From Squalus acanthias (Eukaryota), in the NCBI GenBank assembly GCA_030390025.1, contig CM059432.1:80292001-80356000 (forward strand): DNA of 64,000 nucleotides. The letters run 5' to 3'. Below are positions 1 through 64,000 of the stretch, piece by piece. The translations under genes and the position numbers were made by a program. Under the pieces are notes generated by a model that was not told where the DNA came from, ran no database searches, and worked only from the letters and a program-made list of their open reading frames with translations. How positions within the stretch are numbered: position 1 is the stretch's first letter; the number at the start of each line of letters is the position of its first letter.

Positions 1-384
1 TAGTGTTGATAGATATCCACAGGAGGGCGATAGAGTTACTTTCTGTAATGCCAATTGTGGTGCGTTAAATTCCTCACAATTTCCACCTTTTCATCATTGT
101 TTATAATTAACCAAAGTAAAATGAAAGATTGATAGCTTTACGAGGAGCATACAATTCCTATTCCATATTCATAGTGAATAAACCTTCTGATCAAATGTTT
201 TAAATATTCAAACTAAGTTTTTGAATCTCACCCTCCCTGTGACATTATTCCCAAATGATGTTCATTCTTAAATTACCACCCAGATAAATAGGTTACTCCT
301 AACAAAATAGATCCTATCTATCAAATGAAATAGTGTATTCTGACAGCTTAAATTTTTCAGTCCTTGTAACTTGTATCTCATTTC

Positions 385-520
385 TCTGTTCTGACGAAGG
401 GTCATCGACCTGAAACGTTGACTCTGTTTCTCTCTCCACAGATGCTGGCTGACCTGCTGAGTATTTCTAGCATTTTCTGTTTTTATTTCAGATTTCCAGT
501 ATCCACAGTATTTTGCTTTT
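385..520 (+). mobile_element. Penelope-like element terminal fragment with minimal hammerhead ribozyme motif
   Basis: CTGACGA(391-397)-GGTC/GACC stem-GAAAC(412-416)-GTT, then TTTCTCTCTCCACAGATGCTG...TTTCAGATTTCCAG. The same sequence ends the Penelope element at 31437-31575. Confidence 0.75.
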
Positions 521-649
521 GTATCTCGTTTCTCTCCCTACTTCCCCCATCCCATTTGGAGAATGGTTCAGGTAAAGTGAGGAGAGGAAATCCAAACAAT
601 TCAACTGAATAAAAAGACATTTTATTGTTCTTGTTTCATTTACCAGATC

Positions 650-950
650 TGCCTGGACCACATTAAGTGCTATCAGGCCTCACTTTCCTCTGCCAACCTT
701 GCCTACTTACTCCAGGATCACCTTGGAGAGCAATGATAATCCTCGGCTTGTTTTCGACACTAGCAACCATATCCTGACATCTTTCTGCCCCATCCCTTAT
801 ACCCTCACTTTCAATAACAAGTGCAAGGAGCTCATGGACATCTTTGTCACTAAGATCGAGGTTATCCATACAGCTGCTTCTGCTGCTTCCTCACTTCCTC
901 TTGCCCACCAAGCCAAACTTCCCACCAGGTTCCCCCTGCCCTAGCCCTGT
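650..950 (+). mobile_element. Degraded L2-type LINE ORF2 fragment
   Basis: Translation 'YSRITLESNDNPRLVF...NNKCKELMDIFVTKIEVI'. A homologous reverse copy lies at 20170-20870. Confidence 0.55.
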
Positions 951-1446
951 TCCTGTGTTGAGGGAGGGAAGTCCTCCCTCATGTTACCTTGTAATAATGT
1001 GTAGAGAGAGAAAGAGACCCTGTTGAGGGGGAGAGAGAGAGCAATTTTGTTGACTGGGTCTGCGAGATGAAAGAGGGAAAAAAGTCCTATTGCGGGAGGG
1101 GGTGTGAAGGAGAGGGATAGGACTTGGCTACTTCTCGGTCAGGGTTTAGTGGATCCATGTTATAAAACACTATGGTGTAGATTTTCCTATGGGGTAGATT
1201 TACTGTCAAAATAGCACCAAAAATGTACTTACTCCTATCAGTGTAACTCCAATGAGACGCAGCTCAATTTTCATCAGTACACTCTTCTTAGGAGAATTTA
1301 ACTTTTCTTTTTCATTTTCTTCCATTAAACTATTCAATCTGGAGGTTTGTAAGCAATTACTATACCTGTGAATACATCAGTTACTGTTGCTTATCATGCT
1401 GATTAATAAAATAATGTGTAGTGTGATATATTTTATTTGAAAAAAT

Positions 1447-2352
1447 GGGCAGGAATTTTCTGGGGTGGTAGCGGGCACGATCGGAGGCGGGTCAGATGGG
1501 AAAGTTGTTATTTTTGGGAGCAGGTTGGGAACCCACTGTCATTCTGCTTCCATGCGCCTTTCTCCCAGGCATGTCTGTCAGTGCGGACCCGACCCGACTG
1601 GCAGAGGCGGGCGACCCAATTTAAATTATTAATAGTTTGTTGTCAAACCCTTAAGAGTGGTTTTAACCTTACCTTTTAAATTTAACTGGATGGAAACATG
1701 CTGCTTGGGAACCATGTCTGTCAACCTGAGGGTGGGAGCTCAGTGGCCATTGCCCCAGCTGATTAGTTGACGGCATCAAATGTACTATAAAAGCTCCCAC
1801 CTGCCAGATGATCACTTTCTTCAGCAGAAGCTGTTTCTCATGGCATTCTCAGCACAGATTCTGCAGGCTGCAGTCTTTCCAGCAAAGTCTCCATCCAGTG
1901 TCTTTGACGGCACCTGCGATACGCACATAGCAGTCCCAAACACTCTAAGAGAGTGCAGGGCTGATCAATCGCGGGCTGGAAAAAAATCAAAATACAGCAC
2001 ACTGGGGACATTATTCAATTTTGGCCTACCTGACCACCACTGCCTTTAATTAGCGCTCCCCAAGCGGCCAGCCGAGGTGACAACACCTCCTGCAGCTGCC
2101 GTTGTTGACGCCCAGCGATGCTGCAGGGGGTGGAAGTGAATTTTACATCCGGGGCGATAACGGGGCGCTGCGCACCGGATGATGTCACGATCTCTGGGGC
2201 GCAGATCGAGGCGGTAAGTGTTAGCGCCAACCTACCATGGAAGTTCGCAGGCATCAGTAATTTTGCCGCACCCAGTCGGTAAGCCCTTAGTGCCTCGTTA
2301 TCGCCCCCTGGAGGCGTTAATGGGAGGCGCAAAGGAGGCCAATTTATCCCCC
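1447..2352. mobile_element. PIF/Harbinger-type non-autonomous element(s), composite
   Basis: Left end GGGCAGGAATTTTCTGGGG resembles the reverse complement of 16380-16462. Right part (2046-2352, ending CCAATTTATCCCCC) resembles 19060-19361. Confidence 0.55.
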
Positions 2353-2354
2353 AC

Positions 2355-2664
2355 AGGTTTTGAATGAGAGTAAGGGTATAAGAAGGGGGTCTCGACAGCC
2401 ACAAAGGGTAGAACCTTTCAGGAAGAATCAAGGAAACACTTGGGAGACAAAGAGAGACAAGAGACACAGGGTGCAGTCTACTCCCAGTTGCGACTTCTAC
2501 CCAGAGTATAAAGGGGTAATATATGTCCCAATTGTACTCTGTAAACTGCTGCTCGAACACTGTAATGTATTAAGTCTTGCTTGTGCTGCACAAAGTTAAA
2601 TCACTGTCACCTTTACGGGTTAACTTCGAATAATTTGGAACCAGGGTCCCTCTGGGATCTCACA
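2355..2664 (+). mobile_element. 3' fragment of an LTR related to the solo LTR at 21864-22768
   Basis: Shares ordered motifs CTTCTACCCA, GGGTAATAT, CAATTGTACT, CTGCTGCTC, TATTAAGTC, ACTGTCACC, CTTCGAA with 22590-22730, and ends in CA. Confidence 0.5.
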
Positions 2665-3394
2665 CAAGTGCCTAAATATATTTTTATTTTTCAAAATTAA
2701 GGAAATAGTTTTATGGACAGTACTCCAGTTGCTCTTTGTTCTTCAATCAGGCACAAAGTTTATCTACTTCTTAAAGAAGCTATCTGGAAAATATTCTGCC
2801 CTGCGAAGAATTTTTAACCAACTTCAGCAGTGGCAGGAACCATGATTTTCAGGTGAAAAGTAGTTGATTTCTACCAGTGGTAAACGTTTAATATTTAAAT
2901 AATAGGCCGTATGATCCAACGGAAATTAACCCAGTCAATTGGTAAATGGGACCAAAAGTGATTTTGTTTCTCTGTATTACAATTTCAGGATATTATAAAA
3001 CTATCTTCTCTTTGAATGGTCTGACAGCAATTCATGTAAGTGGACTTTGCCCCTACAGTCTCGCCTTTTTCATACTACAATTGCATCCCTGCAGCTTTGA
3101 TGTTGTATTTTCAGTGTTTCCCAAGCTTTATGCTTGCAATTAGTACCTATTTCTAAGTAAACATATTAGTCTGCAAATCTCTGAGCTGAGTTGTAATATT
3201 TAACATTTTGAAGAAGTTTGGTAGCGTACCATAACACTACCTGGAAGTTCATTCTATGTGTTTATCACTCTTCGTTTTAAAAACAACTTTTTGACATCAG
3301 TCCTAATTTGCCTTGCACTAGTTTGAACCTGTGCCCCTTGTCCTACTGTCACAGCTTGATTTATCTTTTCTCTGTTTTCTCAGGTATCACTTTG

Positions 3395-3825
3395 GCTTAG
3401 GTGGTGCCACTTTCACCACTCAGTCCGACAATTTTGGGTTCAAGTCAGGACTTGAGCACATGCTTTAGGTCGGCACATCAGTGCAGTATTCAAGGAGTGC
3501 TGCATTGTTGGATGTCTCATCTTTCAGATGAGCTGATAAGTCAAGGTGGATATAAAAGATCACATGACACCACTTTAAGAAGAGCAGGGAGTTCTCCCAG
3601 TGTCCTGGCTAATATTCCTCAGCCAACCAATACCACTAAAACAAGCTAACTGGTCATTTATTTCATTTCATGTTTGTTGAACTTTTCTGTGAGCATATTG
3701 TTTGCTGTATTTCCCTACCATAGTTACAGTGACTACATTTCAAAATGAATGAATTGGCTGCGAAGCACTTTGGGACATCCTGAGGCTGTGAAGGGTGCTA
3801 TATAAATGCAAATTATTTTTTCTTA
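3395..3825 (+). mobile_element. tRNA-derived Deu-domain SINE (SacSINE1-like) with L2-type tail
   Basis: B-box-like GGGTTCAAGTC; central TAAAAGATCACATGACACC...GAAGAGCAGGGAGTTCTCCCAGTGTCCTGG; L2-like tail GCACTTTGGGACATCC...GGTGCTATATAAATGCAA. Confidence 0.65.
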
Positions 3826-4299
3826 ATTCGTGTTTTAATGCTAAGGATCAATCTTGTAGCTTTTCTCTGCACTGTCTCCAAGGCTTAAATGTCTCCCTTG
3901 TGTCCTGGTGACCAGAAATTGACACAATACATATATACAATTGACAAAAGAAACAGATGTCCCAAATACAATATTGAATAATTCCAAAAGGTATTAAAAC
4001 TTTCCGTGACAATGTCAAACACAAAATAAAGAACAAACCATTTCTTTCACGTGAAATGTATAATGCTGCGATGCAATCAAAGAGGTTTGTTTTCTTGATT
4101 TAATTAAGTAAATATAAAAGCACCAATTCAAATTTCATTACAACAGGATAAAGTTACAAAGCAGCAGAACTTCACACAAATGAAGCTGTTCTGTATCTAA
4201 GGTATTTTCCTTGTTATAATGCTTGTACACATACACACATTCTAATCTGAACTGAGATAAAACTTCTTCCTCTTCATAAAAAAAAACAAGAAAACAAAC

Positions 4300-4893
4300 C
4301 ACATTGATGCCTTTGTTACCTCTAGACTTGACTATTCCAATTCACTCCTGGCTGGCCTCCCACATTCCACCCTACGTAAACTTGAGGTCATCCAAAACTC
4401 TGCTGCCCGTGTCCTAACTAGCACCAGGTCCCGTTCGCCCATCACCCCTGTGCTCGTTGACCTACATTGGCTCCCGGTTAAGCAGTGCCTCGATTTAAAA
4501 ATTCTTATCCTTGTTTTCAAATCCCTTCATGGCCTCACCCCTCCCTATCTCTGTAATCTCCTTCAGCCCCACAACCCCCCGAGATATCTGCGCTCCTCTA
4601 ATTCTGCCCTCTTGAGCATCCCTGATTATAATCGCTCAACCTTTGGTGGTTGTGCCTTCTGTTGCCTAGGCCCCAAGCTCTGGAATTCCCTGCCTAAACC
4701 TCTCCGCCTCTCTCTCTTTCCTCCTTTAAGACACTCCTTAAAACCTACCTCTTTGGCCAAGCTTTTGGTCACCTGCCCTAATTTTTCCTTATGTGGATCA
4801 GTGTCAAATTTGTTGTCTTAAAATGCTACTGTGCAGCGCCTTGGGATGTTTTACTACGTTAAAGGCGCTATATAAATACAAGTTGTTGTTGTT
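4300..4893 (+). mobile_element. L2 LINE 3' end
   Basis: ORF2 C-terminus 'SRLDYSNSLLAGLP...LHWLPVKQ...GPKLWNSLP' and tail AAAGGCGCTATATAAATACAA(GTT)n. Confidence 0.85.
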
Positions 4894-4910
4894 GATCTTT
4901 CAAAAGTTTT

Positions 4911-6069
4911 GGAGCCGATTTTGACCCACTCCAACACGCACAAATGAGGTGGTAATGGGGTTAAAATGTTGGAGCAATACTTACCTCTCCGTTTGTGCTT
5001 GTATGGTGCCCACTGCCACCTTGACTGAGGTTAGGACCCGGGCGACCTTTAATGAGGAAAAATATTTAAGCAGGCTGTGGTTCAGCTGTGAGGCTGCCCC
5101 TGCCCCATGTCAACTGCTGCAGTCAGACCTTGAGCCTACAATCAGACGTTGACCTGCATTGCCTGTGGCTACCATAGTTACGATCGCTTTCATTTTTTTG
5201 CCTCTGGGTCATTCCAGCAGGTGACATGGCGCACATTAGCCAGTCAGCCATGTACTCTTGCATCAAGCAGGTAACAGATGTCCTTTTCTGAAGGGCCAGT
5301 ACTTACATCATGGACAGCAGGAGCCAACATGCACGGGCTATTGGCTTTGCCGCCATAAGGTGCTTCAGCCAAGTCCAGGGAGTAATTGATTGCACTCGTG
5401 TTGCCTTGAGGGAACCTCCCATGAGCCAGCAGCGTTCCTAAACAGGAAGGTATTTCAATCACGCAAGGTCCAGGTCTTTGGGGATCATCCCTGAGAATCA
5501 TGCAGGTGTGTGTACACATTCCGGGGAAGTTCCATGGTGCCACCATGATGTGGCAATCCAACGTGCCATCACTCTTTCAACAGGAGCAGCAAGTGCATGG
5601 GTGGTTGCTGGGGGCAAGGTCTATCCTCTGAACTCATGGCTGATGACCCTGTTACGTCACCCTCACCCTCTGGCAAAACAGCACTACACCCAGAGCGACG
5701 TTAGTATCCATGCTGTAATAGAGCAGGTAATTGGTGTCCTGAAACAACACTAACAATGTTATTAGAGGGGAGCCCCTCCAATACTAGCCGCAGTGAATTT
5801 CCCGCATGGTGGTGGCATTCTGTGTGCTGCATAATATTGTCATCCATGTGGCCAAAGTATAGACATTAACTATGAGAAAGCTGCACATGACTCTGAGGAA
5901 GAGGATGCTGAAGAGGAAAAGGACGACTTTCAACAGCATTTGCTAGAGACAACCCCATTCAACAGTGATTCACATGAAGTTCTCCCTCCACAAGCCCTGC
6001 CAGCAGCAGGCCTCTTCAACATCCATCCCATCTCCTTCCACCCTTCCCAGATGATATCAACACCAACCC
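4911..6069 (+). mobile_element. PIF/Harbinger transposon, left part with degraded HARBI1-like DDE transposase
   Basis: Frameshifted motifs 'VQGVIDCTRV', 'FLNRK', 'YPLNSWLMT', 'VIEQVIGVLKQ', 'CVLHN' followed by an acidic tail. Left terminus GGAGCCGATTTT. Confidence 0.75.
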
Positions 6070-8587
6070 TTGGGGTGGAGCAATCATAATATGATCGAAT
6101 TCTTCATTAAGATGGAGAGTGAAGTATTTGACTCAGAGACTAGGGTCCTGAATTTAAATAAAGGAAACTATGATGGTATGAGGCGCGAATTGGGTAGGAT
6201 TGATTGGGGAATGTTACTCAAAGGGTTGACGGTGGATAGGCAATGGCAAACATTTAAAGATCGCATGGATGAACTACAGAATTTGTTCATCCCTGTTTGG
6301 CATAAAAATAAAACAAAAAATGTGAATCAACCGTGGCTAACAAGGGAAATTAGGGATAGCATAAGATCCAAGGAGAGGACATAAAAATTGGCCAGAAAAA
6401 GCAGCAAACCTGAGGATTGGGAGCAGTTTAGGATTCAGCAAAGGAGGACAAAGGGATTAATTAAGAGGGAGGAAATAGAGTATGAGAGTAAGCTTGCAGG
6501 GAACATAAAAACTGACTGTAAAAGCTTCTATAGATATGTGAAGAGAAAAAGATTGGTGAAGTCAAGCGTAGGTCCCTTGCAGTCGGAATCAGGAGAATTT
6601 ATAATGGGGAACAAAGAAATGGCAGACCAATTAAATACATACTTTGGTTCTGTCTTCACAAAGGAGGACACAAATAACCTCCCAGAGATTTTAGGGGAAC
6701 ATAGGGTCTAATGAGAGGGAGAACTGAAAGAAATCAGTATTTGTAGGGAAATGGTGTTAGGGAAATTGACGGGATTGAAGGCTGATAAATCCCCAGGGCC
6801 TGATAATCTACATCCTAGGGTACTTAAGGAAGTGGCCCTAGAAATAATAGATGCATTACTGGTCATCTTCCAAAATTCTATAGACTCTGGAACAGTTCCC
6901 ATGGATTGGAGGGTAGCTAATGTTACCCCACTATTCAAAAAAGGTGGTAGAGAGAAAACGGGGAATTATAGACTGGTAAGCCTAACATCGGTAGTGGGGA
7001 AAATGCTAGAGTCCATTATAAAAGATGTAATAGCAGAGCACTTGGAAAACAGTGACAGGATCGGTCAAAGTCAACATGGATTTACAAAAGGTAAATCGTG
7101 CTTGACTAATCTACTGGAATTTTTTGAGGATGTAACTGGTAAAATAGATAAGGGAGAACCAGTGGATGTGGTGTATTTGGACTTTCAGAAGGCTTTCGAT
7201 AAGGTCCCGCATAAGAGATTAGTGTGTAAAGTTAAGGCACATGGGATTGGGGGCAGGGTACTGACTTGGATAGAGAACTGGTTGGCAGACAGGAAGCAAA
7301 GAGTTGGAATAAATGGGTCTTTTTCCGAGTGGCAGGCAGTGACTAGTGGGGTACCGCAGGGATCGGTCCTAGGACCCCAGCTATTCACAATATATATTAA
7401 TGATCTAGACGAGGGAACTAGATGTAATATCTCCAAGTTTGCAGACGACACAAAGCTGGGTGGGCGTGTGTGCTGTGAGGAGGATGCCGAGAAACTCCAG
7501 TATGATTTGGATAGGTTGGGTGATTGGGCAGATGCATTGCTATGCAGTAGCCAATGTGGATAAATGCGAGGTTATCCACTTTGGTGGCAAAAACAGGAAG
7601 ACAGATTATTATCTGAACGGCAATAGATTGGGAGAAGGGGAAGTGCAACGAGACCTGGGTGTCCTTGTGCACCAGTCGCTGAAGGTAAGCATGCAGGTGC
7701 AGCAGGCGGTTAAGAAGGCAAATGGTATGTTGGCCTTTGTAGCGAGAGGGTTCGAGTACAGGAACAAGGATGTCTTGCTGCAGTTGTACAGAGCCTTGGT
7801 GAGACCACATCTTGAGTATTGTGTGCAGTTTTGGTCGCCTTATCTGAGGAAGGATGTTCTTGCCATGGAGGGAGTGCAGCGAAGATTCACCAGACTGATA
7901 CCTGGGATGGCAAGAATGACGTATGAGGAGAGATTGGGTCGATTGGGCTTATACTCGCTGGAGTTTAGAAGAATGAGAGGGGATCTCATTGAAACTTATA
8001 AAATTCTAACAGGACTAGACAGACTAGATGCAGGAAGAATGTTCCCGATGGCCGGGGAGTCCAGAACCAGGGGTCACAGTCTAAGGATAAAGGGTAAGCC
8101 ATTTAGGACAGAGATGAGGAGGAATTTCTTCACCCAGAGAGTGGTGAACCTGTGGAATTCTCTACCACAGAAGGCAGTTGAGGCCAACTCATTAAATATA
8201 TTCAAGAAGGAGTTAGATATATTTCTTAAGGCTAAAGGGATCAAGGGATATGGGGAGAAGGCAGGGACAGGGTGACGTAATAAAGACTCACTACGCACTT
8301 GGTTGAACATAAAGCAAGGCTTTAATCGACTTGTAACAAAACATGGCGGTCTAGTTAGCAGTCACTAGCTTCCTGTTTCCAGATTGTCTCTGCCCAAGGT
8401 GGGCCCACGCCCGAGTATTTATACTCCCCGGACGGCGCCCCAGCTGGCCGCCCAGTAGTACTTCCTGAGTTACTTCTTGTAGAAGTTGCGATTTATGACA
8501 CAGGGTACGGAATTTGGATGATCAGCCATGATCTCATTGAATGGCGGAGCAGGCTCGAGGGGCCGAATGGCCTACTCCTGCTCCTAT
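6070..8587 (+). mobile_element. CR1 (HER1-like) LINE, 5'-truncated, RT domain
   Basis: 'KSPGPD', '[13 protein letters not shown]', '[11 protein letters not shown]', 'FADD'. 3' UTR GGCCTACTCCTGCTCC followed by (TTCTATGA)n. Contains stops and frameshifts. Confidence 0.95.
8273..8500 (-). mobile_element. Short solo LTR inserted in the CR1 3' end
   Basis: TG...CA ends (TGACGTAA/TTATGACA); CAGGG direct repeats at 8268-8272 and 8501-8505; minus-strand TATAAATA and ATTAAA. It interrupts a CR1 sequence that is contiguous at 40811-40850. Confidence 0.75.
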
Positions 8588-8589
8588 CT

Positions 8590-9966
8590 TCTATGATTCT
8601 ATGATTCATCAGTCACCACCTGAAAACTAAGGCTCTGATGATAATGTGGAACCACTGCGTGCAAAAACAAAAGGTTTCAATTCTTTAAAGGCTTCAACAA
8701 TTGCCATAAGTTGTTACCCAACAGTGTCTTTTCTAAGTGCTCTTTTTCCATTCTAGTGCTGCTATGTGGTGCTGTCCATGTGGCTTCTGCATGGCTGGTG
8801 GAAGGCTGCTGTTGCTCAAATAAGGACACTGGAAATGCTCGTGGTGGACAAGCACTATAAGTTCAACCCCAAAAGGACTGGCTGCAGACTTACGCAGCTT
8901 GGCTTGCACCAGGGCAGTGTGGCCCAGCTGACTTGGTGGCACCTGTGTGGACATTGGATGACAGTGTAACGAGAGCGCAGCCATACTGCTCTCCCAAGAG
9001 AACTATACTGCCCTCGTTTGGCCAGTATCTCCAGGGCATCCTGCTCCATGGAAGTGGGGACCTGATGGAGGCTGGCCCTCCTCCTGTTCTCAGCTATTGT
9101 GATCCAACTTGCCTTGAAGAAAGAAGGGCAGCTTATTAGTTTGCGGCTGCATCAAAAGCTTGTGAATTTGTGTGAGGCATACTGACGTGTGCATGATGAA
9201 TGCGACATGCAGAAAGTAGTGTGCAGGATGAGGAGGGGTCACAGAGCAGGAAAGTGGCAGCAGGATGACACTTGTTGCCAAATATAAGAAGAGTACATAG
9301 ATTTCCCAGTGCAACCAAGTGGCAGAAATGTGCTACAGTGCTTGGTGTGAGGTAAGCAGCAGCTGTTGGTACAGCTGAAAGTCAGAGGATAGGCTTAGTG
9401 CTTATTGTTAAATAGAGTAGAGTCAGCTGGAGAGGGGAAATGGGAGTGCTTCGTGGTGGGGGGTGAGAGTGCTATGGCAAGGTGTGATGCAGAAGAGACG
9501 TCACAAGAAGTAACTCTTACCTTGGCCGAGCATGTCATGCCACTAGATTTCTTATGACATTGTAACCATGACCTGCAGGTGAGGCTGACTGCGTTCACTT
9601 GCTCAGAAATCTCCCTTCATGCCTGCTGCAGTGTCTGCCTCAGGATTCTAGTCCTATTGGGTCCTTACGCACCCTCACTGGCTCCAACAAAATCTTGTGG
9701 GTAGTGTCTGAAAATCTTGGTATCCTTGGCTGTGCCATAGCGATCCTTCACTTTCTTCTCTCAATCTGCAGCCAAAAATAAGGACGTCCTTGCTTTAAGA
9801 GGCTGTAACTTGCTTTAAGAGATACAGCCTTTCTTTATATAGATGGTAAGCTGCCTGTTTATGCCCAAAAACTTGTGGACAGTTTGCCTGTCATAGACTA
9901 AAGAGGCCCAACCTATCGCCCCATCCATAGGGTGTCGATTTGGTGCCTGAAATGAAAATCTACCCC
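8590..9966 (-). mobile_element. PIF/Harbinger transposon, right part with Myb/SANT-like gene remnant
   Basis: Minus-strand 'EISEQVNAVSLTCRSWLQCHKK...AK' followed by a GTAAG donor. Right terminus AAAATCTACCCC (reverse complement GGGGTAGATTTT) resembles the left end at 4911. Confidence 0.7.
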
Positions 9967-11231
9967 ATTGTACCCTGGATATGAAAGAAATATTTTTTCC
10001 ACATTTTGTGTTACATTCATGACTAATCTGTATAAGCATCTGTTGCTTCTGTTGCATGTGAAGATCCATGAGATGGACATTTGTGGTCACTGTATGATCA
10101 ATTCCCCTTATGAGTCTCTGTCTTCAATACATGGGCTCCCTACTCCTAATTCTTTTCTAATCACATAACATTTCTTTCTACAGTGTGGGTGCCATTATGC
10201 ATTAACTGGCAACTGGCTGCCCGTCAGAATCTATTGTATCGTCTGCTATCAGCAGATGTAAAACAAAGCCACCCACAAGCTCCACAGTGCAGACTGGTAA
10301 AAAAAAATAACAGATATATGAGAATGATTTCAAAGCAGTAATCTAATTTTGGGATCCAGATGCCAGTTATAAAGCACTTCAGCTCCATGTGTGCAGTTTA
10401 TGATGTCATCTAAGTCCCCGAATGAAATTATTGTCATGCAATCTGTCTCACCTATCCATTATTTTCTACATATCCACCTTCAGTTACTGGCTGTTAACCT
10501 TCATTCTACTTTAGTCTGTATGACTTTATAATTTGTTTTTCATCCCATTAACCTACTACTTTAAAGAAAAGATAGATTACTAGATTACTGAATTAAAAAT
10601 AATAATCATAACTTTGGCTTTGGAACCTTGGGCTCGTACTGAAAGGAGGTAGAATAGGAATTGCCATCATTTGCATGCCTCAAACTATTTAAATGAAATA
10701 GGAATTTCAGTTACTGAGACCAAGATCTAGCAACTACTAGTCAGTAAATTGCTTTGATTATTTGAAATCTAGTTCATTTACATGAATGTGATACCTGTAT
10801 TACCTAAAGTTGTTACATTTATTATTTTAAAGTGGTTAGTTACAGATATTGCTATTTCTGCTTGTAAAAAATCTCAGGGATATAGAATGATTTGTTCCAT
10901 ACTTAAAACTTGTATCAAATAAGTGTCAGATAATATAGAGACCACGTCCAACTTAAATCTGGCAAGATATTGTTGTACTGACTTCACAATATGTATATGA
11001 TGCAATCAAATCAGAAAGACACGAGAATTGCTGCCACAGCCTGATATCTTTACAAAAAGAAAAAATATTTTTTGTGCAAGTTAAATAAATGTTCACTGCA
11101 AAGAACATTAGGTTTGACATAAAGGGATAATATCCTACAGATGATGTATTGTTCTCTAAATGAGAACTGGAATTTTTTTTTCAGGTGTATTAGCATAATC
11201 TCCACTGAGGTAACTTATCAGTCTTTGTACT

Positions 11232-12112
11232 AAGGAGCCCCAGTAAAACTGAAGTCAATGGGAATCGGGGGGAATTCTCCACTGGCTGAAGTCATACCGA
11301 GCACAAAGAAAGATGGTTGTGGTGGTTGGAGGTCAATTATCACAGCCCCAGGACATCGCTGCAGGAGTTCCTCAGGGCTGTGTCCTAGGGACAACCATCT
11401 TCAGCTGCTGCATCAATGACCTTCCCTCCAGCATAAGGTCAGAAATGGGGATGTTCGCTGATGACTGCACAGTGTTCAGTGCCATTCGCAACTCCTCAGG
11501 TAATGAAGCAGTCCATGCCCGCATGCAACAAGACCTGGACAACATTCAGGCTTGGGCTGATAAGTGGCAGGTAACATTCACGCCACACAAGTGCCAGGCA
11601 ATGACTATCTCCAATAAGCAAGAGTCTAACCACCTCCCCTTGACATTCAATGGCATTACCATCACTGAATCCCCCACCATCAACATCCTGGGGATCACCA
11701 TTGACCAAAAACTGAACTGGACCAGCCACATAAATACTGTGGCAACAAGAGCAGGTCAGAGGCTAGGTATTCTGCAGCGAGTGTCTCACCTCCTGACTCC
11801 CCAGAGTCTTTCCACCATCTACAAGGCATAAGTAAGGAGTGTGATGGAATACTCTCCACTTGCCTGGATGAGTGCAGCTCCAACAACACTCAAGAAGCTC
11901 GATACCATCCAGGACAAAGCAGCCCGCTTGATTGGCACCCCATCCACCACCTTAAACATTCACGCCCTCCACCAGCGTACCGTGGCTGCAGTGTGTACCA
12001 TCTACAAGATGCACTGCAGCAACTCGCCAAGGCTTCTTCGGCAGCCCCTCCCAAACCCGCGACCTCTACCACCTAGAAGGACAAGGGCAGCAGGAGCATA
12101 GGAACACCACCA
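11232..12112 (+). mobile_element. CR1/L2-group LINE (second family), RT part, interrupted by a CR1
   Basis: 'AGVPQGCVLG', 'MFADD', 'MEYSPLAW'. Continues at 13718-13968; nearly identical to 30431-31286. Confidence 0.85.
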
Positions 12113-13717
12113 AGTATTAAGGGGTTTAGCATCTTTGAAAGTGGATAAATCCCCAGGCCCGGATGAAATGTATCCCAGACTGTTAAGAGAAGTAAGAGAC
12201 GAAATAGCAGAGGCTTTGACCATCATTTTCCAATCCTCTCTGGCTACAGGTGTGGTGCCAGAGACTGGAGGACTGCTAACATGGTACTGTTGTTTAAAAA
12301 GGGAGAAAGGGATAGATCGAGTAATTACAGGCCAGTCAGCCTAACCTCGGTGGTGGGAAAATGATTGGAAAAAATTCTGAGGAACAGGATAAATCTTCAT
12401 TTAGAAAGACACGGATTAATCAGGGACAGTCAGCATGGATTTGTTAAGGGAAGGTCGTGTCTGACTAACTTGATTCAATTTTTTGAGGAGGTAACAAGGA
12501 GGGTCGATGAGGGTAGTGCATTTGATATAGTCTATATGGACTTTAGCAAGGCTTTTTATAAGGTCCCGCATGGCAGACTGGTCACGAAAGTAAAAGCCCA
12601 TGGGATCCAAGGCAAAGTGGCAAGTTGGATCCAAAATTGGCTCCGAGGCAGGAAATAAAGGGTAATGGTCGAAGGGTGTTTTTATGACTGGAAGGCTATT
12701 TCCAGTGGGGTTCCGCAGGGCTCAGTACTGGATCCTTTGCATTTTGTGGTATATATCAATGATTTAGACTTCAATGTAGGGGGCACAATTAAGAAGTTTG
12801 CAGATGATACAAAAATTAGCTGTGTGGTTGATAATGAAGAAGAAAGCTGCAGACTGCAGGAAGATATCAATGGACTGGTCAGGTGGGCAGAACAGTGGCA
12901 AATGGAATTCAATCTGGAGAAGTGTGAGGTAATGCATTTGGGGAGGGCTAACAAGGCAAGGGAATACACTATAAATGGTAAGACACTGAGAAGTGCAGCA
13001 GATCAGAGGGACCTTGGAGTGCATGTCCACAGATCCCTGAAGGTAGCAGGACAGGTAGATAAGATGGTTAAGAAGGCATACAGGACACTTGCCTTTATTA
13101 GCCGAGGCATAGAATATAAGAGCAGGGAGGTTATGCTTGAACTATATAAAACACTAGTTAGGCCGCAGCTAGAATACTGCGTGCAGTTCTGGTCACCACA
13201 TTACAGGAAGGATGTGATTGCACTAGAGGGGGTGCAGAGGAGATTTACGAGGATGTTGCCTGGGCTGGGGAATTTTAGCTAGGAGGAAAGATTGGATAGG
13301 CTGGGGTTGTTTTCTTTGGAACAGAGGAGGCTGACGGGAGACCTAATTGAGGTGTATAAAATTATGAGGGGCCTAGATAGAGTGGATAGGAAGGACCTAT
13401 TTCCCTTAGCAGAAGAGTCAAGAACCAGGGACATAGATTTAAAGTAATTGGTCGGAAGTTTAGAGGGGATTTGAGGAGAAATTTTTTCACCCAGAGCGTG
13501 GTGGGGATCTGGAACTCACTGCCTGAAAGGGTGGTAGAGGCAGAAACCCTCATCACATTTAAAAAGTACTTGGATATGCACTTGAAGTGCCATAACCTAC
13601 AAGGCTGTGGACCAAGAGCTGGAAAGTGGGATTAGGGTGGATAGTTCTTTGTCGGCCGGCACGGACAAGATGGGACGAATGGCCTCCTTCTGTGCTGTAA
13701 ATTTCTATGATTCTATG
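12113..13717 (+). mobile_element. CR1 LINE, 5'-truncated, nested
   Basis: 'KSPGPD', 'MDFSKAF', 'FADD', 'EYCVQFWSPHY'; tail TTCTATGATTCTATG. Confidence 0.93.
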
Positions 13718-13968
13718 ACCATAAAGTTCCCCTCCAAGTCACACACCATCCTGACTTGGAAATATATCGCCGTTCCTTTGTCACTGGGTCAAAATCCTGG
13801 AACTCCCTCCCTAACAGCACTGTGGGAGTACCTTCACCACACGGACTGCAGCGGTTCAAGAAGGCGGCTCATCACCACCTTCTCAAGGGCAATTAGGGAT
13901 GGGCAATAAATGCTGGCCTTGCCAGCGACGCCCAGATCCCATGAACAGATAAAAATAAAAATAAAAAA
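13718..13968 (+). mobile_element. 3' end of the second-family LINE split by CR1
   Basis: AAGTTCCCCTCCAAGTCACAC...GGGCAATAAATGCTGGCCTTGCCAGCGACGCC plus A-rich tail, as at 31050-31286. Confidence 0.85.
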
Positions 13969-14635
13969 GTTAGCATCACACCTTCTTTAAAATAATATTA
14001 CATTGTGGTCTTCACAGGAAACTGATGACAGTGAATATGATTTCTGTGACTGAAACAGAGTACCAGACCTGATAGCGCGTAAAAAATAAAGTTGCACTTC
14101 AGTTATTGTATGAGCTGGAAAAAAAAACATGACATCTCTCTCTTCTCCATATCTCTATATCATATTCTATGTATAATGTTATCATTCATTGTGCAGATAT
14201 GTTTTATTTATTTTAATATAGTTTTATTAGAAATAATTCCAAGTGTTGAAAGCTCTTTAACAGCATACATCATGTGACTGCATCACCAACCTCTTGAGGT
14301 GACTGGGTGTCATTTTGAAACTCTCCTGAGCAAAGATTATGAAATTCACAGGGCTGTTTCAGCCTTAAATGATACTTATTTCACCGCTAAATGATCCAGT
14401 CAGTATGAACTTCATCACATGCTATATAAATACAAAAAGTTACAATGACAGTGAAATATGATTTATTTTTCCATGACTTATATTTTCTCTCATTCTGTAG
14501 TGATAAATCTTTATTCTGTCTGTTTCTTACTTTATTATGGTGATTTTTTTTATACTGATCAAAATTTAGAGGTCCTGCTGCTGGGGAATGGAACAATTTT
14601 CCATTGTTTCTACTCCGTGTCAGCATCAGACACTT

Positions 14636-16464
14636 TGGCCGCGATTTCCCCTACCTGGGCGGGACCGTGGCGGGCAATGTCGGTGGCGGGTCCCGACCCC
14701 GCTGCTCGCTCCATCCCGGCCTCTGAAATGAAATTCCCCTGATTGGGTTTGTTAAGCCCATCCAACACGTTTGCTGGCCAATTGAAGGAAGCGGGTCTGA
14801 TGACGTCATTTGATGACACGTCATCAGCCGGTTTCCTTAAAGGGACCATGCGCAAATTTACTTTGACAGTTGTGCTGTCAGTGTTCTACAGCATTGAGGT
14901 GTTGCAGACACTGACAAGCACTGCACAGCGGTGCACGGCTGCACCCAGGCTCTCCCATGAGTCCCTCCATATGCTTATGGAGGGAGTCACAGCACACAGG
15001 GAGGTTCTCTTCCCTTCCAATAGGCGGAAGAGATGTCCCCAGGAGATCAACGCAGCCTGGTTGCACATTGCACAGGAGGACACAAGCAGGGATGTCGTTA
15101 GGAGGACCAGGCTGCAGTGGCGCAAACCTTTCAATGATCTCAGTAGATCACCAAACGTTACTGCAAAGCCACACTCAACCTCATCCTGCTGTGCCACTCA
15201 TCACATCGCCATCACTCTGCCTTCCCTACCCTACTCCTGCACATCCTTATTCACACCAACTTACCTTGCACCTCCACCCATCCCTCTCTATCTACATTAT
15301 CACTTCCCCATCTCAGTAGCCACCCCTCACACTCACCTTCATTCTAGTCCAATCATACCAACTAACAACACACAAGGGTAGGCACTTGGGTGTTTTAGCC
15401 AATGTTCATGTGAAGTTTCTGTTAATGTGCTGTCAAACATTGAAATCTTTATTTTCAACACTTTCTGTTCTTGGACAGACTTGTGTGCACCTTTGGAAGT
15501 TCCTTAGTAAGTTGCAGTGAATGGTGAGACATAACAGTACCCCTCGCAATGCTGATGAGTGTGAAAGGAATGGCTTGGGCATTGTAGGGATGCTTTATGG
15601 TGTTGGTGTGGAGTGGTGCCAAACTGGCGCATCATGTGGCAGCCAGGGTGTGCAGCGTCAAGTGAAGTAAATCTGGCCATGGTGAAGCCATCCCTGGCCT
15701 CCCGGGGCTGAATGGCCTACTCCTGCTCCTATTTCTTATGTTCTTATGTTCAATGTGGTCGGGTGCTGATGCCCTCTGTCCTGTGCAGCATCAGGTGATT
15801 GTGGAGAAGGTTGGTGTGGTTGTTGGTGCTGCTGGTGTGCCTGGTGATGCTGGTGTGGCGGCTGATTGTGGTCAGATTCTGAGGACCAAGGTGAGAGAGT
15901 ATAAACCATACCCATGCTGATGGAATAGATGGCAGGTGAACTTGAGATGACAGAAGCAATCTGTCAGTGGTGAGAGAGGTTGTTCCAATGAGATGACACT
16001 GGATAGAGAGTTTGCTCCACATACTTGCAACCTGCATAAAGCTCAATCTGTCTCCCAAATGCAGTAACCAACAGCTTCTGAGCTTGGAAAGTGAACAGCT
16101 ATGAGATGGGAACTTTTATAGCACAGTTCAAGATGTTAAGTAATGAGATGATCCCATGGCCATTCAACTCCCGCCCAGCTTAACAGACGTGATCCCCGAG
16201 CAGCGTGGACCCCGTTGGCGAACTGGTAAATTCTAAAGGTGAGCTCAAAATTGTGGCTAATCCTCTGTTAACAAGGTCATAATGACCTGAATTGCCTCCC
16301 CCGCCGCTGCCTGTCGGGTCTGCTCAGCGCTGACAGACCCAACATTTGGTAAAGGCGCGTGGTGGCGGGTTGACAGCGGGGTCCCGACCCACTGTCAAAA
16401 AAAATCACTTTCGCACCCGACCCGCCACTGATCCCACCCGCTGACCCCCAGAAAATTCCCCCGT
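14636..16464 (+). mobile_element. PIF/Harbinger-derived element with Myb/SANT-like (MSANTD-type) ORF remnant
   Basis: 'APRLSHESLHMLMEGV...VLFP...AAWLHIA...RRTRLQWRKPFNDL' at about 14930-15150. GC-rich subterminal repeats GGCGGGTCCCGACC near both ends. A CR1 3' tip is inserted at about 15703-15750. Confidence 0.75.
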
Positions 16465-17721
16465 GTTCTTTTTCCAAGCAACATGTGTTAACTCTTAGAT
16501 TGTCCAAATGTCCAAAGAAATTCCTACATTCTGGGCTGTCCATTTTTTCCCCAGTAATTTGCTGGTGTTGAAATAAACCCTAATATTACAGATATAAAGC
16601 TATTCAGATGTCATGTATAGCTTTTATTAGTATATTACCCCAAACTGCTAAATATACATTTAAAATACAATTTAAGTCAACACAAAAAACATCAATTGTC
16701 CTTGTCTTCCCTATTTTCCTTTATTCCACATTTTCTTCAATCTATTTATAGTATTTTTTACTTTTGCATTATTTCTCTCTAATATCTATTATAGCCCAAT
16801 TTTTGCTAAAAAAATAAATACACTTTTCTATTTTTCCCTGACCCTAATAGGTGCGAACCAATTCCAAAGAATAAGCCTATGATTGGCTGAACTTGTGCTC
16901 CAAAACCTGGTTCGTCATCCACTCAAAACTATGACCAATGGACTCCTGCTACCATTTAACAAGTTATCTTGCTGGAAATCTCACCCCAATTATATAACTC
17001 ATCAGAGGATCACTAATGATCAATCTCAATCTTAGATCCTATGGCATCAGTGTCAATTCTATCATTTCCAAGGCCAGATATCCTAATGGCCTCTGTGAAT
17101 AAGGTTGTCAGTTTTGTCTCAGACTAGTGGTTGCAGTATGGGTTCCAACCAGTGCAGTACCCTGCTTACACTGCCTGGCTGGATTGCCAACAATCCTGCC
17201 AGGAGAGAGCTCTTCTCATATATGGTTCCAACATGCACACGCAGAGCTTTCTCCCAATAGTTAAACTCATTGCTCTCTAAACATTTAATTTAGAGTCAGG
17301 AAGGCAAACAGGTTTGACAATGCACAGGATTTACACTCTATGTGCTGTCATACCAAACTGGTGTAAAACTCTCTCCTCCAGCGAATCTTGCATCACCTCT
17401 CTCTGAGTCCAGATTTATATTGCGCGATTAGTGCAGTGCCTTAGAGATGACATCATTTCAGCTCATCAGTTGAGACTAGATTTTATTTGCGTCCTCAGAG
17501 GTGAAAGCGCAAAAGTTCCGATTTTGCATTAGTGGTGCATAGGCACTCTGGTGGCTGCATGTCAGTGCTCCGAGTGGGAGGAGCAACTGTACATAGGGAG
17601 TTTATTGAGATGAAAGGTAGGGGCTTGTTTTACAAAATTCAGTGAGGCTTTCTGCCAATGCAGCGACACCCACATAATGGGTGAGCACTCACCTATTTTG
17701 CGCGATTAGAAAATTAGAGCT

Positions 17722-18430
17722 AATGGGCCAGAAATTCGGCTCCCTGGCTTTCCACGGGTGCAAGGATCGCGCGCGCACCTACCTACCGCGCCTGCCGTTG
17801 ACCTCTGGGCCCATGGGGACTTCAGCTCCTGGGCCTCCTGCAGCTGCCGGCGCACAGTGCTTGTGTATCCCAGGGGCGTAGTTAGTGCGATGCGTCCCCT
17901 GGGATCACGTGGGCCATGGAGAGCCAATGGCAGCAGACCATCTTTCATTCATAGATTTGACAGGAAGACCTGTCAAATCTATGAATACAGATCGGCCCCA
18001 AAACATCCCTAAAACTACAAATAAATTAAAAAAAAAACATCACATTTTTAAAATAACTATAAATTACATTAATTAACTATTTTAAACAAAAATTTAAATT
18101 TTTGAAAAAATTAATTACATTTTTTAACGGGGCTAAAACTAAACTTACCTTTCTTTAAAGTAATTAAAAAAGATAAATCTGTGAAAAAAATGTTTAAATT
18201 TTAATAAAATCAACACTTACCTTGTTAAAAGAAGGCCTTGCGCATCCTTTTTAAAAGTGTATCTTCTCCGTGCTTACCTTCACGGAGGAACCTGTAAAAA
18301 AATCCGAAGTGCGAGGCGAACGCGCTGGCCCTCCGGCGTGCGCATTCGACCTCTGAACCCCTTTCCTCAGGGGAACGGAAGTGCCGGTTTCCCGCGCATG
18401 CGCAGTGCATGCAAGAAACCGGCACTTTTG
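17722..18430. mobile_element. Harbinger-type MITE (family shared with 27917-28663 and 34370-35267)
   Basis: Terminus GGGCCAGAAATTC, internal hairpin ATCCCAGGGG...CCCCTGGGAT, AT-rich core. Confidence 0.6.
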
Positions 18431-18621
18431 TACCATTAATGCTCAACCTCATCTCTCTCTTTCTCATGTGTCCTTCGTTTCTTTATCCATCACGTTTTTC
18501 TTTGCCATTTTTTTCTCTTTTTTGTGTTTTTGGTCTACATTTTGGTGTCCTTGACTTTCATTTTTATTTTTGTCTTTTCCCTCTTTATTTTGTTGTCACC
18601 ATGTACTGTATCACATATAAG

Positions 18622-19361
18622 AGGGGAAAAATTGTGTGGCACCCATTTTGGGGTGCTAATGTCGCCGGGGCGCTAATTTTAGTGCCCCGAAAAAGTTAGC
18701 ACCCCTCCTGCCGTAAATTCAGTAGTAGCGCCCCAAGCAAGAGGTGGGGCACTACTGGAAAGCGCTCCACCTCTTGCTTGGGGCGCTACTACTGAATTTA
18801 CGGCGCTACCTGCAGCAGCGCCACGCACGGCGGCACGTAGCGCTCTGTCATTGCAGGCCTCCGCCCCTGATTAAAGGGGAGGGGCCTAGCGCGGCACGCA
18901 CCGGGGCCCTGCCGGGCCACTGGGGAGCGGGGTGCCATGAAAACAGCCCGGCACTCGAGGAGTGTCGGGCTGAGCAATCGCAGCCGGCACCCTGCATAAA
19001 AAAGGGAAAGGGGGCAGGTGCTGGCAGTCGGCCAAAATAAAAATGGCCGCCTGACAGCTGCCCTTTAACTTGCACTGCCGCCGCTGCCAAACCGCCCCCT
19101 GATCCTGTCACACATATCGTCTGGCTATAGGTCAGGGGACGCAAGGGAAGTTTGCGGCCGGGGCGCAAGCGAGGCGCTGCGCACGGCGATGATGTCATCG
19201 CCGGCGGCGCAGCTTCGCGGGGTGCTACCGCCACCGTTAACCTCCCGCTGAATTTCACGAGAGGCGTTAGTGGCGCCGCGCCCGGACACTAGGGGATTTG
19301 CACCCTGTTAGCGCCCCCCGGGGGCGCTAACGAGAGGCGTAAGCCAACCCAATCTTTCCCT
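18622..19361. mobile_element. GC/CpG-rich Harbinger-type MITE
   Basis: Imperfect TIRs GGGGAAAAATTG / CAATCTTTCCCT and repeated GGGGCGCTAA / TAGCGCCCC motifs. Confidence 0.7.
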
Positions 19362-20169
19362 CAAGAATGCTAAAATCATTATGAGGGAGTTTACTAGAAT
19401 TACATTTTCACAAATTTTCTTAGCTCCAAAGGACATTTTTATATTCAAATAAAATTGTTGCTCTTTTCTTTTTCCCATTCTCTATTAGATTTCTGTCAAA
19501 AAGCTTTTTGGATTTTCTAATCCCTCTCCATTGAAATGTATCTCTGAACAACACTGAAAGCTTCTAACCCTCTGACTATTTGATTTCTAATGTTGTGTGA
19601 ATGAAGTATTTTGCTTGGAGTTCCTGTCCACTGATTATGACTGCCAAAGTAAAACTAGCACTTAAATGAGGCAATATTTCACTAGGCATTTGCAACTGAG
19701 TATATATTTCTGATTCTGATCCAGTACAGTGTACATGGAATCTAAAAGCAGTACTGCTGAACTTGTTGTAAAGGAAAAACAAAATAGATAACACAGAAAT
19801 AAAGCTACAATTTCCATAAACAGAGGATACTTTATGGCAACTAGCGAGAAACAATAACTATCTTCACAATAACGGTAGTGGATAGCTCACGGTGGGCAGC
19901 AAGTAAGCTTAACTCTGTGTACTCTGCAGAACCTGGGAACAGATAGAGAAGAAAGTGGCACACTTCAAGAAATGTGGCAAGGAAACAGCACCCAAGAGTA
20001 CCATGTATCTCATGAACAGCCTAAAGTTGCTTCCTGCAGTGTTGCCTGTGCCACTTGTAGTCCTCATCCATGCTAAGGCCTCACATAACCTCACAGCTTG
20101 TTCTTTACATAGGAGGAGAGGTTACCATTTATAATGTCAGTTAGCATGGGAGCCAGGAAGGGAAGTTGG

Positions 20170-20870
20170 GTGGTAGCAGTCTAGGAGCAATGGGGTGAAG
20201 GGAGCCCAAAGTGGGGTTTTAGGCAAAATGAGCTAGGAGAGAGCTTGAGGGGAAATAGGAGAGATACTAGAGAAAGATGTGGGATCAGGGCCAGGGCAGG
20301 GGGGAGCATGGGGGGAAAGTTTGTGTTTTTCGGCATGGGGAAGCGGGAAGCAGCAGAGGTAACTGAACGTATGGTCTCAATCTTAGTGACAAAGAAATCT
20401 ATGAACACTTTGCACTTGTTGGAGGTGAGGAAGGAAAAGGGTTTCAGGAGACAATTAGAGGGAAAAAAAGGGGGTTATCTTCACCCTCCAGGATGATCCT
20501 GGAGTAGTAGGCAGTTTTAGGAGAGGAGAGTGAGGCCCAATAGAGTTTGGTGTGATTCAGTCAGATCAGTGATGGATAACCAAACCAGTTGTGTGCCAGA
20601 TATGCTCATGTCTGCACCCCTTGGTCTTGAGGGAGTGAAGATAGTGGCCATTTTATGGGGAACAATAAGGATTGGAGAAAGTAAAGGTTTACTGGGGACA
20701 AGGGCATCAAAGGTGAAGGTTAGGGAGTGGTTGAGCAGATTGACAGCTGCAGAAGTATTGTGGTGAATGGAAGACCAAAGGTTATGCAGTTGGGAGTTTG
20801 AAAGTGCAGTTGTAAATGACTTGAGGCAAAGATTTTTCCAGGGGTGGACACAGAAGAAAGTAGGGTTGGA
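20170..20870 (-). mobile_element. Degraded L2-type LINE fragment
   Basis: Minus-strand 'IDFFVTKIETIRS'; homologous to 650-950. Confidence 0.55.
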
Positions 20871-21354
20871 AGAAATGAGCTCTGAAGTCTATGTAGCCAA
20901 ACAACCTTTAATTTTTAACATATTTTCCAAATTATAACAATGATTGCAAAGACTACTATCCCCATGTGTGCCCCTTGTGCCTAAATTCTTACTAATTCAC
21001 ACCCATAACCATTTACTTCTACCTGGTGTTCCCTGACTGACAGGAGGTTGAAAGGTGGATGGCTGAGATATTTCTTCTGGAGCCTTCGAGGATTGACGTG
21101 ACTCTCAGCTCAGTGAAACATATCCCTGAAATCCCACTGATGACAATCTTTCTCTTGTTATAACAAAGGGTTTCGGACCCAGTTCTGAAGCTGTCTTGTG
21201 TTGGCGTTGGTGGGGACCTTAAGGAAGTAAGTGCATTGTCACTCTCATAAGAGACAGCATCATCAGTTACCACTCCTGGTAAAACACTGGTGCTAGGCAC
21301 AGGCTCAGAAATGATTCTGGTTAGTACGAGAATAAACAAAACTGTTCCAATTAG

Positions 21355-21863
21355 GCAAAAAGCAAAATACTGCAGATGCTGGAAACTCTCCATGTCAGAT
21401 AGCATCTGTGCTATCTGTGCTAATAAAAAATGTATCCAAAAGCCAGAGGATGTGTAAATAGTGTCGCAGAATAGCAGAGGGGGAGGGAAGCACGGAAAAT
21501 CTGGCAAAGCGGAGAAGGCTTCAGTGACCTAGGGATATTGTGGAAAAAAAGGCAGGTGACACCATGCACGCAGATCACCCTGCCAGTCGAGCACCAATAG
21601 AGGATCCCTATCCCAAGCATCAACACACAACCTCCCCCCATTCTCGGAAGGGCTAGTGCACTCACCCTTACATTACCAGAACCTGCTGTCCAAGAGAAAA
21701 TGGGATCTATGGTTAAGATCTGAAGTTTTTTAACTCAATGTTAAGGTTGGAAGGCAGTAAAATGCCTAGTAGAAAGATAAGGTACTGTTCTTTGAGCTGG
21801 CATTAAGTTTCACTGGAACAGTGTAGGAAGGAGGCCAAGGACAGAGGGTCAGAATGGGAGTGG
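21355..21863 (-). mobile_element. Degraded Penelope-like element (terminus and GIY-YIG C-terminal part)
   Basis: Reverse PLE end AAAAGCAAAATACTGCAGATGCTGGAAA and reverse 'EQYLIFLLGILLPSNLNIE'. Continues at 22769-22950. Confidence 0.6.
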
Positions 21864-22768
21864 TGTAAAATATGGGCTTTTGAGGGTATTTTGAGGGATT
21901 AGGCTTTGCAAGAGTTAAATGACCCTAAGCTTTTCTCTAAAAGCTACCATTCTGCAAAAACGCACTGCCTTGGATTTTCTGCTGACTGAGTAGGAGCAGC
22001 TTCACAAGTGATCTCGTGATTGCAAAAATACACTTATTATTGCTAGAAAAGCGAGGGAAAGAACCGGGAGACTCAGAGCTGTCTACAGTTTATCTCATCT
22101 CTTTTTATGTCTGTGGGAATGCGCAAACTTTTGTGAACCATTGAAATATAATCTTAACTATAATTCCTTTTTACTATTTTTTTATTATTAAGCTTTGCTC
22201 GATTGTAGTTTAATATTACGATTGCTAGTTTATAGTTTTATTAATTTAGTCTTATTTTTCCTTTGTTAGAATTAGGGAAAAGTATGTTAAAATCTAGATT
22301 TTAATTACAGTTAGAACTTGTTGTCCTCAAGGTCCTGGGTTGCGTCATTACCATGGAAACAGAAAACGAGCACAGAAAAAGCTTGTGCTAAGGCTAAAAA
22401 GCAGATAAGGGAGGCCCAAGGCCTGTGCCTGGACACAGAACTTGCTGTGCCTATGATCGGATGGATTTCTCTGTAGTTCTGGTTTTTGGGGTATAGCCTA
22501 GAAGGTTTGGGTCATTCTCAGTGTAGAAGGGCCAGGAAGGGCACAGACCCGGACAGGTGCAGCGCGTATGCGAGTGGGAGGTACGAGGAATCAACCACGT
22601 CTTCTACCCAAGGGACATTAACGGGTAATATAATTCTCAATTGTACTGCTGCTCAAATACTGAGTATATTAAGTCACACTTCTGCTTAAATAAAATCATA
22701 ACTGTCACCAATATGGAGTCAGCTTCGAACCATTAAAGAGACAATCCAAAGGCAAACTTTTTCTTACA
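21864..22768 (+). mobile_element. Solo LTR (905 bp)
   Basis: TGTAA...TTACA termini; GTGG 4-bp TSD at 21860-21863 and 22769-22772; AATAAA near 22689. It splits a Penelope GIY-YIG region. Confidence 0.85.
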
Positions 22769-22950
22769 GTGGGATGGAGAATTAAAGTGACCAGAAGCTC
22801 AGGGTCACACTTGCAGATGGAATGGAGGTGTTCAGCAAAGCGATCACCCAATCTGTGTTTGGTCTCCCTAATGTATAGGAGACCACATTGTGAGCAGTGA
22901 ATACACTAAATTAGATTGGAAGAAGTCCAGGTAAACAGTTGTCTCACATA
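22769..22950 (-). mobile_element. Penelope-like GIY-YIG endonuclease fragment
   Basis: Reverse 'CIHCSQCGLLYIRETKHRLGDRFAEHL'. Confidence 0.75.
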
Positions 22951-23029
22951 CCTTGGACAACCTTCTGAAGGTATTAACCCCCTTCCTGCACTGTGTGGCA
23001 GCTCATGGGGTGGTGGAGGTTGTCTGTTG

Positions 23030-23530
23030 TAGGCTGGCATGTGCTGCTTTATTATCAGAGATTTGAATTGAGATGAACATTGTGCAATCATCAGCAGCCA
23101 GCCCCACTCCTGAATTGAGGGAGGGAAGTTCATTAAGGAAACAGATAAAGATAGCTGGGTCAAGGATGCTTCCCTGAGGAACTCCTGCAGTGATGTCCTG
23201 GGGCTGTGATTACTGGCTTCTGATGACCACAACCATCGTCCTTTGTGTTAAGTATAACTTCAGCCATTGGAGGATATCTCATTGACCCAGGCTCCTTCAT
23301 GCCATACCCAGTGAAGTGCTGCGTTGTTACCAAAGGCAGCTGCTCTCACCACTCTTCTGGCATTCAGCTCTGGTGTCCATGTCTGGGTCAAGGCTGCGAT
23401 AAAGTCTGCAGCCAAGTGATTCTGAAGGAACCTGAACTGAGCAGGTTATTGGTGAGTCACTTGATGGCATTATTGATGGCTCGTTCCATCACTTTACTGA
23501 TGATTGGGAAGATGCTGATTGGGTGGTAAA
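23030..23530 (-). mobile_element. Old second-family LINE RT fragment
   Basis: Reverse CCCCAGGACATCACTGCAGGAGTTCCTCAGGG matches 11346-11378. Confidence 0.65.
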
Positions 23531-23572
23531 CAATTGAGATAGGACAGATAGAAGCAGACTATTTCCAGTGAT

Positions 23573-25540
23573 GTTGTTTTGGTGCGATCAACTATAACTG
23601 TAACTTAACAAAAATACAACAAATGAAACTTAACAAATTAAATTAAAATTTGGTTTCCAGGGGTGATGATGCACTCCAGTCCCTACGGTGCCCACCGGTC
23701 GCGGAAGGCCTCGAGCGTGCCGGCGGACACCGCGTGCTCCATCTCCAGAGCTACCCATGCGCGAACGTGGCCACGGAAGAGAGGCAGGCAGTCGGGCCGA
23801 ACGACCCCCTCGACCGCCCGCTGCCTGGACCAGTTAATGGCCACTTTGGCCAGGCCCAGGAGCAGTCCTACGAGGAGGTCCTCCGATCTGTCCGCTCTCC
23901 TCCACACCGGGTGACCAAAGATCAGGAGCGTGGGACTGAAGTGCAGCCAAAAATCGAGGAGCAGCCCCTTCAAATAGTGGAAGAGGGGCTGCAACCTCTC
24001 ACAATCCACATAAACGTGGAACACGGACTCCTCCAGGCCGCAGAAAAGGCAGGCAGCCTGGGAGTCCGTGAACCTACTTAAAACCTTATTGCACGGGACT
24101 GCTCCGTGCAACACCCTCCAGGCCAAGTCCCCAATAGATAAAGGGAGAACTCCTGCGTAGAGAGCCCTCCATTGGGGACCCCCGCCCATCCGGACGGCAA
24201 GATGGTGAGCCAAGGCGTGTCCAGACGGCAGACGAGGATGGCAAAATGGAAAGTGTACAGGAGCAGCCCGTACAGGAAATCCCTTCGTGCAGAACGAAAA
24301 GGCACGGAGGGCATTTCCACAAGACGGCTCAAGATGTGAGGCGCCGGCTCCCATGAGGGGTTTCGGGGCCGGGCGCCGATGAGGAATTCTGTCCGAACTG
24401 GGGTCAGTTCAAACGGGATCACCCCACGTGCTTGAGCCTCCTCGATACACCTAGTGGAGTCAGGGCCCAGTGCCACTTTCAGCGACGTCGATGGCTTTGG
24501 CCGCAAGCCGGACGTTGGCCCAGGACAGGCGCTACGCCAGCTCCTCCGGCGCCATCCAACCCACTCCTCTGCCATCGAGTAGGTCCCCAATTCTAGTCAC
24601 CTTGCCAGGCACGGCCCTGCCCTCCGCCAGCCACCCGAACCCGCTGTCGTGGAGGTGCGGATTCCTGAGCAGCGGCTCCCGAAGGACAGCCGCCACTCCT
24701 GACAGGGGAGAACTCTGTCTGCAGGCGACCTTGTTCCAGACCCATAGCAGTTCCTGGTAGAAGACAGGCAGCTCCCGCAAGCAGGCCCGGGTACTGCCCA
24801 GTTTCACAAACAGGAGCTGCGTGTCGTAATTGAGGCTGTGCAGCTGGCGGAAGAAATACGTCGCCAGCGCACACCATCGAGGAGGATCCTCGCTGTACAG
24901 GTATCTCTGCAGGGTTCGAAGATGGAAAGTCGCAGCCTGGGTGCGAAGGCACACCAGCGCCTGACCGCCTTCCCTAAGCGGGAGACTCAGAACCGCAGCA
25001 GAGACCCAGTGCTTCCTTTTGTCCCAGAAGAAGTCGATGAACTTCTTTTGTATCTTGGCGACAAACGCAGGGGGAAGGATAAAAGTGACCAACTGGTACC
25101 ACAACATGGTGGCCACCAGTTGATTTATGACCAGCGCTCGACCCCTGTAGGACAGCACTCAGAGCAGTCCTGTCCAGCGTCCTAGGCGAGCGGTGACTTT
25201 GGCCTCCAGCTCTTGCCAGTTCACTGGCCAGGCGTCCTCGGCAGGGCTAAGGTTGACTCCCAAGTAGAGGAGAGGAGTGGTACTCCAGGCAAAAGGCCGG
25301 AGCTCCTCCAGCAGGGAGTCCACCCACCACTGACCCACCAGGAGTCTGGAACATTTCTCCCAGTTGATCTTGGCGAAGGATGCGTCCGAGTAAACCTGCT
25401 GGCACTCGTGTATCCTCCGCAAGTCAACGGGATCCGTGACCATGGGGAGCACGTCATCGGCGTAAGCCGAGAGGACGACCTCCACGCCCGGCCCTTGCAG
25501 AGCCAGTCCTGTCAATCTCTTCTGCAAGAGGTGCAGGAAA
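23573..25540 (-). mobile_element. Tx1-clade (L1 group) LINE, 3' half of ORF2
   Basis: 'LSAYADD', 'YLGV', 'LSYRGRALVINQL', CCHC knuckle 'CLFCGLEESVFHVYVDC', 'FRDRWAP'; T-rich 3' UTR. Confidence 0.9.
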
Positions 25541-25548
25541 TTTTCTTA

Positions 25549-25675
25549 GATACTGAACTTAATGTGGATGCCTGATCAGCATAGTCCGCTGCAGCCCAGA
25601 ACTCCTGACCTCAAGCAATCCTACAGTCTCAGCCTCCGAGCAGCCGGATTACAGGCGCGTGCCACCGCACCTGGC
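25549..25675 (-). pseudogene. RN7SL: 7SL (SRP) RNA 5' portion, retrocopied and fused to Tx1
   Basis: Minus strand reads GCCAGGTGCGGTGGCACGCGCCTGTAATCC...GGAGGCTGAG...TTGAGGTCAGGAGTTCTGGGCTGCAGCGGACTATGCTGATCAGGCATCCACATTAAGTTCAGTATC, colinear with nt 1 to about 130 of vertebrate 7SL. Confidence 0.9.
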
Positions 25676-25990
25676 CTATTTCCAGTGATTAAGAGATCTA
25701 GAACAAGGGGACAATGCTATAAAATTAAATGTAAGAGATTTAGGATCGAGAGCGGGAGAAATGTTTTCACACAGAGGGTTGTGAGGCTATACACTACCAG
25801 GGATAGTGATTGAAACAGATACCATGACAACATTTAAGAATGGGTTGGATTGGTGGTTGAAGAAATAGAAATAAAAGAATTTGGGAACAGAGCGCACAGG
25901 GGATTACAGTTACTGTTCATGTGAAGGGTAAACACCAACATGCACTGGTTGGGCTGAATGGCCTGTTTCCATGTTGTAATATCTATGCAA
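25676..25990 (+). mobile_element. Old CR1 3' end (host of the 7SL-Tx1 insertion; left remnant 23535-23572)
   Basis: 'LFPVIKRSRTRGQCYKI...FTQRVVRL' and 3' UTR GGGCTGAATGGCCTG. Confidence 0.75.
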
Positions 25991-26967
25991 ATTCCTCCTT
26001 TAACACGGTCCATAAAACATACCTCTTTGATCAAGCTTTTCTTCACCTCTCCTAATAGCTCCTTTGGCTCTACATTTTTTGGCTAGACTCTGAAGCACTT
26101 TGAGATTTTTTCTACCTTAAAGGTACTATGTAAATGCAGTAGTAGTAGTTGTTTGAAGCATTGTTTTCGTTTTAGAAAGTTCTGTTCCTGTAGTAAAGCT
26201 ACTTCTGGCATTGAATATCTTTACTACAGAAATATTAGTGTTTTTCCAGCATTTGAAAGCTTGCAAAACTAAAACTTACAAAATTGTCCGACCTAGGGAG
26301 CGTCATATCTCAGTGGCTGTCTGAAGATTAAAGGACCAGCTAGTCAGAATTTGCAGTTAACTAGGTTCGGTTATTTATAAATTAACATGAAACGCCTTAG
26401 GCACTTTTTGCCAGTATTGTGTTCTGTTTTTTTTTCACAAAGATTATCAGTAAGGAATACTACACAGTGGGTGTGTACTAAATTGCATCAATTACATTTT
26501 GCATTTTCACTGGTGTGCCATTTTAGAACCAATTAGATTCTGACTACAACAGACTAATTTACATTCTAAGATTGCCGAGAATGCATGAAAGTATATATAT
26601 GTATAAATGTGCCGTTTAAACTAGGTTGCTACATTGCGCCACTTAGCTCATCACAGAAATATTTCTTAGAAAAACGGAATGGAAATGAAGCAGATAAGTA
26701 AGTACCTTAAAGGGATTTTTTTGTAAGCCTTGTCTGACATCTTGCTTAAATCAAGAACAAAATTGTTGATTTGCAATCTTACCATATTAAATCCTTTGGA
26801 CAATGGCATATGTCTCTTATTCGCGATGTGTCTGTTCATTTTACACAACTAAGTACAATATATAGAATGGCTCCCTGTTCGCACAGGTCCATCTGTAAGT
26901 AACTACATTCAGCGTTCAATATCATAGTGCACTGGTATCCAATAATATACGTTACTTCCCAAGGTTA

Positions 26968-27282
26968 GGCAACACGGTGGCATAGTGGTTAGCACTGTTG
27001 CCTCACAGCGCCAGGGACCCGGGTTCGAATCCGGCCTCGGGTGACTGTCTGTGTGGAGTTTGCACATTCTCCCTGTGTCTGCGTGGGTTTCCTCCGGGTG
27101 CTCCAGTTTCCTCCCACAGTCCAAAGATGTGCGGGTTAGGTTCATTTGGCTATGATAAATTGACCCTTAGTGTTAGGGGGTTAAATACGTGGGGTTACGG
27201 GGATAGGGTGGGATATGTGTCGGTGCAGGCTCGATGGGCCGAAATGGCCTCTATCTGCACTGTGGGGATTCTGTGATTCTGT
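26968..27282 (+). mobile_element. tRNA-derived V-SINE (HE1-like) with CR1-derived tail
   Basis: A box TGGCATAGTGG, B box GGTTCGAATCC, V-domain TGTGTGGAGTTTGCAC...GTGGGTTTCCTCCGGGTGCTCC, tail GGGCCGAAATGGCCT...ATTCTGTGATTCTG. Confidence 0.9.
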
Positions 27283-27586
27283 TTGATGCATTTTATGATT
27301 TGACACATTGTAATGAACAACCGGGAGATTCATGCTATTGTGCTACAATTTGGTTCACCCAACAGCTGTTACATTTTACCACTTGTCAGATCTAACATAA
27401 CTCCAATTTCTTTTCAGCAAATACGAAAATGCTTGACTTTTTGTTTGTTTCTACCTAAACTTACACAATATCCCAATTGAAGGGGTAGTATTTGAAAACT
27501 AATAATGTTAATTAAGTTAAACTTTACTTCTGAATGAATGTAATACGTATTTTAAACGCATTTAAATTAAACACACGTTTAAAATA

Positions 27587-27910
27587 CATAGAATCATGAA
27601 AGGATACAGCACAGAAGAAGGCCATTTGGCCCATCGTGCCTGTGCTGGCTCTTTGAAAGTCCCAATTAGTCCCACTCCCCTGCTCTTTCCCCATAGTAAT
27701 TTTTTCCCTTCAGGCAGTTTAAAAGTTACTATTGAATCTGCTTCCACCACCCTTTCAGGCCGTGTATTCAAGATATCAACTACTCGGTGCATAAAAAAAT
27801 GCTTTCTCATGTCGCCTCTGGTTCTTTTGCTAATTCCCTTAAATCTGTGTCCTCTGGTTACCGACCCTTCTGCCACTGGAAACAGTTTCTCCTTATTTGC
27901 TCTACTAAAA
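27587..27910 (-). mobile_element. CR1 3' end
   Basis: Reverse 'EKLFPVAEGSVTRGHRFK' and CATAGAATCAT tail. Confidence 0.85.
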
Positions 27911-27916
27911 CATGAT

Positions 27917-28663
27917 GGCCCAGATTTTCTGGGGCCTATGACCGCGTACGCACCTCGCAAGTTCTGGGTTTACGTATGCGAAGCGCATGCACGAAAACCC
28001 GGAACTTACGATCTGTCAAGCATCTTCTTGACAGATCCTCCGCATCCCCGGGAAATGGACATTCGCTGGCGGAGAGTTGGGCTATTTGCCCAACTCATGC
28101 CCAGCGAATACCCATGAAACTCTTACGCCCGGTAAAAGCAGGCATAAGGCCTTCTTTTACCAGTGTAATGGTGAAAATAAATATTAAAATAACATTTTAA
28201 AATAATTTTAACGTTCAAAAACCTATAAAATAGGTTTGTGTTATTTTTGGCCCCTTGAAAAATGTTTAAATTTATTTTTCAAAAAAATAATTTTTATTTT
28301 AAATGTTTAATTAAATTGTATTTTAATTAATTTTAAACATGTAATGATTTTTTAAAAATTCAATTTTGTTAAAATGTATTTTTATGTCATTCCTATTATG
28401 CTTATGGGGATTCTGTACGTAAATGGAATCTCCATAAGCATAATGGGAATCCCACTTTCTGATTGGTTGGGCCGGCCCACGTGATCCCAGGGGCGCTTGC
28501 GAACCGCCTGCACTCCTGGGATACGTGGGCCTCTACACATGCCTACGTATAGAGGCCCAGGAGCGCGAGTCTCCGTGGATCCAGGACCATCAGATAGATT
28601 CATAGTTTTATTGCGGTTCGGAGGCATTCGCCCCCGGGAAGCCTCCGAGCGCAATTTCAGGCC
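27917..28663. mobile_element. Harbinger-type MITE
   Basis: TIRs GGCCCAGATTTTC / GCAATTTCAGGCC flanked by TGAT direct repeats; AT-rich core; ATCCCAGG...CCTGGGAT hairpin. Confidence 0.75.
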
Positions 28664-28689
28664 TGATATATAAATGCGATTTTTACATT

Positions 28690-31575
28690 ATAACAAATCT
28701 GGTCTATCTTCCTCTGGAGATCTTCCCTCCATGGCCTCCAACCTCATAGTCCCCCAACCCTGCACTGCCCGCTTCTACCTCATTCCCAAGATCCACAAAC
28801 AGAACTGCCCTGGTAGACCCATCATTTCAGCCTCTTTTTGCCCCACAGAACTGATTACTTCCTATCTCAACTCTAATTTTTCTCCCCTTGTCCAGTCTCT
28901 TCCCATCTAGATCCGCAACTCTTCTGACGCCCTCCGCCACTTTAACAGTTTCCAGTTTCCTGGCCCTAATCATCTCCTTTTCACTGTGGACATCCAGTCC
29001 CTCTACACCTCCATCCCCCACCAGGACGACCTGAAGGTGCTCCGCTTCTTCCTTGAACGGATGCCTAACCAGTCCCCATCCACCACCGCCCTCCTCCGCC
29101 TGGCTGAACTTCGTCTCATGTTGAACAACTTCTCCTTTCCACTCACTTCCTCCAAATAAAAGTTGTTGCTATGAGAAACCATATGGGTCCTAGCTATGCT
29201 TGCCTTTTCGTGGAATATGTGGAACATTCTTGTTCCAGTCCTTCTCAGGTCCCCTCCTTCAACTCTTCTTTCATTGATGACTGTATCGGTGCTGTTTCCT
29301 GCTCTCGCCCCGAACTGGAATTTTTAAAATCAACTTTGCTTCCAATTTCCACTCCCATTTTTACATGGTCCAACTCTGACACTTCCTTTCTCTTCCTCGA
29401 TTTCTCTGTCTCCATTTCTGGGGATAGGCTATCGGCCAATATGCACGATAAGCCCACTGACTCCCACAGCTACCTTGACTACACTTCCTCCCACCCCGCT
29501 TCCTGTAAGGACTCTATTCGATTCTCCCAGTTTCTCTGTCTCCGTCGCATCTGTTTCATCGATGCCACCTTCCATACTAGTGCTTCCGATATGTCTTCCT
29601 TTTTACTCAACCGAGGATTCCCCTCCACCGTGGTTGACACGGCCCTTGACCGTGTCCATTTCATTTCCCGCACTTCTGCTCGCACCCCTTCCCCTCCTTC
29701 CCAAAACCATGATAGGGTTCCCCTAGTCCTCCTTTCACCCCACCAGCTCCACATTTAACGTATCATCCTCTGCCATTTTTGCCACCTGCAGCGTGATCCC
29801 ACCACCAAACACATCTTCCCCTCCCTTCCCCTTTCAGCATTCCGAAGGGACCGTTCCCTCCGTGAAATCCTGGTCCACTCCTCTATCACCCCCAACACCC
29901 ACTCCCCTTCCCACGGCACCTTCCCGTGCAAGCACAGGAGATGCAACACCTGCCCTTTTACACCCTCCCTTCCCATTGTCCAGGGCCCCAAGCACTCCTT
30001 CCAGGTGAAACAGCGATTTACTTGTACTTCTTGCATTTTAGTATTCTGTATTCGCTGCTCACGATGCAGTCTCCTCTACATTGGGTACACTCAATGCAAA
30101 TTGGGTGACTGCTTTATGGAACACCTCCATTCAGTCTGCAAGCGTGACCCTGAGCTTCCGGTCGCTTGTCATTTTAATTCTCCACCCCTCTCCCACTCTG
30201 TCCTTGGCCTCCTACACTGTTCCAATGAAGCTCAACTTAAGCTCGAGGAACAGCACCTTATTTTTCTATTTGGCACTTTACAGCCTTCTGGACTCAACAT
30301 TGAGTTCAACAATTTCAGATCATAACCTCTGCCCCCATTTTTTTGGATGGCAGCTGTTGCTGATGATTCTGATATTCCCATTTACATTTCCTCTAGACCC
30401 ATCTTTAGTTTCTTTACTTGTCCCATTACTGCAACTCCTCAGATAATGCCTGCATGCAGCAAGACCTGGACAACATTCAGACTTGGGCTGATAAGTGGCA
30501 AGTAACATTTGCACCACCCAAGTGCCAGGCAATGACCATCCCCAACAAGCGAGAGTCTAACCACCGCCCCATGACATTTAATGGCATTACCATCGCCGAA
30601 TCCCCCACCATCAACATCCTGGGGTCACCATTGACCAGAAACTTAACTGGACCAGCCACATAAATACTGTGGCTACAAGAGCATGTCAGAGGCTGGGTAT
30701 TCTGTGGCGAGTGCATCACCTCCTGACACCCCAAAGCCTTTCCACCATCTACAAGGCACAAGTAAGGAGTGTGATGGAATATTCTCCGCTTGCCTGGATG
30801 AATGCAGCTCCAACAACACACAAGAGGCTCGACACCATCCAGGACAAAGCAGCCCACTTGATTGGCACCCCATCCACCACCTTAAATATTCACTCGCTTC
30901 ACCACTGGTGCACCGTGGCTGCAGTGTGTAGCATGTACAAGATGCACTGCAGCAACTCACCAAGGCTTCTTCGGCAGACCTCCCAAACCGGTGACCTCTA
31001 CCGCCTAGAAGGACAAGGGCAGCAGGTGCATGGGAATACCATCACCTCCAAGTTCCCCTCCATGTCACACAGCATCCTGACTTGGAAGTATATCGCCGAT
31101 CCTTCATAGTCGCTGGGTCAAAATCCTGGAACTCCCTCCCTAACAGCACTGTGGGAGTACCTTCACCACACGGACTGCAGTGGTTCAAGAAGGCAGCTCA
31201 CCATCACCTTCTCAAGGGCAGTTGGGGATGGGCAATAAATGCTGGCCTTGCCAGCGACGCCCACATCCCATGAACGAATAAAAAATAGTCCTTTCGCCTT
31301 GAACCATCATCCCTTTCGTCATTCAATCTCTCCTGTCTTCCACCCTATCACAGACCTTCCGTTTTGTTGTTTCCTCCCCTCCCCCCTTTCCCTGCCTCTG
31401 TACTTGATTAAAACCTGCTACAACTCTTAACTTTTTCCAGTTCTGATAAAAGGTTTTCTTCCTGAAACGTTAACTAGGTTTCTCTCTCCACAGATGCTGC
31501 CTGGCCTCCTGAGTATCTCCAGCATTTTCTGTTTTTATTTCAGATTTCCAGCATCGCAGCATTTTGCTTTTGTAT
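28690..31575 (+). mobile_element. Penelope-like element (RT + GIY-YIG), degraded, with nested LINE
   Basis: 'FYLIPKIHK...GRPII', 'MGPSYACLF', 'FIDD', 'FLD', 'KPTDSHSYLDY', 'CIRCSRCSLLYIG', 'EEQHLIF...LQPSGLN'; terminal hammerhead-like motif at 31437-31476. Confidence 0.9.
30431..31286 (+). mobile_element. Second-family CR1/L2-group LINE 3' part nested in Penelope
   Basis: Near-identical to 11487-12110 plus 13720-13968; ends GAACGAATAAAAAA. Confidence 0.88.
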
Positions 31576-31849
31576 TAATAAAATCTTATTCGGGTTAAGA
31601 TTACCCTTCTATCCAGATTTCTGATTTTTAATGCATTTTGCATTTCAGAACTCTCAACTTTTCGCTGATCCTTCTCAGAGCTCTCCCTACCAGTTTAGAC
31701 ATTCTGAGGATTGCCAGAAATCCCTGACATCTTTCTCCAGTTAATGTACGGTCAGTACAGAACCAGGGCTGAGAGCAGATTTCATGGAAACATTGTCGAT
31801 GTTCAGAGCATGCAATTTGCACAGTGCTGTGAAACAAGAGTGCGCTTTG

Positions 31850-32268
31850 AACGACACTTGTGTCGCACGCTACAGTTTCCAAGGTTGTTTTCCTTTCCTC
31901 TTTCCTGATACCGCGGGGCGGGTCACATGGAAGTTTTTGATGAATGTGTAAATGGATCAGCGCCTTTCCCACAGTTTATTCCATGTGGCTGCTTCCCGCA
32001 GTATTTAGTGAACAGGGACCGCCCCCCCCCCCAACTCCTTGATTTATTCGAGTCGCCCAGCTGACGGGACCCCCCTCCTCCCTCTTAAACATTAAGCTCA
32101 AACACGCCGAAATCTGAGGAAAACAATGTTCATTTTCCCTCCTGTTGACGGATTGATCTCCCTGAAGTGACGAGGAAAAAACTTTTTTTTTAAAGGGAAA
32201 CGAAGCAGTGGTAACAAGGGAGCGAGCGGCTGGTACTGGATTCCATAAACAGGTATCGCTGAAGTAAA
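31850..32268 (+). promoter_or_regulatory. PREX2: Probable PREX2 promoter / 5' UTR
   Basis: Repeat-free and CpG-enriched. GC boxes GGGGCGGG (31915-31922) and CCGCCCCC (about 32019), E-box GTCACATG (31922-31929), several TGACG half-sites. TSS not determinable. Confidence 0.6.
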
Positions 32269-32412
32269 ATGACCGAAGAGGGAAAGTCGGAGAGTAAAGG
32301 AGAAATTAGCGGCAAGGATTTGGAGAAGCAGCTTCGTCTTCGAGTTTGTGTTTTGACTGAAATCCTGAAGACCGAGAAGGATTATGTGGAGACACTGGAG
32401 TTTCTCGTCTCC
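32269..32412 (+). CDS. PREX2: PREX2 (PIP3-dependent Rac exchanger 2) first coding exon, start of DH domain
   Basis: [48 protein letters not shown] matches recalled human PREX2 (..[34 protein letters not shown]). Phase-0 GTAAGT donor at 32413 right after FLVS. The short N-terminus favours PREX2 over PREX1. Confidence 0.92.
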
Positions 32413-34369
32413 GTAAGTTTACGAACATTTGTATGTTTACTTTTTAAATGATCTCTTTTCTAACTTGAACGCGTTTCGTGGACCTGTTTAAGGCACAGCT
32501 GTATTCATGTGTGTTTTTGTCAAGTTAGTCTGAGTATCACAACACTCTTCAATAACTGAGATGCGGCAGTGAAGTTTGGATCAAGTTGAATGATAACGTT
32601 CTCTCAAACCCTATTCTTAATTCGTTGATAAGCCATGTGAAAGTTTATGAATCTCGCTGGACGTCTGTTATAATCAGATCATTGAATTCTTGAATATTGA
32701 TTGGCGAATCGTTGGAAGAGTAATAATCTGTCACGTATTTAATTTTGCGTACATCAATGAAGTATAACTATGTGAGCGAAGGCAGAATGTATCCACCGTT
32801 TGATCATTTCTGAAGACCCCCCTCCCCCATTAACAGTATTGCAGAAAAACTTCTGGCCTGGTTACAAGTCCAAACACGTTGCTCATCATACAGCGATACC
32901 TGTAAACGCCAGTCTGTGCCCCACGACACATCGCGGCACAACTTCTTTCTTACTTTTTTGAGCGCCAATTAAACGCATGATTTGGTCCGGATTTTCTTGC
33001 TGGGATAGTTAAGGTTTTGTGTTTACCGTCTCAATGGGCTCTAACAGTTAGATTTCTGACCGCTGTGGCCGGCGTCGTGCACAGCTTTCCCCCATGTGGT
33101 TGAATGTCCTGATCAGCTTCATAATTCAGAGCAGCAGTCCTGCTGTTCCACATTATGGGAATGACAACCCAGTCTGCAGAATAAACAAAGTTCAGGTGCC
33201 TTTTAAGAACTAACGAAAATGCCAACAAGGTTTTATCAGTAGAAACTGTGCAGCTGGTGAGTAAGTTCGCACAGTACAATGAGTAGCCCTGCGGGAAATG
33301 CTTGGAAAAGGCGATTTAGCTTTTCTGTGATTAGAGAGGAAATGACGCGAATCCCGGGAATTCGGTGCCTATTTATATAAACTTTATTTCCTGATTTAAG
33401 GGAGCCCCGAGGGACTAGGAAAGAGACCAAACAATGGGCTGCGAAATGGTTGGTATCCTGAAGGAAAAGTACAAAACAAAACGAGATTTCTTTTTTGGAA
33501 GCTTTTAACTGCCTTGTAAATTTCTGAGATAACATGATCATATAGTTGAGTGACATTATATAGTATTAACAACAATTTAGAATGCCATGTGCTGTTAAGG
33601 TGGGGGAGAACCGATTTTCAACGACACTGTCTAATAAATCAGCAGAAAAAAATCTGGTTGGACAATTTAGGCATTCAATTTACATCGTTAAAGTTGCAGT
33701 GTTAAACTGGCCCACTCACAAAATTAACATCATAATACTTGCAAACTGATACGTGTGTCGGCACTGCAAAGCCAGGTACTTGTATATCCTGCTACAAATA
33801 AACCTGGCAACAGATTCATATCCAGTCAGTGAGAGAACAGGATTTGACGTGGGTCTGACTTTCTGATTGGATAGTTAGATCTTGCCTAAACAGTCAGATA
33901 ATTAGATGTTTCAGAAACTTGCCACATATATCTACATAAAAAGTTACATTAGAACACAATTCCTGTCAGTTTCCCATGATAAATTCCCATGTCCATATTT
34001 ATAACGGAAACTGCCAATGTAAAATTGTCATGCTGTAATTGCACCCACCCACCAGTGGTGGCGCCGTAGCACCTTAGCTTTGTATCTCTTGGCTCCCGAG
34101 TCTGCACTGCAGAGAAATACTCCACGCAACTTTACTTCTCTGCTCCCCAAATTCCTGTATGTTTTTCTATTTAACTAATATAAAATCAAAATATTATAGA
34201 AAATAAGCACAGAATCTGTGAATTTAAAGTGGGGAGTGAATTACATCTGCACACCCTGGTTTAATTATCCATCCCCCTCTAATCCTGCTTCACCTGAACA
34301 AAGTCTACATTTGTCTTGATTGCTTGTGTGCAATGCCATTGAAGATCAACTAGTAATATATTAAAACTC

Positions 34370-35267
34370 TTGACCGTCAAATTGCGATCGGCAGCATAGC
34401 TAAGGAGCACGCCGCCAACCTCCGAAAGAAACCTGGTACGAGGCCCCCTTCGAAAACATGCGTTGTTTCGCTGCAGAATTGTGGTCAGCGTAGTGGCCCA
34501 CGGATCCCAGGGGTGCACTGTGCGTAAGCATACCTGGGATCACATGGGCCGGTGCTCCAATCAGGAAACTGAAATCTCCGCTGACCATTCATGATTTTTT
34601 TAATGCTTAATTTTAGCGGAGGCGATGTAAATATCCTGCTTGTGTGTCTAGGTTTCTTGTGTGCAAAAGTTTCACAGCAGGGAAATTGCATTTCATTGAT
34701 AGTTTGTTAAATTGGTTCGAATCATGAAAGCCTCAGGGAATAGTCAGCAATGTCATTGGCATTTCAAACAGTTAACCAAAAACGTTAGACGCTTGTTCTT
34801 TTCCTTTTTTTTCTGTGGGTGACCAGTTTTGTGAAATACATCGCAGCTACTGCACAAGGGGCATATTTTTCTAATAAAAACATCCTTGTAATCGTGCTCT
34901 GAAATGTAAAGGACGTCGGTGCTTTGATAGTTTGTTTTACATTTTTATCATTATGAAAATAACTGGTGTATATTTCAAGCTGCTGCATATCCCCCCTCCC
35001 CATACGCTGTGCAACCAGGCTCCTGCGCCTGTTTGCACCAGTCATAAAATGTTCCTGCAAAATTGCTGGGCAGTTGTTAGGCAATTAGCCCAATGCTGCG
35101 GCAATAGTGAGGATTTGACAGTCGCATCGGATGATCTGTCAAGTCGGAACTTGACAGATTGCAAGTTTGGGATTTAGCGGAAATCCAGAATTTGCGGTCA
35201 ATTTCAAAGGCGGTATGATGGCGTACTCTGAGAGTACGGCGTCATACCAACCGCAAATTCTGCCCCA
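34370..35267. mobile_element. Harbinger-type MITE in PREX2 intron 1
   Basis: Ends GACCGTCAAATTGCG / CGCAAATTCTGCCCC; hairpin GATCCCAGG...CCTGGGATC shared with the 17722 and 27917 copies. Confidence 0.6.
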
Positions 35268-35489
35268 ATGTGTCAGTGTGCACGTCCTGTCTACTAAACC
35301 TTACTTCTAATTGTCACGTTTATGTTAAACTATTGAGTCAACAAAGGCCTGGTAGATGATGGTTCAGGTAAGTACGACAAGTATAAGGATATGACAACAT
35401 GGGAAAATAATGATAATGACACATCAGTCTGGAGTGGTAAATTTTATGTATGAATGATAGGAGTCTTCAGAATAAAATAAGAGATTATT

Positions 35490-36930
35490 TAAGAAAGGAG
35501 GGAGGGAGAAACTAGGTAACTACAGACCTGTATGTTTAACATCAATTGTGGGGAAGTTACTGGAATCATTCATCAGAGCCAGAGTGACTGAGCACTTGGA
35601 CAAGTATGAGCTGATCAAAGAGAGTCAGCATGGATTTATGAATGGTACATCATGCCTGGCTAATTGATAGTTGAACTTTTGAGGAGGTCACTAGCATGGT
35701 GCCTATGGATGTTGTTTATATGGACTTCCAGAAGGCATTTGTTAAGGTTCTGGACAAGAGATTATTAACAAAAATGAAAGTGCATGGAATTGGAGGCAAC
35801 CTTGTGACATGGATTGGTAATTGGTTGGGAGGTAGGAGACAGAGAGCAAGGGTAGAGGGAATGGTCGCTGATTGGTGGGACGTGACAATTGATGTTCCCC
35901 AGGGATCTATACTAGGGCATCAGATTTTCACCATATATATTAATGACTGGGATGAAGGAATACAGAGTTGTATATACAACTTCGCAGATGATACTAAGTT
36001 AGGAGGCACAGTAAGTTATGTGAATGGGAGCAGGAAGTTACAAAGGGACATATACTAGCGACATAGACACTATATAAAGGGATGTAGATAGACTGAGTGG
36101 GCAAAACTATAGCAGATAGATTTAAATGTGGAGAGGTGTGAGGTCATCTACTTTAGATTCAAGAAAGACAAATCAGAACATTTTCTTAATGGTGAGAGAC
36201 TGGGAGCTGTGAAGGAGAAAAGGGATTTAGGTGTCCATGTACACAAATCACTAAAGACTAGTGCATGGGGACAGAAAGTGACCAAAATGCTAATGGAATG
36301 TTGGCCTTTATCTCAAAGTGATTGGAATACAAAAGTGAGGAAGTTATTTTTCAGTTATACAGAGCCTTGGTCAGACCCCATCTGGAGCATTACGTTCAGT
36401 TTTGGGCACTGAATCTCAGGAAAGATATATTGGCCTTGGAGGGGAACAGTGCCAATTCACCAGAATGATATCAAGGTTTAAAGGGTTCAATTATGAGGAC
36501 AGGTTACATAAACTTTGTTTGTATTTCCTTGAGTTTAGATGGGTAAGGGGTGATCTATTCAAGGTCTTTAAAATGATAAAGGGATTTGATAAGGCAGATA
36601 CAGAGAAACTATTTCCTCTGGTGAAGAATTCCAGAACAAGGTGACATAATCTTAAAATTAGAGCTAGGCCATTTAGGAGGAAATCAGGAAACACTTTTTT
36701 TACACAATTCGTAGTGGAAATCTGGAACGCTCTCCCTCAAAAGCCTGTGAATGCTGGGTCAATCAAAATTTTCAAGACTGGATCAATAGATCTTTGTTAG
36801 GTAAGGGTATTAAGGGATATGGATCAAAAGTGGGTAAATAGAGTTGAGGTACAGATCAGCCATGATCTGATTGAATGGCGGAACAGGCTCGATGGGCTGA
36901 ATGGCCTACTCCTGTTCCAATGTTCCTAAA
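35490..36930 (+). mobile_element. Older CR1 LINE 3' part
   Basis: 'YMDFQKAF', 'VPQGSILG', 'FADD'; CR1 3' UTR. Confidence 0.9.
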
Positions 36931-37016
36931 TCTGTAGGTCTTTGCTGGAGAGGGAGGCTATTATATCCTAGGCATCACAGAAACCCAGTTCAGTAATAAC
37001 ATAGAGCTGGACATAT

Positions 37017-37845
37017 TGGGAATTTTCCCAGCCCTGGGGAGGCGGGTATGGAGGCAGGACTGCTGGGAAAATGGCAAAAACTAGGAGCGGGTACCAACCC
37101 CGCTCCCAACCCCGCTCCCGTGCCATCTTCCCAGGAGGGGGTCCCTGAGTCGCGCAGGGACCCGTCTCCTCGAGGCAGGAAGGGGGTTAGAGCCAATTAA
37201 CTGCCTGTTAACAGGTAGTTTTGAGGCTTTTCCCCATTTTACGCCTGTAATTGCGGGCTTCCCGACGGCTGCGAACCTCGCCAGGGTCAGCAAGGCGAGC
37301 AGTGGGTCTGCGGGGGTGAGAGAGGTCGAAATGTCAGCTGTAGAGGTGAGTGATGGGTGCAAGTGTGGACAGGTAAGTATGAGAGGTGAGTGTAAAGTGT
37401 TGGAAAAAGTTTCCTTACCTTTGCTTCTTTCTGCAGGCTTCAACCTTTGAGGATCTGGAGGTGCCTCATCTCAACGACAGAGATGACAGAATAGCTGCTG
37501 CATTCTCAGATGCAGCAGCCATCTGCTTTATGCTGAGGAGAGGGGTCTTGGTGAGCCTGTGTGCAAGGGCTCACCTTAGAACAAAGATTGTCAGTGTTTG
37601 ACAGCTTCTCAAAGCTGTCAAATGCTGACAGTTCATCTGTCAAAATATTTTTGACAGATGAAGCATCATACACTGACGTCATCTGTCACCGGCTTTCCCT
37701 TAATTGGCCGGTAAGCATGGCGGGCTTAACAAGGCCAATCAAGGGAAAATAGCGTGGGTTGGTCAGACGTTGCTGGGGGTGGGACTGAAACCCGGAAACC
37801 AGAAGTCCCGCATCTAGCATGTCTCCATTGAGAAAATCCAGCCCC
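37017..37845. mobile_element. Harbinger-type non-autonomous element
   Basis: Ends GGGAATTTTCC / GAAAATCCAGCCC; internal similarity to 14700-14900 (reverse). Confidence 0.55.
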
Positions 37846-37849
37846 ACGT

Positions 37850-38700
37850 GTCTGGGTGTGGAAATCCTAGGGAAATTAATTGTGGGCATCTGCTATTGAC
37901 CACTAGGTCAGGAGGAGGGACTGGCCCATGAACTTTACAGTCAAATAAATGAAGCATGCACAGGAACAGGTGCAGTTGTTATGGGTGACTTCAAATTACA
38001 AGAGGGAGATTGGGGAAATGATAAAACGTGGAATGTTGGATCCCCGACACAATATTGGATTGTCACATTGGTCAAGGAATTGACATGAGTAGCGGCACTA
38101 TTGGACCGGATATTAAGTAACAATCAAGAGATGGTAGAGCAGTCCAGAGTCAGAGAACACTTTGGCAACAGTGACCACAATAAGGTGAAGCGCAAGGTTA
38201 GGTTTCTGATGGAAAAGTGAATGATTACAATAGAAATATTCAACTTTAGAAGAGAAGATTTTGAGGGGATGAATGCTGAGCTAAGGAAACTGACCGGACA
38301 GCACTGTTAAAGGAAAAAAGCATGGCTGAAAAGTGGATTATGTTTTGAAATACTATACAGGGTACAGAACTGATACATGCCACGAGTGAAAAAGGGTAAC
38401 AGAGGGAAAAGTCCATTGTAGGAAATCATAGAAGTAATGCAGGGATAAGGGCAAAAAAAAATTGCTCTTGAAGTACTGTATAAAATACAAGTAGCACTGG
38501 CCTGAGATAAATAACATGGTAAAAGAGAAGAGCTAAAATAAAAAAAAAGGTTAGGGTAGCAGGGAATATTTTTCCATTGTATGCTCATGGAGGAGACCAT
38601 AGTTAGTCGTCTTAACAGAATTTCTGGGGTAGGTGGAAATCAGATGAAGTAATAAAATAGATACATTTCAAATGAGGAAATCAAAGGAAAATAAGGCACT
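37850..38700 (+). mobile_element. Highly degraded CR1 endonuclease-region fragment
   Basis: 'VMGDF', 'ALLDRIL', 'EHFGNSDHN' motifs. Confidence 0.55.
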
Positions 38701-39524
38701 GGACCAAGATGGCTGGCAAAATCAGTCATGTTCTTGTGGTGAACCAGTGGAAAGGACTGTCCAAGGAGGCAGTAGAGAATTGGTTAGATATTTGAAGGAG
38801 TAAGTGATGGAGAGGTATTGGCTTTTGAGACTGGCCAGATGGACTGTAGATCTATTACAGTCCTGATCTATTACAGTCCTGTATTTTCCCATGTTTTTGT
38901 ATATTTTTCCATAGAGAAATCCACTGTCTTTAGTCAGTTTTGATGTGTATGCTGCAAACGCTAACTCTGGAATGTAGCCCTTCGAAGGAACAAGACTCAT
39001 TACCGGGAGGCCTTCCTGTAGATTATGTGGAGACAGGCTGTCAACTTTGATGAGTGGCAATGCCTGTAAAATTTGAACCCAGTTCTCATGGTGGGGGATG
39101 TCCCACGTTCTGTCTTTGAAGGAAAGGGTTGATTGACAGTTCTGTACGCAGGCAGAGAAATATATTCAGGAGCTTCCTGCCAGTTCTGCAGTTCTTGTTC
39201 TATTGATGTAGAAGTGAACACTTGAAGGCTCTGTGGGAGTGGACTCAACCTCAGTAAGTTTTGTGCTATGGATGCTGGTCCCCGTTCAATGTTATCAAGA
39301 GTGTTAGTGAATCATGAATCATTGCGTCTTTTATTATTTTGTGAACAGTGAAGCTGTAAATTAAATGTTGTAATTTAATGAAATCTGCTGTGCTGATCTT
39401 CTACAAGTGTTTAATTTATACTTTTAATAAATCTAATTCCTAAGCCACACAGCATGATAGAGTGATTATTCTTCCACTATCTAAAGACTAGGTGAACATG
39501 AGACAGATTGTGACATTTCCAGTA

Positions 39525-39768
39525 AGCAAGTTCCACTCCAAGTCACACACCATCATGACTTGGAAATATATCGCTGTTCCTTCATTGCTGCTGGCTCAAA
39601 ATCCTGGAACTCCCTCCCTAACAGCATTGTGGGAGTACCTTCACCACATGGACTGCAGTGGTTCAAGAAGGCAGCTCACCACCACCTTCTCAAGGGCAGT
39701 TAGGGATGGGCAATAAATGCTGGCCTTGCCTGTGACGCCCACATCCCAGGAACGAATTTAAAAAAAAA
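39525..39768 (+). mobile_element. Second-family LINE 3' end
   Basis: Near-identical to 13722-13965. Confidence 0.85.
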
Positions 39769-40194
39769 TTATAGTAACCGGAATTATTTCTGTTTGACCT
39801 GGGCAACGCTTCATTACCAGATATTGTGTGCACGAGGTGAGATTTTGGTTTATAGGGAGTGAAGGCTCACATACGGCATGTTGCTTGCGTTGAGCATAAG
39901 AAAAATATTTGGAGAGATTCTGAAAATAATAACATCTACTTTGTATGTGTCCTCCTGAAAACGCAAATCCCACCTTGCACTGCTCCAGGGTTGATTGTAT
40001 GGCTGTACACAAATCCCTCATGGCACCAACCAGCCCCTTTTGAACTTCCTCCAATTGATGGAGCAGCAGGAAGTAGGAGGCTAGGTTTGGATGGTCACAG
40101 TTTCAGGCACGGAGGAGGTATGGTGACAAAAAACTGTGTTAGGGCTACTATCTCTGCAATCATAGAAATATGCACTCTAGTTGCTTTGATGGTT

Positions 40195-40935
40195 CAGTGC
40201 AACGAGACCTGGGTGTCCTTGTGCACCAGTCGCTGAAGGTAAGCATGCAGGTGCAGCAGGCAGTGAAGAAGGCAAATGGTATGTTGGCCTTCATAGCGAA
40301 AGGGTTTGAGTATAGGAACAGGGATGTCCTACTGCAGTTGTACAGGGCCTTGGTGAGACCACACCTTGAGTACTGTGTGCAGTTTTGGTCGCCTTAGCTG
40401 AGGAAGGATGTTCTTGCCATGGAAGGAGTTCAGCGAAGATTCACAAGGCTGATACCTGGGATGGCAGGAATGACATATGAGGAGAGATTGGGTCGATTGG
40501 GCTTATACTCGCTGGAGTATAGAAGAATGAGAGGGGATCTCATCGAAACATATAAAATTCTGACAGGTCTGGACAAACTAGATGCAGGAAGAATGTTCCC
40601 GATGGTCGGAGAGTCCAGAACCAGGGGTCATAATCTAAGGATAAGGGGTAAGCCATTTCGGACAGAAATGAGGAAGAATTTCTTCACCCAGAGAGTGGTG
40701 AACCTGTGGAATTCTCTACCACATAAGGTAGTTGAGGCCAAGTCATTAAATATATTGAAGAATGAGTTAGATATATTTCTTAAAGATAAAGGTATCAAGG
40801 GATATGGGGAGAAGGCAGGTACAGGGTACTGAGTTTGGATGATCAGCCATGATCTCATCGAATGGTGGAGCAGGCTCGAGGGGCTGAATGGCCTACTCCT
40901 GCTCCTATCTTCTGTGTTTCTATGCTTCTATGTAA
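40195..40935 (+). mobile_element. CR1 3' part (same subfamily as 6070-8587)
   Basis: 'VQRDLGVLVHQSLKVSMQVQ...GYGEKAGTGY'; CTATG tail. Confidence 0.93.
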
Positions 40936-41429
40936 CAGGTTCTATAGTTCTATGTGATCCATTTTGTTAATATAAAATTCACTTTCCCAATCTTTCCCAT
41001 TTAATTGTTTATACCACCGTCTATTGGGTTGATGTCACTGGGATTTCATCCCTTCTAGCCCTCACTTCAGTGAGTACAACATCCACAGATACTTCAGAAA
41101 ACCTGGGATTCTTCCTGCTGCTGAATCCCTGCTGCCACCAAGGCTACTCTTTTTTCATTAATTCTTGCAGTCCTTCAATTCCTGTGGTGTGAATGCACAA
41201 AATGCATGTAGCTCTTTAATCATCCGCAGTGTTTTAAATGTGGCAGCACAACGTGAATTCCCTTGCCCCCAATGGTGATAAACCAAGGACCAGTAGTTTT
41301 ACTGCTCTAAATCAATCCTGCATACATAATTAGAGTCACTTCAGGAAAAAGCAGTGGGTTAGCGGCTGGGTCATGCTGGCAGGTGGAAGTCTCGCCCTGC
41401 CACTAACTCACCAATTGGATGAGAATCGA

Positions 41430-41720
41430 GCCTAATGATTCCTGCATAAGAACAAGAATTCACATTGAGCAGTCAATAGGCATGCTAAAAGGAAGATTTA
41501 GATGACTGGATAGGATTGTATTGTGAATTGTGGTGACCTCTTGTGTCCTCCACAACTTCGCTATCCAGAAAGACCTAGAAGTTGACATGCCAGAGGAAGC
41601 GGAGGAGGAGGGAGAAGAAGATGGTAGATGACTGAATATCAGATATAGGAAGAGGAAGCAATCAAAGCAACTGCAACACCAGCAAGAGCACTACAATTGA
41701 GATTTATTCAGGACATCACC
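41430..41720 (+). mobile_element. Harbinger transposase C-terminal remnant
   Basis: 'IEQSIGMLKGRFR*LD...IVVTSCVLHNFAI' plus acidic tail. Confidence 0.65.
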
Positions 41721-41799
41721 ACTGAAGCCTAAACCACTGATGGTCAAAGCAAACTTCCCTTCATAGAGAAGCTCCATTTTGATCAACAGACTGTTATAT

Positions 41800-44700
41800 T
41801 TAGCTTGAGTACAGAGCTTGGAGACAGAGCTGGGAGATTAGCAAACGGAGTGATTTGCAAGCAGAGTGAGGAATTTTGTGAGCGCAGGAATTCGGTGGAG
41901 AGGAGAAAGGTGGTGGAGACGTCTGACTGAAAGGGAGGAGTGAAGCCACAGAACCCAACGACTCTAAGTTAATAGACACGAGAGTGGACCTGCGGGACCA
42001 CGAGAGGAGCGGCCGCAGATAAAGGTAGGTCCAAGAGCCCAGAGGGAGCGCGAGTGTCGGAGCGAGGTAAGTGACGTCCGCGCAAGGGAAGGAGCTGATT
42101 GGTGAGTAGTTGGGTGATTGTATTTTTTTAAGTCTTAAGTTTATTTCTGTTAAGTTACTTTGAAAAAAAAATTAGTTAATAGTCGAATAAATAAAGACAT
42201 GGCAGGGCAGCTCAGTCCAGCGGAATGCACATCCTGTGCCATGTGGGAACTCCAGGACGTTTCCCGTGTCTTGGACAATCACGTGTGCAGGAGGTGTCGT
42301 CAGATGGAGGAGCTTGAGCTCTGGGTTTTGGAGCTTGAGCAGCAGCTGGCGTCACTGCAGTGTTTCAGGAGGTGGTCACCCCGCAGCTAAGGAGTGCGCA
42401 GGCAGAGAGGGAAAGGGTGACCGCCAGACAGAAGAGGAGGACCAGGCAGGTAGTGCAGGAGTCCCTTGAGTGCAACTCGCTCTCCAACCAGTATTCTGTT
42501 CTGAGTACTGGTGAGGGCGATGGTTCCTCTGGGGAGTACAGCCAGAGCTAAGTCCACGGCACCACGGGTGTCTCAGCTGTACAGTGGGTGAGGAGGAAGA
42601 CAGGGAAAGCAATAGATGTAGGGGATTCGATAGTTTGGGCAGTAGACAGGCATTTCTGTGGCTGCAGATGTGACCCCAGGATGGTATGTTGCCTCCCTGG
42701 TGCCAGGGTCAAGGATGTCACCGAGCAGCTGCAGAACATTCTGAGGGAGGAGGGTGAACAGCCAGAGGTTGTGGTCCATATTGGTAGCAACGACATAGGT
42801 AGAAAGAGGGATGAGGTCCTGCAGGTAGATTTTAGGGAGCTAGGAAAGAGATTAAAAAGCAGGACCTTAAAGGTAGTAATCCCCGGATTACTCCCGGTGC
42901 CACGCGTGAGTGAGTACAGAAATAGGAGGATAGAGCAGATGAATGCGTGGCTGGAGAGATGGTGCAGGAGGGAGGGCTTCAGATTCTTGGGGCATTGGGG
43001 CCGGTTCTGGGGGAGGTGGGACCTGTACAGGCCAGACGGGTTGCACTTCAACAGAGCCGGTACCAATATCCTCGCAGGGAGGTTTGCTGGTGCTGTTGGG
43101 GAGGGTTTAAACTAAGTTGGCAGGGGGGTGGGCACCAGGATGTAGCATTAGAAAGGAGAAGCAAAGGACTGGGAGAGACGGATAGCACTAAAGCAAGAAA
43201 TAGTAAGATATTAGGTGGGGTCAGACTAAGAGAGAACACAGCATGGTCTAAGGTACGTTAACAGTGTATGTATGTGAACGCACGAAGCATGGTAAACAAG
43301 GTTGGTGAGCTGCAGGCACAAGTAGCCACATGGGAATATGATGTCATGGCAATAACAGAGACCTGGCTCAAAAAAGGGCAGGATTGGGTATTAAATATTC
43401 CTGGATATAGGGTGTTCAGGAAAGATAGGGAAGGAAAGATAGGAGGTGGTATGGCAGTTTTGGTCAAGGAGAATGTTACCGTGCTGGAGAGGGAGGCTGT
43501 CCTGGAGGGGTCAAGGACAGAATCTATATGGCTAGAGTTAAGAAATAATAGAGGTGCCATTACACTACTAGGTGCATTCTATAGACCACCAAATAGTGGG
43601 AAAGATATAGAGGAGCAAATTTGCAGAGAAATTTCAAGAACTATAGAGTAGTGATAATGGGGGACTTCAACTATCCTAATATAGACTGGGATAGTAATAG
43701 TGTAAAGAGCAGGGAGGGGGAAGAATTTCTGAAGTGTGTTCAGGAGAACTTTCTTGATCAGTATGTTTCCGGCCCAACGAGGAAGGTGGCATTGCTGGAT
43801 CTGGTTCTGGGGAATGAAGTAGGTCAAGTGGAACAAGTGTTAGTAGGTGAACATTTAGGGAACAGTGATCATAGTATCATAAGGTTTAGCTTAGCTATGG
43901 AAAAGGACAGGGAGCAATCAAGAGTAAAAATGCTTAATTGGAGGAAGGCAAATTTCAGTGGGATGAGAACGGATCTGGCCCGGGTAAATTGGAATCAAAG
44001 ATTGGCAGGCAAAACTGTAATCGAAGAATGGGCTGCCTTTAAAGAGGAAATAGTTCAGGTACAGTCGAGATACATTCCCACTTGGGGGAAAGGCAGGGCA
44101 ACTAAAGTCAGGGCTCCCTGTATGATGAAAGAGATAGAGAATATGAAGAAGCAGAAAAGAGCGCGCATGACAGATGTCAGATCGAGAATACATCTAAGAA
44201 TCAGGCTAAATATAGAAAGTTCAGAGGAGCAGTGAAAAAGAAAATAAGAGGGGCAAAGAGAGGGTATGAGAATAGAATGGCAGCTTACGTAAAAGGTCCT
44301 CCAAAAGTCTTCTATAGGCATATAAATAGTCAACGGGTAGTAAGAGGAGGGGTGGGGTCGATTAGGGACCAAAAAGGAGACCTACGCATGGAGGCAGAGG
44401 GCATGGCTGAGGTACTAAATGAGTACTTTGCATCTGTCTTCACCAAGGAAGAGGATGCTGCCATAAACATAGTGAAAGAGGAGGTAGAGGAGATACTGGA
44501 TGGGATAAGAATTGATAAAGATGAGGTACTAGAAAGGCTGGCTGTACCTAAAGTAGCTAAGTCACCAGGACCGGATGGGATGCATCCTAGGTTGCTAAGG
44601 GAAGTGAAGGAAGAAATCACTGATGTACTAGCCATAATATTCCAATCCTCCTTAGAAACGGGGGGTGGTGCCAGAGGACTGGAGAATTGCAAATGTTACA

Positions 44701-46098
44701 CCCTTGTTCAAAAAAGGGTGTAAAGATAAACCCAGCAACTATAGGCCAGTCAGTTTAACCTCGGTAGTGGGGAAGCTGTTAGAAACAATAATCAGGGACA
44801 AAATTAACAGTCACTTGGACAAGTGTGGATTAACTAAGGAAAGTCAGCACGAATTTGTTAAAGGCAAATTGTGTTTAACCAACTTGATCGAGTTTGTTGA
44901 TGAGGGCAATGCGGTTGACGTGTACATGGATTTCCAAAAGGCGTTCGACAAAGTGCCACATAATAGGCTTGCTAGCAAAGTTGAAGCCCATGGAATAAAT
45001 GGGACAGTGGCAGCATGGATACAAAATTGGCTAAGTGACAGGAAACAGAGAGTAGTGGTGAACGGTTGTTTTTCGGACTGGAGAAAGGTATACAGTGGTG
45101 TTCCCCAGGGGTCCGTACTAGGACCACTGCTTTTCTTGATATATATTAATGACTCGGTTGTGGGTGTACAGGGCACAATTTCAAAATTTGCAGATGGCAC
45201 AAAACTTGGAAGTATAGTGAACAGTGAAGAGGACAGTGATAGACTTCAAGAGGACATAGACAGGCTGGTGGAATGGACAGATACGTGGCAGATGAAATTT
45301 AATGCAGAAAGGTGTGAAGTGATAAATTTTGGCAGAAAGAATGAGGAGAGGAAATATAAACTAAAGGGTACAATCCTAAAGGGGGTGCATGAACAGAGAC
45401 ACCTGGGCGTATATATGCACAAATCTTTGAAGGTAGCAGGGCAGGTTGAAAAAGCAGTTAAAAAAGCTTATGGGATCCTGGGCTTCATGAATAGAGGTAT
45501 AGAGTACAAAAGTGTGGAAATTATGATGAACCTTTATATAACACTGATTCGGCCTCAACTGGAGTATTGTGTCCAATTCTGGGCACCTCACTTTAGGAAG
45601 GATGTGAAGGCCTTAGAGAGGGTGCAGAAAAGATTTACGAAAATGATTCCAGGGATGAGAGACTTCAGTTACGTGGATAGACAGAGAAGCTGGGGTTGTT
45701 CTCATTGGAGCAGAGAAGATTGAGCAGAGGTTTGATAGAGGTGTTCAAAATCATGAGGGGTCTGAACAGAGTAGATAGAGAGAAACTGTTCTCATTGGCA
45801 GAAGGGTTGAGAACCAGAGGACACAGATTTAAGGTGATTGGCAAAAGAACCAAAGGCGACATAAGAAAAAACTTTTTTACTCAGCGAGTGGTTAGGATCT
45901 AGATTGCACTGCCTGAAAGGGTGGTGGAGGAAGACTTAATCGTGGCTTTCAAAAGGGAGTTGGATAAGTACCTGAAAGAAAAACATTTGCAGGGCTATGG
46001 GGGACTGGGACTAGCTGAAGTGCTCTTGCAGAGAGCCGGCACAGGCTCGACAGGCCGAACGGCCTTCTTCCGTGCTGTAACCATGCTGATTCTATGAT
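41800..46098 (+). mobile_element. Near full-length CR1 LINE: 5' UTR, ORF1 (zinc finger, coiled coil, SGNH esterase), ORF2 (APE endonuclease + RT), pseudogenised
   Basis: ORF1 from ATG 42199: 'CTSC...CRRC', 'VGDSIV', 'VHIGSND', 'DGLH'. ORF2: 'YVNARS', 'ITETWL', 'MGDFN', 'SDH', '[12 protein letters not shown]', 'FADG'. ATTCTATGA tail. Confidence 0.95.
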
Positions 46099-46749
46099 CC
46101 CTCCATTCCTCCTTATATGAAACAGTGACTGGAAAACATAAAGTCTTTAGAAAAACACATTCACAATATAAACCGTTATAATAACTAATCAAAACCTATT
46201 TTTAGAATATATACAAATAATTTTCACCACTGGTGACTTTGCTACTTTTCTTGACGCCTATTCTAACATTTTGTCTAAGTTCCACTCGGGTTTCAGGAGT
46301 CTGGGATATTGAGGGCTGTTCAGAAGTATTAAGAGCCTCTTGGGATGGAGATGACCCTTCACTCGGAGCAGCTGCGTGCTGAGATGGACCCACACCAGTT
46401 TGTGTATTTGGTATTGACTCATCCTCAGACTGGCTGCGCTCTGTTTCTTCCACTTGTGAAGGCATCTGGGGGGACTGTCCAGATAGCTCTGCAGTGCTGC
46501 TTTTCTAAGGAAAAGCAGCCTCATTAACACGCTCTCCAGCTATCCCACCTGAACTGGAAATAAGATACTGCTGGGCCAGAATCTGCAGGATAACAGACTT
46601 AATGGAAGCACTAATATCCCTCAAGCTGCTGGACTGGAATTGCGGAGGCATTCCGACCTATGGTATTAGTGTGTTGTCTCCATGTCCATTGCAGATCAGC
46701 CAACATAAATAACTAGAATTTGGAGGTGATGGTGTTCTCATGACATTGC

Positions 46750-49700
46750 AGGTGTTAAATTGGGCCATGCAGCTGCCGTTTTTAGGTGCTATGTGGCCAC
46801 CAAAGGTTTCAAAATGGTGTCCAAGATGCGCATGCACACTTCCGACGGGAAGTGCGCTGGACGCCATCTTGGTAAAGGAGTTTGCGCGCGTGTGTCTAAC
46901 GACCACCAGCAGCATGCAGAGCAGTGAGACCATGACATGAATCAGTGTGCAATGCTGATTTGAAGCCACCACTGCCATTTTGGTACTCCACACTCCAGCC
47001 AACACTCTGTCTTAACCTCGCACAGCTGAACATGACGTTAAACAGCGTGAAGGACCCACCACCCCACCAGCGCTATTTAAAGGGATCATGAAGTACTTGC
47101 AGGTTGGTTGCTGTATTATTTATTCTGGCTGTTGGTGCAATTGTACGTGTTTTTGGAAGTTTCCTATTCTTGTTTAAAGTTTGAGTACTCTACAGGGTGT
47201 GGTCTGACTGGTCTTGCGGTACCTTTTGTGTCATTTTAAATATTGTGCTGAAAGACTACGCAGAGCAGGAGCCTATATCCGTGGAAGGTCTTCAGGGAGA
47301 AATTTTCTTGCTTCAGCAACGACCAGTGCATGCAATGTCTTCGGTTCACAAATGGGTTGTGACTGAAATCTGTCAACTGCTGCAGCCACAACTGCAGCCT
47401 CAAAGCAGGGCAAGGACAGCATTTCCTGTGGCTGTCAAGGTCACTGTAGCGCTTAATTTTTATGCCTGTGGCTCCTTTCAGGTTGTTGCTGGAGATATAA
47501 GCATTTTCTTGCAATTTGCAGTGCATTGCTGTATAAGTAAAGTCACTGAAGCTCTGTATACAATGAGAAACGCATACATCTCATTCTCTCTTGCCAGAGG
47601 CAAACAGGAGGAGTGAGCATGAGGTTATGCACAGATTGCAGGCTTCCCCGTGGTGCCATTGACTGCACAAACATTGCCTTGCGTGCTCCTGATCTGAACT
47701 CGGCTATATTCATCAACAGAAAGGGATTCCACTGCCTCAATGTACAGCTGGTGTGCGACCACAAGCAGCGCATCATGTAGGTTAATGCCCATTATCCTGG
47801 CAGCAACCATGCTTCTTTCATTCTGTGGCAATCCTCTGTTCCACCTGTATTTGAACCATTATGGCAAGTCAAAGGCTGGCTACTGGACGACAAGCCTCCT
47901 GACATGGCTTATGACTTTGGTTGGGAATCCATGCACACGTGCACAGCAGGCCTACAATGAGAACCATGCTGCCACTAGGAACATTATAGAGCACACCATC
48001 AGCACCCTCAAGCAAAGCTTACGCTGCCTGGGGGAGGAGGAGGAGGAAGTGCAAGAGGAAGTGGAGGAAGAGGAAGGGAGGTTACAACATAGACAATCCC
48101 TTTCTGCCAGTGCTCTACGTAATCAGATTATTCATGAGCGATACCAGTAACCTCAATTAGACCTCTCCATTCACCAGCAGTCCCACACTCCTGACCTTTC
48201 CTCTCTAAAACTGATCATCACATCTTTCTGACAACACTTCTTGGTTCCTCCCTCAGTTCACTGCAGGGATAAAAACCACTACCAAACGCATATTCAAATC
48301 CAAATGTAACAATTCACTCATTAATAAGGCATACAAAATGAAACTAATCACCCTTGTGCATTCCCTCAGTACTTGTCTTCCGTGTGGCTTTGCCTATCCT
48401 AGTGTTCCAACGAGGTGCTTCCCCAGTGGCTGCACCATGGGTGGTGGAAGGCTGCTGACCTTAATTGAGGAGACTGCAGATGCCCTTGGAGGACAAACTC
48501 GAGCAGCTCTGGGCCTGGAAGGCCTGGCTTGAGACTGCACCATCTCGGCCTGGGCTGCAGCAGTCTGGGCTGGCCAACTGGCAGGCAAGGGCACTGGCAG
48601 AGTGGCAGGGCTGGGAGCAGAAATGCTGTCATCCTGAGAAAGGACAGCAGGTTCCTGTTCCATGGAGCCACTGCCACACTCCTGGGGCGGCGCCTCTAAT
48701 CCTGGTGATCTTTTGGAGAACATATTGCTGGACTGCTGTGATGCCCCTGAAACCCCTTTGAACAGTGGTATCCAGAGCCACGATGGCAGCAGTCTGAGCT
48801 TGCAGGGCTCAGACCTTTGGAAGCTGTTTGTGCTGCAATTTAAACTGTTTGTGCTGTGACATAGGCCATCAGACCCTGCATCATGGTGGGTTCCACAGGT
48901 GCGCTAATGGAGATGACCACCCGTTCCATGTTGGAAAGGATGGGCTCCAAGCTCTGCGCAAAACCCTGTGCCAAGTTGGAGCTGGACACCTCCATGCTCC
49001 TTGACATTGTGCACAGGCTTTCTGGCAGGTTTTCCAGTGCACCAAGCATTTAGTTGTGTACACCCATCAGCCTTCTTCTGTAGCCTGGCCCATCGAAGTC
49101 CTCATTTGAATCCTCTGCACAGAACTAGTGTGCGACCTCTCCCTCTGGCAAGCTAGCAGCTGCACCATCCTTTCTCCCCGCCCTGGCTCCTGCGCACTTG
49201 TACCCGATGTCTCACGATGTGCAGATTCCTCCTCTATCCAAGCCTCTAAAATATGCACAGTGTCAGTATATGAGCTTATGGCTGCAAGTGTAAGATTGAG
49301 TGGCGGTGACTCTTCCATCATCACTGTCTTTTTCCTCTTCTCTAACTGGGAAGGTTCTAGTTCTTGGGTATCTGAAATGAAAAAGAGACGAGAGTTGGGT
49401 TGTGGTAAGGGGAAAGTAAGAAGTGCGTCCTTACACCATCTGCAGCTTGAGTCAGAAGAGATTGTGGGATGAGGGAGAAGTGGGAAGAGAAAAGGAGGAT
49501 TAGGACTGCAGAGACCCTCATCATTGATTCCTTCAGCACTACAAATGGCCACGGCCTCCATGATGCCCCTTGCCATGATGGCCAGCACTGTCTCTTCCAT
49601 CGGGGTTAAAATGTGTAGGCTTGCTTGTCCTCCTCTTTTCAGCTGTCTCCTGTTATGCACCACCTTCTCCTGCAAGAAAAAGGGAACTGTGCCATTGAGT

Positions 49701-50497
49701 GTCCTGCAATATGTTTGGGTGATGTGGCAGTCATGGTTGAATAGCTGCCAATGTGTGTGTGCTGAGAGTTGTGGGTGTGATGCTTGCAACAGTGCTAAGT
49801 GTGTGAGGGTGAGGTAAACCATATGAATTGAAGGGTTGAGTACTGATTAATAGAGATTGTTGGTAGGTGGGTGATGGGGGTGTAGTGAATTGAGAAGTGG
49901 ATGAGGCTAGTGCTGCTGTTGGTAGGATATGCCATTTGAAGATTGAACTCACTCACTTTGACAACCCATGTCAGATTGTTAAACTTCTTGCTGCACTGCA
50001 TCCATGTTCTTGGAGCAACACGCCTGGCATTGAACTCCGCCACTATTCCTCCCACTGCCTCCTGAGCATATGTCTGGAGGGTCTCCTGCCCTCTGCGGAT
50101 ATAGGATGTCTCTCCTTTTATCCATGTCTTGCACCAAGGCCTCCAGTGCATTATCAGAAAGGCTTGGACCTTGGTGCAGGCCCTCTCACATGTTCAGCCA
50201 TTCCTCAAAGTATCAGATTCAAACAACTCCCACCACTTCTTGCAACCACATGCACCTCCCCTTTAGGAGGTGCAGGCTGCTTTTAAGTAGCGCTAGCCAC
50301 TCGCAATATCCATCCTCCTGCTGACGAGTGCAACCAATGAACAGCGTGAGTAGCATTGGCTGCACGCAGGAATCATAGAAATTAGCAGGCAGCACCAGCT
50401 TAATGTGCTGCCTACCTACAGCACAATAAACAGGTGCGGGTTAATTGCGTACCGCGATCCCCACGCCCGTATTCAGCGGTTATCCAATTTAACCCCC
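46750..50497. mobile_element. Full-span PIF/Harbinger transposon: HARBI1-like transposase (+) and spliced Myb/SANT gene (-), degraded
   Basis: TIRs AGGTGTTAAATTGG / CCAATTTAACCCCC; TGC TSD at 46747-46749 and 50498-50500. Transposase motifs 'IDCT', 'NRKGFHCLNVQLVCD', 'YPGS', 'IEHTI' at about 47340-48030. Myb 'RTWMQCSKKFNNL' with GTGAGT donor (49956) and CAG acceptor (49670). Confidence 0.88.
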
Positions 50498-52029
50498 TGC
50501 TTCTCTTGTTCTTGGTGGTTGAGGTTGCAGGGGAGGTGGGCGGTTTTCCTACTTTAAAGGGGCTATTTAAATGCGAGTTGCTGTTGTTATTAAGGGAAGT
50601 GCTGTCAGCGTAACCTTGGTGAGTTGAATATAATATGCCCGCCCATTTGTATCCCGGAAACTCCTGGAATTTACAACTGGATTGGAAAGGGGCGGGATTA
50701 TGTCGGTTGCAGGTTCTGCCCCAAATTCCAGCCCCCGCGGACATTGCACCGCAAAACCCCCCTCTCCAACCCTCCATTTTTGTTACATTAATCTAATTCC
50801 ATTTTCTTGGTATGTATTTTACTGCAGTATTGAAGTGATAATCAATCAAATATTAATGATCAAAGATATTGATGCTGAATATGCACAAAGCTAGGCTGTT
50901 GTGCATTTCCCCCTATTATGTTTGGTTTTGTTAGACACGAGTTACGTAGTCAAAGACATGCATCCAGAGTCCATCCTTTTGATAATTATCCTTGGAAATG
51001 TTTCAATTCTTCCAAAGTCTGCCCTGTAGGAATTGCTGTCAGTACAGAATTGTTCCCCTGTTGGTTTGGAGGGACTGCACTCATAGTCATATCTTTTTCA
51101 TTCCCACCAAATGAAGCTCCAGATGTCTTAGTTGTCAGAACACTGCTGATTTATTATTGTACGAACAAAAATTGGTAGATTTTAGAGCGACCCTAAAGAT
51201 GTCAGCAAAGTTCCTAAAATCCCAATGACATGATCAAAGGAAATGACAATATACTGTACAAGCACACTCTTGAAATGTACCCAGAATAGGTAACTGGATG
51301 GTATGGTGTACTAGTAAACTATTCTGTCAGCTCCAATACCTGAGTTCAAGCCCAATCAACCCTGATGGATGGAAGTCTCTTCGCATTCAGCTATAATGGT
51401 ACGACATGAGTTGTGCCCAAGTTGTTTGTGGGTGTGAGTCCACTGAAAAAAGATGGGTGGTGTGGAAAGTGGAAAAATTTGCAAAGATGTGATAGTGGGC
51501 TCTTGTGTGTGGTTTGAGGTTAAGGAAATGGGTAAATGTTTTGTTTCCCTGCACTGATATTCTGCTACCTTAAATATAAAACAACTCTTAGGAAATTATA
51601 CATTAAAATGCATGAAACACTCTGGTCTTATTATATTATACTATCACATTATACATCTGTGATAGCAATGGGATTATCTACAGTATTTTGCTCTTGGATT
51701 GCTAAATTGGAATAGCAATGAGACTATTATTTTATAACAGCACTAGAGGTATTACCTTCACGTTGAGAGTGCATTCACGACATTGTTGTGTACTGGAAAT
51801 GTCAGGTGCTTATAAGTAGTTCTGGTGAGTTGAGGTTTCAGAATGAAGACATTGAACAGCTGAGGAAATGCTTCCTGATGCAGTTAAAAAAAAAAATCAA
51901 TTTAAATCATCTCAAACATTAAGCAGAGGTGCCATGGGTAGTAAGAGTGAATTGTAATCTTAGGCATTCAGTTAGTTATGTTTTGAAGATTAGCTCACAG
52001 TTTAGTGTATATTTCAAACTGATTTTTAT

Positions 52030-52925
52030 ATTTTGTTCTTGGGATGTGGGCAATATATCTGAATATATTGCCCATCCCTAGTTGTCCTGAGAAGGTGGTA
52101 TTGGGCCTTCTCCTTGAACCTTTGCAGTCCTTGTGGTGAAGGTGCTCCCACAATGTTGCTAGGTGGAAAATTCCAGGATTTTGACCCAGCGACGATGAAA
52201 GAATGGTGCTATATGTCCAAGTCGGAGTGGGAGGGGAACGTGCAGTGGTTGGTATTCCCATAATCTTCTGCTCTTGTCCTGCTTGATGGTAAAAGTTGTG
52301 AGGATGGGTGGTGATCTAAGGAGCTAAGCTTGGTGAATGCTGCAGTGCACCCTGTATATCGTACATCATACAGCCACAGTGTGCTGGTGATGGAGGGAGT
52401 GTATATTGAGTTCAATGTCAGGAGTGCCACTCAAGATGACTGCTCTGTTTTAAATGGTATTGTTGTGACTGTACCCCTCCAGCCAAGTGGTGAATATTCC
52501 ATCACATTCCTGACTTGAGCCTTATAAATGGTGGAGAGGTCTTGATGGAACAGGAGGCGAGCTATTCTTTAGAGTACCCAACATCTGTCCTGCGCTTGTA
52601 GCCACGCTGTTGTTACAGCTGGTCCAGTTCAGCTTCTGATGAATGGTGACCCCCCAGTATGTTCATGATGGGGTATTGAGCAATGGTGGTGCCACTGGAG
52701 GTCAGGGGGGAAGTGGTTGGGTACTCTGTTGCATTGCAGAATGTCATTGGCTATTACTTATATGATGCAAAGGTTACTTGTCACTTATCAGCACAAGCTT
52801 GGAGGCTGGCATGGGCTACTTTATTATCAGAGAAGTTGTGAATAGAGCTGAACATGAGTCATCATTAAACGGCCTCATTCCTAATATTCAGATGGAAGGA
52901 AGATCATTGACTAAAGCAGCTGAAT
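52030..52925 (-). mobile_element. Older second-family LINE fragment
   Basis: Reverse 3' end TTGCCCATCCCTA...GAGAAGGTGG and reverse 'EYSPLGW'. Confidence 0.7.
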
Positions 52926-52927
52926 AT

Positions 52928-54292
52928 AGGGGAACCAGTGGACGTAGTGTATTTAGACTTCCAAAAGGCATTTGACAAGGTGCCACACAAAAGATTATTG
53001 CTTAAGGTAAAAAATCACGGGATTGGGGGTAATATTCTGGCATGGATAGAGGATTGGCTATCTAACAGAAAGCAAAGAGTTGGGATAAATGGTTCATTCT
53101 CAGACTGGCAATCAGTAACTAGTGGTGTTCCACAGGGGTCAGTGCTGGGTCCCCAACTCTTTACAATCTATATTAACGATTTGGAGGAAGGGACCAAGTG
53201 TAACATATCAAAATTTGCAGATGATACTAAGATGGGAGGGAAAGTAGTGAGTGAGGAGGACATAAAAAACCTGCAAGGGGACATAGACAGGCTAAGTAAG
53301 TGGGCAGAGATTTGGCAGATGGAATACAACACTGGAAAGTGTGAGGTGATGCACTTTGGCAGGAAAAATCCTAGAGCAATTTATTATCTTAATGGCAAGA
53401 AACTGGAGAGTACTGAAGTGCAAAGGGATCTGGGGGTCCTGGTGCACGAAACTCAAAAGGTTAGTATGCAGGTGCAGCAAGTGATTAAGAAGGCAAATGG
53501 AATGTTGGCTTTCATTGCTAGGGGGATAGAATATAAAAATAGGGAGGTATTGCTTCAGTTGTACAAGGTATTGGTGAGACCGCACCTGGAATACTGCATA
53601 CAGTTTTGGTGTCCTTACTTAAGGAAAGACATCCTTGCTCTCGAGGCAGTGCAAAAAAGGTTCACTCGGTTAATCCCGGGGATGAGGGGGTGGTCATATG
53701 AGGAGAGGTTGGGTAGATTGGGACTCTACTCATTGGAGTTCAGAAGAATGAGAGGCGATCTTATTGAAACATATAAGATTGTGAAGGGGTTGGATCGGGT
53801 GGATGCGGGGAGGATGTTCCCGATGACGGGTGAGACTAGAACTAGGGGACATAGTCTTAGAATAAGGGGCTGCTCTTTCAAAACTGAGATGAGGAGGAAC
53901 TACTTCACTCAGAGGGTGGTAGGTCCATGGAATATGCTGCCACAAAAAGCTGTAGAAGCTACATCATTAAATAAATTTAAAACAGAAATAGACAGTTTCC
54001 GAGAAGTAAAGGGCATTAAGGGTTACAGGGAGCGGGCAGGAATTTGGACATGAGTCTAGGTTCGGATCGGTCATGGCCCTGTGGGTAGTGGAGCGGGCCC
54101 AGGGACTGTGTAGCCTGATTCTGCTCCTATTTCGTGTGTGCAATTCTGTTAGATGCAGGAGATGGTTCTGTGATAGATAGTAGATTGGCGGTTAGGATCA
54201 GATCAGCCATGATCTTATTGAATGGCGGAGCAGGCTCGAGGGGCCGATTGGCCTACTCCTGCTCCTATTTCTTATGTTCTTATGTTCTTATG
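52928..54292 (+). mobile_element. Young 5'-truncated CR1 with uninterrupted RT C-terminal ORF
   Basis: Open 371-aa frame 52938-54053; (TTCTTATG)3 tail. Confidence 0.95.
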
Positions 54293-55524
54293 AATATACT
54301 TGGGTCAAGGATGCTGCAGATAAGTGTTGACAATTTTAAAATGAGTTTTCCTGTTGAGAATGCTTGACATTGGGGGTTTTCAATGCATTTTGAAATGGAA
54401 TGTTGCAAACCACTTGTTATTTTTTATTATATGATACCATTCATCCTCCTCCTGCCACTGTCCCTACCATCCTCTTCCCATCCTTCACTCTACCCCCCAC
54501 CCTCTTCCACCCTTGTCCCTGCCCTCCTCTCTCTCTTTCCCGCCCATGTTAACCTTCATAGTTCTGGCTGACCGTGGTTCAATTAACCCCCGTCCTCTGA
54601 CCCTGCTTAACTTGAAGACCATGCTTGGTCTTGACTCGCTGTGTGCATCACCATGGGAGATCATACAAATATATGTTTTGAATAAACTGCTATGACTAAT
54701 AGTTGGAATTTCGATTTAGTTTCACATTCTTGTCTGTTTTTATCTTTGTCCAATAGGTTAGGTATTTACATCAATGTTTATTTTTAGTTTAAATATTTAA
54801 AAATAAAATGTCGTTCTTAATGGTGTTTGCATATTTATGTAAGCATCTGGTCACCTGTTTTGGATGAGCTAAAGGTTCGTAAAGTATTGTCTGTGTCTAG
54901 CTGACTGTTTGAAGTTTTCCGTGACCAGTCCATTTATCTGTGGCATTTGAGCTCATTAATAGTTGGTACTTTAATGAGATTTTACCACATGCCAAGCTTT
55001 GTGTAAAGCTTTTTGTCTGAACAAGAAATACTTTCCACAATTTTGGTTTTTTTTTCCGGAATCTTACACTGGTTTACATATTTTAATAGCTAATCCACAT
55101 TTGATTTACGCAGCACTTTTAGAGCAAACATCATTGATGCAATGAGTATGTTTGCATAGTTATAAGCTCATATTGTAAAGTTACAGATGCTGGGATCAGA
55201 GTTTTTTCATGGTGGTGGCAATGGAACGGAAGAATTAACTGGGCGTGGGAACTCAGGAACTACCTTGCCTTGTCTAGGATGCATTCTGGTTGGTTATGAT
55301 TATGGTGGAGAGTGTATTCCTGTCCTCTCTTTCCTGTTAGCTTGCTCCTCTTAAAGAAAGTTCTATGGTGGTGGTGTATAGACATGTTCATCAGTTATTT
55401 CATCTGTCACTATCAGTAGTATTATACTTCCCTTGTGGACAGCTCCCAATTTTATAAATTAATGTTGCACATATTTGTGTTGCTACTTTTGAAATAGTTT
55501 TGAAATATTTTGTACTTCTACCTA

Positions 55525-56383
55525 TAGATAGACTAAGTGAGTGGGCATTAAGGTGGCAGATGGAGTATAATGTAGGGAAATGTGAGGTTATTCACTTTGG
55601 TAGGAAGAATAGAAAAACAGAATATTTTTTAAATGGTGAGAAACTTTCAAATGCTGGTGTTCAGAGAGATTTGGGTGTCCTCGTGCAAGAAACACAGAAA
55701 GCTAGCGTGCAGGTACAGCAAGCAATAAGGAAGGCAAATGGCATGTTGGCCTTTATTGCAAGGGGGTTGGAGTATAAGAGTAAGGAAGTCTTGCTACAAT
55801 TGTACGAGGCCTTGGTGAGACCACACCTGGAGTACTGTGCACAGTTTTGGTCTCCTTATCTGAGGAAGGATATACTTGCCTTGGAGGTGGTGCAACGAAG
55901 GTTCACTAGATTGATTCCTGGGATGAGGGGGCTGTCCTATGATGAGAGATTGTGTAGAATGGGCCTATACTCTCTGGAGTTTAGAAGAATGAGAGGTGAT
56001 CTCATTGAAACATAAAAGATTCTGAAGGGGATTGAAAGGGTAGATGCTGAGAGGTTGTTTCCCTTGGCTGGAGTGTCTAGAACTAGGTGGCATAGTCTCA
56101 GGATAAGGGGTAGGCCATTTAAGACTGAGATGAGGAGGAATTTCTTCACTCAGAGGGTTATGAACCTTTGGAATTCTCTGCCCCAGAGGGCAGTGCATGC
56201 TGAGTCTTTGAGTATATTCAAGGCTGAGATAGATAGATTTTTGGACTCTAGGGGAATCAAGGGACATGGAGATCGGGCGGGAAAGTGGAGTTGAGGTCGA
56301 AGATCAGCCATGATCTTATAGAATGGTGGAGCAGGCTCGAGGGGCCGTATGGCCTACTCCTGCTCTTATTTCTTATGTTCTTA
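55525..56383 (+). mobile_element. CR1 3' part
   Basis: 'DRLSEWA...EYCAQFWSPYL'; TTCTTATGTTCTTA tail. Confidence 0.93.
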
Positions 56384-56526
56384 ACTGTACAATTTTTTTT
56401 CATGGAGTTTTTGTCTTTACATACCCAAGCAGTAGCTCTGAAATCAACATTTCCAACTTAAACTTTTTATAATGTGAAGCTAATTTGCTCCCATCTTGTT
56501 TTGGCAGAATAGAAATAACAATCGTT

Positions 56527-57120
56527 GGCCTAGAAATTGGGCCACGTAGCCCCAAAATGGCAGGCAGGAAGTGTGCGCACACTTCTGGCCAGAAGTGCGC
56601 TGACCACCATATTAGGTTAGGACAAACAAGAGGTGTCCTTTACCCATGCCTGAAGCAGGCAGTAGGCCCTTTGCATATGCAAATAAGGGGTTTAACGCCT
56701 ATTTGAGGTCCTCTCTCAAGATTAGTTTTGTCATGAGGCAGCCAGTGCCATCGTGGACTGCACTCAGGGCAATCAGTCCTAGGCATCGCCTGCAACAAAG
56801 GTAAGTAACTTACCTGAACGTAGAGTCGGCTCAGGCCCCGATGCCCAATCGCGGACCCCCCCGGCCTCCTCCCGAACCCTGATCGTTCTCCATCCCTGGC
56901 CCCGTGATTTACGCCCCCGACCGGAGCCACCACCCTGATCCCCTGGGCCCGACCCCTGGACCCATTAATCTGATTTAAGTGGGTTTCTTACCAGTCCTCG
57001 CTTCTTACCATGCCGGCTGTATTACAGTGAGGTTCGAGGCCCAATATCAGGTGCGCCACTGACCTGAGCAGTCTGGTGCCCCCCGTGCGTCCAAAGATGG
57101 GCACTCCTGAATTTCTGGGC
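56527..57120. mobile_element. Harbinger-type MITE
   Basis: TIRs GGCCTAGAAATTGG / TGAATTTCTGGGC. Confidence 0.6.
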
Positions 57121-57201
57121 TATTAAATCTTCAATAAGGACCTAAACTGCAAACCCAACTTAAAGGCAATTTATTTTGAGTAGCCTTTTCTTCTGCTTGT
57201 G

Positions 57202-57735
57202 ACAACAACAACTTATATTTATATATCGCCTTTAATGTAATAAAACGTCCCAAAGTGCTTCACAGTAGTGTTATCAAAAAAAAAAAATTGTGACACAGAG
57301 CCATATAAGGAGATGTTGGGGCAGATGACCAAAAGCTTGGTCGAAGAGGTAGGTTTTAAGGAGCGTCTTAAAGGAGGAAAGAGAAGTGGAGAGGTGGAGA
57401 GGTTTAGGGAGGGAATTCCAGAGCTTAGGACCTAGGCAGCTGAAGGCACGGCCACCAATTGCGGAGCAATTAAAATCGGGGATGTTCAAGAGGCCAGAAT
57501 AGGCAGAGCGCAGAGGTCGAGGGGGATTATAGGGCTGGAGGAGATTACAGAGATAAGGAGGGGTGAGGCCATGGAGGGACTGAAAACAAGGATGAGAATT
57601 TTAAAATCGAGGTGTTGCTTACATGGGAGCCAATGTAGGCGAACAAGCACAGGGGAAATGGGTGAGCGGGACCTGGTGTGAGTTAGCATACGAGCGGCAG
57701 AGTTTTGGATGATCTCAAGTTTATGAAGCATCATG
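57202..57735 (-). mobile_element. L2 LINE 3' end
   Basis: Reverse of 4380-4893, with (CAA)n tail. Confidence 0.88.
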
Positions 57736-57859
57736 CAAGATAGTTTAAAATATAAACTCATATTGTGCATGTGTGGGCATCCATATCTGACATCATCATC
57801 CACTCTGACTTCCTCACATGCCCAGCATGAGTAGACCTTCTAAGACACTTCACTGAGAA

Positions 57860-58756
57860 GACATAAGAAATAGGAGCAGGATTAGACCATTTGACCCTTT
57901 GAGCCTGCTCCGCCATTCAATAAGATCATGGCTGATCTGGTCTTGGCCTCCACTCCACTTTCCCGCTCGCTCCCCATAACCCTTGACTCCCCTGTAGCTC
58001 AACTATCTGTCTATCTCCGCCTTGAATATATTCAATGAATCTGCCTCCACAGCTGTCTGGGGTAGAAAATTCCAAAGATTCACGGCCCTCTGAGAGAAGA
58101 AATTCCTCCTCATCTCCGTTTTAAATGGGCGACCCCTTATTCTGAAACTATGCCCCCTAGTTCTAGATTCCCCCACGAGGGGAAATATCCTCCCTGCATC
58201 TACCCTGTCAAGCCCCCTCAGAATCCTATATGTTTCAATAAGATCCCCTCTCATTCTTCTAAACTCCAATGAGTATAGGCCCAACCTGCTCAACCTTTCT
58301 TCATAAGACAACCCCTTCATCTCCGGAATCAACCTCGTGAACCTTCTCTGAACTGCCTCCAATGCAAGTATATTCCTCCTTAAATAAAGAGACCAAAACT
58401 GTACGCAGTACTCCAGGTGTGGTCTCACCTACGCCCTGTATAGTTGTGGTAAGACTTCCCTACTTTTATATTCCATCCCCCTTGCAATAAAGGCCAACAT
58501 TCCATTTGCCTTCCTAATTACTTGCTGTACCTGCATGCTAACTTTTTGTGTTCCATGTACAAGGACCCCCAGATCCCTCTGTACCGCTGCATTTTGTAGT
58601 TCCCTCCATTTAAAAAATAATTTGCTTTTTTATTTTTCCTACCAAAGTGGATAACCTCACATTTTCCCACATTATACTCCATCTGCCAAATGTTTGCCCA
58701 CTCACTTAACCTAAGTCACTTTGCAGATTCTTTGTGTCCTCTTCACAACTTGCTTT
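57860..58756 (-). mobile_element. CR1 3' part, cut by assembly gap
   Basis: Reverse 'RPHLEYCVQFWS...FKAEIDR'; ACATAAGAAATAGGAGCAGG tail. Confidence 0.92.
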
Positions 58757-58956
58757 NNNNNNNNNNNNNNNNNNNNNNNNNNNNNNNNNNNNNNNNNNNN
58801 NNNNNNNNNNNNNNNNNNNNNNNNNNNNNNNNNNNNNNNNNNNNNNNNNNNNNNNNNNNNNNNNNNNNNNNNNNNNNNNNNNNNNNNNNNNNNNNNNNNN
58901 NNNNNNNNNNNNNNNNNNNNNNNNNNNNNNNNNNNNNNNNNNNNNNNNNNNNNNNN
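58757..58956. other. Assembly gap (200 N)
   Basis: Run of N. Confidence 0.99.
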
Positions 58957-59714
58957 TGTGTATTTCTTTGTGTCACATAACAGGAGGAAGGTAATCTGCA
59001 CAGGAGAAGGCCTCCATAATTGCAAGCCCTTGGGTCCCTTCAAAGAGGCCATGCTAGACATCATTGGTGATCATTGCCAATGGCCTACCCCAAGCTCTAT
59101 TTTGATCATGATGCTTTTTTTCTCTTGTGCTCTCTCTGCTTCCTTACTCATTAACATATTGGTATGAACTTATAGCATCACAGCATATTGCCATGCAAGA
59201 ACTGTTTGAAGGGACACTTTGCATTGTAACATATGTTCCTCTTCAGTTTCAGTGCCAGTGGCAGAGTACAAGCCAGCACCTCACTGAGGAAGTACTTAGA
59301 AGAAGCAATAACATAGGATAGAAAAGATGCACACCATACACTATCACAAAGTGAAACACCAGGTCAAGAAACTCTAAACTCACATACATATAATCATAAA
59401 TAGGAGCAGAAATTGGTTGTACTTCATTTCAACTTTGTCCAGAGAGTTTATTTGTGATGGCGGAGAATAAGGTAGAAGCACAGCAAAGGATGGACATTCA
59501 TGGTAGTAGAGATAGCATGAAGTGTAAATGTATGAATCACTTATTTTATGCCATCTATGGGCAGCAAATCGGCTAAATTCCAGATGATGTCCATGCTAGT
59601 ATTCTAAGTTTAGACTCGTCCTTAGATATTCTCTCAGGTACAGTGGTCACTCCCGCAAGTGGTCTGAGCATCTTAAATTTAGAAGTGTGTCCGTACTGCA
59701 CAATATCTGCATAA

Positions 59715-60078
59715 TCAAAATCATGAGGGGTCTGGACAGAGTAGATAGAGGGAAACTGTTCCCATTGGCAGAAGGGTTAAGAATCAGAGGACACAGATTT
59801 AAGGTGATTGGCAAAAGAACCAAAGGCGACATAAGAAAAAACTTTTTTACTCAGCGAGTGGTTAAGATCTGGAATACACTGCCTGAAAGGGTGGCGGAGG
59901 CAGATTCAATCACGGCTTTCAAAAGGGAGTTGGATAAGTATCTGAAGGAAAGAAATTTGCAGGGCTATGGGGAAAGGGCGGGGGAGTGGGACTAGCTGAA
60001 GTGTTCTTGCAGAGAGCCAGCACGGGCTCAACGGGCCGAATGGCCTTCTTCCGTGCTGTAAACATTCTATGATTCTAT
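59715..60078 (+). mobile_element. CR1 3' end (subfamily of 41800-46098)
   Basis: Near-identical to 45745-46098. Confidence 0.9.
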
Positions 60079-60905
60079 ATAACTCCGGGACGTAACAATA
60101 GGACTCCCTTGTGATCGGAACTGGATGTGTGTCTTTTGCACATTCCCCCATGTGCACCTCTTCAATATTTTTGAGAAAGTACTTGATAGGACAAGGCCAG
60201 ATACAAATTGTTAAGCTGCTTTATTTCACAGACAACAAGTGAACATATAGAGCAGCAATTATGATCAGACTCACTTAATTCAATCTCAATACAATTTGAA
60301 TTTTGCATAATAATATAAATGAACACACCACACTTCCTTAAATCAGTGAGTCATTTTGCTTGGTTTAAACAAAATAACTTCTAACTACTTTCCTTCATCT
60401 TAACTTTCTGAGTTTAGGTGAAGGTCTGACCTAGCAGCTTTTTGTTTAAAAATATGACTTGTATGACACTTATGACCCTATCTGTTTGTATTTTTACCTC
60501 CCTGTGTTCACAATAAAGAGAGGGTCTGTGCCAGACAATCCCCGCTAATCACCTGGGACCAGGGACTTCCCAATACAGTGGGTATGAGGTGTTTATTGAT
60601 AACGGAGACAGGCTAACAAATTACTTATTGTCTCAGTCTTTGGGGAAACAACTACAATACCGAACTCATTAGCATTTTAACCACCTCTTTTCTTCGTACT
60701 TTTAAAAAAAATGTTTAATTACACTTTGCTTTAAAAACGCAACATTTAAATAAAACTCTTTCCAAAATGCTACCTATAGGAAAAATGATCAGAAATCTAA
60801 AAACCTGGCAGCTAGCCTGAAAGGAGACAAAGGCATAAGAGCTGGGGAATGTGGTGACGTTGGTGACAGTACCATTCCTGTGGTGGATATTTTCTGAAGA
60901 TATCT

Positions 60906-61470
60906 ATAGAATCATAGAATAGTACAGCCCAGAAGGAGGCCATTCGGCCCATCGAGTCTTTCGAAGAGCAATCCAGTTAGTCCCACTACCCCGCTCTTTC
61001 CCCATATCCTTGCAATTTGTTCTCCTTAAAGTTTTTATCCAATTGCCTTTTGAAGGCTACTTTGAATCTGTATCCACCACCCTATCAGGCAGTGCATTCC
61101 AAATCCTAACCACTCGTTGCGTAAAAAAGTTTTTCCTCATGTCGCCTCTGGTTCTTTTGCCAATCACCTTAAATCTGTGCTCTCTGGTTATTAACCCTTC
61201 ATCCATTGGGAGCAGTTTCTCTTTATTTACTCTATCGAAACCCTTCATAATTTTAAATACCTCTATCAAATCTCTTAGCCTTCTCTGCTCTAAGGAGAAC
61301 AATCCCAGCTTCTCCAGTCTATCCGTGTAACTGTATTCCCTCATCCCTGGAGCCATTCTAGTAAATCTTCTGTTCCCTCTCCAAAACCTTCACATCCTTC
61401 CTAAAATATAGTGCCCAGAATTGCACTAAATGCTCCAGCTGGGGCTGAACTAGTGTTTTATATAGGTTTA
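60906..61470 (-). mobile_element. CR1 3' end
   Basis: Reverse 'LEKLGLFSLEQRRLR...FTQRVVRIWNALP'; ATAGAATCATAGAAT tail. Confidence 0.9.
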
Positions 61471-62229
61471 TATATGATCTCTATAGCTAATGGCATGGCT
61501 CTGCAACTGGCTCCCTGCTGACTTGGAGCTTGTGGATGCAGTCCTCCTAGGTTATTGCTAGGTAGATGTGCCAGGGTTTGCAGACATGGTTGGCTTTGTT
61601 GTCAGCTGATTTCCCTCTCATGGCAACTTTCATCTTGTATCATTTCAACTGTTAAGTACTGTGATTTAAAAGCAAACTCCTTCACTAATTTTAAATTGAC
61701 TTGCCAAAAATGCATCTGAGCCTCTTAAGAGCTCCCTTCCACATAATGCTTAACTTTAACATCCATTGTGAATGGACTGAATTAACGCTGAGCAGGACTT
61801 TCGGCTGAAGGTTGTGAATCTTTACTTTTACAAAAAGGCCCTTATTTGTATGCCGAGCACATGTTTTATGAAGTTCTTGAGCATTATGTGTGACAGCACC
61901 ATACACCAGCATAAAGATTGGCTGGAAATTTGCATGGGAGAGGTTTTCAAGTGGCGATCGGGTGCGATTGTGGAATGCGAGATTTCCCGTCTCTGCACAC
62001 TCGATTCCTGAATATTCTCACCGGTTGGAAATTTTAACCCTTGGTGATTTCAATACTTTTGGCAGTCTTGGACTCTTTTTCTCTTTTTTTTCTTCAGTCT
62101 GTCTTCCGTATGTTTCCTGCTGTGTCTATTTGACAAGTTCCTTTTCTGATTTACTAAATTTGTGACTTTTTAAAGCTAGGCACACAATTGGGAGCACTCT
62201 TACCTCCGAGTGTCATCATATTTGGCCCC

Positions 62230-62950
62230 CACCACAAATCTCCCTCACTTGCCACTAAATCCATCCCATTCCCTGGCCACCCTCTCAGGCTGAACTAGAC
62301 GATTCAGTGTCTTGGCATCCTGTTCAATCCTGAGCTGAGTTTTAAACCCCACATCCTATTCATCGACACAGACTGCTCCATCACCGGCACAACATTGCCG
62401 GCCTTTGCCCCTACCTCAACCCTTTCATTACTGAAAGCTTTATTTAACTCCCAGATTTGACTACTGTAATGCTCTCTTTGCTGTCCTCCCATCCTCCACC
62501 CTCTGTAAACTCCAACTTCTCCAAGGCTGTGCTGCATGTATCCTGTCCCGCACTAAGTTCCACCACTCCCGTTCTTGCTGAGTTCCCTCTCCCATAACAT
62601 CATAAATTCAAAATCTTTGTGATTATATATTAGATCCCTCCATGGCCTTGCCCCAACAGATCTCTGCAATTTCCTCCCGCCCTATATCCATTCCTGAATA
62701 TTTGTTCCTCTGACACTGGCCTTTTGTGCATCCTCTCTCCCTTCACCTCACTATTGATGGTCGAGCTTTTGGCCATCTTAATCCAACTCTCTGGAAATCC
62801 CTACTTTTATCCTTTCACCTCTGCACCTCCACCTCCATCTCCATCTTTAAAAACTCTGCAAAACCCATCTCATGGACTAAGCTTTCAGTTAGTTCACCTA
62901 ATCTCTACTTTCTTGGATTAGCATCCTTTTTACCAACAGCTATTTGTTAA
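62230..62950 (+). mobile_element. Degraded L2 LINE 3' region
   Basis: Similar to 4300-4800 (ATTCAAAATC...TCCCTCCATGGCCT...CTCTGGAAATCCCT). Confidence 0.65.
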
Positions 62951-62989
62951 GTGTGATATTAACTGTGCCGTATAACTGCAAGTTGTTTT

Positions 62990-63235
62990 CGTTGAGTCAG
63001 AAGGTTATGGTTTAAGCTCTACCCCAAGGCCTCATCACATAATCTAAGTTGACGGCTCGCTGCAGTACTGATAGAATATTGCATTGTAGGATGTGCTATT
63101 TTTCAAATGAGATTTTAAGCTAAGTTCCAGTATGCCTGTACAAGTAGACATAAAAGACCCTATGGCACTATTTGTAGAAGAGCAGGGAGTACACCTGGTG
63201 TTGTGGCCATCATTTGTTCCTCAACCAACAGCATC
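62990..63235 (+). mobile_element. Deu-domain SINE fragment
   Basis: TAAAAGACCCTATGGCACTATTTG...GAAGAGCAGGGAGT...TCCTCAACCAAC, homologous to 3550-3630. Confidence 0.6.
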
Positions 63236-63249
63236 TGGGGCCCAAAGTT

Positions 63250-64000
63250 GGAGCAGAGTGCCGTGGGAGCTGGGGTCTGAAGGTGGAGCGGAGTGCAGTG
63301 AGAGCTGGGGTCTGAAGGTGGAGCGGAGTGCAGTGAGAGCTGGGGTCTGAAGGTGGAGCAGAGTGCAGTGAGAGCTGGGGTCTGAAGGTGGAGCGGAGTG
63401 CAGTGAGAGCTGGGGTCTGAAGGTGGAGCAGAGTGCAGTGAGAGCTGGGGTCTGAAGGTGGAGCGGAGTGCAGTGGGAGCTGGGGTCTGAAGGTGGAGCG
63501 GAGTGCAGTGAGAGCTGGGGTCTGAAGGTGGAGCGGAGTGCAGTGAGAGCTGGGGTCTGAAGGTGGAGCGGAGTGCAGTGGGAGCTGGGGTCTGAAGGTG
63601 GAGCGGAGTGCAGTGGGAGCTGGGGTCTGGAGGTGGAGCGGAGTGCAGTGGGAGCTGGGGTCTGGAGGTGGAGCGGAGTGCAGTGGGAGCTGGGGTCTGG
63701 AGGTGGAGCGGAGTGCAGTGGGAGCTGGGGTCTGAAGGTGGAGCAGAGTGCAGTGAGACCCGGGGTCTGAAGGTGGAGCGGAGTGCAGTGGGAGCTGGGG
63801 TCTGAAGGTGGAGCAGAGTGCAGTGGGAGCTGGGGTCTGAAGGTGGAGCAGAGTGCAGTGAGAGCTGGGGTCTGAAGGTGGAGCGGAGTGCAGTGAGAGC
63901 TGGGGTCTGAAGGTGGAGCGGAGTGCAGTGAGAGCTGGGGTCTGAAGTGGAGCAGAGTGCAGTGGGAGCTGGGGTCTGAAGGTGGAGCGGAGTGCAGTGA
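63250..64000. repeat. 35-bp G-rich minisatellite, about 21 copies, runs off the window end
   Basis: Unit GAGCTGGGGTCTGAAGGTGGAGCGGAGTGCAGTGA (starts at 63267, 63302, ...) with A/G variants at three positions. Confidence 0.97.

Follow-up and report, generated by a model that had tools for sequence, protein, structure and literature searches.

A decayed 7SL-Tx1 chimera enclosed by one target site duplication

The genome of the shark Squalus acanthias carries a decayed chimera in which nt 1 to 129 of 7SL RNA are joined to a truncated Tx1 LINE inside one target site duplication (TSD), and we estimate a probability of about 0.88 that it is a one-off product of a single Tx1 insertion. The window analyzed here is a 64,000-nt stretch of contig CM059432.1 (positions 80,292,001 to 80,356,000), and coordinates given without a contig are those of the window. 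Read on the minus strand, the locus runs from an old repeat through ATCACTGGAAATAG, the 7SL head, Tx1 ORF2 and 3′ end, and a second ATCACTGGAAATAG back into the old repeat. The insert itself (23573-25675) consists of 7SL nt 1-129 (25547-25675), six A-rich extra bases (AGAAAA, 25541-25546) that comparison with both parents places in neither the 7SL nor the Tx1 source at that position, and the 3′ 1,968 nt of a Tx1-clade LINE (23573-25540). The LINE part contains the end of ORF2 in a broken frame, with the reverse transcriptase (RT) from just before YADD and the zinc knuckle, followed by a short 3′ UTR and a fixed 3′ end that is not poly(A). A single TSD encloses the 7SL part and the LINE part, and the latter is 5′ truncated with an intact 3′ end, as is characteristic of small RNA-LINE chimeric retrocopies.

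The TSD (CTATTTCCAGTGAT on the forward strand) is an exact 14-bp repeat at 100% identity. Its 5′ copy (25676-25689, minus strand) is flush with 7SL nt 1, and its 3′ copy (23559-23572, minus strand) is flush with the fixed 3′ end of the Tx1 family. Among 15 direct-repeat families in the surrounding 4.5 kb (22500-27000), it alone reaches at least 14 nt at full identity. These coordinates are those of the original prediction, which also correctly placed the start of the insert at exactly nt 1 of 7SL (25675) and the switch to Tx1 ORF2 just before YADD, continuing to the LINE 3′ end; in all 38 of the Tx1 matches scored, similarity begins at 25540. The 7SL run and the stretch that separates it from Tx1 were likewise foreseen, at lengths of about 127 and 8 nt that our comparison corrects to 129 and 6 nt.

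The host repeat, which we take to be CR1 or CR1-like, is split by the insert. To the right, a LINE 3′ region (25690-25960, plus strand) is 61-70% identical to the 3′ ends of other repeat copies. To the left, a short remnant of the same repeat (23535-23558, plus strand) continues the match to one such copy for about 20 nt beyond the TSD, a weak signal.

The 7SL head and its source gene

Compared with the Rfam Metazoa_SRP model (RF00017), as the original prediction had proposed, the head matches at 41.9 bits (E 2e-9), which, since only part of the RNA is present, falls short of the gathering score of 70; no match at gathering level occurs anywhere in the window. The genome also contains a far closer relative, a complete 7SL gene with a score of 270 bits that is identical to the head at 123 of 129 positions (95%). 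Complete 7SL genes on contig C10 are of two kinds, namely this single gene (C10:45050284-45050581) and, 38 kb away, a tandem array (C10:45088274-45159586) of 51 units of 1.42 kb that are regularly spaced at 1416-1422 bp and score 240 bits each. The 60 kb beyond the array end hold no further 7SL copy. The two types are 86% identical and differ at 21 of their first 129 positions; the head agrees with the single gene at 20 of these 21 diagnostic sites, the one exception being a CpG transition. By these sites, the source of the head is the single gene beside RPS13.

Upstream DNA of the single gene, including a CRE-like octamer at -51, is missing from the insert. The exact start at nt 1 without gene flank marks the head as an RNA-derived copy. 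Five of the six differences from the gene are CpG transitions, a pattern suggesting that the head has since decayed as methylated DNA does. Measured against a 7SL RNA of about 298 nt, most of the S domain is missing from the head, as is the entire 3′ strand of the Alu domain. The predicted fold of the source gene (z -2.0) has nothing special at nt 129.

The single gene lies head to head with a gene carrying a Ribosomal_S13_N exon (RPS13), with the ATG at -180. Zebrafish is described as having a clustered maternal and a single somatic type of SRP RNA (bioRxiv 10.1101/869651), an arrangement echoed here by the 51-copy array and the single gene, in a comparison of the genes alone. The existence of two 7SL types, of which the single gene furnished the head, may matter more than the chimera itself.

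The Tx1 body and its target site

Domain searches found RVT_1 and zf-RVT in the broken frames of the body, and its intact relatives, about 90% identical to it, encode a 1306-amino-acid ORF2 with Exo_endo_phos, RVT_1 and zf-RVT. The ORF2 of one relative is 61% identical to that of Xenopus Tx1 (YTX2 of Xenopus laevis) over residues 450-950. With an APE endonuclease, an RT and a C-terminal zinc knuckle, and with Xenopus Tx1 as its closest match, the body is assigned by similarity to the Tx1 clade.

A search for the Tx1 3′ end gave 2,803 first-look candidates, and the 3′ end of the body's own subfamily was found at 50 places with at most one mismatch. The 29 other Tx1 copies examined are dispersed and mostly short, and share a fixed end without poly(A). 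At 21 of the 30 subfamily loci fetched, the window copy included (20 of the 29 others), this end is followed by ATC. A TSD could be called in 17 of the 29 other subfamily copies, and in all 17 it adjoins or overlaps the 5′ end of Tx1, with no extra bases. The target of the insert is thus what one expects when Tx1 works on its own RNA; the exception is the 7SL head.

Three further observations concern the Tx1 family at large. Subfamilies with different last bases favor different first target bases, ATC in one (21 of 30) and, judged by eye, mostly AC or ACAC in the others (loci L067-L095, L170-L198). A young, intact sister subfamily has copies about 99% identical that share about 700 bp of flank past the 3′ end (loci L160, L164-L168), as would be expected of a target-specific family. 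Finally, one Tx1 copy (G000:C16:16179455-16182655) has about 18 tandem repeats of its own 45-nt piece before its 5′ truncation point.

Ages of head and body

Relative to the column majorities of its own subfamily, the body has changed at 25 of the 593 sites covered (19 of 513 non-CpG and 6 of 80 CpG), compared with subfamily medians (n = 24) of 3.9% at non-CpG and 10% at CpG sites. In the head, 1 of 107 non-CpG and 5 of 22 CpG sites have changed relative to its gene. By the same-subfamily yardstick, head and body give Fisher p values of 0.23 (non-CpG) and 0.056 (CpG). A wider Tx1 yardstick made the body the more diverged at non-CpG sites (1 of 107 versus 106 of 1654, p 0.019); it was set aside because it is biased by the younger sister subfamily that dominates it, and the gap shrank under the same-subfamily yardstick. 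On these counts, the two ages appear compatible, which is short of proof that they are equal.

How the chimera could have formed

Under the one-off reading, Tx1 ORF2p would have nicked the ATC-starting site observed in the old repeat and primed on the 3′ end of its own RNA, the end still present in the insert. Its RT would then have copied about 1,970 nt and halted inside the RT region, at what is now the truncation point. Six bases would have been gained there, either without a template or from an A-rich tail carried by a 7SL fragment; the RT would then have moved to a 7SL RNA whose 3′ end lay at nt 129 and read it through to nt 1, and second-strand synthesis would have closed the insert with the observed 14-bp duplication. 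Within the one-off reading, we give about two thirds of the weight to such a template jump of the Tx1 RT onto a 7SL fragment, the rest going to prior RNA ligation or repair joining.

Head and LINE lie in the same orientation, and this arrangement of small-RNA piece and LINE is tied to ligation or template switching in one survey (PMC13174262). The RT of R2 is described as requiring untemplated addition for template jumping (PMC8857657), so extra bases at the joint fit a jump. These bases are apparently not the habit of the Tx1 subfamily, since the TSD meets the Tx1 5′ end directly in all of the callable sister copies. Untemplated addition is usually A-rich, and the bases added to the cDNA here would be T-rich, a point against this account. 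Five of the six linker bases also agree with the first six bases of Tx1 when these are inverted, which could reflect snap-back synthesis or chance; we noticed this match after the fact and do not use it as support.

A tentative variant within the one-off reading, to which we attach appreciably less weight than to the jump, is that the 7SL fragment and a broken Tx1 RNA were ligated as RNA and then reverse transcribed in one pass. It accounts equally well for the same orientation and the exact nt-1 start, and a recent preprint names two mechanisms for U6/L1 chimeras, one of which is RNA ligation (bioRxiv 2025.02.02.635956). Against it stand the six extra bases at the joint, which direct ligation would leave only if the fragment carried a tail. 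An RtcB route needs a cyclic-phosphate end, from which a tailed 3′ end differs, and we count this too against ligation. The sequence of the insert by itself does not separate the two routes.

We regard as unlikely a two-step origin at one break, in which a truncated Tx1 cDNA and a separate 7SL cDNA were united by end-joining repair. The extra bases and the near-palindromic AGAAAA/TTTCCT joint do look like repair scars. However, the 7SL part is in sense orientation, complete to nt 1 and flush with the TSD, and second-end priming is reported to yield antisense pieces in the human set (PMC13174262).

Could the insert be transcribed or act as a master?

The sense strand of the insert contains nine runs of 4-5 T, five of which recur in most copies of the family. 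The conserved runs begin at insert nt 1593 (29 of 35 copies), with others at nt 1629 (35 of 39) and 1723 (39 of 44); two earlier runs are private to the window copy (0 of 28 and 0 of 29 family copies). An upstream promoter is reported to be required for 7SL, going by the title of a reference in PMC10498592 (Ullu and Weiner 1985). Because Pol III is reported to terminate at oligo(dT) (PMC10498592) and the body contains such T runs, transcription by Pol III would likely end short of the Tx1 tail.

In human Alu, the 5′ 46 nt are described as binding SRP9/14 (PMC12199147). The head retains these 46 nt, without the 3′ strand of the Alu domain and without the upstream element. It is conceivable, though we think it very improbable, that the insert founded an Alu-like element in a fish lineage, with an SRP9/14 domain and a Tx1 tail, that was transcribed in the germ line and gave rise, in a related species or in alleles that this assembly lacks, to shorter daughters with internal deletions. 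Within the assembly, the insert seems to have decayed neutrally and without daughters.

The junction is unique in the assembly

The original prediction had offered three origins for the insert, namely a one-off template switch, a Tx1 inserted into a 7SL gene and later remobilized, and a multicopy 7SL-headed family. A family would place the same junction between different TSDs across the genome, and a 25-base junction sequence found one match in 3.7 Gb at up to two mismatches (control, 0). This uniqueness favors the first origin, in the sense of a one-off chimera inserted as one unit. A search with head and junction together likewise found the junction spanned by the window insert alone among the 40 scored of 463 candidates, and a search with 7SL nt 72-160 gave four candidates, all scored, of which one has Tx1. 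To count 7SL copies regardless of junction, we used a 26-base core common to both 7SL types at up to three mismatches, which within this assembly reaches copies up to about 12% diverged in the core. It gave 59 matches genome-wide (control, 0), made up of 50 in the array, the single gene and 8 dispersed copies that include the window insert. None of the other seven dispersed copies has Tx1 of this family nearby (8-10 kb fetched for each), and their 7SL breakpoints differ (approximately 5-298, 5-138, 20-178, 21-179, 23-81, 11-115 and 46-218).

A multicopy, nonautonomous 7SL-headed family mobilized by Tx1, the third of these origins, is thus refuted for this assembly by its one junction and by the presence of Tx1 at one of eight dispersed 7SL copies, and we give it almost no credence. 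In its favor, the insert keeps the Tx1 3′ end, and its head keeps the SRP9/14-binding 46 nt that are reported to be needed for Alu mobility in HeLa cells (PMC12199147). It is also true that 7SL SINEs have originated outside Euarchontoglires (PMC7245038, PMC13023118). The head derives from 7SL RNA, as in SINE1 families, but it has decayed at CpG, and the conserved T runs would probably keep a Pol III transcript from reaching the tail. The many dispersed copies of one structure that mark a SINE1 family are replaced here by one copy and eight dispersed 7SL pieces with differing breakpoints. Nor are 7SL 5′ and 3′ parts joined by a central deletion that keeps the Alu domain, a feature described for such families (PMC7245038, PMC13023118), since only nt 1-129 are present. 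Because neither the copy number nor the Alu-domain deletion matches, the window insert is, by its sequence features, not a SINE1 family.

The other dispersed 7SL copies deserve brief description. Candidate TSDs at the seven loci were 9-10 nt and distant, or absent, and were taken as chance. A Pfam search of 85 reading frames near these copies found an RT domain at one locus only, antisense and about 1 kb away, which we judged unrelated. Two old fragments with nearly equal ends (about 20-178 and 21-179) have unrelated flanks (G000:C9:98688208, C9:112302748). An internal fragment of the single-gene type (nt 46-218; G000:C2199, L063:1475-1648) directly follows a repeat tail that is presumably Penelope-like.

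Tx1 is absent from 7SL genes

The second origin supposes a 7SL gene interrupted by Tx1 at nt 129, with later remobilization of the fusion from the Pol III promoter. Tx1-clade families are reported often to target multicopy small-RNA genes (PMC4494074), and the 51-unit 7SL array would suit such targeting. No Tx1 was found, however, in the 120 kb that span all 52 complete genes, the single one and the 51 of the array; the array spacing is regular, and the head is of the single-gene type while the single gene is intact. From the side of Tx1, 7SL was found within 1.5 kb of the anchor in 0 of 57 and 0 of 29 Tx1 loci (four loci common to both sets). Moreover, the 7SL bases past nt 129 do not start with the ATC that the subfamily prefers. 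The fixed site in a small-RNA gene that marks Keno-like Tx1 elements is thus lacking for 7SL, and the body's Tx1 is, on this survey, not a 7SL-targeting Tx1; we consider remobilization of such a fusion highly improbable. An assembly artifact is, on indirect evidence, just as improbable, given that the head carries CpG-type differences from every 7SL gene, which a mis-join would not produce, a TSD matching the subfamily's site preference encloses the insert, and the locus lies inside a 154-Mb scaffold.

Relation to known small RNA-LINE chimeras and 7SL SINEs

The original prediction rightly took small-RNA/L1 chimeras as established, and 7SL/L1 chimeras had in fact already been catalogued in human, at five loci in Table S3 of one study (PMC13174262, Cell Genomics 2026). 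As in the window insert, the 7SL piece of these rare human chimeras lies 5′ of a LINE fragment within one TSD (9-14 bp in human). In the human set, however, the partner is L1, three of the five 7SL pieces are antisense to it and the two sense ones are joined to pieces labeled Alu or FRAM, whereas the window insert has a clean sense head of nt 1-129 and a Tx1 with a fixed, non-poly(A) tail. Chimeras of U6 snRNA with LINEs of the L1, L2 and RTE clades are described from lizard and platypus and attributed to template switching (PMC4476161). They too place a Pol III small RNA 5′ of a truncated LINE 3′ end and extend the phenomenon beyond mammalian L1; as described there, U6 is joined at its natural 3′ end, whereas the 7SL of the window insert breaks off at nt 129 of about 298 and its LINE is Tx1, a clade outside those three. 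The window insert appears to work like the U6/LINE chimeras, with one TSD around both parts, an RNA part free of gene flanks, a 5′-truncated LINE with its 3′ end intact, and a unique junction.

The statement in the original prediction that 7SL SINEs are mainly known from Euarchontoglires needs qualification, for it leaves out hagfish SINE1-1_EBu (2,363 copies, formed by chimera; PMC7245038) and shrew-mole Urop (about 280,000 copies; PMC13023118). Both are headed by 7SL 5′ sequence, as the window insert is, and both lie outside Euarchontoglires. They are, however, short, amplified families that keep or rebuild the Alu domain, whereas the window insert is one 2.1-kb copy without the 3′ strand. 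Crocodilian SINEU and Tx1-Mar are described as carrying small-RNA 5′ pieces on elements moved by Tx1 machinery (PMC4494074), a combination shared with the window insert; they are reported as multicopy families with U1/U2 heads and a Mariner target preference, in contrast to the 7SL head, one copy and 3-base site preference seen here.

Our literature search found no 7SL-Tx1 chimera and no shark case, subscription papers and Repbase Reports lying outside its scope. We regard the insert as a retrotransposition accident of an ordinary sort. Only the pairing is new, and it extends small-RNA/LINE chimeras to 7SL and Tx1. It also illustrates the raw step behind the origin of 7SL SINEs, here without amplification.

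Other small-RNA fusions in this genome

Small-RNA fusions recur in this genome. At G000:C3:184171047-184171333, a full-length, array-like 7SL (147 bits) is followed directly by the 3′ end of an abundant repeat, about 185 nt long; this is likely a second 7SL-LINE chimera by its structure, and no TSD was found at it. The presence in the same genome of a second, full-length 7SL with another LINE tail suggests that the supply of 7SL-LINE fusions is not limiting for the birth of Alu-like families, and it is more likely that the missing central deletion and the internal terminators limit it.

Seven U6 copies lie outside gene clusters, from 48 scored. Two of them join abundant repeat 3′ ends at the U6 3′ end (L153:4428-4700, L154:4503-4950), and one of these two tails matches the end of an RT-coding element. 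We assume that the repeat tails of the U6 fusions and of the C3 7SL fusion are CR1-like. No Tx1 of this family was found at the U6 loci (seven outside clusters; 30 top matches fetched). At G000:C17:68357341-68357568 (minus strand), U6 from about nt 15, a full 5S rRNA and the A-tailed 3′ end of a ferritin mRNA are joined, with a 9-bp flanking repeat. Elsewhere, another repeat contains a U6 copy (G000:C1:125673460-125673566, minus strand) with its own nt 73-106 duplicated in inverted orientation in front of it.
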